Shown here piece by piece: positions 1 through 64,000 of a stretch of DNA of 64,000 bases. Under the pieces are notes generated by a model that saw only the letters and a list, made by a program, of their open reading frames with translations, did not search any database and was not told where the DNA came from. A program made the translations under genes and the position numbers. Numbering within the stretch: position 1 is the stretch's first letter; each line of letters opens with the position of its first letter. Origin of the DNA: Malacoraja senta (taxonomy: Eukaryota); the NCBI GenBank assembly GCA_038087875.1, contig CM075989.1, positions 9,178,001 to 9,242,000 of the forward strand, in the 5' to 3' direction.

Positions 1-279
1 AAGCTGAAATGTCATCAATCCATTTCCCTCCACATATGCTGCCTGACCCTCCAACACTTTGTTTGTTGAGATGGCCTGAAATTGTCAGACTCGTGACCTT
101 ATGCTTTGTCCATTTGAGAGTGCAGGCTGTCTGCTAGGTTTATCCCAACACCACTGACTGTGCAATGCTCCTTCAGTGCTGCCAGCTTGCATTATGTACT
201 CAAGTCTCAGTAATACAAAAGGACACAAAATGCTAGAGTTACTCAGCCAGTCGGGCAGCATCTCTGGAGAACATGGACA

Positions 280-617
280 GACTCGATCCATATTTCCACT
301 AGTGGGAGAGTCTAGGACCAGAGGACAGAGCCTCAGAATGAACGGACATACCTTTAGAAAGGAGATGAAGAGGAATTTCTTTAGTCAGAGGGTGGTTAAT
401 CTGTGGAATTCATTGCCATAGAAGGCTGTGGAACACAAGTCAATTGGTATTTTTAAAGCGGAGATTGACAGATTCTTGATTCATAGAGGTGTCAGTCATT
501 ATGGGGAGAAGGCAGGAGATTGGGGTTGGGAGGGAAAGATAGATTAGCTATGATTGAATGGCGGAATAGACGATGGTCCGAATGGCCAAATTCTACTCCT
601 GTAACTTATGAACTTAC
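280..617 (+). mobile_element. CR1/HER1 LINE 3' fragment inside a Penelope-derived palindrome
   Basis: FPLVGESRTRG..FRKEMKRNFFSQRVVNLWNSLP (RT C-terminus) plus CR1-type 3' tail; palindrome halves at ~220-280 and ~618-662. Confidence 0.85.
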
Positions 618-1454
618 GTTCTCCAGAGATGCTGCCTGACCCACAGAGTTACTCCAGCACTTAGTTTAGTTTAGTGAAACAGCGCGTAAACAGGCCCTTC
701 AGCCCACTGAGCCTACGCTGACCAGCGATCCTCCACACTTTGTGCCCTTTGTTGTCAACCAGCATCTGCAGTTCCTTGTTTCTCAGCAACATAAGTTGAC
801 ACCACGACGTTCAGCCTCCCAGGTGAGAGTGCTCTCCCCACGTCCCAGCTTATGCCAGGGCAGCTGAACCCTCACATTTCTGAATTATAAAACCTAAAAT
901 CAATGGGATGCATGTTGACTTCAGTCAACCGATTTTCAGGATAATTTCAGACGGATAAATGATGTCTGGATTTCATTTACATTCCAAATTCCTTAGTCTT
1001 GCTCCATCCTGAATAAGACGGCATTTTTGGGGGGAAACCATGCATTAATATTGTTTTCCACGAGAAAAAGACTTCATGCCTAAAGCCACAAGTCTGAAAT
1101 CATCCTTAAAGTTGCTGGGGAAAACTGCTGATCTTCAGATACATCGACATATGAAGTCCAACACTGTTGGAATTTATCAAATCGATTCAATATGAGTTTC
1201 TCGTTTCTTCTTCTGGACCAGATTGTTCAAATGACAACTTTTTACAAAATAAATGTTAGATGTTATGTTTCGCGGCCATCTGGATCTGTTGCTTTGCAAA
1301 CCAGTAAATCTTTAAATAGACATGGGTGGTTATTTGAAGACAAACAATGTAAGAAAAACTCTCTGACTTTGGTTTACCGCTGTTATTTGTATAATCTTAT
1401 CTGTTCCTCATTCCTCGTCCCTGTATGTTCTCAAGGGAATAGTGTAAACAAGAA

Positions 1455-1865
1455 GCAAACACAAAGTGCTGGAAGAACTCAGCCAGTCAGGCAGCATCTG
1501 TGGAAGGAATGGACAGGCGACATTTTGGGCTAGGACCCATCTGCTGACTGGTTGTGGTCGGGGTGAGAAAGCTGGAAAAGGGGGGGGGGGAACAAAGCTT
1601 GGCAAGTGATAGGTGAATAGAGGTGAGGGGGGTTTGATTAACTGATGGGTGGACAAAGGGGTGAGATGAAGAGGAGACAAAAGGATGTCAGATAATGAGA
1701 GAGGAGGAGTGAACTGTAAAGATAGAGGGAGGGATAGAAATTGAAGAGAGCGTGAGGAGAAGAAGGGCAGATTAGTGGGAGAAATGGACTGAGGGCTCAG
1801 GAAAGAAGTAGGGGAAGGAGGGGGTGTTATATAAAATTGGAGAATTCAATGTGTGCTGCTTGTCA
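1455..1865 (-). mobile_element. Penelope-like element 3' fragment
   Basis: Same terminal palindrome-arm sequence and purine-rich 3'UTR as the Penelope copy at 60988-61719, in reverse orientation. Confidence 0.6.
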
Positions 1866-2477
1866 GGCTTTGTCAGTAAACAAAGAAGTATTAGAGGGAG
1901 ATGAGGTAAATATAAAATGTCACCAAGGGGGACTTGGAAGTCGATGCTTGAAAAGGTGGAAGAGGTTCACATATAAACAGCGTTTGGGTGTGTACTTGAA
2001 GACTGTTCTCTCTGAGACAGGAACACCGTGCTGGAGGTCTCATTGGCGGACCGGGAGGACCTTTTTGACCAGGCGAGATCTAGCGCACAATTACGGCCAG
2101 TTTCGTCTATGAAACAAGATAGACACAATAAGCTGGGGTAACTCAGCGGGACAGGCAGCCTGACTGGAGAGAAGAAATGGGTGACGTTTCGGGTCGAGGC
2201 CCTTCTTCATTTGCATCTAAGAAACAAATAGACTCCTGTGTGTCCAACGCTGCATGGATCTTTTATCTTTAAGGATGGGAGGTGAGGGGAAGGAGAAGAC
2301 AGGAAGGGAAAGAGAGGGAAGGATGAGGGATGGGGAACGGAGGGTGGAAGGGGTAAAGGAGAAGAAAATTGGAATGCATTCAAAGCGGTTTGGGGCAGGG
2401 AGGAGTGGAGTAATCAGAATAATCCACATTGTATGTTCTATTGTGTATATCCTCTGTGTTTTCATTTTGTTTTCCAG

Positions 2478-2573
2478 CTCAGGTTTGGGTCACTGTTTCT
2501 TGTAACCACGGCAACACTGGACATTCAGGAGCCCAAGGCCATGTTCGTAAAAGAGGAGGGGAGGATTCGGCAT
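2478..2573 (+). CDS. ITGA11: Integrin alpha-11, third-last coding exon (membrane-proximal calf-2 segment), LRFGSLFLVTTATLDIQEPKAMFVKEEGRIRH
   Basis: Acceptor ttcattttgttttccAG and donor GTGAGT; 96 nt, phase 0/0, open frame. Same length and pattern as the recalled human segment LKYKSMKIMVNAALQRQFHSPFIFREEDPSRQ; splices in frame to the 6094 exon. Confidence 0.8.
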
Positions 2574-3460
2574 GTGAGTTGACATGTGGGGGGGGGGGGG
2601 GGGGGAGCAGTCTGAAACAAGGTTCCAACCCAAAACGTCACCATTCCTTTTTCTCACCAGAGATGCTCGCCTGACCTGCTGAGTTAGCACTTTGTGTCTA
2701 CACCTGGGGACATGATCTCACCATGGCTTCTCAGTCTTTACAATTGCCCACAGTCTCAGCCATCTCTCAGCGTGGGAAGGGTGGAGGGGCTGCTGCTGGA
2801 GCTGCTGATTAACATTGCTAAACCCACGTGAATTTAAGATCTGTAAATGATATCTCAGGATAGCTGTTAGCCCCAGATGCCCGTATCTACTACCCTGCAG
2901 CTCAGTTCCTCCATCTATTAGTGTGCCACAGGTTGAGGACGGGATCCCGACCCAAAACATTACCTGTCTATGTCCTTCAGAGATGCTACCTGACCCACTG
3001 TGTTACTCCAGCATTTTGAGAATCAAGAGTGTTTCATTTTGTGTCCTCTCGTGTCACCGGCATTTCCAGTGTAGTCGCAATCCCACCCTTACACTCTCAT
3101 CCTATCAGACGATGTAATAATGAAAACCACATGTGCCGAATGACCCCCTTCGGTGCCTTCCTTCGAATTTGTCGTTAATTTCGATTTGAAAGGGAACCTC
3201 TATTGGTAAATCTCCATCTGATTTTTAATATCCTGCTTCAAAGCTACACAATTAATCCTTTCAGTTCTGACAACCCCAAGTATGGAAGCTCTAAGTTTGC
3301 AGAGAGCACAAAATAAGTCTCAAAGTAATGACGTTCCAACCCTCCCCCCAAACTTTTCAACGTGAATGTTTTGGTTGTTCCAGCTTGTCATCTTTTCTCT
3401 GGAGCTCTGCTGTCCTCTAGTGGGAAGTTGCTGCCTTGCACAGAACTGTAGAGAAGACTT

Positions 3461-4298
3461 ATAAAGCTGGAGTAACACAACAGGACAGGCGACACACCTC
3501 TGGAGAGAAGGAATGGGTGACGTTTCGGGTCGAGACCCTTCTTCAGACTTAGGGATAAGGGAAACGAGAGATATCGACGATGATGTGGAGAGATAAAGAA
3601 CAATGAATGAAAGATATGCAAAAAAAAAATGATAAAGGAAACAGGCCATTGTTATCTTGTTTAAGAAGGAACTGCAGATGCTGGAAAATCGAAGGTAGAC
3701 AAAAGTGCTGGAGAAACTCAGCGGGTGCGGCAGCATCTATGGAGCGAAGGAAATAGGCAACGTTTCGGGCCGAAATGTTGCCTATTTCCTTCGCTCCATA
3801 GATGCTGCCGCACCCGCTGAGTTTCTCCAGCACTTTTGTCTACCAGGCCATTGTTATCTGTTTGTTGGGTGAAAATGAGAAGCTAATGCGACTTGGGTGG
3901 GGGAGGGATAGAGAGAGAGGGGGAGCTTACTTGAAGTTAGAGATATCAAGTTTTCCAAAACATCACCCACCAGCATCAGCTGTTCCTCCCTACATGACTA
4001 GTTTCACTGTCCTACTGATTAATTTTACTGATTGTATGCCTCCTTGTCACCTTCCCCGCAGCTAACAATGAACCATTCTACATTTTCTGAACATCCTCTG
4101 CTTTGATCTGTCGTTTTCACACCTTACCCTTCCATATCTCTAGACTCCCTCTCCCCCGATTCTCAGCCTGAAGACGGGTCCCGACCCGAAACGTCACCCA
4201 TTCCTTCCGTCCAGAGATGCTGCCTGACCCGCTGTGTTACTCCAGCTTTTTGTGTCTATCTTTGGTTTAAACCAGCATCTGCAGTTCCTTCCTACACA
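3461..4298. mobile_element. Penelope-derived inverted (tail-out) double-end insertion with a nested palindromic copy at 3658-3843
   Basis: 12-bp TSD tagagaagactt (3449-3460 / 4299-4310). Nested copy has a 16-bp TSD caggccattgttatct (3642-3657 / 3844-3859). Confidence 0.8.
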
Positions 4299-4369
4299 TA
4301 GAGAAGACTTGTTTATTTGATAATGTACATTTCCAGAATGTCCCAAACCAGTTCCAAAACCATGAAACA

Positions 4370-5480
4370 GAAGACAAAACTGCTGGAAGCACTCAACGGG
4401 TCAGCCAGCATCTGTGGAGGCAGAGGGGTGTATTGGGTGGGCGATGTTGATTCAGGACTGAGAGTGCAAAGGGAAAGAAGGCAGTATGATGAGGCGAGAT
4501 GGAGACTGGTAGGTGATGGGTACAACCAGATGAAGGGGGGGATAATGGGCACATGGAACCGTTCTTGGGAAGGGACTGGGGTGGGAGGGGGGAAGAAGTT
4601 TGTGAGACTTGGTAAAGGGGAGGGAGAGATGGCAGATGTGAGCAAAGGGAGAGAGACCGTGGATGGACAGATGGGAGTGGGGAAGAACGCAGGAGGCATG
4701 GATTATGAAATTGAAAAATTCAGTGATCCTACCATTGGGCTGTAGGCTACCCCAGCAGAATATGAGGTTTGGGCCTCTAGTTTATGAGTGGACTCACTCT
4801 GGCAGTGGAGAAGGCCGAGGACAGAAAGATCATTGTGAGGGTGGAAAAGGAGTTGAAAGATGAGCTCAACGCTACGCTTGGTCTCCCCAACGTAGAGGTG
4901 ACATCAGGAGCACGTAATGCAAAAGAGCAGGTTGGAGTTGGAGTTGGAGCATGCGAGCCTTTGCCTCGCTGTGAGGCTGTGGGCTATGAGGGAGGTTGTG
5001 CAGGGATAGGTGTTGTACTTCCAAATGTTACGGGGGAAAGTGCTAGGGATGAGGAGGGATGGGTGGACCAAGGGGTAACAGAGTGGGGTAGTTCTGGCAG
5101 ACAGCAGACAAGTGGGGGGGGGGGAGAGAAGATGTGACTGTGGGTGAGATCCTGTTAGAGCCGGCAGAAGTGGGGAAGAATGAGGAGTTGATCTAAATGC
5201 AAGTGGGACGAAAGACGAGAACCAGGGGAAGTCTATATTAGTACTGTTTGGAGAGAGGGGGTTTCAGAGCAGACAATGGAGATGGAGGAAATGCAAGCGA
5301 GGGCTCATCAACGACATCGGGGAGGGAGGGGGGGAAACCATGTTTCCTGATTTCAGAACTCCTACAGTGGAAAGCCTCATCTTGAGAACAGATGCAGCAG
5401 AGACAGTGAACTGAGAGAAGATGATAGATTTCTTGGGTAAGGGGGGTGAGGGGGAATGTAGTTGAGGTAGCTATGGGAAG
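4370..5480 (-). mobile_element. Degraded Penelope-like element (GIY-YIG region and 3' end)
   Basis: Reverse complement resembles the 61100-61700 copy (e.g. YVGETKRS-like at ~4870-4895); boundaries approximate. Confidence 0.6.
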
Positions 5481-6093
5481 CCATAGATGTTCAGTAGATG
5501 TTGGTACCTATACCAACCCTCCCTTTCACACACGGGCACACTGGTTCCTAATACCTATGCACCCTTTCATTCGGGCTCTGTAACCACGCATCCTTTCCCT
5601 TCGAGCCACGATAGCCACACACAGGGGCCCCAATCTCACCTTCCCTTGTGTGTTACATTGAGTCATAGAAATGTAGAATAGCAGAGACACTTCGGCCACC
5701 TTATCCATTGCGACCAAGTTTCCACACTAGGATAGTCCCATTTGCCGCAACACTTCCATGGAGCCAAATCTCTACCACAACATGGCTTCATGAGCTGGGC
5801 TGGCTGGCCAGAAGGGGATTAAGTTGGCACAAATGCTGGAGTAACTCAGCGGGTCAGGCAGCATTTCTGAGAAAAGGAATAGGTGATGTTTCGGGTCGAG
5901 ACCCCTTCTTCAGACTGAGTGTCAGGGGAGAGGGAAACTAGAGATACGAAGAGCTACAAAGAACAAATTAATGAAAGCTATGTTGGGGGCGAGTGGTGTG
6001 AAGCAAAGATGTGATATAAGTGTTGGAATCATGAGATAGCGAAGGTGACAGAGGATCAGAGGACCTGAGGTAAAGTTGTGTATCTTCTTACAG

Positions 6094-6207
6094 ATAACGC
6101 TTCACATGACCAAGCAGTGGGAGTCTGAGGTCCCACTTTGGATTATAATCGGAAGCTCAATAGGAGGGCTACTTCTCCTGGCCTTGCTCACTCTTGCTCT
6201 ATGGAAG
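6094..6207 (+). CDS. ITGA11: Integrin alpha-11 transmembrane exon, ITLHMTKQWESEVPLWIIIGSSIGGLLLLALLTLALWK
   Basis: Acceptor tatcttcttacAG and donor GTAAGG; 114 nt, phase 0/0. Classic integrin-alpha TM segment (VPxWIIxGSxxGGLLLLALL..ALWK). Confidence 0.93.
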
Positions 6208-6736
6208 GTAAGGTAAATGTTCCAAAGCAATTTGTAAGGCAAAATGTTGAACAAACTAAACAAGTTTAACTGCCCAGGTGTTAAAGGCTTGCGGGGGAGA
6301 GGGGGGGGGAGGTAGAGGGGGGTGGGGAGGGGGGGGGAGTGACTGTACTAACAAGCATGCAGCACTTCACAGCTTTGAGTGGTTCCATGTGTCTAAACCC
6401 AAAACCCCTCAAGTTTATTGCCATTGTCATCCCAATAGGGAAACTGATGCACAACATCCTGATGCCCTTTGGTTGCTGCTGTCAAAGGCATTTGCACCCC
6501 GTTAAAATTTCTCACAACCAACAGGGACATTTAAATCAATTCAAAGAGATTGGAATAATTAGAAGTATGTGTACATTTCATCCCAGAGAGATCTGGGAGA
6601 ATTTTTGAAACTGGTTGATGTGCCGTTGGTTAGTGGAGTTCGAATAAACATCAGTCCTGACCTAACTGAATATTGTTTTTAAAGAGTGGAGATGATTCCA
6701 CGTTAACTCTGAAAAACAGCCCCTCAGGTTAGTGAC

Positions 6737-7170
6737 TGTAGATGAGATATGCATGTGCCTTTAATATAGTTACCTCATCACTACTAACCACTCCCCATAT
6801 CACAAGTATAATTAGGATGGCGAGATGCGAAGGAGACAGGCAGCTGCAGGCCGTCATGGAGCTGTAGTAGCAAGCGGCACAAGCCCGAACTGAGAGGCGT
6901 CGCAGGTGAGGATAATGGGACGCTGCAGGTCCCACGCTGGAGGCGTGGGTTCGAATCCCACTTATGACACCATGTAAATAAGCGTTAACGACACATCGTT
7001 ACTTACTACCTTTATTCATACTGCAGCATTATAGAAGGCACTAGCTGTACGTGGTCTATCACAGGAACTAGAGAGCGATATGTGGGTGGGGAGGTTGTAA
7101 TTATACTTGTGATATGGGGAGTAGTTAGTAGTATTAACTATATTAAAGGCACATGCATATCTCATCTACA
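6737..7170 (-). mobile_element. Rearranged Ty3/Gypsy element: LTR (7170-6973), extended tRNA-Leu PBS (6972-6937), RNase H fragment (~6935-6815), inverted partial LTR (6737-6814)
   Basis: TGT...ACA termini, 5-bp TSD GTGAC, AATAAA in the LTR, TGGTGTCATAAGTGGGATTCGAACC after the LTR's CA, and DLQRPIILTCDASQFGL / DGLQLPVSFASR coding remnants. Confidence 0.88.
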
Positions 7171-7400
7171 GTGACCCAGCGGTAAAGCTGCTGCCTTACA
7201 GCGCCTGAGACCCAGGTTTGATCCTGTCTATGGGTGCTGTCTGTACGGAGTTTGTAAGTTCTCCCTGTGACCGCGAGTGTTTTTTTCCGGGTGCTCCGGT
7301 TTCCTCCCACACTCCAAAGACGTACAGGTTTGTAGGTTAATTGACTTCGATAAAATAGTGAATTGTGTTGGTCGGCGTGGACTCGGAGGGGCTGTTTCGG
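7171..7400 (+). mobile_element. HE1-type V-SINE
   Basis: tRNA-like head (cagcggtaaagctgctgccttacagcgcc..ggtttgatcc) plus V-domain (gggtgctccggtttcctcccaca). Confidence 0.85.
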
Positions 7401-7491
7401 CGGCTGAACCTCTAAAGTCTAAATGGACATGGTCAGGCAAGCACTGTGCTAACGGCCCTGTGGTTGCTATGAGGGTTGGGATGGACACTGT

Positions 7492-7889
7492 CCAAAGATC
7501 CTATAGCAAGCAAGATGGTCCACTCGACGAAAAAGGCGGAGTACGGTCATGGGCAGATTCATGGGTAATTTAAGGCCCCATTTCCGTAACCGGCTTCCGT
7601 CTCCGCACCAAAGATCCCATAGGATACCAGTGCGGAGACGGAAGCCGGTTACGGAAACATCCTCGTAAAAATAAAAGTTATTTGGTAAAAATCTTCTCCT
7701 CATTTTCAGAATTTAAATTTATTAACACAAACTGTTCCCCCGCAACGTTGATTACACTGCGAGTCGGGTCAGGTCCGGTTACGGAAATGGATGAAAAAAA
7801 AGGCCCACGTTCTGTTCTGTTGCGTACTACACGTCAGCCCATTGCATTTAGCAGGAGTGGTCTATCTTGCTCCGCTACAGGATCTTTGG
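7492..7889. mobile_element. Non-autonomous TIR element (MITE-like) with an internal perfect hairpin
   Basis: Ends CCAAAGATCCTATAG..CAAGAT / ATCTTG..CTACAGGATCTTTGG; 28-bp perfect inverted repeat at 7581-7608 / 7630-7657. Confidence 0.75.
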
Positions 7890-7940
7890 TTTAACCTTTT
7901 AACATAGTTTCCTTATCACTACCTCCACCCTCTTCTCTCC

Positions 7941-8676
7941 TTGGCGGCTCTCTGCCTCAGGACCCTGCAGAGATACCTGTACTCAGGGCATTCTCCCAGG
8001 TGGCACATGTTGGCGACGCACTTTTTCCAACGGGGCCGCTGCCTTCAAGGAGGTACGCGGATCCCGATGGTGGGCGTCAGCCGTGCGGTCCTGATGGGGA
8101 TGTCCGGCTTCTACAGGGACTTGTTGAGAGTCTGGAACCTGGTTGCCGTCAACCGGGCAGTTCACAGACTTGCCAGCCGCCTGCCACTTTTGTGGGCTGG
8201 AAGACTCTGTGTACATGGAGTGCGTGAGGGCTGCAGCCACTGTTTGAATACCTAAAGGGGCTGCTCCTTGCCTTCTGGCTGCATTTTTCATCCACCATCC
8301 TCATCTTTGGACACCCTGTGCGTAGGGGAGAGAATAGGGCTGAAGATGTCCTGGTAGGGTTGCTCCTGGGCCTGGCCAAGCTGGCCATCCGCGAGTCCAC
8401 TGCGCCAGGCGGAAGAGGGCTCTGCCCGAGCCGGCTGCCTGCCCCTTTTCTGGGGTTACGTCCACACCCGGGTGGTGTTAGAGAGGGGACTACGCCTGTC
8501 CCACGGGCACCCTGGGGGATTTCCAGGACCGTTGGGCACCGCAGGGGGGGTTGAATGTATCCTGGACAAGGATTGTAATAGTATATTTGTTTTGTCTTGT
8601 AATATGGTGGTGTGTTCTGTTTTTTTTAATTGTGTTGTAAATACTATTTTAATATTTGAATAATTTTTTTTTTAAT
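7941..8676 (+). mobile_element. Tx1-clade (L1-like) LINE 3' fragment, internally deleted
   Basis: AALCLRTLQRYLY, CHFCGLE..YMEC zinc-knuckle remnant, LLLGLAKLAIRES; 12-bp imperfect TSD at 7929-7940 / 8677-8688. Confidence 0.8.
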
Positions 8677-8700
8677 CCTCTTCTTTCCGAACGAAATCAG

Positions 8701-8793
8701 CTGGGCTTTTTCCGAAGCGCGTATCGCAGGAGGAAGGAATCCTTGGCAGCTCGGAATGGTTACGTCGGGCATTTAAAGAAAGCAAATCTCTGA
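8701..8793 (+). CDS. ITGA11: Integrin alpha-11 last coding exon (cytoplasmic tail), LGFFRSAYRRRKESLAARNGYVGHLKKANL*
   Basis: Acceptor ...aaatcAG. WK|LGFFRSA.RRR is the ITGA11-type variant of the GFFKR motif; TGA at 8791-8793; tail-to-tail with FEM1B as in mammals. Confidence 0.92.
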   Translation: MGFFRSAYRRRKESLAARNGYVGHLKKANL

Positions 8794-9534
8794 AGCCCTG
8801 ACTGTCGAAGCAAATGGTGAAGAAGATGTGAATTTGTTCATCAACTCTGCGCTCATGCAGACGGGCTCAGGTAGATGATTACGTTGTGCCCAAGATCAGC
8901 ACAACACCAACGCACCTTCTTGTACTCTTGTTTTCTGTTGACACCTCACACTTTATTTGGTTTTCTAAGGTGCAATATACTGTATTCCCCCAGAGTATCC
9001 GCCCTGTTGGGAAATATGTTTTAACAGGGGTGTGATGCAGTTTACATTTGTTTGTTTGGAAAGTTGAACGTTGACTGAGCTAAATGCTAGAAGCTTCAAC
9101 ATTGCAGTCACGGTGGAGGTAAGAGGCAATGGCCGGGCTGTCTCCTTTTACAAGTTGTGCTTGCCCCCATGAGAGGTAAATCAAAGCCAGCTCACATGGG
9201 GTCTTTTTAAAACAGTGGAAACTCAATCATTTGCAAAATGCCTTTTTTTTTTTTTTAGCAGAATACTGGCCATCTGCCATCTTTGCTCCAGGGAATTTTG
9301 TTTAAGATAATGAGCAACGATTTTACAGAATTTACTGGTTGCAAATCCTTATATGCATTGGCCAGGACACTGAAGGACAGGTACAGATATACTGTCTCAC
9401 CATGCATTTCCATAACCCTCCATACCAAGAGGGTCTGATGCAGATTCTCCATCTGCTGCAGCATGGTGGCGCAGCGGTAGAGTTGCTGCCTTACATCGGC
9501 AGAGACTTGGGTTCGGTCTCGACTACGGGTGCTT

Positions 9535-10535
9535 CATGGAAGGAAGTAGAGGGTGATGGTGGAAGGTGATTTTTGAGACTGGAGGCCTGTGACTAGTGGT
9601 TAGGGGTGCTCATCTCATTGCTGTTTGAGGTCTATATTAGCAATTTGGATGAAAATGTAGAAAGCACGATCAGTAAGTTTGCAGATGACACTAAGGTGGG
9701 TGGTATTGTATAGCGAAGATGGTTATGAAATGCAGCAAAATCGTGATCGGTTAGGCAAGTGGGCTGAGCGTTCAATGCAGATAAGTGTGAGGTGTTGCAT
9801 TTTGTGAAGTCACACCAGGACTGGACCTTCACAGTGAGTGTCAGACCCTGGAGAGTTTGTAGAGCAGAGGGGTTTAAGAGTGCAGGCGCAAAGCACCTTG
9901 AAAGTGGAGTCACAGGTAGGTAGGGTGGTGAAGAAGGCTTTTGCCATATTGACCTTCATCAGTGAGGTATTGTGTATAGAAGTTAGGATGCTATGTTACA
10001 GTTGGACAAGATGATGGCCAGGCCACATTTGGAGTATTTTGTGTTAGTTTTGGTCATCCTGATCTAAGAATATTGTTAATCTGGAGAGAGTGCAGAGATG
10101 ATTTACGAGGATGTTACCTGGTCTTGAGCTACAGGGAGAAGTTCGGCAGCTAGCACTTTATTCCTTCCAGCACAGGAGGATGAGGGGTGTAGAAGATCAT
10201 GAGGGGAAGAGAGTAAATGCACAGTATTTTACCACAAGTAGGAACAAGAGAACATAGTTTTAGGATGAGAGGGGGAAGGTTAGTCAGAATCTGAGGGGCA
10301 AACTTTTCACACAGACGGGTGGTGGGCGTATGGAACAAGTTGCCAGAGACGAGGCAGGTTGAGTTGAGGCAGGGACTACAAAAGTATTTAAAAAGACACT
10401 TGGGCAGGTCCGTGGATAGGAAAGATTTGGAGGGATATGGGGCAAACACAGGCAGGTGGGTTGAGTGTATATGGGCTATTTTGGTCGGAAATGGCAAGTT
10501 GGGCCAAAGGGCCTGCTTCCGTGCTGTATGACACG
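9535..10535 (+). mobile_element. Degraded CR1/HER1 LINE (RT 3' half)
   Basis: ISKFADDTK motif at ~9670-9695 and CR1 C-terminal remnants; preceded by a V-SINE head at ~9465-9533. Confidence 0.8.
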
Positions 10536-11813
10536 CAAGTAGGACATTCACCATCCTCTTACCACCTCATTGTCTGTCTGATTAGTGACTGCTTGTAATA
10601 AGGGCCCCAAATGTTGCACGTTAGCAAATGGAAACATCTCTGCACGTATCTGTCAAACTCTTTCAAAATTTTAAAACCCTCTTCTATTAGGATGGAAGTA
10701 TCGACTTATTCCACAGATTAGCAAAGTCTGGCAGTGAAACTCCAAAGTAATGGCACAGGACACCATTTGCCCCATTGAGTATAGGCCAACCACAGGAAGA
10801 ACCAGAGCGACTAATCCCATTGTCAATGGTCAAGTTGTTGTGGCATGGATTTTCTGCCTCCACCACTCTCTTCGGACCCCATCATTCCTTTCCCTCAACT
10901 CCCCACTAATCCTTTCACCGATTACTTGAAAAAAATATCCCTTATAATTGAACTCTCTCCCAAATAGAAAAATGTTCTTATTCATCTAATTCTCTATAAT
11001 TATACACACCCCAATAAATCTTTCAGCCTCCACTGTTACAAAGCCCAGCTCTTCAATCACTTAGCATAAATCTCCATCCTTCTAGTAGAGTGGGACGAGT
11101 ATGCTATCTTTCAGCTCTGTGAACATTGCTGTGTTGAGAAATCCTATCTGAACCATTAACTTCCTTGCTCTTTACTTCAACCATTTTCTGTTAATTCAGA
11201 TTTCCGTTACTAATTCAGTTTATCGGCATTCCTATTTTCTATCGAACCCATTCAGACGATGTTGAACACCAACTTCCGATAGAGGGTGAATGGGTTGAAT
11301 TGCAATAGTTAGAATCAAACAATAAATCACATCCAGTTATTTAATGCTTCTAAAAACTGTCCTGAAAGTCTGACTGACACTACATTCTCATCAAACATAA
11401 TCATACTCGAGAAAAGTTTCTCTGCTTTGACATTTAGTGTCTGTATTATATGTAAAACAACTCTTGTATTTGTAAATATTTGGAAAGAATTTGCCTTTGT
11501 ATTTCAGTGTTGAAGAATGTAATTATGCACGACAATGGACAGTTCCTCAAAGAAAATGAGTTTTCCATATGTACGAGGTTGCTTGTTTTATTTTAAATGT
11601 AAACTGAGAAGGTAGATGACTTCAAAAAGGAGCACCTTGCTGAACACATTCCTACCACCTCTCTGCAGTGAGATTGTTAGGGCTTGAGGTGATAGAAATA
11701 TATTAAGCAAGGTCTGCGGTAGCCCACCAACTTTCATTACCTCAGGTCGCTGCCAATCACTGGTACTTGTACAAAATTCTGCATCTTGTAGCATCAAGCA
11801 CTTAACACAGTTA

Positions 11814-12098
11814 AGGCTCTGTCCCACGATGCGAGTTTACCCAAGAGCTCTCCCGAGTTTAAAAATAAATCAAACTCTTGGTAGGTACGTAGAATATATG
11901 TAGCGGGTGCGTCGGAGCTCGTGGATGTCTCGTAATGCTAACGGCAGGTAGTCGGGAAATGCGGAAACTCGTGAAGTTTTTTCAACAGTGTGAAACATTT
12001 CCAAGAGTAAAAAAATACTCGTGATGAAGTACCACGAGTTTGATTTTTTTTAAACTCGGGAGAGCTCTTGGGAAAACTCGCATCGTGGGACAGGGGCT
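11814..12098. mobile_element. Palindromic MITE, PIF/Harbinger-like
   Basis: TIR AGGCTCTGTCCCAC / GTGGGACAGGGGCT extending ~70 bp; TTA direct repeat on both sides. Confidence 0.8.
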
Positions 12099-12959
12099 TT
12101 AGAACATCACAGCAGCTTTATCAAGTGACATCTGACACCAAACTCTACAAGGTGATATTAGGCTAAGCAACCAAAAGCTTAGTCAAAAAGGCAGATTGTA
12201 ATGTGATAACAAAGAACTGCAGATGCTGATTTCATAGCAAAAAGACACACAAAATGCTGGAGTAACTCAGCGGATCAGGCAACATCCCTGGAGAACATGG
12301 ATAAACGACCATTTGGGTCAGAACCCTTCTACAGATTGATGGGGGGGAAATACAGGCAAGGGAATTATTTAAAGGTAGATTTTCGGGACAAAGGCAAAAT
12401 ACAGGGGGACAGGTGTGGGCCCTAAGAGGATAAAGGGCTGTGAATTGGTAAACGTGGATAAAGAAGATGCAAATTGTGTATCCATTGCAAATGGTGGAGT
12501 GGGAGGGGGGAAAACCAGTACAAAGTCAGCCAGGTTTCTGGGACGGGGTGCAAGATTTGTGTTAGACTTGCTTGTCAGTACAACCTTTGCCTTTTTGTGT
12601 CAGTATCTAGGTAGTGTTCAAAGTCACACAGCACAGACACAGGCCTTTCATTCCATCGAGTCCACGCCCACTATCAAGCACCCATTTGCACCAATGCAAT
12701 TGTATTCTTGCATTTCTATCAAATCCTCCCACAGGTTTTACCACTCAACTTTGCACTCGGGGTAACTTACAGTGTCTTGTTAACCTACTGACCCATGCAT
12801 CTTTGGGATGTGGGAGGCCACCCACGTAGCCAGTGAGAATATGCAAACTCCACACAGCCAGCACCAGAAGTCAAGGTTGAACTTAGATCCACTGACATCA
12901 CCACTGTGCTGCCCAGGTCACTATCTGGCCAGAGGCCCATTACATCCAACTAGACCGCC

Positions 12960-14425
12960 ACATAGAAAATAGGTGCAGGAGTAGGCCCTTTGAGCCAGCA
13001 CCGCCATCCAATCTGATCATGGCTGATCGTCCAAAACCCGTTCCATTTTTCCATATCCCTTGATTCCGTTAGCCCTAGGAGCTATATCTAACTCTCTCTT
13101 GAACACATCCAGTGAATTGGCCTCCACTGCCTTCTGTGGCAGAGAATTCCACAGATTCACAACTCTCTGGCTGAAAAGGTTTTTCCTCAACTCTGTCCTA
13201 AATGGCCTACCCCTTATTCTTAAATTGTGACCGATTCTGGACTCACCCAAACATTTTTCCTGCATCTACCCTGTCCAATCCTCTAAAAAAATGCCCTCTC
13301 ATCCTTCTAAATTCCAGCAAATACAAGCCCAGTTGACCCATTATTTCATCATACGTCTGTCCCACCATCCTGGGAATTAACCTGCACTCCCTCACTAGCA
13401 ATAATTTTCTTCCTCAAATTAGACCAAAATTGCACAATACTCTAGGTGCGGTCTCACCATGGCCCTGTACAACTGCAGTAGGATCTCCTTGCTCCTACTC
13501 AAATCCTCTCGCAAAGAAGGCCAACATGCCATTGGCTTTCTTCACTGCCTGCTGTACCCGCATGCTTACTTTCAGTGACTGATGTACAAACACACCCAGG
13601 TCTCGTTGCACCTCCCCTTCTCCTAATCTGATACCATTCAGATAATAATCTGCCTTCCTGTTCTTGCCACCAAAATCACATTTCTCCACATTATACTGCA
13701 TCTGCCATGCTTCTGCCCACTCGCCCAACCTATCCAAGTCACCCTGCAGCCTCACAGCATCCTCCTCGCAGCTCACACTGCCACTCAGCTTTGTGTCATC
13801 CACAAACTTAGAAATGTTACGTTTAATTCCCTCGTCTAAATCGTTAATTTATATTGTAAACAACTGGAGTCCCAGCACCGAGCTTTGCGGCACCCCACTA
13901 GTCACTGACTGCCTGCCATTCTGAAAAGGACCCGTTAATTCCTACTCTTTGCTTCCTGTCAGCCAACCAGTTCTCTATCCATGTCAATACCCTACCCCAA
14001 TACCATATGCTCTAATTTTGCACACTAATCTCTTGTGTGGGACCTTGTCAAAGGCTTTGTGAAAGTCCAGATACACCACATCCACTGACTCTCCATTATC
14101 CATTCTACGTTACATCCTCAAAAATTCCAAAAGATTAGTCAAGCATGATTTCCCCTTCATAAATCCATGCTGACTTTGACCGATCCCGTCACTGCTCATA
14201 TTCAATGATCATATTGAATGGCAGTGCTGGATGAATGGCCTACTCCTGCACCTATTCTTTGTTTCTACCCCTTAATCTTAAACTGTGACCCCTGCTTCTG
14301 GACTCCCCCAACATTGGGAACATTTTCCCTGCATCTAGCCAGTCCAATCCCTTAAGAATTTTATGTTTCCATAAGATTCCCTCTCATCCTTCTAAATTCC
14401 AGTGAATATAAGCCCAGTCGATTCA
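12960..14425 (-). mobile_element. CR1/HER1 LINE RT fragments with a rearranged 3' piece
   Basis: ORF 13495-13803 (DDTKLSGSV..LQGDLDRLGEWA..WQM) and 13017-13265 (FSQRVVNLWNSLP). Confidence 0.9.
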
Positions 14426-15079
14426 TTTGTTACACCAGTACTCCCACTCTCTCTATTTTAACACTTTCCCTGGGCGGGGGGTGAGAATGCACTGCAATCT
14501 TTCCTTTCTTAACTTTGACAAAAGAAAATCACTTACCGCTTTCATCTTCAAATTCCACTTCCCTTTCACCTCTTGCATAAACTGGACAATGGTCAAGATG
14601 TTGATTGGCATTCATTTAAATTTACATGCATTTTCCCATTGCCTTCCTCACACAGGAACAATTCTTCAAATGTGTACACAATTCAGCCTGTTTAAACCAC
14701 TCGCATGTCTTAGAACTTTCCTCACAAACGGTTAATTCAGAGCACCTGAGAACAGAAGGTTAAAGGGATACCCCCAACAGATGTTCAAGATGAATAAAGG
14801 AACTGTGGTAGAGAGGAAATCTAGAACAAGCTAGAAGTCACAAAACATTTTTTACAAATCAGGGGGCCGCTAGTCAAAAATTCTTCGCCTTGAAAATTTG
14901 GGAGGTGATTAGGGTTGATTTCAAACGTTGAAAGTAATTGATGGATTTGGGTAGAATTGGATTGGAAATCAAGGTAGGTTATTGCCACCCAACTGGAGGA
15001 GATTGCTAGAAATGTAGATCAGTGGCAGAATGACCACCTCCTTCTCAATAATAAACCAGGTTTTGTTACAGAAAGTCAC

Positions 15080-15165
15080 ACTGGACAAAACGACACAATC
15101 ACGATCTGGACTTTTATTCAAAGCAAATCCTGATGTTTGTTTTCAGTGTACATTATAGCTTTATT
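15080..15165 (-). terminator. Candidate FEM1B polyadenylation signals
   Basis: Minus-strand AATAAA at 15165-15160 and 15118-15113, followed by a GU-rich element (gtgattgtgtcgttttgt). Confidence 0.55.
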
Positions 15166-18100
15166 TAAACAAAACAGTCACATTTTACAAGTTACAAGAA
15201 CAAATTATTGATACATAATTCCCCCGTCTTTCCAAAAAACAGTAGTGTGGGAATTCAGTGGAAACCGACATAAAAGGCATGTCTAAAAATCCAGTAATAA
15301 ATCTAATTTTGCAACTAACTTAAATTTTAGGGACAATTAAATCCCCATCTTGGGAATTATGGGCGAACAAGTTACACAAAGGTTGTACATCCTGAGGAAT
15401 AATAGTGCAAAGTGCCATGGCATTTCAACTCAAAACATCCAGATAGATTCTGCACCCTCTGGCATAGATGGTCACTGACTCTCACCATTAAAAATGTTTG
15501 GATAATTTCTTAATGACCATGCGAGGGGAAGAGCCTAAATTATTTATTTACAAACTGCCACATAAAGCTGCAATTCAGTCAGATGTTTATCTTTTTAAAA
15601 TGCTGCCCGACAAAAGCTCAATTGTTGCAAATCAGCAATTCAAACATCAAGAGTTGAAAGCAGAAAGGCTTAAGAGCCTGTCACTCTTACGCGATTTTTC
15701 GGCGACTTGCCGGCACCCGTCATAGTAGCAGCAGGTTGCCGAAAACTTTCAACATGTTGAAAATCCAGCGGCGATCAGAAAAAGGGGCGACACTTTACCA
15801 CCAAACGGGTGTCACGTGACGCCTGTGTGGTGGTGAGTAGTTGCCCAAAGAGTCGCCCCTTTTTCTGGTCGCCGCTGGATTTTCAACATGTTGAAAGTTT
15901 TCGGCAACCTGCTGCTACTATGACGGGTGCCAGCAAGTCGCTGAAAAAAATCGCGTAAGTGGGACAGGCCCTTAACTGGGCCCCTGTATTAGAAAAGTGA
16001 CATAGAATTGTTTTTATCCTCTTACCATTATTGTTTCCATTAAGGCATTCAGTGGTAATGCTGAGTTTTGGTCTGAATAATTTAGTACACTGCTTAAAAG
16101 GGCTTTGAAAACAAAAACAACCACAACTTCAGGCTCTCTGTTATGTGTCGGTTACTGAATGCAACATCCCCGAAGAAATGACATTTAAATTGGACACTTC
16201 ATAGACACACAGTGAACCAACGTCAGGTCCTCAATGGTGGCTCCAATTGGTTCTAACAGTATGTCATACAAAGAGCATTCTTTAGAATCCCATTCTAAAT
16301 TGGTTTCATAATTTAAAAAAATCATTTACACAAAGTAAAATTCGCAATAATGATAATTTGATTTTCACCTCACTTCCACTCTGCACTCCAGTTTGCAATG
16401 GATTCATTTTGGGCTTCCAAAGGTGTACACGTCACTGAAGTCTTGGATAACAGCATCAATATTAACCATGAGTGAATGTGCACACCCACCAGTTTCATGC
16501 CCTGGGAATTTCTAGAACTATGCCTAGCTGTACTAAGAAAGTATAATAGAGTTGGGAGGTTAACGTAATTAGTCACTAGTTATCTGACTGGGAAAAGTAC
16601 AGGTAGGATTCCATAATCTAGGGCGTCTATGGAAGAGTGCACATGCATCCTACATGCAATCATGCCAGCTATCAGATACAAACATTACCAATTCATTAGG
16701 GGCTGCTGATATTAAATAACTCTAGTAAGAACATCTCAAATAAAATACTCCTTCAGGCTGGGTAATGCGAGGTAGCATTCCTAACTATGTAACTCTTGTC
16801 AAATGCAGGTCCCCCATTTGTAGGAATGATCATTTGAATCACGGCAAGAAGCTTTAAGGGTACGAGGTAAAATGCATCAATGTGAAAGCATCGGGACACA
16901 AGGAACTGCAGATGCTGATTTACAAAAAAGACAGAGTGCTGGAGTAACTCAGTGGGTCAGGAAGCATCTCTGGAGAACATGGACAGGTGACGTTTCAGGT
17001 CAGGACCCTTTCCAGGGTGTGAGAATGGGTCCCGACCCAAAACGTCACATATCTATGTTCTGCACAGATGCTGCCTGACCCACTGAGTTACTCCAACATT
17101 TGGTGTCTTTTAATGAAGAAGCACGGATTAATCTGCCTGTGACATTTGCCAGTAAGCCCACTAACATGCTTGATGACACGGTTCTGGGATTTCCATTAAC
17201 CAGATTGCAGCAGCAATAAGATAATTTTAGATATTTGTTGCCTAAATTATCAATGTAGAAAATCAAGAATGATTTTTTAAATAAACTGGGAAATTCAGTC
17301 TAACCTATATACTTATGTACCCCAAATTTTAATTCTCCCTCTATTTCCACAAGGCTCATGATCAAAGTTCGCCCTAAACCTAATGGTAAAAAGTGTCAGA
17401 AGAGCTTGTTGGGTGGGAGGGAGGAGGAGGGATGCGGGAGAAGTAGAATTAAACAGCAGTTTCAAAGAGCACAATAAACTGGTCTGCTGTGCAAAAAGAT
17501 CCTAGTCCAGTGCTTAGTAATTCAATCAGATCAACTTCTATGCAGCTTTCAGTTGGCAATGATAGCAAGCCCACCAACTATAGGGTTCATTTGGCAAGTT
17601 TGATGAACACAAAGCCTCAGCAGTTAAGTTACATGACAAGCATCCAGAGGAAAGTACAAAGTCCACAACCAGCAGCTGAAGAATTTAAATTCAAGTAAAT
17701 AAATAAATGCGGTACTTTAAAGAAAAATTTGGTAGCAGAAATAGCGACCATGAAACTGCCGGACAGTCACAATAGGCATCTGGTTCACAAATGTCGGTCG
17801 GAGAAGGAAATCTGTCACCCTTACTCCATTCAGCTTTTACCCTGTTCTAGTCTCAACAACACAATCACGCTGCCTCCTCAATACAGGGACCAAGTAAGGA
17901 ACAGACAATAAATCCTAGCCTTATTAGCAGTCAAAATCCCTATCTCATTAATGGAAGACATTCAGCTATATGCTGGAAAAGCTTAAACACCACAAATCAA
18001 AGTAAATCGAGTGCACAATAACCCAATTTGGGAAAAAATATTTCAAATCTCTTCCAAAAGCAAACTATTTTGATATCAAAGAGACTAGAACATTGATCTG

Positions 18101-21100
18101 ATCTATCAAAGTTAAGGGGACATAATTCCTTCTCCCACCCACCAATAATTCAGTTCTATTGCTATTTCATAAAATAAACATCCTAATGTTTTCATCATTT
18201 CCGAAGTCCCAAGACTATCGCGGTGTTCAGATTGGAGTGCGTCACCTCCTTTCCATAATGAAGCCATCATCATATTACCGTTTGTTGGTGCTAGCAGTGC
18301 ACAGATTGGCTGCCGCACAAGAGCGACTACACTTCAAGTGTACTTCATTAGCTGTAAAGCACCTTACGCCATCCAAAAAGGATGCATTGTTCTAGCATCT
18401 TTTGCAAGTCTCATTTGGTTCTAAATCAACAGGAACATTCAAGTATTAAAAAGTAAAGCACCCATAGTTTAACTGACACTCAATTCTATCTGAAGGGTCT
18501 GAAGAAGGTCCCAGCCAGAAACATCACTTGTCCATGTTCTCCAGTGATGCTGTCTGTCCCGGTGAGTTACTCCAGCATTGTCTTTTTTCTCACAATTCTA
18601 ACATGGTCGCTCTGTTTTTATTGCCCAAATTCTACCAACACTTATTCACCAACCAAGCTCCTTTTGAACATGTTACTATCAAAAAACTGCCAAGATTAAT
18701 TTAATTGATATAGGTTCTCATAATCAATTAGTAGTAAAGCAAGGCAACACGATATTCACTTTACTGCACTTCAGAGCAATCTTAGTTCTTCCTCCTCAAA
18801 CTGAGAACCTACATCCTGATGATCAGAACTGTCCAGATTACATACAAAGTCTGTTCGCATGGGAGAACAGAATTGATGAAAGCAACAACCGAGGCAAAAT
18901 GCGGTTTTATTCCATTGGCGTTTGTGGAGATGGGATTTTCTTTGGTTTCCAACACCTGTGCACCAACCCACCCTACACAAAAGATTTATAGCCACCAGAC
19001 ATGACCAGAAATCTACACATGGCCACCCGAACGTGTGCAATGTGAAACCATTTTAAACCTCAAGCCAACAATCATCAGACACATGACACTGAATGCTGAA
19101 GTGCTCCAATTGTTGGTACGCCTGGGTGAAAGACTTGCACAACCTCCCTCGGCCCTACGTTCCTCCGTGAGCTGTGGGCCTTTCACATCTGTGAAAAACA
19201 GGAATTTAGAATCAATACAGAGGTATTCTACACATTCTAACTATAACATTTTGCGAAGCTGGAGATTAATAAGTACCCAAAAGATGGATATCATACAACC
19301 CTTCTGAGATGAGAATTTCCACCAACTTTCCATCCATTTTCCCAAATGGTCATTCTTCACCATCTCCACACAATGCAGTTTGAGCTATTCAAGCAGGGAG
19401 GCCATCGCAGCCCAGCACAACACTATGCTCCCCTGACCTCAAGTTTACCACATTGAAATCTGCAAGCTCTTGGATAAGAAGGTCACTCATTTTAGCGAGC
19501 TGGAATTAAAACTAGGATCTTTTACAGATCCTGTCTGAGTGACCCACTAGCTTTAACTTGGGTAATTTAAGCTGGTAACGCAGTTAAAATTTCTGAAATA
19601 AAAGTTTACAAATTGCAGCATTTTCACTTTAAAAGTTAGTTATTCACCAATAGTACTATTTAAAGTAGATACCTTTTTGAAAGATCAGAGAATTGAGGGC
19701 GATGGAGAGCTGATACAAAAGAGATGGGGTCTGGGGCAGATTAGTCACGGTCGTATTAAATAGAAGGGCAGGCTTGAGGGGCCAAGTGGTCTGCTCCTTC
19801 CCCCATTTTTTCCAGTGTTATTATTCGTCAATCAAGTTCAATAATCTAATACATTCAAGATAATATAGACTCAAAACATTTGCTCAACTGTAAAATTAAG
19901 TACTTATGATTTATTTGATTTCATTGGCTCAAATACAAAAAGATAGATTTGCCTATGAGAAAAGATAGACTGGAGCTCCCACGTTGGTCGACAAGAAGAA
20001 CACAAGACCTTGGGTTAAAGGTTATCAGCACAGTTCGTACTGTGCTTGCAACAGTGCAGTCCTCCATCTCAAGAGTTTCATTACACTTGAATTGTAAACT
20101 TTTATTAAGCTGCATGCCTGCCAAAGTCAAAGGACAACAGGAATCACACTACCGTTCTGGTAAATGTTCGGGAAAAAGAACTTTATCCCAATTAGAGATG
20201 ATAGCTTTGCAAAATAGACTCGTTGTAGCTGACAGTCACAAAAATAAATACATTTCAAAAGGAAGGAATAAGGAATAAGCACAAACTCGAAATGGAATTG
20301 TACAATTTATGTCATCAGAAAAAAAATTCAGTTTAAAGATTAAACCCATCATTTTTGTGGACTGGAAAAAAACACTTTGGGACACAGAAGGGACTAGGTT
20401 TTCCACTCGGGGTTCAGTTCATTCTCCTGAATTGTTGTCAATGCATCACATGAAATGAACGCTGATACATGATGGAGCCAACTGTAAAGATGATCAGAAG
20501 AACAACATTCAAACAGCATTTCAAATGGCACAAGAACATGGTGGAGCACGTTGCTGAAGAGACACACTTTATTAGGAATAAAATCTTAAGCTCTAACAAA
20601 ACTAGGTGGTGCAATCAGCTACAATCACATGAAAAGATCAATGTTAAATGTAGCAACATTTTCATTTAAATTAATTTTTAATTTCCAAGGGATGAAATAA
20701 TACAGTAAATTCCCTCATGGCTGAATTCAAGTCAGTATTAGATTCTTTAATTGATCCTCTCCCAAAATTCTACTTTTTTAACTCTATTCTGTATGCCATT
20801 CCAAAGTACCATGCAGAACCTCTTCACCCAAGTCTCACCTACCTTCATGTACAAGATTAGCCTGAGAGATAGAGGATGTTTGGCTATGCAAGGCATTACA
20901 TTCTAACATAATCCAATTCTCACGTAACCTTAAACATGTGCATGTCCAAGCAGTAGGAGTGCTGATACACCTCAGTAAACTCAGGCCCATATCCAACAGA
21001 CAAACCCGCACACTAACTGAGTGGCAAATGCACCAAACATTAGTAGCTTTGCCAGATATCCTTGAAAGAACTCATACCTTAACTGTGCAATATTAACATG

Positions 21101-22215
21101 ACAGCTCGCATAGGTGAACAGTCATTTGAAGAGTTACATTTTGCACAACTTCCCATTTCTTAAAAAACACACCTGGATTACCACAACCCAACCCTTTAAC
21201 TCCAAAAGTCTAGCAAAGTAAGATTGGCAAGTGACTGGAGCCTTCCCCTCAGTGCCTGGATTAGAGCCGCTCTTTGCCACAATAAAGGGCTTGGTTTTCT
21301 GATAGCTTTCCAAGGTCTTGGTTCTATTAACCAGCAAAATATACACCTTGCACAGTAACAACAAGATGTGGCCGAGGGATGTTTTACTAACGAGTCAGAT
21401 GTGCAGCCAGATCAAGCGCATGCAGCAAGATTGCTCACCAAAAACAGCACCTCAAACTCTCTGGCATTGTCAATGGGCAGTAATGACATTCTCCAAACAT
21501 ACTGTACAAACTGTACTCTGCTGTTAACATTCCCAACTGCTGTAACACAGGAGCAATGAAACCTTCAATCTTAACTGCAACCCACAACTATCAAGTGTGT
21601 GATAAAATAATATGTTCCTGCTCTTCACAGTTGAAACCAGCTGTGCCAGAAGGGCAGACTAATGGTCATTTAAAAATGGATCCACTGTCTTTACATAGAA
21701 AATGTGTTACCCGTAGCTCTGACTGGTATTTCCTTTAATTCTAGGCAATACAAGGGGAATTTTTTTTATAATTAAAAAAAAAAAAATTACGATTAATTAC
21801 CAAATGAATTCAAGGTTGCGATACGTGTTTGGGCTAAATGGGAATAAAGATATCAGGCAGAGAAACAGTGGTCAATGATCAGACAAACTTACTAAATGAT
21901 GGAGTGGGCTAACAAATGTGACCTGCTCCCACCTCTTATATTCTATTGTTATTGGAAGACAGAAGGTTTGATCTTCACCTTACATTGGTACAACTTTATG
22001 AAAGTTTACTTTTGTAGCCACTTTGCATCACACTGGCCTATTTGACAAATGTGCTGTAAGAAAGCACCAATGACAATCTGAATCGCTGTGGGATGGGTTT
22101 GGAATGAAGACAGGATAAGACAAAGCATACAATGAGCAGGCCAATTCCATAAACCAATGCGTTATGGACATACCTAGTACCAGTCTGGTAAAGAATCATC
22201 TGAATATCTCAAGAG
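15095..22215 (-). other. FEM1B: Probable long (~7.1 kb) FEM1B 3'UTR
   Basis: AT-rich and relatively transposon-poor between the stop codon and a strong minus-strand poly(A) signal cluster; mammalian FEM1B also has a multi-kb 3'UTR. End position is inferred. Confidence 0.55.
15673..15972. mobile_element. Palindromic MITE, Harbinger-like, inside the probable FEM1B 3'UTR
   Basis: Inverted arms of ~120 bp (15673-~15791 / ~15852-15972) ending GTGGGACAGGCCCT. Confidence 0.85.
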
Positions 22216-23610
<1,395 letters not shown>

Positions 23611-23779
23611 TTAGGACCAAATAATTTGCAGAAAGCATGAAGGAGCGGCTATACAAGTCACCAATAAACACACTTGCCGAAAATAATGTAAAAAAACTGA
23701 AAACAATTATAAGGCGAGGCAACGTATGTAGAGTTTATTTCGTTTATTGTCACTTGTACCGAGGTCCAGTGAAAAGCTA

Positions 23780-24200
23780 TAGAAACATAGAAAATAGGTG
23801 CAGGAGTAGGCCATTCGGCCCTTCGAGCCTGCACCGCCATTCAATATGATCATGGCTGATCATCCAACTCAGTATCCCATCCCTGCCTTCTCTCCATACC
23901 CCCTGATCCCTTTAGCCACAAGGGCCACATCTAACTCCCTCTTAAATATAGCCAATGAACTGGCCTCAACTACCTTCTGTGGCAGAGAATTCCACAGATT
24001 CACCATCTCTGTGTAAAAAATGATTTTCTCATCTCGGTCCTAAAAGACTTCCCTCTTATCCTTAAACTGTGACCCCTAGTTCTGGACTTCCCCAACATCG
24101 GGAATAATCTTCCTGCATCTAGCCTGTCCAACCCCTTAAGAATTTTGTAAGTTTCTATAAGACCCCCCTCAATCTTCTAAATTCTAGCGTGTACAAGCCG
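23780..24200 (-). mobile_element. CR1/HER1 LINE 3' end in the FEM1B intron
   Basis: Near reverse complement of 47050-47470; (CTATGTTT)n-type tail. Confidence 0.9.
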
Positions 24201-24865
24201 ATTGCGTGCTAACCAGAGGTAGCGAGACAGAACCAATAGTTCAGGTCAATGACTGCACTAGGAAAGTTAAGAGACAAGACAAGTGTTGGATGCAATGAAA
24301 ATGAGGAAAGGAGAAAAGGGAATTAACCCACTGGGGTGCAAGGCAGGAGAGTTAATAAAGGGAAAAGGGCAGGGTAATGGAGCCGAGGTGTCTTGGAGAT
24401 TTATAAATTATAGCAAAACACCATTACTTCAGAACTATGGACAAAGATTACAACAGCAGCAGCAGCAATCGTTGCCTCATCTGCAAACATGCTAGTCACA
24501 TCCTCTATGTTCACATCACCATTGTTAAATGGATGTTATACACATCAGGAGGACTAGCAAAGATCTGGGTTGTCTACGCTGGATCTCTTTTAATAAAGGG
24601 AACAGCAAAGTTTACAAAATTATTATAACACCAATATTCTCACTTCTGATTCATACCCCAATGCCCCCCTTTGGAATGCAAATGCCACGTAATGCCCGCC
24701 ATGGTTAAAATGAGATAAGTCAATCTGGCCCCAATACAAATATTGATAATCAATGCAGGGCAATAGCAGATTGTGACTTACATAACTCAGCATTTTCAGC
24801 AAGGGAGGAAAAACAGAGAAAATATACATGATTAATTTTCAAGAACCCCTTGTTTATAGTGCACT

Positions 24866-25085
24866 AGTAATAATAATAATAATAATGAATTTTATTTACG
24901 GGCGCCTTATACCGAGGTCTCAAGGACACCTTACAGAGATTTATAGGAAACATATAATCAGAATAAAAAAAATAAGTTATAAAGACCAATACACAAATCA
25001 GGGACAGAATTCCTTCCAAAAACACAAAAAAGAAAATCAGAAGCACAATTTGAGGAGAGAGCAGCGGCAGCGAAACCGCGCTGAA
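24866..25085 (-). mobile_element. L2-type retroposon 3' tail with (ATT)n
   Basis: Reverse complement reads ctgtaaggtgtccttgag..aaggcgcccgtaaataaaattc(att)n, a typical L2-family terminus. Confidence 0.6.
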
Positions 25086-26599
25086 CAACTGTTCATCCCA
25101 GTCTTCTTACTAGAGCCACTGTTCCCGAGATTAATCCCCGCTGGCTTAATTTAACAGAATGATCCAATAAAACACAAATTAACATGGTCCAATAGTAACT
25201 GCTGACAGACAGGCTCACAGGTGTGGCATTTATTTTTGTAGAAATTATTTCACATGTACACTCACTAGCAATGCATTTTGCACAAGTGCACAGGAACTCA
25301 ATCTACCATGCTGTGATCACTAACAAATAATAACAAACATTTATACTTGTGTCTTATCCATACACCCTCAAAGTAGGATTATTGAATTAACACATCATTG
25401 GCAACACAAACAACAGCACTGAGGTTGCACTCTGATGACAGTATCTATTAGTCTTATTTGCTAATTAGATTGGAATTACAGCCAAAATTACTTACACGTG
25501 GTTAATGTTTTGTACTACACAGATGGCATTTTAACAGTCTGCTGAACTGATTACATATTGTTTGACTCCTAATCCATACCATTCTAATTGATTCACAAAA
25601 ATCAAATACATCCTCGAAGATACACTGGAGTTGCTGCAGTATGCAGCCATCCTGTTGCCCAGGGTCTACTGATGGTCACGTACTCAAATTTTCCATAATC
25701 CCCTTCCACTCGACCAAAGCAATTTATCCCGGCTGTCATACATCACATCTTTTCTTACTCCCTTTTTCTCAATTCCACTTTTGCTTAAACATCTTCTACT
25801 GATTTAATGAACTGCCAGTCTACGGCTTTACTCTCGCTCTATCCGATCCCCGATCTGTTGAGCCCCTACATCATTTGCTGATTGTATTTCAGATTTCCAG
25901 TATATTAGCTTACATTAAAGATTTTGTAGTCTTCAAATCCAATTAATTCAGATAGAAACAAGGAACTGCAAATTCAGAACTGCAGATACAAGGAACTACC
26001 AAAAAAAGTGATGGTGTAAGCCAGAAGCTCAGGCAACCTCTGGAGAACATGGATAGGTGACGTTTTGGATCGGGACCCTTCTTCAGACACTCCCAGAGTC
26101 ACCAGCTGGCTTCATATAGACAGTGAACACATCAGCCCAACGTGAATGCAAATAGATTCCATAACTTTTCCAAAAGATTCAACTCTATCCAGTCACCCCC
26201 TGAACCACAGCCCAGTCTGGTAGGCAGTCAATCTTGTAGACAAGTTAATTCATTTCAATCAGTGGCAACAATCTGCTGGAGGAACTCATTGGGCTGAGGA
26301 GCACCTGTAGAGGGAAATGGAAGTGAACATTTCGGGGCTGGACCCTTGTGTTGGACCCCATGGCAGTCCAGATGACCCCGAGCAGCCTCCACAGATGCTG
26401 CTGGACTCATTGAGATCCTCCAGCAAACTAGCAACTGGAGTCTCTTGTGCCTCCATCTTAATTTCAACCAGGGTTACTATCTTCAAGATACACACAACTT
26501 CAATTCTCCAGGTCCAATCGCCACCTTCCAGGAAATGTAGGAAGCATAGAATCAGAGCCATTTGTGGTACCTTTGCCTCCAGGGCCATTTAATTTAGTT

Positions 26600-27032
26600 T
26601 AAGCTTAGAGATACAGTGCAGAAACAGACCCTTCAGTCCACCGAGTCCATGCCGACCAGCGATAACCCCGTACACTAGCAATATCCTACACACACTAGGG
26701 ACAATTTACCAAAGCCAATCAATCTACAAACCTGTGTAAGAAGGAACTGCAGATGCTGGTTTAAACCAAAGATAGACACAAAAGGCTGAAGTAACCCAGT
26801 GGGACAGGCAGCATCTCTGGAGGGAAGGAATGGATGACGTTCCGGATCAAGACCCTTCTTCAGACTCCATCTACAAACTGGTACGTCTTTGGAATGCAGG
26901 AGGAAAAAAGAGCACCCGGACAAAGCCCATGCAGTCACGGGGAGAACGGACAAACTCCGTACAGCCAGCACCCGTAGTCAGGATCGAACCCGGGTCTCTG
27001 GCGCTGTACGGCAGCAACTCTACCGCTGCACC
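26600..27032 (-). mobile_element. HE1 V-SINE interrupted by a Penelope palindrome half (~26734-26867)
   Basis: Reverse-complement V-domain and tRNA head; atctacaaac repeated on both sides of the insert. Confidence 0.8.
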
Positions 27033-29744
27033 AATGTGCTACCTTATTTAATCTAATGAGATTCAGTACCAAAGTTCACCAATAATGGTCAACAGTACAA
27101 GGCCCCCACTAGAATGATCAGTGCCTTTACAAGCATAGAAAACAGGCAAGGGGATGGAAAATTTGAATTTGAGACTTAACAAAGGTTCAATTCAACTCTG
27201 CACTGACAATGGTAGAAGGAAACATTAACGTGTACAGGTACTGCTAGTTTAACAGTAACACTCAAACTCAAATTGGATACATAATTGTAAACAGCAGGGT
27301 TCTTAGAAAAAGCAATAAAGTGATTACTGCTTCAAGTGCCAACACAAATACAATGAGCTGAATGACATCCCTATATACTGCACATCTCTATGATGTGGAC
27401 TTTCATACAACAATTATCCAGGTCCCTCCCAACTCAAGAATACAGTTACAATCTGCTGAAAGCATCATTTATGCAATTAAAAGTGGAGACTAATACGTCA
27501 ATCAATCCTTTAACTCGAGGAACAGAAACTAGCTGAGATCACTGGAGCAATTGCAGAACTCGAGTTATTGACTGGTAAACTACAGATGTTAGAATCACCA
27601 CTGTCAGATGTGATAAACAATTCAACCTTTCCTCCAGTGGATCACAAAGCAACAATTCTGTTGCACAATAACCCAATCACACATTTTTTTGTGTTTGCTC
27701 ATTGAATAAATTGCCTTATTAGATACCGAATCATACAAGTTGGAGATCTGAAGGATACTCCCTCTGCTGGACTGAGCCAGCCTATTTTAACTCATTTCAA
27801 ACACTGACAAATTCTATTGCTTGCTTTTTGTGCCACAACTCAGGAGGAATCGGTGCTAATAAACAGTAAGTATGAGAGGGGACAACTTCCTGCAGGCCAA
27901 CAACTTCTAGTGCTAGCCTCTTGCACAATATTGCATTGTTCTGACATTATCGGCAGCAATGCGAGCAAAAACATATTTATTCAGCAGCTTTAATCAAACA
28001 AAATACCAAGGCCAGTTTGGAGGAGTGTTAGCAAATAAATGTGAAGAGATTTAAGATTGATAAAATAAATACATTAAATTTCATCAAACCTTTAAAAAAG
28101 AATAGAGAATCTCTATCTATGCTATCAAAAGGGAATTCCAGAGGTTGGGATCCAAGGAAACAAAACACACAGCCACCAATCATGGAAGGGCTTGAATCCA
28201 ACCACGTGGGGATCAGAATTGAATGAGTATGGTGCTCAAAGGATGTCAGAATGGAGAATGATATATGTGGGTAGTTTGAAAATACTGAGAGCTATAGATT
28301 TTCACTAGCTATGGATGTGTTAAAATGCATTTTACCATGAGGTCGAAATTCAAATCAACGAACTCAGAATGGGACCAAATCTGAATAGAAAGAAAAACCA
28401 TGTGCGAAACGGAGCCGAGTACGTAATCTGTGGGAAGAGCTTCAACTATCTAATAATTCACACCTAGTAATTCACACCTAGTCTGAAGAAGGGTCTCGAC
28501 CCGAAACGTCACCCATTCCTTCTCTCCATCTTTTTGTGTCTATCTACACTATCATGCTGAAAGCACCAATCATATCTTTATAAATAGTTTTCCTTGCTTG
28601 CAATGCTGCATGCTTAGAATGTGATTATCTGAACATGACATTTTCAGTGATTGATTGATTTAAAGATACAGCAGGGAAACATACCCTTTGGCCCATCAAG
28701 TCCGGACTGATCATTGATCACCTATCTATGTTATCCCCTTTCTCATCCACTCCCTAGACACTTGGGGCTGTTTACAATTAACCTCCAAACCTGCACATCT
28801 TAGGGAAAGGGGAGGAAACCAGAGCACCCGGAGAAAAGAGTCACGCGGAGAACGTGTAAACTCCACACAAATAGCAACTGAGGTCAGGAATGAACCTGGG
28901 TCTCTGGCGCAATGAGGCATCAGCTCTACGCTGCAGATTGGATCTGAGCTTTTAAAGTAAATAGAGGAAGAGAAACAACATTTAAACAAACTGTGTTATG
29001 GTGGGGATTGGAGAATTGGAGGGTGGGGGGGTGGAAGGGAAGAAGTAATTACACAAAATGTTCCTTCCCCTTCATGTAAAATATAATTGTTTCAAATAGT
29101 TTAAATTGCAATACAGTGTTAATTTAGGGGAAGCACCAAACAGAGCAAATTCAAAACAGCTGGTAGAGATAAAAACTATTCCTTACAACACCTACATCAA
29201 TCACAGCATTCCTGTTATTAGTGGTAAAGTATGGCTCTCATATTAAATGGTTTAAAATATCTTCCACACAATTTCCTCGGATCAATTGTGAACAACAATT
29301 TGAAGTGCAATTCTATTATCTTTTTGAATTAAATGTATGACTTTCATAAATTAATCTAAAGCTCAAAGTCCATGTTAAATCAATTATTCAATATCTTGGG
29401 CACCCAGATTCAGTGCACCAATTTTTTTTTTAACTCTGCAATGTCATCTCTGACCTCGTTTGGTCTCAAAACCTAATGGAACAGCCATGTTCATTACCCT
29501 GACTTACCCGAGCTACCTCTGTTCACCTTTCACTGCTCTGCCATTGGTAGCATTCATTGCCATGGCCTTCAGCTCTGATTATCTTCATTATGTAAACTAC
29601 TTCCTGCCTCAGTACAATATCGAAAGCTTGCATTAAAAAAAAAAAAGATATAAATGCACACTATCGTCTGTCCCATTATCTTTTGTACCCTAGTATTAAA
29701 TTCTGGCTGGCTGTACTCATTTAAAGTGCCTTACCAGATTTAGC

Positions 29745-30012
29745 TTAGAGAAACAGCATAGAAACAGGCCCTTCAGCCCATTGATTCCATGCTGACTATC
29801 ATTCACCCGTACACTAGTTCTACACACTAGGGACAAATTACAGAAGCCATTTAACCTGCATGTCGTTGGAATGTGGGAGGAAACCGGAGCACCCGGAGAA
29901 ACCCACGCAGACACAGGGAGAACGTACAAACTCTGCACAGACAGCACCCACAGTCAAGATCAACCCCAGATCTCTCACGCTACGAGGCAGCAGCTCTACT
30001 GCTGCGCCACTG
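29745..30012 (-). mobile_element. HE1 V-SINE; other copies at ~12740-12910(-), 28660-28930(-), 38360-38670(+), 38700-38960(+), 43010-43245(+), 52820-52925(-), 54705-55070(+)
   Basis: tgtgggaggaaaccggagcacccgg V-domain (reverse complement) and gcagcagctctac..gcgccac head. Confidence 0.85.
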
Positions 30013-31146
30013 TGCATGACATCAAAATTGCACAATATGCATGCATGTTACTGCAACTTATTGCCACTGTACCAGGCTTGATGGCATCGAGGACCAATAA
30101 CCATCTGCGGATACCAGCTGCTCCAACAACTTTACTGTGTAGGAAGGAACTGCAGATGCTGGTTTACACCGAAGATAGGCCACACAGTGCTGGAGTAACT
30201 CAGACCCGAAATGTCACCCATTCCTTCTCTCCAGAGATGCTGCCTGTGCCACTGAGTTACTCCAGCATTTTGAGTCTACTAATAACTTTATTATTGGCAA
30301 GAGCCCCTGGTTTACACTCAAGGATTAATCCAGCAACACTGAATATGTTGAGAAAGAGTGCACAGGTGATCATGGCACTGATTGACAGATAATTTATTCA
30401 AAGCACTTAGACGTTTGGTTAATATCATGTTATCTTTTATGTTCCACTCAGGGAGGCTTGGTTTCATAGCATCCAAACTAAAAATAACATCTCCAGCAAT
30501 TCAGCACCCCATCAGTATTTACACACCAGCCTGAAATGTATATGACAACCCTGGAGAGTAGTGTGAACCTATAGGGCAAGTGAACGATATCCCTGGCATG
30601 TAAACAGCACACCAGCACTCATAGAGATTCCCTGTGTTAGGTAGTCATGTTGGAAACTAAACCGATATGCATTCAACAATCGGAGAAATCCAATACCTAT
30701 TTTGCCATTTAGAAATTGAGATAATTTTGCATTAGATGGACATCACATAATGCACTGTAAGTGCCATGAAACACAATCCCATTCCTCTAAGAGCCGAGAT
30801 CTGCTGGATGAACCGAGGCAGAATGCTAAGAGGACAAGGCAAATACAGAGAAAGTACACCATTAATTTTATACACGTGTAATAAAGTCAAGCAGCAACTC
30901 CATTTGATTCACGTGCAATCTTAGAATAGTGGTGTTATAGCAAGTAAGCCAGGGCAGTGAGCCTGTATTTGAATTTCCCGCAATAAAGGTAGTTCTGCTA
31001 TAATGTGCATTTCCACAACTTGAATTGGATAGAACAATGAATTTGAGAATAATATTTGTGATATGACAGCCTAATTGATTATAAAACTATTTCGATCGAG
31101 AACTAGAGGGGCAATTTGGAAATCTGCAAGCGGAAAATAAGTTGCC

Positions 31147-31179
<33 letters not shown>

Positions 31180-31239
31180 TCTCATGTAAGTAGCCTTCCA
31201 AAGTAATAAGACATCACTCTCTTAACAACACTCTGTCAG

Positions 31240-31439
31240 NNNNNNNNNNNNNNNNNNNNNNNNNNNNNNNNNNNNNNNNNNNNNNNNNNNNNNNNNNNNN
31301 NNNNNNNNNNNNNNNNNNNNNNNNNNNNNNNNNNNNNNNNNNNNNNNNNNNNNNNNNNNNNNNNNNNNNNNNNNNNNNNNNNNNNNNNNNNNNNNNNNNN
31401 NNNNNNNNNNNNNNNNNNNNNNNNNNNNNNNNNNNNNNN
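31240..31439. other. Assembly gap (200 N) preceded by a 30-nt G run at 31149-31178
   Basis: Directly visible. Confidence 0.99.
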
Positions 31440-31444
31440 AAAGC

Positions 31445-32400
31445 ACTGTTGACAAAGCTTCTGAGAGTTTTTGCTGATGTTTAAGAGTCAACTGGTGGAA
31501 TGTAATTAGCTGGATTGGTTTTGTTCAGCGCATAGTGAATGGAATACTCTGGGGCAATTTTCTGTGGTGTTGGGTAGATGCCAGTGTTGTAACTGCACTG
31601 GAACAGCTTAGCTCGAGGCACAGCTAGTTCTGGTGTGCATGTCTTCAATACTATAGCTAGGATGTTGCTGGGGTCTCACAACCTTTGTTGACTCCAACGC
31701 TCTCAACTGCTTCCTGATGCAGTGATTTGAATTGGAGAAACAAGGAACTGCAGATGCAAAAAAGGACACAAAGTGCTGGAGTAACTCAGCGGGTCAGGCA
31801 GCTTTACTGGAGAACATGGACAGGTGACAATTCAGGTGGGAGTCTTCAGGTCCTGACTTGAAACATAACCTATACATGTTCTCCAGAGATGCTGCCTGAC
31901 CCACTGAGTTACAGCAGAATTTTGCATCCTAAATTGAATTGGAGCCTGACCTCTGTGATGGTGGGGATCTCAGTTGGAAGTCGAGATGCATCAACTATTG
32001 TCACTTTGGTCTGAACGTGGATGTGAATGCGCCGGCTTTCCTGCGCCACTTGCGTGTAGACCCACCATTGTTAAGGTTGGCAATGTTCTTGGAGTCTATC
32101 CTCCCTTTAGCTGCAAGTAACATCTAGATCACAATCCCAGGAAAACCTGAAAGAAGTAGTTAATTTGCCTTCTTTTTAACCACAGTCAATGAGGCCATAT
32201 TCAACAATTACAATGGCAGTCCGACCACATCCAGTTGTGAATGGTGATGGACAATTGAACAGTTAATGGAAGGTGGAAGCTTCATGAACATGTACATCTT
32301 TGTGGAGCCCAGCATCTGAGTGCTAAAGACTGAAGCACTTTCAACCATTTTCATTTGAAAGCATTAATTGAAAACCGCATCTAACAACAGCAGAACAGAA
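31445..32400 (-). mobile_element. Old CR1/L2-group LINE RT remnant interrupted by a Penelope palindrome (~31735-31925)
   Basis: Minus strand reads IVLKTCTPELAVPRAKLFQCSYNTGIYP, typical of the segment just before the RT core. Confidence 0.6.
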
Positions 32401-33697
32401 TGATAGAATAGTTTTTTGTTGCCCATTGAGATCAGTTTGTTTGGAACAAACCAGTCGATTTAGAACAAACTAGTCTAGACACCGGTAAATATTTTCTCTT
32501 AAGCTCCAACCCAATTCCCTTTTGATAAGCAGTGATTTACAAAGCATGACCTCTCCTTTGTAAATACATTTTGTTCACACCACCCTATTACTTCTATTTG
32601 CCTTGTAGTTTTAGTGTAGTGAAACATTCGGAGGTGTATCGCAGGAGAGTAATCGGGCAACATTTGACATTGAACAATACAAGGAGATGCTAGAGCAGTA
32701 AACCAAAGATATTTGGTCAAAGACATTGTTTTAACGAGCATCTCAAAGGAGGAAAGAGTGGCAGAGAGTGGAGTTTTACAACAGCTGAAGGCTGCTAATG
32801 GTGGAGAGAGTGAACAAGAACCCAGAATTGGGGATCGTAGAGAACTGGAAGGGTTATATGGCTAGGAAGGAGGACACAGAGTTACTTTAAATTAAGGGAG
32901 AGAATTTTAAATCTGAGTGTTTGATTAACTGAGAGGTGGGAGGTTAGTAAAGAGAGAAGTAAATTCATGTTCATAAGTTATAGGAGCAGAATTTGGCCAA
33001 TCGGCCTTTCAAGTCTACTCTGCCATTCAATCATAGCTGATCTGTCTCTCCCTCTCAACCCCCATTCTCCTGCCTTCTCCCCATAACCCTGTAACCCGTA
33101 CTAATGAAGAACCAGTCAATGTCATTGTGTGTGGAAGTACAGAAGCAAGGAGTAAGATTTGGATGACAGAATGAGTGCTTGATTTAAAAACGCATCAGTC
33201 AGAAATGTTAGTTCTGTTTCTCTCTCTGGATACAAGTGCATTGAAATCGTCAGATCTAAAGGTAACACAGAGATGGATCGTGGAAAACTGACAGAGTATG
33301 GGAGCAGGACAGCAAGTGTGGATCAACCACTCAATCAACCACGGGGGAGAAGAGTGCAAAACAGGACCCTGGTTTTTTGATTTTGCATTTATCTGACTAT
33401 TGTTTTCCTTGGTGTTAGCTTCGTAGTACTCCTCCACCTGTCTTAAATGCCCCAAATAGCCTGATCAGAGGGAATTAAAGCAGTTATTTCAATGGTCAGT
33501 CCAGTCCGTGCCTTTATATTTCCATATTTTGCATTTCCCCCAGTTTTGAGAAGTCACTACATGGTGAATAGAAACCAAACCACTGCCCTGGAAATCTGAA
33601 ATAGAAAATAGAAAATGTTGTAAGTGGACTGCCAAATTGGGAGTGTCAGTGAAGATGGAAGCAGGGGTAGGCTTTTCGTTCATTACCTTGCATTGTT

Positions 33698-33836
33698 GTT
33701 CTTCTTGCGTATGGCGTGTCCAGCCTAGAGTTGTAGGACAACTTGTTCTATTTGATCTTATTTGATTGTGCACGCCAGGTTGATTGCATTCGTCGAAACA
33801 GGGTGGACCACGTGAAGGTTGCAATCTCCCACCCCT
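33698..33836 (-). mobile_element. ~135-bp SINE-like retroposon with (AAG)n tail, copy 1
   Basis: Near-identical to 54212-54340; 11-bp TSD cttgcattgtt (33687-33697 / 33837-33847). Confidence 0.8.
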
Positions 33837-33979
33837 CTTGCATTGTTAATATGAGCCGCCTCATGTGATCCTAGGCATGGTGAGCTATTCGGTCCATCTG
33901 ATCTGATTGACTTTCAGAGTCCTTTCCCTGGCATTGCACAGGGGGTATATGGAATCCATTGCTGCATTTTTAAAAGTTG

Positions 33980-34270
33980 TTTAGAGATATAGCGCGGAAA
34001 CAGGCCTTGGGCCCCACTGAGTGCACGCCACCAACAATCACCCCGTGCATTAGCACTATCCTACACACTGGGGACAATTTACAATTTTTACTGAAGCCAA
34101 TTAACCTACAAACCTGCACGTCTTTGGAGTGTGGGAGGAAACCGGAGCCCCTGGAGGAAACCCACGCGTCACGGGGAGAATGTACAAACTCCGTATTGAC
34201 AGCACCCGTAGTCAGGATGGAACCTGGGTCTCTGGTGCTGTGAGGCAGCAGCTCTACCGCTGTGCCACTG
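33980..34270 (-). mobile_element. HE1 V-SINE, near full length
   Basis: tRNA head, V-domain and LINE-like tail on the reverse strand. Confidence 0.88.
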
Positions 34271-35059
34271 CTGCTGTTCCTCCTGAACAAGTTATCTCAG
34301 AAGAAAACTTCAACTCTTCTGCTCTGCGTTTCCATCTGGTGTTGGAGGAAGGTGTGATCTCCATGGGCTAGAGGTCATCCCTGGTGGCATTAGTATTTCA
34401 ACACTTTCTAAGGCATTCCCCTCTCAGTTGTTAATTTCTCAGTCAAAAGGAGAAATTTCATTAACAAAGGGCACAAGGTGTGGGGGTAACTCAGCCGGTC
34501 AGGCAGCATCACTGGAGAACATGCATAGGTGACGTTTTGGGTCAGGACCCTGGTTCAGACTAAGAGATCTTGATGGGACATTGCTTTTTCACAGCAAATA
34601 GTCATTTTTTAGACCGAGGGCCCCAGGCCGTGGGTTGGTCAACATGCTCTTGTTTATTTGTGCAAGCTTAATGCGCTAGTGAACTGAATCAATTCAGAAT
34701 TTATTGGCTTTAAGTACAAACGGATGTAAAAGAACTCAAGGCATTTCTCAGAAGGATAGCTCTGCTCACAGCTCCACCTTCTTGCTGCCTTGTTTCTTAC
34801 ATTGTACACAGACAATACTAACAAAACTCCTCCTTGGCAGTAAAGCACTTCATGGAGTCTGTGGATATGAACGTTTTTGTGGAGAACTCGCGTTCCTCCA
34901 GAATTATTACAGGGGATCTTCCACATTTATTTCCGAGAGCAAACTGTTTCTTGATTAATGTCTCATTCCTATTCATTATGATGCATCATGTTGAACATTT
35001 TTTGGCGACTGTGGGCTCGATGCCAATGAGCGTATGCCTGACCTCTCCTGACTTAGGTG

Positions 35060-37925
35060 CTCTTAGATGAGCTTGAGGCTCAGTTAGAGGTTGGTACAGC
35101 AGATATGACATTGTGGGGATTACTGAGACGTGGCTGCAGGAGGATCGGGCCTGGGAACTTAATATACAGGGTTATACATCCTAATAGAAAGGACAGGCAG
35201 GTGGGCAGAGGAGGGGGGGTAGCTCTGCTGGTGAGGGATGGAATTCAGTCCCTTGCGAGGGAAGACATAGGGACTGACGAGGTAGAGTCACTGTGGATTG
35301 AGTTGAGGAATTGTAAAGGCAAGAAGACACTAATTGGTGTTATTACAGACCCCCAAATAGTAGCCCGGATGTAGGGTGTAAGTTGCAGCAGGAGTTAAAA
35401 CTGACATGTAACAAAGGTAATGCCACTGTGGTGATGGGGGATTTCAATATGCAGGAAGACTGGGTAAATCAGGTTGGTTCAGGACCCCAAGAAAGAGAGT
35501 TTGTAGAATGCCTCCGAGATGGATTCTTAGAGCAGCTTGTAATGGAGCCGACCAGAGAAAAGGCAATTCTGGATTTAGTGTTGTCAATGAACAGATATGA
35601 TAAGAGAACTCAAGGTAAAGGAACCGCTTGGAGGTAGTGATCATAATATGATTAGTTTTAATCTGCAATTTGAGAAGGAGAACGTTAAATCGGAAGTGGC
35701 AGTGATGCAGTTGAACAAAGGGGACTATGAAGGCATGAAAGGGAGCTGGCTAAAGTAGACTGGTGAGGGATCCTAGCAGGAATGACGGTGGAACAGCAAT
35801 GGCAGGAATTTCTGGGCATAATCCGGGAGACGCAGGATCATTTCATTCCAAAAAGGAAGAAAGATTCTAAGGGGAGTAGGAGGCAACCGTGGCTGACAAG
35901 AGAAGTTAGGGATAGAATAAAACTAAAAGAAAAGATGTATAACAGAGCAAAGAGTAGCCGGAAGCCAGAGGATTGGGAAACTTTCATAGGACAACAGAAG
36001 GAAACAAAACGGGCAATACGGGCTGAAAAGATGAAGTACGAGGGGAAGCTGACCAGGAATATAAAGAAGGACAGTAAAAGCTTCTTTAAATATGTTAAGG
36101 GAAAAAGAGTAGCAAAGTCAAATGTGGGTCCCTTGAAGGCAGACACGGGTGAAATTATTATGGGCAACAAGGAAATGGCAGAAGAGGTTGAATAGGTACT
36201 TCGGATCTGTCTTCACTAAGGAAGACACAAACCAATCTCCCAGATGTTGGAGGACAGAGGATCTAAGGGGGTAGAGGAACTGAAAGAAATTTTCATTAGG
36301 CGAGAAATAGTATTGGGTAGGCTAATGGGACTGAAGGATGATAAATCCCCTGGGCCTGATGGTCTGCATCCCAGGGTCCTCAGGGAGGTGGCTCTAGAAA
36401 TAGTGGATGCATTGGTGATCATTTTCCAATGTTCAATAGATTCAGGATCAGTTCCTATGGATTGGAGGATAGCCAATGTTATCCCACTTTTCAAGAAAGG
36501 AGCGAGAGAGAAAACGAGGAATTACAGACCAGTTAGCCTGACTTCGGTGGTGGGAAAGATGCTGGAGTCAATTATTAAAGAGGTAATAATGGGGCATTTG
36601 GATAGCAGTAAAAGGATTAGTCCAAGTCAACATGGATTTATGAAAGGGAAATCATGCTTGACTAATCTTCTGGAATTTTTTGAGGATGTGACAAGTAAAA
36701 TGGATGAAGAGGTGCCAGTGGATGTAGTATATCTAGACTTTCAGAAAGCCTTTGATAAGGTCCCGCACGGGAGACTGGTGACTAAAATTAGAGCACATGG
36801 TATTGGGGGTAGGGTGTTGACATGGATAGAAAATTGGTTGGCAGACCGGAAGCAAAGAGTAGGAGTGAATGGGTCCTTTTCAGAATGGCAGGCAGTGGCG
36901 AGTGGAGTACCGCAAGGCTCGGTGTTGGGGCCGCAACTGTTTACCATATATATTAATGATTTGGAAGAGGGAATTAGGAGCAACACTAGCAAGTTTGCAG
37001 ATGACACAAAGCTGGGTGGCAGTGTGAACTGTGAAGAGGATGTTAGGAGGTTGAAGGGTGACCTGGACAGATTGAGTGAGTGGGCAGATGCGTGGCAGAG
37101 GCAGTATAATATAGATAAATGTGAGGTTATCCACTTTGGCAGCAAAAACAAGGGGGCAGATTATTATCTCGATGGGGTTACGTTAGGTAAGGGGGAGGTG
37201 CAGCGAGACCTGGGTGTCCTTGTACATCGATCACTGAAAGTTGGTGTGCAGGTACAGCAGGCAGTGAAGAAAGCTAATGGAATGTTGGCCTTCATAACAA
37301 GAGGATTTCAGTATAGGAGTAAAGAGGTTCTTCTGCAGTTGTATAGGGCTCTGGTGAGACCACATCTGGAGTATTGTGTACAGTTTTGGTCTCCTAATTT
37401 GAGGAAGGACATCCTTGTGATTGAGGCAGTGCAGCGTAGGTTCACGAGATTGATCCCTGGGATGCCGGACTGTCATACGAGGAAAGATTGAAAAGACTAG
37501 GCTTGTATTCACTGGAGTTTAGAAGGATGAGGGGATATCTTATAGAAACATATAAAATTATAAAAGGACTGGACAAGCTAGATGCAGGAAAAATGTTCCC
37601 AATGTTGGGCGAGTCCAGAACCAGGGGCCACAGTCTTAGAATAAAGGGGAGATCATTTAAGACGGAGGTGAGAAAAAACTTTTTCACCCAGAGAGTTGTG
37701 AATTTATGGAATTCCCTGCTGCAGAGGGCAGTGGAGGCCAAATCACTGGATGGATTTAAGAGAGAGTTATATAGAGCTCTAGGGGCTAGTGGAATCAAGG
37801 GATATGGGGAGAAGGCAGGCACGGGTTATTGATACGGGACGATCAGCCATGATCACAATGAATGGCAGTGCTGGCTCGAAGGGCCGAATGGCCTCCTCCT
37901 GCACCTATGTTTCTATGTTTCTATG
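35060..37925 (+). mobile_element. 5'-truncated CR1/HER1 LINE with near-complete but frameshifted ORF2 (APE endonuclease + RT)
   Basis: GGGVALLV, VVMGDFN, ILDLVL and SDH endonuclease motifs; ORF 36244-37491 with YRPVSLTS, DFQKAFD, GVPQGSVLGP and FADDTK; tail ctatgtttctatgtttctatg. Confidence 0.96.
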
Positions 37926-38036
37926 TTGTAGGTTGTCGGCAGGATGACGTAGGTTGTCGCCGGTTTTTCGGCGACCTGCTACGACTATGACAGTCGCCGG
38001 CAGTTGCCTAAAACATCGGCAAGTGGGACAGGCCCA
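37926..38036. mobile_element. Orphan right half of the Harbinger-like MITE family seen at 15673
   Basis: cggcgacctgctacgactatgac..aagtgggacaggccca|tta. Confidence 0.75.
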
Positions 38037-40469
38037 TTAGGATTCCCACTGAAGGCTCGTGAAGGAACAGCATTTGAGGCTGTCTGAAACATCGTTCAAT
38101 TCTGGAACTTTTTAATGACTGTTTTAAGACAACTAAGAAAGACACGAGACTGCAGATGCTGGAATCTGGAATAATAAACAATCTGCTGGAGGAACTTAGA
38201 AGTTCAAGGTGCCTATGGGTGGGGAAAGGTGATGTCAAAATTTTGGGTCGAATCCAAACTAAAACAAATTTTGATTGCTTCGACAGCAGCTTTTGGTTCA
38301 TTGTATCGGCAGTAAAGTAAGGCTTAATGAAGGGATAATTCAACATGTTAGCAAGTTGATTTAAGGTGGCAGAGTGGTGCAGCTGGTAACCCTAACACCA
38401 GAGATCCAGGTTTGATCCTGACCTCGGGTGCTGTCCAGGTGGAATTTGCATGTCCTCCCTCTGACCGCACGGGTTCACTCCAGGTGCTCCGGTTTTCTCC
38501 CACATCCCAAAGAACTGTGGAGTTGTCGGTTAAATGGCCTCTGTAAAAAAAATTGCTGCTAGTGTGTAGGGAGGGAGTGGATGAGTATGTAGGATAACAT
38601 GGAACTAGTGTTAACACGTGGTCGATGTCGGCGTGGACTTGGTGTGCTGAAGGGGCTGTTTCCATTTTGTAGCTCTATACTATACTGAAGGATGTAGTTG
38701 CGTCTAATGGACTGCACAGTGCCTCATGACACCAGTTCCAGATTCAATTCTGACCTTGGGTGCTGTCTTTGTGGAGTTTGCATGTTCTCCTTGTGATTTC
38801 ATTGGTTTCCTCTGGCTGCTCTGGTTTCCTCCCACGTCATGGTTAATTGACCTCTGTAACTTAGGGAGCAGTTGAATAACGTCGAACTAGTGCGAACGGG
38901 TGATTGGCGGTCGGTGTGGACTCGATGGATGGAAGGGCTAGTTTGCATGCTGTATCTCCAATGCTAAAACTAGAATAAAATAATGGTTGCAGAATGCAAT
39001 TGGCCTGTTGGGCAATAAGCGAGTGCGGGGAAACCTCAACAGTGGAAATCGGAGAGAGTGAAAGAGAGTGGAACGTTGCTGAGAAGGCCAGTGGGGCCAA
39101 CAGCCAGTATGATTGGCGAAGAGACAACTGGAGCAAAGCTTTTAATTTACACACTGGTTGTTATGATCTGAAATGTCCCACTTGAGAGATTGGTGCAGAC
39201 GGATTCAGCAATACACCAGAGAACTCCGCACATACAATGCAAATTTTTCCCAGGACTATCGCTGAAAGGATTAATGAGATAATTCTAGGAACTAGTATAG
39301 GCACAATGGGCCAAATGGTCTTCACCTGCACCACTGACTCCATGATTCAGTTAAAAACCCAGTGCCCTCATGATAAAGACTTTAAACAATGCGGGAATGA
39401 CTAAGATGAAGGAAATCATTCTTCCAGCCAAGAGATGCAGGGAATTGCAATTGTTAACTGCACATTAATTTGGTCAGTTTAGCTTGGCAGAGTGTGACAT
39501 TGGCAGATGGTAAATAGCAATGCTTGCAATGAAGATTGCTGTAAACTCCACCTTTTATACAGTCCCCGATTGGAAGTGCATATTAGCGTGAGATATCGGG
39601 TATATCTGTCTCAGGGGAAGCATGATATGAGGAATTTCATGTTTGATAAATTTTATGAGAATGTGTCCAGAATATGTTGCGTAGCTGAACCAGGGCATTT
39701 TGAATCCACTTTAATTTAGCACAGTCAATCAAAGTAAACACTTTGAACCAGCAAGACTCCAACGTGAAATCCTCCCACTCAGCCACACTGCGGAGAATAA
39801 CATGGGATGATTTGGAAAGCAGAAATTCCAAGGGTTCCACGCAAGGGCTGAGAAGGGAATCTTTCAACATAAACCCTTGAATTTTCTGATCAATGTTATT
39901 TTAACCCATTTGATCTGGCTGGCCAGAAAATTCAGATTACATTGCACATCTGGAAACTGGGGCCCTGATCAAAACAGCAGATCTTATTTATATCGTCCTA
40001 AACACTTTAATTAGATCAACCTTTCATCTTCGAAGTTCAAGGGAATACAGATGCTGGTATCTGCAGCTTATGCCTGATAACTTAACAGTTTCACTGCCAG
40101 ATTATCATGGTGGATCTACAATGGAGTTTATTTTCTGTGACGTATTTATTAACAGAGGTGGTAACTAACATGGGTGCAAGAAATAAGGTGAAGATTTTTT
40201 TTTGTTGCCTTTTATCTCCTCTGCTTCCTCTGTCGCTGGCACCAGTTACTCCTGAGCGCAAAGGCACAAGAACCTCTGGTAGTTCCGTTCTTTGCATTTC
40301 CTCAGGAAACATTCTTATCACCAGGAAAGGAGACTTTACCAGGCTGTTCATGTCAAGCCCAAACATTCTCTTCCTGACCGTACACTCATGGCATCAGAGT
40401 GTGACCCGGGTCAAGGACTTTTCTTCCCTCTCTCAGCAAGATAGCACGGAAAGAAAGGCCTGCATTATA

Positions 40470-40660
40470 TGTTTAAGAAGGAACTGCAGATGCTGGAAAA
40501 ATCGAAGGTAGATAAAAATGCTGGAGAAACTCGGCGGGTGAGGCAACATCTATGGAGCGAAGGAATAGGTGACGTTTCGGGTCGAGACCCGAAACGTCAC
40601 CTATTCTTTCTCTCCATAGATGCTGCCTCACCCGTTGAGTTTCTCCAGCATTTTTATCTA
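40470..40660. mobile_element. Penelope-derived palindromic short element
   Basis: Inverted arms around gggtcgagaccc; 11-bp TSD cctgcattata (40459-40469 / 40661-40671). Confidence 0.85.
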
Positions 40661-41659
40661 CCTGCATTATACGGCTTATTTCACACTGTGCCAAAGTGAG
40701 GTCCTTTTCCAGTTTACTGATTGCTTAATATAGAAAAAGCAACATCCACTTCAGATAGTTTAGAAAAGGCTTACCAAAATGCCGCTTGAATTAGAGGGTA
40801 TTCGCTAAAACGAGAGCTTGGACAGACTTGGATTGTTTTCTATGGAGCGCCAGAGGTTGAGGGGAGACCTGATAGAGATATGAAGGAGATGTGTGGGGCA
40901 GGTGTTTTACACAGAGGTTGGTGGGTGCCTGGAACGTGCTGCCAGTGGGTGGCGGTGGAGGCAGATATGATGGTGGCCTTTAAGAGGGTTTTAGATAGGC
41001 ACATGGACATGCAGGAAATGGATGGATATGGATCATGTACAGGCAGGTGAGACTAGTTTATCTTGGCATCATGTTTGGCAGAGCCATTGTGGGTCAAAAA
41101 ACCTATACCTGTGCTTTACCTTTCTATGTGTAGGAAAGAACTGTAGATGCTGGTTTAAATCAAAGGTAGACACAAAATGCTGGAGTAACTCAGCGAGACA
41201 GGCAGCATCTCTGGAGAGAAGGAATGGGTGACGAAGGTGGCTGAAGAAGGGTCTCAACCTGAAACGTCACCCATTCCTTCTCTCCAGGGATGCTGCCTGT
41301 CCCGCTGAGTTACTCCAGCATTTTGTGTATACTTGTACTTTTTTTATGTCCTGTTTTCTTTAATGTTCTGTTTTCTATGTTTTTTGTCTATGATCTCTTT
41401 TATAATAATCCCAGAAGCTGTTTTACATTCACCAGAGAGTGCAGACAGGGTCAATTTGGCATTAGACACCAAAAGCTTGAGTAACTCAGCGGGACAGGCA
41501 GCATCTCTGGAGAGAAGGAATGGGTGACGTTTCGGGTCGAGAAGGTCTGATGAAGGGTCTCGACCCGAAACATCACCCATTCCTTCTCTCTGGAGATGCT
41601 GCCTGTCCCGCTGAGTTGCTCCAGCTTTTTGTGTCTCCTTCCTACTCAATTCGGCATCC

Positions 41660-41810
41660 CTATCTAAAAGATAGCATGCCTGATAGTGGAGCTGTCCCTC
41701 AGTACTGCCTCTACAATGTTCAGCTACACTTAAGCCATTGGTGTGGGTTGTGAACCCAGAATTGTTTGATTCGGTGACATGACAGCAGCCAACTGAACTG
41801 TGGCTGGCAC
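41660..41810 (-). mobile_element. Degraded Deu-domain SINE (SacSINE1/AmnSINE-like)
   Basis: Reverse complement gcagtactgagggacagctccactatcagg resembles the Deu core CAGTACTGAGGGAGTGCTGCACTGTCGG. Confidence 0.45.
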
Positions 41811-41985
41811 ATCCGACACAATTGCCACCTGTGGCCACCAACTTCTCACCTCTGAGCCAGAAGGTTGCGCTGTATGTTTCCCACAGTTACTCTCGAATGC
41901 AGTATCACAGGAGCAAGGTGCTCTCTTTGGGATGGAGTTGTGAATTGAGGCACAATAGGTGTCCTGGCCAATGTTTGCTGACTAA

Positions 41986-42329
41986 AGGGCCCGTCCCACG
42001 ATGCGAATTCACCCAAGAGCTCTCCCGAGTTTAAAAACAAATCATACTTGTGGTAAGTACATAGGACCTCGTGGATGTCCCGTAGCGGCTCGTAATTCGA
42101 ACGGCAGGTACTCGGGAAACGCGGTGACTCTCGGGAAACTCTTGGACATTTTTCACAGTGTTGAAAAAACACGAGTTACCGCGTTTCCCCGAGTACCTGC
42201 CGTTAGCATTACGAGCCACTACGGGACATCCACAAGGTCCTATGTACCCGCTATGTACATACCACGAGTTTGATTTTTTTTCAAACTCGGGAGAGCTCTT
42301 GGGTGAACTCGCATCGTGGGACAGGGGCT
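41986..42329. mobile_element. Palindromic MITE of the same family as 11814-12098; a right-end fragment also lies at ~43415-43509
   Basis: AGGGCCCGTCCCACGATGCGA... / ...TCGCATCGTGGGACAGGGGCT with nearly whole-length inverted symmetry. Confidence 0.88.
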
Positions 42330-44419
42330 TTACCCTGCAAAACACAATACATTTTGGAATAGCTGAGAGTGTTGGAAAGCCTAAAAGCAAGTGAGAGTCA
42401 GGTACACACCAACCAGCAAGGTGCAGGTCTAAGTACTAGACTCTGTTAAATTCATTGATTAATAACAAAAGCTCTCTACAGTTGGACTAGGATTAACCAT
42501 CAGAGCTCAGATGTACACATGGCGCTTTACTGCAGAATATCTGTGGTCGGGTATCAGGGTGTATTTATACTAATTTCTATGTTAATTAGTGCATGCTAAA
42601 ATACTTTACACTACAGTAAGCAGCTTTCGTGTGGAATAAAGTTCCTAGTGTAATTGGTACTAAAATGAAGTGGTGCAAATCGAGATAGAGGGGAATATCT
42701 ATGTGGAGAGCAGAATTCATATTTCGTTGACCTTTTATCAGAAGTAGGAGAATTAGAAACCAAGCATGTGTTATGTTGTAGAGAACAGGAGGGGTGGCGA
42801 GAACAAAGGGAATGTTTGCGATAGGGTGGAGATCAAGAGAAACCGGCTGGTTTGATGAGATATTGGAGAAGGCTTGCTAATCTCGTGGATGAAGATGAGC
42901 GAGAATGACGGAGGAGAGCAAAAGAAAATATAACAATGATGGAATTGCGAGTTACTAGAATACTGCAGATGCTGAAAATATGAAGTAAAAATAGAGAAGT
43001 GGTTAAACAGTGGCACACGGTGGCCTAATGGTGAAAGTGGTTGCCCTGTGGAACGGCAGGTAGAGTTGCTGCCTCATAGCTCCAGTGATCCGGATTCGAT
43101 TCTGACCTCTGGCGCTGTCTATGTGGAGGTTGCACGTTCTCCCTGTGTGGGTGCCCTTCAGATGCTACTGTTTACTGGCCTCTGTAAAATGCTTCTCGAG
43201 TAGATGAGAAAGTGTGATCACATAGAACTAGTGTGAATGGGTAAGTGTTTAAGAAGGAACTGCAGATGCGGGAAAATTGAAGGTAGACAAAAATGCTGGA
43301 GAAACTCAGTGGGTGAGGCAGCATCTATGGAGCGAAGGAAATAGGCAACGTTTCAGGCCAAAACCCTTCTTCAGACTGAAGAAGGGTTTCGGCCCAAAAT
43401 GTTGCCTATTCCCAATCTCCGAGTTCTAGTCCTAGTACCAATCTCCGTATTCGAATCAGGGCAAACTTGGGAGAACTCTTGGAATGAACTCGTACCGTGG
43501 GACAGGGCTTTAATGCTGTATTTTCAGTGCTTGCTGCGTTTTTCATTCAATTCAATTCAATCAATCAGAATGTTAATCACAGACACTCCTCTCTTCTCAG
43601 CCCATTCCCCACAACTTAAAACATGTTTGATTTCTAACTTTTCTCAGGTTTGAAAAATTACCTCTGATTCTGACTGCACCGATGCTACTGTTCTTGCTGA
43701 GTATTTCTGACATTTCCCAATTTTATTGCAGATTTACGCCATATGCAGATATCTATTTAAAAGTTTAGCTGCTGCGAACATGTACGATAAAGAGTGGTAC
43801 TAGAGGATAAAGAACTAGTGTGAGTAATTAAAGGAACACACCACTGGTTTGGGTGGGTTCCTTGCAGTTCAATGAATCACAGAATAGTTGCAGAACAGGA
43901 GAAGGACATTCAGCCCGTCAAGTCCACACTCGTCTAACTAATCGCACTTCCCATCTCCTCTCTCCATATTTCTAGAACGGGGGCTCCCAATCTTTTTCGT
44001 CCCGTTTACCCCTGTCAACTTTAATAGCACATAACAATGTTATTTCACTTATTTATGAACAACTAATGATGAACAGATACCGCTATACCAGAACCAAACA
44101 CAGTCAGTCAATTACTTATTCATTCAACCCATCAATATCTCTCTGTAACCTCCTTGCAACTCACCTTTCCAACTATGTTGCTCCCTCTGTCTCCTTGTCC
44201 ACTGTACATTTGTTTCCTTCCTCCAATTCATCAATAGATATTGAAAACTGCTATGGTCCCAGATTGTAGAAACAAGGAACTGCAGATGCTGATTCACACA
44301 AAATGACACAAAGTGCTGGAGTAACTCAGTGGATCAGGCAGCATCTCTGGTGAACATGGATATGTGAAGTTTTGGGCTCTGACCTTTTGAGCAGCAGTGA
44401 AAGGTGGCCCCAGATGCCA

Positions 44420-45990
44420 ACCTAAAATGACTACCCTATCTCTACTTGCTACTTCCTGACTGCTACCCAATCCTCTCTCGGTGCCAATGTGTTATCTCCA
44501 AGACAGAGGTACTTAACTTGTGACTTAATCTTTTGTGAGACCACTTTCCGAATGCCTTCTAGAAGTCCAAACACAATATATCTTTTGGTTCCCCTCTCTG
44601 TCTGGTTGAAACTTCCATAAAAACCTCTAATAAATTTGTCAGACACAACTTTCCATTCATGGTGCCATGCTGACTTTCCTTGATTAGATTATGGTTTTCT
44701 AAATGTGATATTACTCCCTTGTTTATTGATTCCAACATTCTTTCAATTTGAGACCCATTAGCCTGTAGTGACCTACTTTTCCTCCCTCCCTTTTTGACAG
44801 AGTGACCTATGGGCATTTTTCCGATCCTCTGGCACTTCGCCAGAATTTAAGGAATTTTGGAAGATGATAACTAATGCACTCACTATCTTGGTGGTGACTC
44901 CTTTTTGGATCCTATGATGCAAGCCATCCAGGCCAGGGTCTTTATCAATCTTTAGCACCACTAGTTTGTCTTTAATACTGTCTCTCTAGTAATGATGGCA
45001 GCATTTATTGTTGTTGCAGCATTATTCAGTATTGATGGGATGTTTGTGATTCTCCAGTGATAAAGACAGATGCTAAATATCTGTTTACCTCTTTTGATGC
45101 TCCTCACAATTCCTCCTCCAGTCTCATTCTCTGCGAGCCATTATCCTTGGATTTCTTTCTTCCTTTTCGAATTCTTATAGAAACTTATTGTCTGTTTTTA
45201 TATCCTCATATGTTTCCTTTCGCAGTTTTTTCTTCTCTCTTAGCTTTTGTGTCCATCTTGGTGGAGTCTGAATTCATTACTGCCTTTACCTTGTGTCTCG
45301 ATATTTTTCTTTCAACTAAATACCTCCTTAACTTCCTAGTTTAGTCATGGTTGCTTTATCCCTCCCTTACAATCCTTCCTCCTCACTGTGATATGTTCTG
45401 CTGACTGTTATGGATTTGTTCCTTAAATTCTGTCTCTGTTTGCAGACAACTCCCTCCTCTTTCCATTTTAATTCTCTTTATTAAATCAAACAAAATTGTT
45501 TCCCACCCAAGTTGCATGCTCTCAAACTGAATACCAAATTCCACTGTGCTATGATCACTACTTTTTAGTCTATGTTTTTCCTCTAAGATCATTTGTTGAA
45601 CCTGCGTCATTACTCATGACCAGATCCTAGAAAGGCTGTAGCCTGATAAGTCTCAGAATGCACTGCTCAATGAAACTCCTGAAAACATGCTGTAAATTAG
45701 AATCTTGCAGTTCTTTCTTACACTGCCCAACCTTCTTGAAGATTAAAATCCCCACAATTGCTGCAGTGCTCTTTTTACACCTCCCCCTTCTCCTTCCATT
45801 TTTTCTTCATTATACCCATACTTACATTGTGGCCACTGTTTAAGTCTACTCCCACCAGTGCCTTCTTCCCCTTGCCTTATTTTAACCTCCATCCATATGA
45901 ACTCGTCATTTTCACAGCCCAGATCATCTTCCACAGTTGTAATTATTTTATCTCTTATTAACATTATTACCTATTAACCTTTCTCCTTAG
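44420..45990 (-). mobile_element. Old, degraded CR1 LINE ORF2 (endonuclease to RT)
   Basis: DPGLDGLH..IVSALVIIFQNSL, ESQHG..GKLCLTNLLE and SSDH remnants in minus-strand ORFs. Confidence 0.8.
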
Positions 45991-46992
45991 AAATAAGATG
46001 ATCAGCCATGATCACATTGAATGGCGGTGCTGGCTCGAAGGGCCGAATGGCCTACTCCTGCACCTATTGTCTAAGATATAAAGTGCTGGAGTAACTCAGC
46101 GGGTCAGGCAGCATCTCCGGAGAACATGGATAGGTGACGGTTTGGTTAGGGGCCCTTTTTAGTCTGAAGAAGGTACCGGTCCCAAAGCGCCACCTATCAT
46201 GTTTTCCAGAGATGCTGCCTGACCTGCTGAGTTACTCCAGCACTTTGTGTCTTTTTTTGTAAAGTTGCTTGTGTCTCAACCTTTTTCCTTGGCTCCTGTC
46301 CTTCCTAAAGTTAAATATCCCTGTACATTAAATTCCCAACTTTGTTCCCCTTGCACCAGTGCCTATATAATGCTTATCACATCATTCCCATGCACTTCTA
46401 TTTTTGCTTTCAGTTCATCTACTTTATTATAAGTGCTTTGCGCATTAAAATACAAATCTTCAGGCTCGCTTTGCCATTTTTAATCATGTTACCTTTCTCT
46501 TTTCTATCTCGCCATTGATTTCCCTGCCTATTGATTTGCAATCTACTATCTTTCTATTATTGCTATCCATGTTTCTCTCACCCTCGTCACCCTTCTTAGG
46601 TTTCCATCTCCATGCCATTCTGCTTAGAGTCCTCTTCAACCGCTCAAGCAAACATCTCCGCCAGGATGTTGGTCTCAGTTGTGCCTGGGTTAAAGCTGTC
46701 CCTCTTTTCCAGGTGATATCTACCACAGAACCGATTCTAGTGCTCAAGGCATCCAAATCCCTTCCTCTTGGAGGTGATAGGAATATTGGGAGAATAAATT
46801 GGAATTAGTGCTGGATTAGTACAAATGGGTGTTTGGTGGTCAATGAGGTCTCTGTGAAGGGAAGGACCTGTTTCCATGCTATATGACTCCATGGCTAGCA
46901 AGTATACTTAGAGCAAGGAAACTGCATCTTCGGTTTGTGAAAAGCACCATGGAAATGTAATAAGGGGGTGCGGCTGTCAAACAACCCTTGAA

Positions 46993-47477
46993 GACTGATT
47001 CCTGGGATGTCAGGACTTTCATATGAAGAAAGACTGGATAGACTTGGCTTATACTCGCTAGAATTTAGGAGATTGAGAGGGGATCTTATAGAAACGTACA
47101 AAATTCTTATGGGGTTGGACAGGCTAGATGCAGGAAGATTGTTCCCGATGTTGGGGAAGTCCAGGACAAGGGGTCACAGCTTAAGGATAAGGGGGAAATC
47201 CTTTAAGACCGAGATGAGGAAAAACTTTTTCACACAGAGAGTGGTGAATCTCTGGAACTCTCTGCCACAGAGGGTAGTTGAGGCCAGTTCATTGGCTATA
47301 TTTAAGAGGGAGTTAGATGTGGCCCTTGTGGCTAAAGGGATCAGGGGGTATGGAGAGAAGGCAGGTACGGGATACTGAGTTGGATGATCAGCCATGATCA
47401 TATTGAATGGCAGTGCAGGCTCGAAGGGCCGAATGGCCTACTCCTGCACCTATTTTCTATGTATCTATGTATCTATG
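46993..47477 (+). mobile_element. CR1/HER1 LINE 3' end, relatively young
   Basis: ORF 47007-47378 LSYEERLDRLGLYSLEFRRLRGDLIE..WNSLP; tail ctatgtatctatgtatctatg. Confidence 0.92.
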
Positions 47478-48061
47478 AAGACAGAAGTAAAGAATAAAGA
47501 AGATGCTGAAAAGTAAAGGGAAAATAATTAAGCAGGAGAATGGGGTTGAGAGGGAAAGATAGATCAGCCATGATTGAATGGTGGAGTAGACTTTATGGGC
47601 CAAATGGCCTAATTCTGCTCCTATCACATGAACTTTGAGTGTGCTAATCAGTGACAATTCTCCACAGAGCTGTAGCAGTGGCTGCACGAGCTTCAGTGTA
47701 TCCCACCTCCCCACCCCTCCATGTGATCCTACCAGCAAACAACATTCAGTCATTCGGTTCTGGATATCTCCTTACCATGGAAGCTCAGAAGGTTTCAGGC
47801 AGACCGAGATGCACCTTTCCCCAGGTTGATGATCTTACAGCAGTCGTGATCTTTGCCGGGGTGTGCTACAACTCGGTGAGCAAAGCCCCAATGACTCAAC
47901 GGTATGAGGGGAACCGTGACCAAAGCCCACCATATCTCTTTCCAGCAATCAAAACACCCAAAATGCAGCTGATTTAAATCTGAGATAAAAACAGGAAATG
48001 CTGGAGAAATGCAGCATGTCGGGCAGCATCTGTGGAGAGAGAAACAAAGTTCTGATGAAGA

Positions 48062-48908
48062 ATCCGGAAGTGGCGGCGCTGTTGCTCAGCTGCGGCTCGC
48101 CTGCAGTCCGTCTGTTTTTACTTTTGTTGTTGTTTTCTTTTGTCCTGTTTTAGTTAAATTTTAGTTATTGGGTTGTGTACGTGTGGGGTGGGGGGGGGGT
48201 GAAACATGATTTTTGTCTCTTCCTTCGGGGGAATGCGACTTTTTCTTGTCGTATCCCCCTTCTCTGCCTCCATCTGCGCTGAGGCCTAATGGCGGAGCTG
48301 CCGGCCTCCAACTCCAACTGCGACCAACCGACCGACCTCGAGGCTCCAGAGGCAGAGCCAGGACTTACCAGCGCGGGGCTGGCCGGCTTCGGGGCTGCGG
48401 TGGCGTTCCGGCGGTGGCGACCGAGGACACTGGTGGCGACCTGAGTCCGGAGGCTCGGCCGCGGGCTCGGAGGACGACATCGTCGGGAGCTCGCAGGTCA
48501 CAGGTGGGTGACCTGTTTTTCTGGGGCTCCCGCAACTACAGCTGCGTCCGCTGGACTGGAGGGCGGCAGCTTCGGACACCCCGGGCCGCGGAGTTTGAAC
48601 CGGCCCGTCGCGGACGGAGCACGGATTCAGCCGCGGGACTGACTTACCATCACCCGGCGGGGTCACAACGTCAGAAGCTTGGATCGCCTCAGCGCAGAGG
48701 AAGAACAAAGAGGGAAGAGACAGAGACTTTAAGACTTTTGCCTCCATCACAGTGAGGAGGTGCCTGGTGAACTCACTGTGGTGGATGTTAATTTGTGTTT
48801 ATTGTGTGTTTTGTTATTTATTATATGTATGACTGCAGGCAACGAAATTTCGTTCAGACCAAAAGGTCTGAATGACAATAAAGGAATCTAAGTCTAAGTC
48901 TAAGTCAT
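48062..48908 (+). mobile_element. GC-rich non-autonomous retroposon with Rex1/Babar-type tail
   Basis: Ends aaatttcgttcagacc-aaaa-ggtctgaa tgacaataaag + (TCTAAG)n; no RT-coding sequence. Confidence 0.65.
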
Positions 48909-48959
48909 TGACCTGAAGCATTAACTCTCTCTCTTTCATGGCTGAGCTTCGCCACCGTT

Positions 48960-49500
48960 TGATGCTTTTAATTCCGTCCCTTTTCAAGGCCTTCTCTGCA
49001 AATGCAGTCTTGGATGAGATGGATGTGCAGCTCATTCCCATCCTGGCTGTTCCATGTGTGTCCCTCAACATGTGGTCTTGCACTTTGGAATCTGCTCATC
49101 TGCAGGAAATGGATATGGACAGATCCTTGGTCTTCCAGACCAACAGGATCTGGGCAAACCAGAGGTTTGATGGTATTCCAGCTGCAATTGCTGCATCAAT
49201 ATGCATCCCTGGGATCAAGACCACATGTCACCGAGTTTGACAGCTGTTTTGGGTGAAGCTCGACAAAGATCTCTGCATCCCTTTCCAGAATGTCTTTGCA
49301 AATGTACATACCAGCAGGAGATGGGAAGATGATCTCATTCTCGCTGCAGCTGCACGCTTGTTTGAAAGTTCTGCTTAGAAGGCATTCTGCCAAATGACTT
49401 TGACCATTTTTCCAGGGAACCACTGACTGAAACTACTGTTGCCTTTTCCTGCAGGGCTTCGAGGATTCTAAGGGTTAAGATATTTGAAAGACAGGGGGTG
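48960..49500 (-). mobile_element. Degraded Tx1/L1-like LINE 3' fragment
   Basis: Minus strand reads ..FPGKMVKVIWQNA..ELSNK..HLLLVCTFAK..WKGMQR.LS, zf-RVT region remnants. Confidence 0.65.
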
Positions 49501-49544
49501 ATTAGAACCATGAACAGCATTGTTCTGTATGTGGGAGTTTGTGT

Positions 49545-50430
49545 CTCGTAAATTTAAGTTTTTTGAAGAAGTAACCAAGGCCGTTATACACATAGTTAGA
49601 CAGTGAGGAAGGTTATCAAAAATTATAGCAGGATCGTGATCAGCTGGGCAAGTGGGCCAAGGAACGGCAAATTGAGTTTAATTTAGATAAGTGTGAGGTG
49701 TGGCATTTTGGGAAGTCAAACCAGAGCAGGACCTTCACAGTGAACAGTAGAGTCCTGGGGAGAGGGGTCTAAAAGTACAAGTACATAGTTACCTAAAAAT
49801 GTTGTCACATGTAGATAGGGTGGTGAAGAAGTCTTTTTGCACGCTGGCCTTCATAAGGCAGGGAATTGAATGTCGAAGTTGGGATGCTATGTTAAAGTTG
49901 TAAGAAACATTGGTGAAGCTGCAGTTAGAGAATTGTGTTCAGCTGTAGTCACCCTGGAAAGATGCCATTAAGCTGGAAAGAGTACAGTGAACATTTATGA
50001 AGATGCTGGCAGAACTCAAGGGCCGGAGCGATAGGAAGAGGCTGGGACTTTATTCTTTGGAATGCAGGAGACTGAGGGGTGATCTTATAAAAAATGTATA
50101 GGATGGTAAGGAGAGTAGATAGGTGAATGCACACAACCTTTTCCCCCAGAGTAGGGGAATCACAAACCAGAGGGCAGAGGTTTGAGGTGAGAGTGGAAAG
50201 ATTAAATAAGAACCTGAGGGGGCAACTTTTTCCACACAGATCGTGATGACGAGTACCCGGAATATGAGAAGAGCTGCCACATGAAGTAGTTGAAGCGGGT
50301 GCAATGACAACATTTAAAGGGCATTTGGATCTCATTTTGGATGTCCTGGAAAGGCCCGGTGAGGACAAATGGGACTAACATCTTGGTCAGCATGAACGAG
50401 TTGGCCTCAGGGTCTGTTTCCATGCGGTAT
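49545..50430 (+). mobile_element. Degraded CR1 LINE 3' half
   Basis: QQDRDQLGKWA..DKCEVWHFG and RRLRGDL remnants. Confidence 0.8.
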
Positions 50431-50531
50431 GACACTCTGACATTCTGTGCAGAGGAAGCTTGATTAACTTGTGGTCCAAGGTGTTCAGCATAAACATTCA
50501 TTTATGCCTCTGCTTTTGTCTCACGTCATCG

Positions 50532-51368
50532 GGTGGCACCGCGCGTGGCAGCCTCGCCAGCAGTTGGTCTGTCATTTCACCCTTTTTTGCTATATTTAGT
50601 GTAAAAGTATGGTTTTGGAGGTTTCTTAGTCTTTTTTATGTGGGGGTGGGATGGGGGAAGAGGGGAAACCGTTTCCCAGTCATTACCTGGTCGAGGATGC
50701 GTCTTTTCTCCCAGTCACATCTTCGTCCCCCCCCCCCCCCCCCGCGGGCTACCATCTGGATTGGCACGGCCTTTCCTGCCGGAAACCGGCCAGAGCTTCA
50801 GCAGCGGCGCAGCACTGAATTCCATCACAGAGCGGGCGATGCCTTACCGGGGATCGCCGTGTTGGAGCTCCGGAGTGTTGGACCTGCTGATTAACACCGT
50901 GGAGCTGTGGTGGCGGAGCCTCTAGCCACGGGCGGCGCTGACTTTAACATCGCGGAGTCCTTGGACCTCTCGCCGGGGTCGCCAGTGTTTAATCTCCACC
51001 CAGTGGACTTCGGGAGCCGCGGTCTCCGGTGGGAAGCGGCCGATTCGGAAACTCCAAGCAGCTGAGAGTGTTCTCCGTTCCGACGTTGGCGTTCTGATCA
51101 TCCCGGCGAGAGGGCCTGAACATCTGGCAGCTTTAGCGGCGACTGCGGAGGGCTCAAAGGCCCCGACCACGGGTGAACAAAGAGGAAGTTGACTAAACTT
51201 TATTGCCTTCCCTCACAGTGTGGAAACGTTGATTCTGCTGTGTGGGGATTTTCATGTTAAATTCTATTGTGTATTGTGTTCTTTTTATTCGTATGGCTGT
51301 ATGGTGACTCAAATCTCACTGTATTGGTGCATATGACAATAAATGTAACTTGACTTGAACTTGAACTT
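50532..51368 (+). mobile_element. Second GC-rich non-autonomous retroposon with Rex1/Babar-type tail
   Basis: Same layout as 48062-48908; ends atgacaataaatgtaa + (CTTGAA)n. Confidence 0.65.
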
Positions 51369-53471
51369 TCCCTTCCCAGCAAATCTTGGTTTTAGGAAAA
51401 TGTCTCCTTAAAATGCTTCACCTGACCTTTCCATTCTGTTGGCAGCCTAGTAACTGAGGTTTAGTTGAGTTGCTACTTATATACCACACTTTAATAACAC
51501 ATTAACTGTCGAGCAGATCCTGAATAACCTCTGGAGCCACTCGGTGCTGGCTGGCTGCACTCTCTGTTTTATAGTAAGATAAGTAGGAGTTACCTATTTA
51601 TTTTGCCAAGGGAGGCCATTCAACCCATTGGGTTCATGCCAGCAGAATGATCACATCAATTTTCTATGTATCTATGTATCTATGTATCTATGTATCCCCC
51701 CTCTCCTTTCTTCCCAATAGCCCTACAACCTATTCTGTCTCTCTCATTTGATTATTTTACCGATTATTTACATTGTGTAATTTGCAGCAGGCATATAACT
51801 CAGCAGTGCCTCTTTCAGAAATGAGAGGGGAAACAGGAGCATTTGGGGGAAATCCATATAGTCACGGGAAGAATGTGCCAACCACACACAGACATCACCC
51901 AAGGTCAGAATCAAACTCAGATTGCAGGAACCTTGTGGCAGCAGCATTAACTGTTTCAACGCTGTATCATTCAAACCGCAGATCTTCCTGATGTATTATT
52001 TCTTCCTTGTTTAGAAAATTTACTTTGCCATGCTAATTGATAATATTACATCAACTTTTGTTGGATGATTCCCGTCCAAAATTGGTGAAGGATTCCATAT
52101 TGCAATATCCCTTATTGTTCCTTATTTGATAACATCCTTCACCTTGGAAATCCTGAGCTCACATTATTAAAGATATTCCTTTGTCCTCATCATCCCTCTC
52201 CCACCCTTTCTCTGTTAATGCACTTCTTTTCTATACTGATGAAGGGTCTTAGACCAGAAATTAGCTCTTTCCATACTCGCTGACACAAGAGACTGCAGAT
52301 GTTGGAATCTTGAGCAAAAAACTGGAGGAACTGAGCAGGCCAGCTGGCATCTGTGGAGGTAAAAGGACAGGTGACATCTCAGACCGGGACCGTTATTCAG
52401 GCTCATACTTGCTGATTGGTCTGCTGGGTGTTTTCAGCATTTTCTGATTTTATTTTGAATTTCCACCATTTGCAGTTCATTGATCTTCAAAACGAAGTAA
52501 CGTTGCAAAATTAGAGCATTTACGTCAGTATTTCGAAGTAGAGTCAGAGCTCCTCCATAGTTCCTCCATTTATCGCAGCTCTGCTGTAGGTTTTCAGAGG
52601 AGCTCTCAGTTCCCAGTAAATTCCACTTACACAATGACCAGCCTCAGAAGACTAAGGAAATCTGCACGTCTCCAATGTCCCTTACAGGTACACCGTAGAT
52701 AGATCGCATCCTATCAGGATGCATCACACCTTCATGTGTAACTGCTCTGCCCAAGACAATAAGAAGTTGCAGAGAGTTGTGAATGCAGCCCAGTCCATCA
52801 TACAGGTCAGCCTCCCCCCATGTGGTCACAGGGAGAAGGTACAAACTCTATACAGACAGCATCCATAGTCAGTATCGAACCTGGTGCTGTAAGGCAGCAA
52901 CTCTACCGCTGCACCACTGTGCTGCCCCATTGTACTCATGTGTGGTATGAATTAACTGGATAACATGCAAAACAAAGCTTTTCACTATATTTAGGTACAG
53001 GAGACAATAGTAAACCAGTGCCAATACAGCAATCTGTCCAAATTGTTGCACCTTTTCTCTGCAATCCCCCTTCCCACCATAACAGTCAACATTGTGGCAT
53101 TTAAGAAGAGACAGGTGAACAGAGACTGGAAACTGATCCTGAAACAATCTCTTTACGGCAATGACATTTATATTATAGACTGTGAAATCGTCTCTAAGAT
53201 TGAGTGGGACATAATTAAATCCAAATGACAGTCAATAACAATAAGAATGGAAAATATTTATCTCCAAACTTCTAACCACGCAGTGTTTACACCAAAATGC
53301 AAATTGAGATGTTTTGTTGGAAATGAAAGAATGAAATTCAGAATGAATATCAACAAAAGTTTGGCCCACTCTCTTTTGTCAACTTTCTAGTTTTGTTTAG
53401 CAGACTGGTCTTTGTAAATAAATGGAGCAGCATTACCCAGTTATCAGTGAGGAAACTCAGGTCTTGCACTG

Positions 53472-53690
53472 TGTAGATGGTTTATGCATGCAACCAATCA
53501 CATAGCTACCTCCCCACTACTAATCCCGCCTTAAGTATCATTTATAATAACGCCTGCTTCTCCTTCTGCGCAGTACAGTAGCAGACTGGAGTCCGTGACT
53601 ACTCATGTGATGTTTAACTCTGTATACTTATTAAAGACTATTATAATGCTACACGTGTGTAATGACTATTTACATGGTGTCAGAAGTGGG
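53472..53690 (+). mobile_element. Ty3/Gypsy LTR (53472-53674) with tRNA-Leu PBS (53675-53690) and no internal region
   Basis: TGTAGATG...ATTAAA...TATTTACA followed by TGGTGTCAGAAGTGGG; ACTG direct repeat at 53468-53471 / 53691-53694. Confidence 0.85.
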
Positions 53691-54211
53691 ACTGTAATTG
53701 TACCGTTCACATCCAATTAGACCTATAATGCATTAGTAATGTCAAATACTTGAATACTCTGCAAACAGGGAAATGTACCTTGAGGGCTGGCATCTGGCAG
53801 GATGCCAAAAACATATGGACCATCCTTGGGTTTTTACATTATCATTATGTGCTTGAAGGCACAACCTAATTGGTCAGCATTTTGACAATGCATTGTTACA
53901 CTGATTTCATGTCAGTTTTTCGTATAGCTCTCTCTGCAACTTTCCATGTTGGATCACCGGTGCACTCTCATTCTTTACCTGACTGGTTAATTCACGGTGT
54001 GGGTCCATTGTAACTGACCTTTACAGTGGTGAATAGGAGTTGCCTTTCTTGGGAGTGCTCAAGGTCGTTTGAAACTCCTGAATGTAATCTATTACATTGC
54101 TGATAAGTGAATTTTGTCAAGAAGTTTAAAAAAATACCACTCTCCTTCAGATTACCAATTTTATTAAATTCAGCTGCCACCCTGTGCACGGGTGAAAGTA
54201 CAACATGCAAT

Positions 54212-54340
54212 CTTCTTCTTGCGTATGGCGTGCACAGCCTAAAGTTGTAGGACAACTTGTTCTATTTGATCTTATTTGATTGTGCACGCCAGGTTGATTG
54301 CCTTCGTCGAAACAGGGCGGAAGGTTGCAATCTCCCACCC
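54212..54340 (-). mobile_element. ~130-bp SINE-like retroposon with (AAG)n tail, copy 2
   Basis: 11-bp TSD caacatgcaat (54201-54211 / 54341-54351). Confidence 0.8.
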
Positions 54341-55734
54341 CAACATGCAATTAGATCCTGAGAATCCCATGTGCATCAACTAGATTTGGCTGAGGAATTA
54401 AATCAGCCATCATTGTGTTTATTTCTGATACTCTCTATCCAGTCCAGAGGCATGAGCATAGAAATCTAAGCACCAAATTTGAAGAACACTGTTGTCAAAG
54501 GAGTTTTCTTTCAGTAGTGATGATAAACTAAGGCCTTGTTTACTCTTGCAACGGACATTAAATAATCCTATGGAATAATTTTAAATAAGAGAAGGAAAGT
54601 TATGTCTCAACATTCCGAAAACAATTTATCTGTTTATTATCAATTAGCTGTCTTTGGTAACTTGTTGTGTACAAATTGGCTACCTTTCTTTATATGTTGC
54701 AGCAGTAATGGGCGGCTAGTAGAGCTGCTGCCTCACTGGTCTAGTGATCCAGGTATAGTCCTGATCTCTGGTGCTGTCTGTGTGGAGTTAGCATGTTCTT
54801 CGTGTGACCGCATAGATTTTCTCCCAAATCCCAAAGTTGGTGGGTTGAGTTGCGAGTTAGTAGGTTAGTTGCCCACTGTACACAGCCCATAATGTGTAGG
54901 GATGAGCGGTAGAATGTGTGTGTGTAGGGCAGTGGTGGTCGGGGCGGGCGAGGGGGGGGGGGGGAAGGCATGGGAAGGGATGTGAATGTTGGGCGCGTAA
55001 AATGGTATTCGTGAAGGATTTGTGCAGATCGGTGTAGACTCAGTGAACTGAAGGATCCGTTTCCATGCAACATGACAGCATGTCTGGCAAGTATACTTTA
55101 AAAGTAAATAATTGGTGGGAAACACTTCATAACCTCCTGAGTTTGTGAAAAGTGCAATGGGAATGTAACGAGGGAACGCTGATGCCCATGAAACAAACGT
55201 TGAGGGCAGAAGTAGAGAAAAGCAAAGGGAAAATAATTAAGCAGGATTGTGAAATCTACAGTCGTTCGATGATTTGCCAGTCATGCGTGTTTATGTAGAT
55301 TGCAAGATGGTTACATGGTTCCTGTTCATTCTGGTCAAATGCAAGTGGAAATTCCACTGTATTAAATAGCTTCCAAGAAATTAAATTGAGGTCAAGTTTG
55401 TGCTTAGATTCCTTCTGGAAAACATTCCATCTCCAAGTGTCTCATTAATTGCACAACTTCAAGGAGCTCAGGCACAGGTTGTCAGTATTGTAAGGACTCC
55501 TAGGTTATTCTCATCCACTTCTGCTCCCACCCAGCAAGTGTTTCTTGACATTTTCATCCATTCCTTTGCCTAGGACTTCACCATTTCCCTGCTCTCCCAT
55601 CTTCCATCTGCAAAAGTTTGTTCATTTAAGTCTCTGCTGTCCGTTGCAAAATACATGGCTTCAATAATGCTGAATACGCAGCCTTCTAAATTGTAACGTC
55701 GCCAAGTCTTCTCTGTGTTTATATCAATGTTGAA

Positions 55735-56670
55735 GATGTTGGAACTCATTCAGAAATCGGAGGCGCAAAGGGACTAGTGCTGGTGCAGGATTCCCAAAAA
55801 GTTAATTTGCAAGTCAAATCAGTAGTAAGGAACGCAAATACAATACTTGCATTTATTTCGAAAGGACTAGAATACAAAACAGGGATGTCATGCTGAGGCT
55901 TTATAAGGAACTGGTCAGATCGCATTTAGAGTATTGTGAGCAGTTTTGTGTCCCATATCTGAGGAAGGATGTGCTGGCGTTGTAGAGAGTCCAGTGGAGG
56001 TTTCCGAGAATGATCCCAGGAATGATTGGGTTAACGTATGATGAGCGTTTGAAGGCATTGGGCTTGTACTCACTGGTTTAGATGGATGAAAGGGACCTCA
56101 TTGAAACTTATTGAATAGTAAAAGGCCAGGATAGAGTGAATGTTGAGTGGAAGTTTCCACTAGTAGGAGAGTCTAAGACCAGAGGACATAGCCTCAGTAT
56201 AAAAGGAGCGAAGGAATAGGTGACGTTTCAGGTCGAGACCCTTCTTCAGAAGAAGTGTGAAGAAGGGTCTGGACCCGAAACGTCACCAATTCCTTCGCTC
56301 CATAGATGCTGCCTCATCCGCTGAGTTTCTCCAGCATTCTTGTCTACCTTTGATTTTTCCAGCATCTGCAGTTCTTTGTTGAACATTCAGTATAAAAGGA
56401 TATAGCTTTAGAAAGGAGATGTGAAGGAATGTTATTAGTCAGAGGGTAGTGAATCTGTGGAATTCATTGCCACAGATGGCTGTGGAGGCCAAGTCAATGG
56501 ATATTTTTAAGGCAGAGATTGGCAGAATCTTGATTAATAAGGGTGTCAGGGGGTTATGAAGCAAAGGCAGGAGAATGGGGATGAGCGAGAAAGATAGGTC
56601 AACCATGATTGATTGGCGGAGTAGACTTGATGGGCCGAACGGCCTAATTCTGCTCCTAGAACGTATGAAC
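55735..56670 (+). mobile_element. CR1 LINE 3' fragment with a nested Penelope palindrome (56208-56386)
   Basis: RT C-terminal remnants; nested insert has a 14-bp TSD tcagtataaaagga (56194-56207 / 56387-56400). Confidence 0.88.
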
Positions 56671-59063
56671 TGATTGTGGTCTGGCATTCGGTACTCAGAA
56701 AGGAGGTGCTCTCTCTTTCTCCTACTAAGTTTGTTTAATAAATTACTTCATTAGTTTAAATTACCATCTATTTTGCAGTAGAACAGGGTGTGTTACTGAG
56801 AGATCTGTGCTGAGATCACACTAATTCCTGTTTACCTTTCACCTTCCCATTCCAGCAATGTCCTGACTTGAACATTCTCATCCTTGTGCTTATTTCTTCC
56901 ATGCCCCCACCACAAGTGGCTGGGCCCAGCCTGGGGGTTTAAGAGCTCTGGAACGCCTTCTCTACAGAAACCTGCCTCCTTTAAGATCTTCATTACATAA
57001 GATCCCTTACTCTGACCTTTTGTTCATGGCCTTGTATCGCTTTCTATGGTTTGGTGTCTGATTATACTGTTGTTTGCTGGCTTGAGACATTTTACTATTT
57101 TAAGGGCTCTGTACAAATGCGAGATGACGTTCTTGAGGGAGAGAGATCAAGGGAATCCAGCAAATCATTAGGGTCTGTTTGTTTTCTGCACCAGTGATTT
57201 GCTGCCTTTGCTAACTTTTCACACCAGTGCAAATTTTAATATCTTAACACTTACAGCAGAAGCAACTGATGTGACAAGATGAAATACAGCTTAGTTGCAA
57301 GGTTATGAATGTGTAACGCTAATTGTACAGAGGAGTAATGGGCTCATTCAGGTTGCCTTCGAAAGTATAAAGTTTGGAAACAGAAGGAAGACTGCCTGAA
57401 GCGTCTGTGGCAATTAGGATAGCAGCTCATTCTAAGCAAGGTGGGCGCTAATGCAGTCTCATTAGTACAAAAGTATTTGCAGCCCGGAATGTGATTCTGT
57501 GATCTTTCCCTGTTGGAGGACAACATTTGTGCAACAAAATGAAAAATAGGCCATAGCTCAGAGTGAGACAATTCCTCAGCTCTCAGAAGCAGCAGGACAC
57601 TCCCACCACATAGCACAACGGACCCAATCCCATTCTGGAACAGGGAATGAAAAAGTGCTGGGATGATAAGGCAGAGGGGGTGGGGATGGGGTTGAGGGGA
57701 GCTGGCGGTGAAGGTCAGAAGCTCGCAGATTGACTCAGCCGGTCTGGTGAAGAGGGATCCTGGACTTTCTACTCATCACTTTAATTTCATGTTTCATGCA
57801 TCTTGTTGTGTTTTATGACTGTTGGCAGACCAATTTCCCTCCTGGAATAAATAAAGTTCTATCGTATTGTATCAAATCATATCGTATATTGAGGGCAGTG
57901 CCACGGATTCCCAGTGGGACAGATCAGCCCAGGGTCTGTTCGTCTGCAACTCCGGAGAATCACTCCTATTCCTCCAGGAATGTTTTAGTAAAGCACTCTG
58001 CTCCTTGAAATCAGTAAAGTGCCTCAAGGTGCTTCAAGGAATTGTTAGCAAATAGAATTTGACAGGTCAAGCTTGGCTAGGTTTTCTGGTGCTTCAAGAG
58101 AGGAAGAAATGTTTAGGGAGAGAATTCCGGAGCTCAAGACCTTGGCTGCCAGTGATGGAGTAATTAAGATCAGAGATGCACAGGAGCCCAGGGATTGAAG
58201 GGAGCAGGGACCTCGGAGGCTTTTGGGGGAAGGAAATTATGCAGAAAGAAAGTGGCATGGTTAGGTAGACACAAAATGGCGGAGTAACTCAGCGGGACAG
58301 GCAGCATCTCTGGAGAGAAGGAACGGGTGACATTTCGGGTTGAGACCCTTCTTCAGACTCTTGATTCTTCAGGCATGGTTAGGGATGGTCACAAAATAAT
58401 GTTGGCTGTGGTATTCAATTGTAATGAGCAAATTTTACAGCATTGTGTAATTGAAAATGAACTATTCCTTTCTGGAATCAAATACATTACTAGCCATTTC
58501 TGTGTTGTTTTATGTGTTTGGCCGTGTTTATGTGTTTACCTATTGTTTCCTAGAGTATTTTTTCAGTAACACGTTGCTGGATTGGGAGCTGTGTGAGGAA
58601 AATGGCTTGATTATCATTCTTTCTTCTGAATTAACACTGAACTATCAACCCACCTCAGAACCTTTAATATCACGAGGACCAAGTCCCAACACTAACCCTC
58701 TGATCTTTGCAGCCTTCTGGTGGTCTCTGTAACACTGCCGTTTCCGAAACCTAATGTCTGGGTGTTGTGGAGGGAAGCCAAGTCGTTGGAATGAGCATAT
58801 TAAAGGAGTAAGTGGGTGGGGAGAAAACAAGTAAAGATCACAGGTCATTATGCTGATAATCAGTGCAAAGGAGCTGCAGTGAAAGCTATCAAACATGCAT
58901 CGTAATCTGCAAAAGGTTGTTTTCTTAATTAAAGGATACTAATCGTGCATCAAAGGATACCTGATGGCTGTGATACAGACTTCCACGTACAGCTGCTTGC
59001 CACACTTGAGGCTTGGCTTAAATGAGTAAATTGAAGAAGTGTGAGAAACAACACATGTACCAG

Positions 59064-59106
59064 CATGTCACACACATGTCACACGCATGTCACACACATG
59101 CACACG
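59064..59106. repeat. Short tandem repeat, 11-bp unit CATGTCACACA (~4 copies)
   Basis: Directly visible. Confidence 0.7.
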
Positions 59107-59799
59107 TGATGGGCGAGTCCAATCTAAAGTATTTGTGGAATTTCTCTCCTAGTTAGAGAGGTCCTTAAAATCCCTTCAAGGAGTCCCGGGTCAAAAGTGG
59201 GAGGAGCAGGTGTAAAGGGAATGGAATCTCTGGGCAAATGTTTTTTATTTCCTAACACAGGGATGTTGAGGCCAACTGCAAGACCACGGCAGTGCTTCAG
59301 TTACAATGATCTAAATCAATACTGACTACAGATGGATAGTCCAGCTTCATATCAATTCACTCTGAGTTATTAGGTGCCACTGACTGCCTGTGATTTCCTA
59401 CCCCAATGCTCTGTGTCTTCCCATATTACACCAGTGACTACTCTATCCTCCATGTAAACATTTTGGAGCATCCTGACATTACAAAACGGACCACGGTGTC
59501 TTTTCCTTTCTTCCTTCCTCTTATTTTCTTTTTCTCATTTTCTTCTTTCACTCTTTTTTTCTCACTCCCTCTTTCATTCATTCTGTATTTTCTCTTTTCT
59601 GGTACTGTACAGTGTAAATGCTTGAGCAACACGGACCTGTTACACTGCTCGCTACAGAGTGGACAAGGAATAGGCAGGCTTGCTGTCTTTGGCCACAACC
59701 CGACTCGCTAAATCACGACTCCTCCCTGGTTTAGTGAGCCTGGAATTGGTCACATTGCTTGACCTCCAGCTCCAGTTGAAACAGTTAACAGCAAACAGC

Positions 59800-60245
59800 A
59801 TAACCATATAACCATATACCAATTACAGCACGGAAACAGGCCATCTCGGCCCTTCTAGTCCGTGCCGAACACTTACTCTCACCTAGTCCCATCTGCCTGC
59901 ACTCAGACCATAACCCTCCATTCCTTTCCCGTCCATATACCTATCCAATATATTTTTAAATGATGAAATCGAACCTGCCTCCACCACTTCCACTGGAAGC
60001 TCATTCCACACAGCTACCACTCTCTGAGTAAAGAAGTTCCCCCTCATGTTACCCCTAAACTTTTGTCCCTTAATTCTCAAATCATGTCCTCTAGTTTGAA
60101 TCTTCCCTACTCTCAATGGAAAAAGCTTATCCACGCCAACTCTGTCAATCCCTCTCATAATTTTAAAGACCTCTATCAAGTCCCCCCTTAACCTTCTGCG
60201 CTCCAAAGAATAAAGACCTATCTTGTTCAACCTTTCTCTGTAACA
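59800..60245 (-). mobile_element. CR1 LINE 3' end, (TATGGTTA)n-tail subfamily
   Basis: ORF 59883-60296 YRERLNKIGLYSLERRRLRGDLIE..NFFTQRVVAVWNELP. Confidence 0.9.
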
Positions 60246-60680
60246 GGTGCTGAAACCCAGGCAACATTCTAGCATCGCGGGGATCTTTCCAACCACTAAT
60301 GCTACGAATAATATCTTCCAACTTTTCCCCCATTTTCTGTTGTATGCGCCAGGTTATGAGCTCAGGTGCAACTTTCCGAAGCAACCATTCTTTCTTGCGA
60401 GCCTGGACACTGAGTGTTAGTGACTGATTGAACGTAAGCATATAATTGCTGACTTTGGTTCTCGCCTCTATAAATATACATTCTCACTCTAACGTAAATG
60501 TGTTATGGATAACGAGAGGGCAGCTCAGAGACAGGAGCACAGTCCTGTTTCCCGCTGCCTCAATCAGGGGTACTCTAGCCTATGGTAGCACTTCCACTTA
60601 TTATAGGAAAAGAAGGAGGCCATTCACCTCTTTTGATTTATAATTTAAATTACATTTTTAGTTCAGTTAATTTAGTTTAG

Positions 60681-60958
60681 TTTATTCCCCAGAGCTATAG
60701 CTGCTCTGAACCGGCGCTGCTGAGTGCCGCCCACCCCCATGAACTGTCTCCCTCGGATGGTCACGTCACACAGACACATTTGCACTTTAGACTGTTTTAC
60801 TGTTTTACTGTTCTTTTTATAAATCATGTTTCTCGGGGTATCTAAATCTAAATGTTATTAGTTGTTTAAGTTATGACATCGAATGGAAGCTGCGTACCAA
60901 ATCTCGTTGCGCATATGCGCAATGACAATAAAAGATATTATTATTATTATTATTATTG
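60681..60958 (+). mobile_element. Rex1/Babar LINE 3' end
   Basis: FIPRAIAALNR ORF end; hairpin ttgcgcat-atgcgcaa, tgacaataaaag and (TTA)n tail. Confidence 0.7.
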
Positions 60959-60987
60959 TCACATGTACCAAGATACAGTGAAAAGCT

Positions 60988-61719
60988 GTGTAGGAAAGAA
61001 CTGCAGATGCTGGTTTAAACCGAAAGTAAACACAAAATGGTGGTGTAACTCAGCGGGACAGGCAGCATCTCTGGAGAGAAGGAATGGGTGACGTTTCGGG
61101 TCATCCCTGGTCAACTCGTCCCTTCCCACCCAAACCATCCCCTCCCCAGGTACTTTCCCCCTGCAACCGCAGGAGATGCAACACATGTCCCTTTACCTCC
61201 CCCCTTGACTCCATCCAAGGGCCCCAACAGTCTTTTCAGGTCAGGCAGAGGTTCACTTGCACCTCCTCCAACCTCATCTACTTTATCCGCTGTCAGCTCC
61301 TGTATATCGGCGAGACCAAGCGCAGACTCGGCGATTGTTTTGCTGAACACCTCCGCTCAGTCCACCTTAACCTACCTGACCTCCCATTCCCAATCTGACC
61401 TTTCTGTCCTGGGCCTCCTCCATTGTCAGAGTAAGGCCCAATGCAAATTGGAGGAACAGCACCTCATATTTCGCTTGGGTAGCTTACACCCCAGCAGTAT
61501 GAACATTGACTTCTCTAACTTCAAATAGCCTATGCTTTCCCTCTCTCTCTCCATTCCCAGTTCTCCCACCAGTCTTACTGTCTCTGACTACATTCTATAT
61601 CTGTCCCGCCCACTCCCCTGACATTAGTCTAAAAAGGGTCTCAACCCAAAACTTCACCCATTCCTTCTCTCCAGAAATGCTGCCTGTCCCGCTGAGTTAC
61701 TCCAGCATTTTGTGTCTAG
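60988..61719 (+). mobile_element. Penelope-like element: inverted 5' terminal piece, GIY-YIG endonuclease fragment and 3' end
   Basis: CNRRRCNTC..FTCTSSNLIYFIRC..LLYIGETKRRLGDCFAEHLRSV; 11-bp TSD agtgaaaagct (60977-60987 / 61720-61730). Confidence 0.92.
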
Positions 61720-63224
61720 AGTGAAAAGCTTTTGTTTCTTGCTAACCAGTCATTGGAAAGACTACATGATTACAATCGAGCCATCCACTGTGGACAGATA
61801 CATGATGAAGGGAATAATGTTTATTGCAAGACAAAGTCCAGTAAAGTCTGTTTGAAGATAGTCCAAGGGTCTCCAATGAAGTCCAAGAGTTCTTCTATTC
61901 TAGATTCTTGATTAGTAAGGGTGTCAGGGGCTATGGGTCGAAGGCATGAGAATGGGGTTGAGAGGGAAAGATAGATCAGCCATGATTGAATGGCTGAATA
62001 GACTTGATGAGCTGAATGGCCTTATTCTGCTCCTGGAACTTATGGTGTTCTGTATCTTAATTCTGAGAGTTGGTTCATAACCATGAAAGCCTTTGCCAAA
62101 TAAAATCAATCACTCTCAGTTCAGATTGAATGTGTGGAGTTTTTGCTCCACTTGGTACAGACTTCAGAGCATTAACCCAGTGACAGAACACCAAAGCTTC
62201 CATTTATACAACACCCCATAACCAAGTCAAACACCCCAAGGTGCTTCACCATAGTTTGTCAACCAAAATCTTTTAAGCCGAGCTACAAAATGAGATATGA
62301 AGGCAGAAAGTGAAAGAAGAGTGCCATAAAGTAGAAAATGCAAAGTTTCCGAGGAGTGCATTTACATTGGAATAGTTTGAATGCTGGAAGAGATCTTCTC
62401 TGTCTTGGGCAATCCTCTGGCATCGAGGATAACCTGCTTCTTCACCAGTTCTGAGGTGGCTAATGAGGTCCAATGTGGGATGAATGGGTTACAGAGATAA
62501 CGCAGCGACAAGAAAATGGAAGCATTTGGCCATGGCATTGTTCAATCAGCAAGCACAGGGGAGAGGGATTGGCAAGGATCAGGGCAAGACCAGGGAGAAC
62601 ACTTTCTCTCGCCTAGCGATTGGCCATTTAGCAATGAACCAGGAGGTTACCAGAAATTGAAGGCAGCTTGAGATATTTCATTGCCTCGAGATGAGTGGAA
62701 GAAATGGAAGGAATTCAGAGGGGCAGTAGAGAGAAGCAAAGAATGTAGATTAGTATCAGGTTACTCCAGCAGAAGGATCAGACATTGGTTTCTATGATAC
62801 CTTTAAAATCTGTCCCACGCTCTGTTGAATGAGTTGACTTTTAGATCCTGAAAGACGCTGTCCAGGCCTTGTAATCTAAATTTTAATGCTCATAAAGAAT
62901 CTAACGTGCTAAAGGTAAATTAAACAATAAACTAATTGATCAACTCCTCATAAACAGCTGAGGATTAAAAACTGGACGACCCCACTTCAAGATGTGGCCT
63001 TGCACTTACTAGTGTCTCTGGACCAGTTGAATTAGTGTAACTTTTCTTATGAAGATTTTATTTGTCATTTTAATCTGGGAAAAAAAGCTTCTTTATCTCT
63101 GTCTAACATTTGTTGCCATTGGAACAGAAAGTGCTGGAAATACTCAGCAGGTCAGGCAGCATCTGTATAGAAAGAAACACAGTTAACATTTCTGCTCAAT
63201 GATTGACCTGAAAATATAGACTTT

Positions 63225-63521
63225 AGACTTTAGAGATACAGCATGGAAACAGGCCCTTCAGCCCACTGAGTTTGTGCTGACCAGCGATCACACTGTACAC
63301 CAACACTATCCTACACACTAGGGACAGTTTACAATTTTAGCAAAACCAATTAACCTGCAAACCTGTACGTGTTTGGAGTGTGGGTGGAAACGGGAGCACC
63401 CGGTGAAAACCCACATGGTCACAGGGAGAGTGTACAAATTCCGTATAGACAGCACCCGTAGTCAGGATCAAATCTGGGTCTCTGGCGCTGTGAGGCAGGA
63501 ACTCTACCGCTGCGCCACTGT
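63225..63521 (-). mobile_element. HE1 V-SINE, near full length
   Basis: Reverse complement of the V-SINE consensus seen elsewhere in the window. Confidence 0.88.
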
Positions 63522-64000
63522 TCTGCCCTCAGAAATGTTATTTCTATTTCTCTCTCCACAGATGTTGCCTGATCTTCTGAAGTTTCCACAGACTTTTGTT
63601 TTTATTTCAGATTTCCAGCATCTGTGGTTTTTGATTTTTAACTTTCTTACCATACTTCTTGCTGACTGGATTGAGTCTGTAGTGACACTGTGCAACAAAA
63701 CTGAATTCTGATTCCTGGCCCTTCTCTGAAAGTATCTGCTGTTTAATGAAAGGAGATTATTTTCACAGAGACACAAAATACAGCAGATGCTGGAATCTGG
63801 AGAAACAAACAATCTGCTGGAGGAACTCAATGCGTTAAGCAGTATCTATAGAGAGGGGGAATTGTCGATCTTACGGGTTGAAGTTTCCCATGGGTAATTT
63901 AATCTTGGAGTAATGCAAACTGTCAATATTGAAATAATTTCCCTATACACTCTGTTTTATAGTTGTTTTATTGAAATAATTGTAAAGCCTTCTGTGACAT

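Follow-up and report, generated by a model that had tools for sequence, protein, structure and literature searches.

The window, a 64,000-nucleotide stretch of Malacoraja senta DNA (contig CM075989.1, positions 9,178,001 to 9,242,000), contains a 434-bp unit in which an LTR, a complement of tRNA-Leu, a fragment of RNase H and an inverted 78-bp copy of U3 follow one another between TGT..ACA ends, with GTGAC on both sides. A sequence-only reading of this DNA had named each of these parts, and all of them are present. The complete LTR (6973..7170, minus strand) is 198 bp long, against a family length of 204 bp, and is 94-95% identical to the LTRs of L171, a 4542-bp near-full-length copy of the parental Gypsy family with direct LTRs and broken gag-pol frames. 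Beside it lies the complement of tRNA-Leu (6938..6972, minus strand), recognized by comparison with host tRNA-Leu genes L091 and L093-L099. Positions 6937-6972 match the 3' end of the host genome's tRNA-Leu genes plus CCA with one mismatch, which bears out the earlier assignment to tRNA-Leu with two refinements. The proposed Leu-CAG primer is not singled out, as these 36 nt are common to the Leu-CAA and Leu-CAG genes, and the proposed 36-nt copy is probably better read as 35 nt because its 36th base also starts a 7-nt fold-back. This fold-back (6931..6937, minus strand) is the reverse complement of 6943-6949, the tRNA copy's own nt 24-30; it starts with the base that is also the 36th to match the tRNA and ends with the first base of the RNase H fragment. 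Fillers resembling it were seen in 1 of 96 other read-through copies of the kind described below.

The RNase H fragment of the parental pol (6820..6931, minus strand, 112 nt) is in sense orientation to the LTR, is frameshifted and is 94% identical to nt 2527-2637 of the L171 element. About 120 nt of frameshifted Gypsy RNase H had been predicted, and the parental frame indeed gives Pfam RVT_1 and RT_RNaseH. The inverted U3 arm (6737..6814, plus strand) supplies the second TGT..ACA end; it corresponds to nt 1-78 of the family LTR, with 100% identity to the L171 5' LTR, close to the roughly 75 nt estimated at first. Within the window the inverted copies pair at 6732-6772/7135-7175 (98%) and 6780-6814/7098-7132 (97%). 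Comparison of the junction bases between RNase H and the inverted U3 (6815..6819, minus strand) with approximately 30 parental RNase H copies revealed no microhomology; three of these bases may continue RNase H after the loss of one base, and the other two are without assignment. ARAGORN predicted no whole tRNA in the window, and no Rfam RNA was found at the locus, where the best matches lay under the gathering scores.

The target-site duplication consists of GTGAC at 6732..6736 and 7171..7175 (plus strand), in keeping with a parental family that makes 5-bp duplications. The target was a common SINE, which we take to be HE1: its head forms the right flank of the unit, and the GTGRC word at that head is also the right GTGAC. 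In other copies of the SINE the word is single (among the 40 matches printed of 55), so the duplication reported earlier is real, and these copies can stand in, at the level of sequence comparison, for an orthologous empty site. When sequencing runs were searched for words of the empty allele, the share reached 0.47 in one run and was small in 23 others; such word shares are no evidence for that allele. A net deletion of 5 nt sits in the full LTR and not in the inverted arm. It is the full LTR that has lost bases, because the inverted arm resembles 28 of the 30 family LTR starts examined, whereas the full LTR resembles none at an equal threshold.

Integration through two U3 ends, as proposed from the sequence, is supported by further loci. 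Six independent U3-U3 integrants with exact 5-bp duplications were identified, including the one in the window; among 51 resolved read-through copies, 4 are of this two-U3 kind. The others are L062 (1287 bp, duplication ACCAC), L086 (1402 bp, GACAC), L103 (492 bp, ATGTT), L133 (1666 bp, TCCAT) and L020 (L020:1501-2545, 1045 bp, GATAG). Across the six, arm length varies between 19 and 277 bp and the contents differ, and an integrase gene was seen in none. These sequences make it likely that Gypsy integrase can naturally use a pair of U3 ends. That the inverted arm instead formed after integration, by inversion, by repair of the locus or from two adjacent insertions, would agree with an RNase H/U3 junction that lacks microhomology and holds two unassigned bases. 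We nevertheless regard this as very unlikely, given that both outer ends are exact U3 starts within one 5-bp duplication, that the duplicated word occurs once in other copies of the SINE, that five other loci are built likewise, and that the arm retains bases absent from the full LTR and hence was not copied from the present LTR.

L020 belongs to the same family as the window unit, carries no primer sequence after its LTR and has an internal head-to-head U3 junction, features that fit a second-round plus strand made after removal of the tRNA. L109 has an inverted arm but no duplication. Partial U3 pieces stop at LTR nt 78-88 in four cases (window 6814, L154, L158 and L109), just before a C-rich tract (G-rich template) that is possibly a pause site of plus-strand synthesis.

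A parental Gypsy family carrying this LTR and RNase H had been postulated and was found, with L171 as an example. The domains of L171 (Pfam RVT_1, RT_RNaseH, Integrase_H2C2 and rve) place reverse transcriptase, RNase H and integrase in order between direct TG..CA LTRs, together with a primer binding site and a polypurine tract (PPT). A 5-bp duplication with at most one mismatch flanks 38 of 41 two-LTR copies, within the 4-6 bp of Gypsy elements, and the identity of LTR pairs is 82-100%, mostly above 91%. The closest named proteins come from a skate (77%) and from bony fishes (61-67%), followed by marine invertebrates, among the best 120 of 2983 matches; no named Steamer or SURL reference occurs among those 120. 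Placement of the family in the C-clade (Mag) is a lead only.

Of 10 long copies fetched, 8 have a primer site that agrees with tRNA-Leu over only 8-9 nt, after which come a shared leader and the start of gag; the remaining two have longer tRNA matches and jump into gag. Genome-wide, the 9-nt site occurs at 342 LTR ends of the TTTACA type, and 22 of the first 30 of these, which represent several subfamilies, have the gag start motif. A second leader box about 13 nt past the 9-nt site is complementary to the variable arm/T stem of the tRNA. Among the same 30 ends this box is exact in 17, with a near variant recognized by eye in 8 more, and for one subfamily its complementarity to nt 28-36 of the tRNA copy is exact. 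Its duplex energy is weak singly, with z <= -2 in 4 of 21 distinct leaders and negative values in 21 of 21. A constitutive 36-nt primer site, which had been raised as a possible feature of the parent, is ruled out by the 9-nt site of leader-intact copies. Separately, a small lineage (L062, L078, L128 and L192) has inherited a 35-nt primer site and copied it again.

Read-through beyond the A58 stop on mature tRNA-Leu had been suggested for the unit and is supported, the leader-intact parental copies having only a 9-nt site; the sequence-only reading had passed over the occurrence of such read-through in hundreds of copies, and the location of the stop near 35 nt at a second, probably modified position. 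A pattern search of the genome placed an exact 18-nt tRNA site at 1281 LTR ends, and 436 LTR ends carry at least 26 exact nt of tRNA-Leu with any base allowed opposite A58, so that about a third ran past the 18-nt site. The first 100 of the 436 matches, all on one contig (C1), were taken as a detailed sample; four were dropped because they share a junction with another copy, leaving 96 distinct junctions. The tRNA-Leu stretch is 26-60 nt long and is joined to differing internal points. Landings that could be placed on L171 (61 of 100) are spread all along gag-pol, 51 in sense and 10 in antisense. Both ends could be resolved by the duplication in 51 of the 100, with a direct LTR end in 47 and an inverted U3 in 4; the other 49 are without resolution, half of them for want of fetched sequence. 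Read-through is therefore a feature of hundreds of copies that arose by independent events and not a rare accident. The template was mature tRNA, since the LTR-joined copies carry CCA and those of Leu-CAA that cross the intron site are without the 30-31-nt intron of the genes.

Most of the copies end in the vicinity of the variable-loop C or of G37. Among the 96, ends are rare at nt 26-33 (hazard 0-0.06), and the hazard is 0.19 and 0.13 at nt 35-36, into which ends at nt 37-38 were counted by the counting rule. At nt 39-43 the hazard is 0.12-0.19 and about one third of the ends lie there, so stops are not confined to modified sites. At nt 47-50, beside G37, it is 0.20-0.62, and only 3 of 96 copies run past nt 50. 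Five further copies (L203, L212, L217, L227 and L247) differ at A58 by a deletion of 1-2 nt or by a double change and for that reason are absent from the count of 436. Of the 18-nt-stop copies (L186-L215), 21 were examined, some of them with shared junctions; all 14 that could be mapped run on in antisense, in contrast to the mostly sense read-through copies (51 of 61), although several other 18-nt copies are sense. L003, L007, L008, L061 and L088 land on the leader box, keeping the rest of the leader and gaining a 34-36-nt primer site; such landings account for 2 of the 100 sampled read-through copies.

The sequence-only reading had likewise passed over the errors in these copies, which are located at known modified positions. 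Opposite A58, the first 100 copies have T in 62, A in 24, C in 13 and G in 1. The base is non-matching in 37 of the 96 (in tRNA sense T 23, G 13 and C 1; Fisher p 1e-22); the window copy has the correct base. At the other 27 positions of the pattern, 116 single mismatches were counted genome-wide (552 minus 436), or about 4 per position, compared with about 165 at A58, provided that the share on C1 holds. According to one study, m1A followed by A gives a low C signal (PMC4787781), and the low C share here fits that report because the context is the same. The variable-loop C, nt 36 of the tRNA copy and just 5' of UGGAG, is wrong in 33 of the 43 copies that run to at least nt 40 (Fisher p 6e-34), against a background of 16 of 581 (2.8%) at neighbouring non-CpG positions. 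A whole-genome search with the Leu-CAA variable-arm pattern returned 52 matches, all of them inspected and five rows reclassified by eye: the 3 genes all have C, and the 49 pieces derived from reverse transcription have C in 11, T in 32, G in 4 and A in 2. The 19 matches of the Leu-CAG set comprise 7 genes, all with C, and 12 LTR-joined copies (9 distinct), none with C. The C is present in all 11 host Leu genes seen. Further in, G37 is wrong in 7 of the 8 distinct copies that clearly pass it, and G26 in both copies that reach it (L162 and L239). Co-occurrence of errors at A58 and the variable loop is a trend only (18/2/15/8, p = 0.08).

These error sites coincide with the known positions of m1A58, m3C-e2 and m1G37, and the errors are absent from the host genes, which keep the unchanged base. 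Two reports describe m3C-e2 in zebrafish Leu-CAG (PMC11417395) and in almost all mouse tRNAs with C at e2 (PMC12642329). Judged by position and error pattern, from which the chemistry is inferred, the errors likely record chemical modification of the primer tRNA, and the read-through copies would then likely preserve, as fossils, the methylation of the primer tRNA in the germ line of the host. CpG decay was rejected as the source, as none of the error sites is a CpG; at nt 28-29 of the tRNA copy, which do form a CpG, the changes amount to about 10% and 4%.

The long tRNA copies could alternatively stem from unassembled tRNA-Leu gene variants, or from an old master element with a long primer site, with the errors inherited or acquired by later mutation. 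The catalogue of tRNA genes is indeed incomplete: it contains only 4 Leu-CAA and 7 Leu-CAG genes, and the assembly has no exact gene for the Leu-CAA variant that was copied most often, L098/L099 differing from it at nt 57. Inheritance of a 35-nt site in one small lineage (L062, L078 and L128) points the same way. Hidden gene variants are unlikely, however, because three different wrong bases per site occur on three isodecoder backgrounds; the errors also extend over many LTR subfamilies and 96 junctions, the sites are not CpG, and 11 of 11 genes have C at the variable-loop site. We consider an origin from gene variants or a master element highly improbable.

One LTR-joined copy, L100:1442-1528, is a full-length, intron-less tRNA-Leu(CAA) with CCA that ARAGORN calls a gene; some annotated tRNA genes may therefore be such copies. 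It has the unchanged base at 58, at the variable-loop C, at 37 and at 26, and is likely a complete read-through of an unmodified primer.

The unit itself is a dead single copy, a rearranged piece of a Gypsy LTR retrotransposon. A 27-nt pattern over its RNase H/inverted-U3 junction, searched with up to 3 mismatches allowed, has one match in 1.94 Gb. This pattern search is a count over the whole assembly, and in the DNA searches 40 candidates were scored each. Its LTR and RNase H region are both abundant (2952 and 2042 candidates, 40 of each scored), and among these 40 and 40, as with the junction pattern, the two are joined in this arrangement in the window alone. The sequence-only reading had suggested a new non-autonomous Ginger-like family, and for the window unit that idea is lost: it is not a new TIR family because it is single-copy. 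Membership in such a family, one that arose from LTR ends and transposes by cut-and-paste, would draw on the 78-bp TGT..ACA inverted ends, which follow the TGTNR pattern within the TIR size range of Ginger1, and on the existence of six two-U3 integrants, yet it is extremely unlikely in view of a junction unique in the genome (copy number was assessed for the window unit only), six integrants unlike in LTR subfamily, arm length and content, a 5-bp duplication as in the parent versus 4 bp in Ginger1 or metazoan Ginger2, and no integrase gene in any of the six.

Assignment of the unit to known classes was also considered. The 78-bp arms start with TGTAG and in this resemble Ginger1 and Ginger2, which have TGTNR termini and inverted repeats of 40-270 bp (PMC2836005). 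Unlike them, the unit has the 5-bp GTGAC in place of a 4-bp duplication (CCGG/CCGT in Ginger1, an AT-rich target in Ginger2), only a fragment of RNase H with no integrase-like transposase, and a single copy without a multicopy shared body (PMC2836005). It is not a TRIM, as its second end is an inverted U3, there is no PPT and it is single-copy, versus the direct LTRs, primer binding site, PPT and amplification of that class.

We conclude that the unit is very probably a single-copy rearranged Gypsy piece that originated from dead-end plus-strand strong-stop DNA and entered the genome by way of two U3 ends. In the manner of Ty1/Ty3, the initial plus strand would copy the tRNA primer and normally be discarded, and the 9-nt site would be inherited from the RNA because this tRNA-copying strand is lost. 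The reverse transcriptase of the family would often pass m1A58 with errors and then stall at the variable-loop m3C or at m1G37. A tRNA tail unable to pair with the minus strand would prime at short matches elsewhere, giving rise to deletions and inversions; short matches of 2-6 nt were present at the junction in 6 of 9 copies with 18-nt sites. In the window copy, synthesis would have halted at tRNA nt 35, with the strand then turning back on itself over 7 nt; a switch to the minus strand would have added about 112 nt of RNase H before the product was joined to a second plus strand just 78 nt long. Template switching, as proposed at the outset, is supported, but three switches (fold-back, RNase H and second U3) are needed rather than two. 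The two plus strands would have been extended on each other, and integrase would have taken both ends and made the 5-bp duplication. Both ends of the unit would be U3 because of the join to the second plus strand, and several plus strands per particle would explain how two U3 ends came together. A dead-end plus-strand scheme like that of Ty would also account for the persistence of a 9-nt site in a family in which hundreds of copies carry more of the tRNA. We infer the order of events, the recycling of the PPT and the chemical identity of the marks from the anatomy of the sequences and from the counts. A wider joint reading is that the working stop has moved from m1A58 to the m3C of the tRNA-Leu variable loop, with the conserved leader box that ends exactly there as landing pad, that two-U3 linear DNA is a one-step route from LTR to Ginger-like TIR elements, and that some integrants moved again as units; we rate this combination as unlikely.

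Insertions of tRNA at deletions in spleen necrosis virus vectors were reportedly described in 1991. In the open-access literature, with most subscription journals and supplements outside, we found no description of endogenous copies that record tRNA modifications or of natural two-U3 Gypsy integrants. According to PMC5371799, Ty1 and Ty3 have a short bipartite primer site and a PPT that primes several times; the tRNA is copied into the first plus strand, which builds up as a dead end, and the primer sequence is not inherited. The family described here would resemble them in a short primer site with a candidate second box (individually weak by duplex energy), in a dead-end first plus strand, in a primer sequence that is probably not inherited, and in the presence of several plus strands in one particle. 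The Ty copy, however, stops after 12 nt and its integration is not reported in that text (PMC5371799), whereas the tails here are 18 to 60 nt long, were integrated hundreds of times and carry errors of the modification type. HIV-1 (PMC8599865, PMC13191261) is comparable in its major stop at m1A58, in having deeper minor stops, and in genomic sequence beside the primer site that can accept the over-extended strand. Plus-strand over-extension of HIV-1 is documented there in vitro and in mutant cells, and long extensions are said to prevent integration. Unlike HIV-1, with its 18-nt primer site and minor stops at 54, 55 and 37 of tRNA-Lys3, the parent here has a 9-nt site, the next stop lies in the Leu variable loop and the products were fixed in the germ line.

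Steamer and C-clade elements (PMC8905726) likewise have a tRNA-Leu primer site starting TGGTGTCAG right after the LTR, short LTRs (153-219 bp, 204 bp here), a length of about 4.5 kb, and gag-pol with reverse transcriptase, RNase H and integrase in this order. Their primer site, TGGTGTCAGAAG, is 12 nt long; the parent here uses the same tRNA and the same first 9 nt, and its leader-intact copies match only those 9. It differs from Steamer proper in an LTR that starts TGTAGAT and not TGTAACA (PMC8905726). The Ginger paper leaves the path from LTR to TIR elements open and suggests two separate LTRs in opposite orientation (PMC2836005), unlike the inverted ends here, both of which would come from one integration event. 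The TRIMs Helenus and Ajax, according to PMC10886601, are small non-coding LTR derivatives, and many read-through copies are similarly TRIM-sized with direct LTRs. Helenus, as described there, is an amplified family with a sense tRNA-like promoter inside the LTR, whereas here the tRNA piece lies outside the LTR as an antisense copy of the primer, and almost all copies are unique. Errors and stops at m1A58, m3C-e2, m1G37 and m2,2G26 are what misincorporation-based tRNA sequencing detects (PMC4787781, PMC11417395, PMC12642329); the record here differs in that it would have been written in vivo by the enzyme of a retrotransposon and stored in genomic DNA. For mouse ERVs, a review that considered errors of this sort in 18-nt primer sites reports that the variants do not correspond to known tRNA modifications (PMC7472051).

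The unit clearly exemplifies a by-product that Gypsy reverse transcription has left throughout the genome. If this account is true, a genome assembly alone would report the methylated bases of a germ-line tRNA copy by copy, LTR divergence could date each methylation record, and a fossil epitranscriptome would become accessible for species without RNA data. It would also quantify in vivo how far m1A58 acts as the plus-strand stop, a role long under debate, and acceptance of two U3 ends by Gypsy integrase would bear on the LTR-to-TIR origin of elements such as Ginger1.

Two other features were observed in the window. At 53472-53693 lies an LTR from a sister subfamily, whose 18-nt primer site contains one mismatch. 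Nested inverted repeats at 7578-7790, with 28-bp arms at 7581-7657 and 16-bp arms at 7578/7790, are possibly a small unrelated TIR element.
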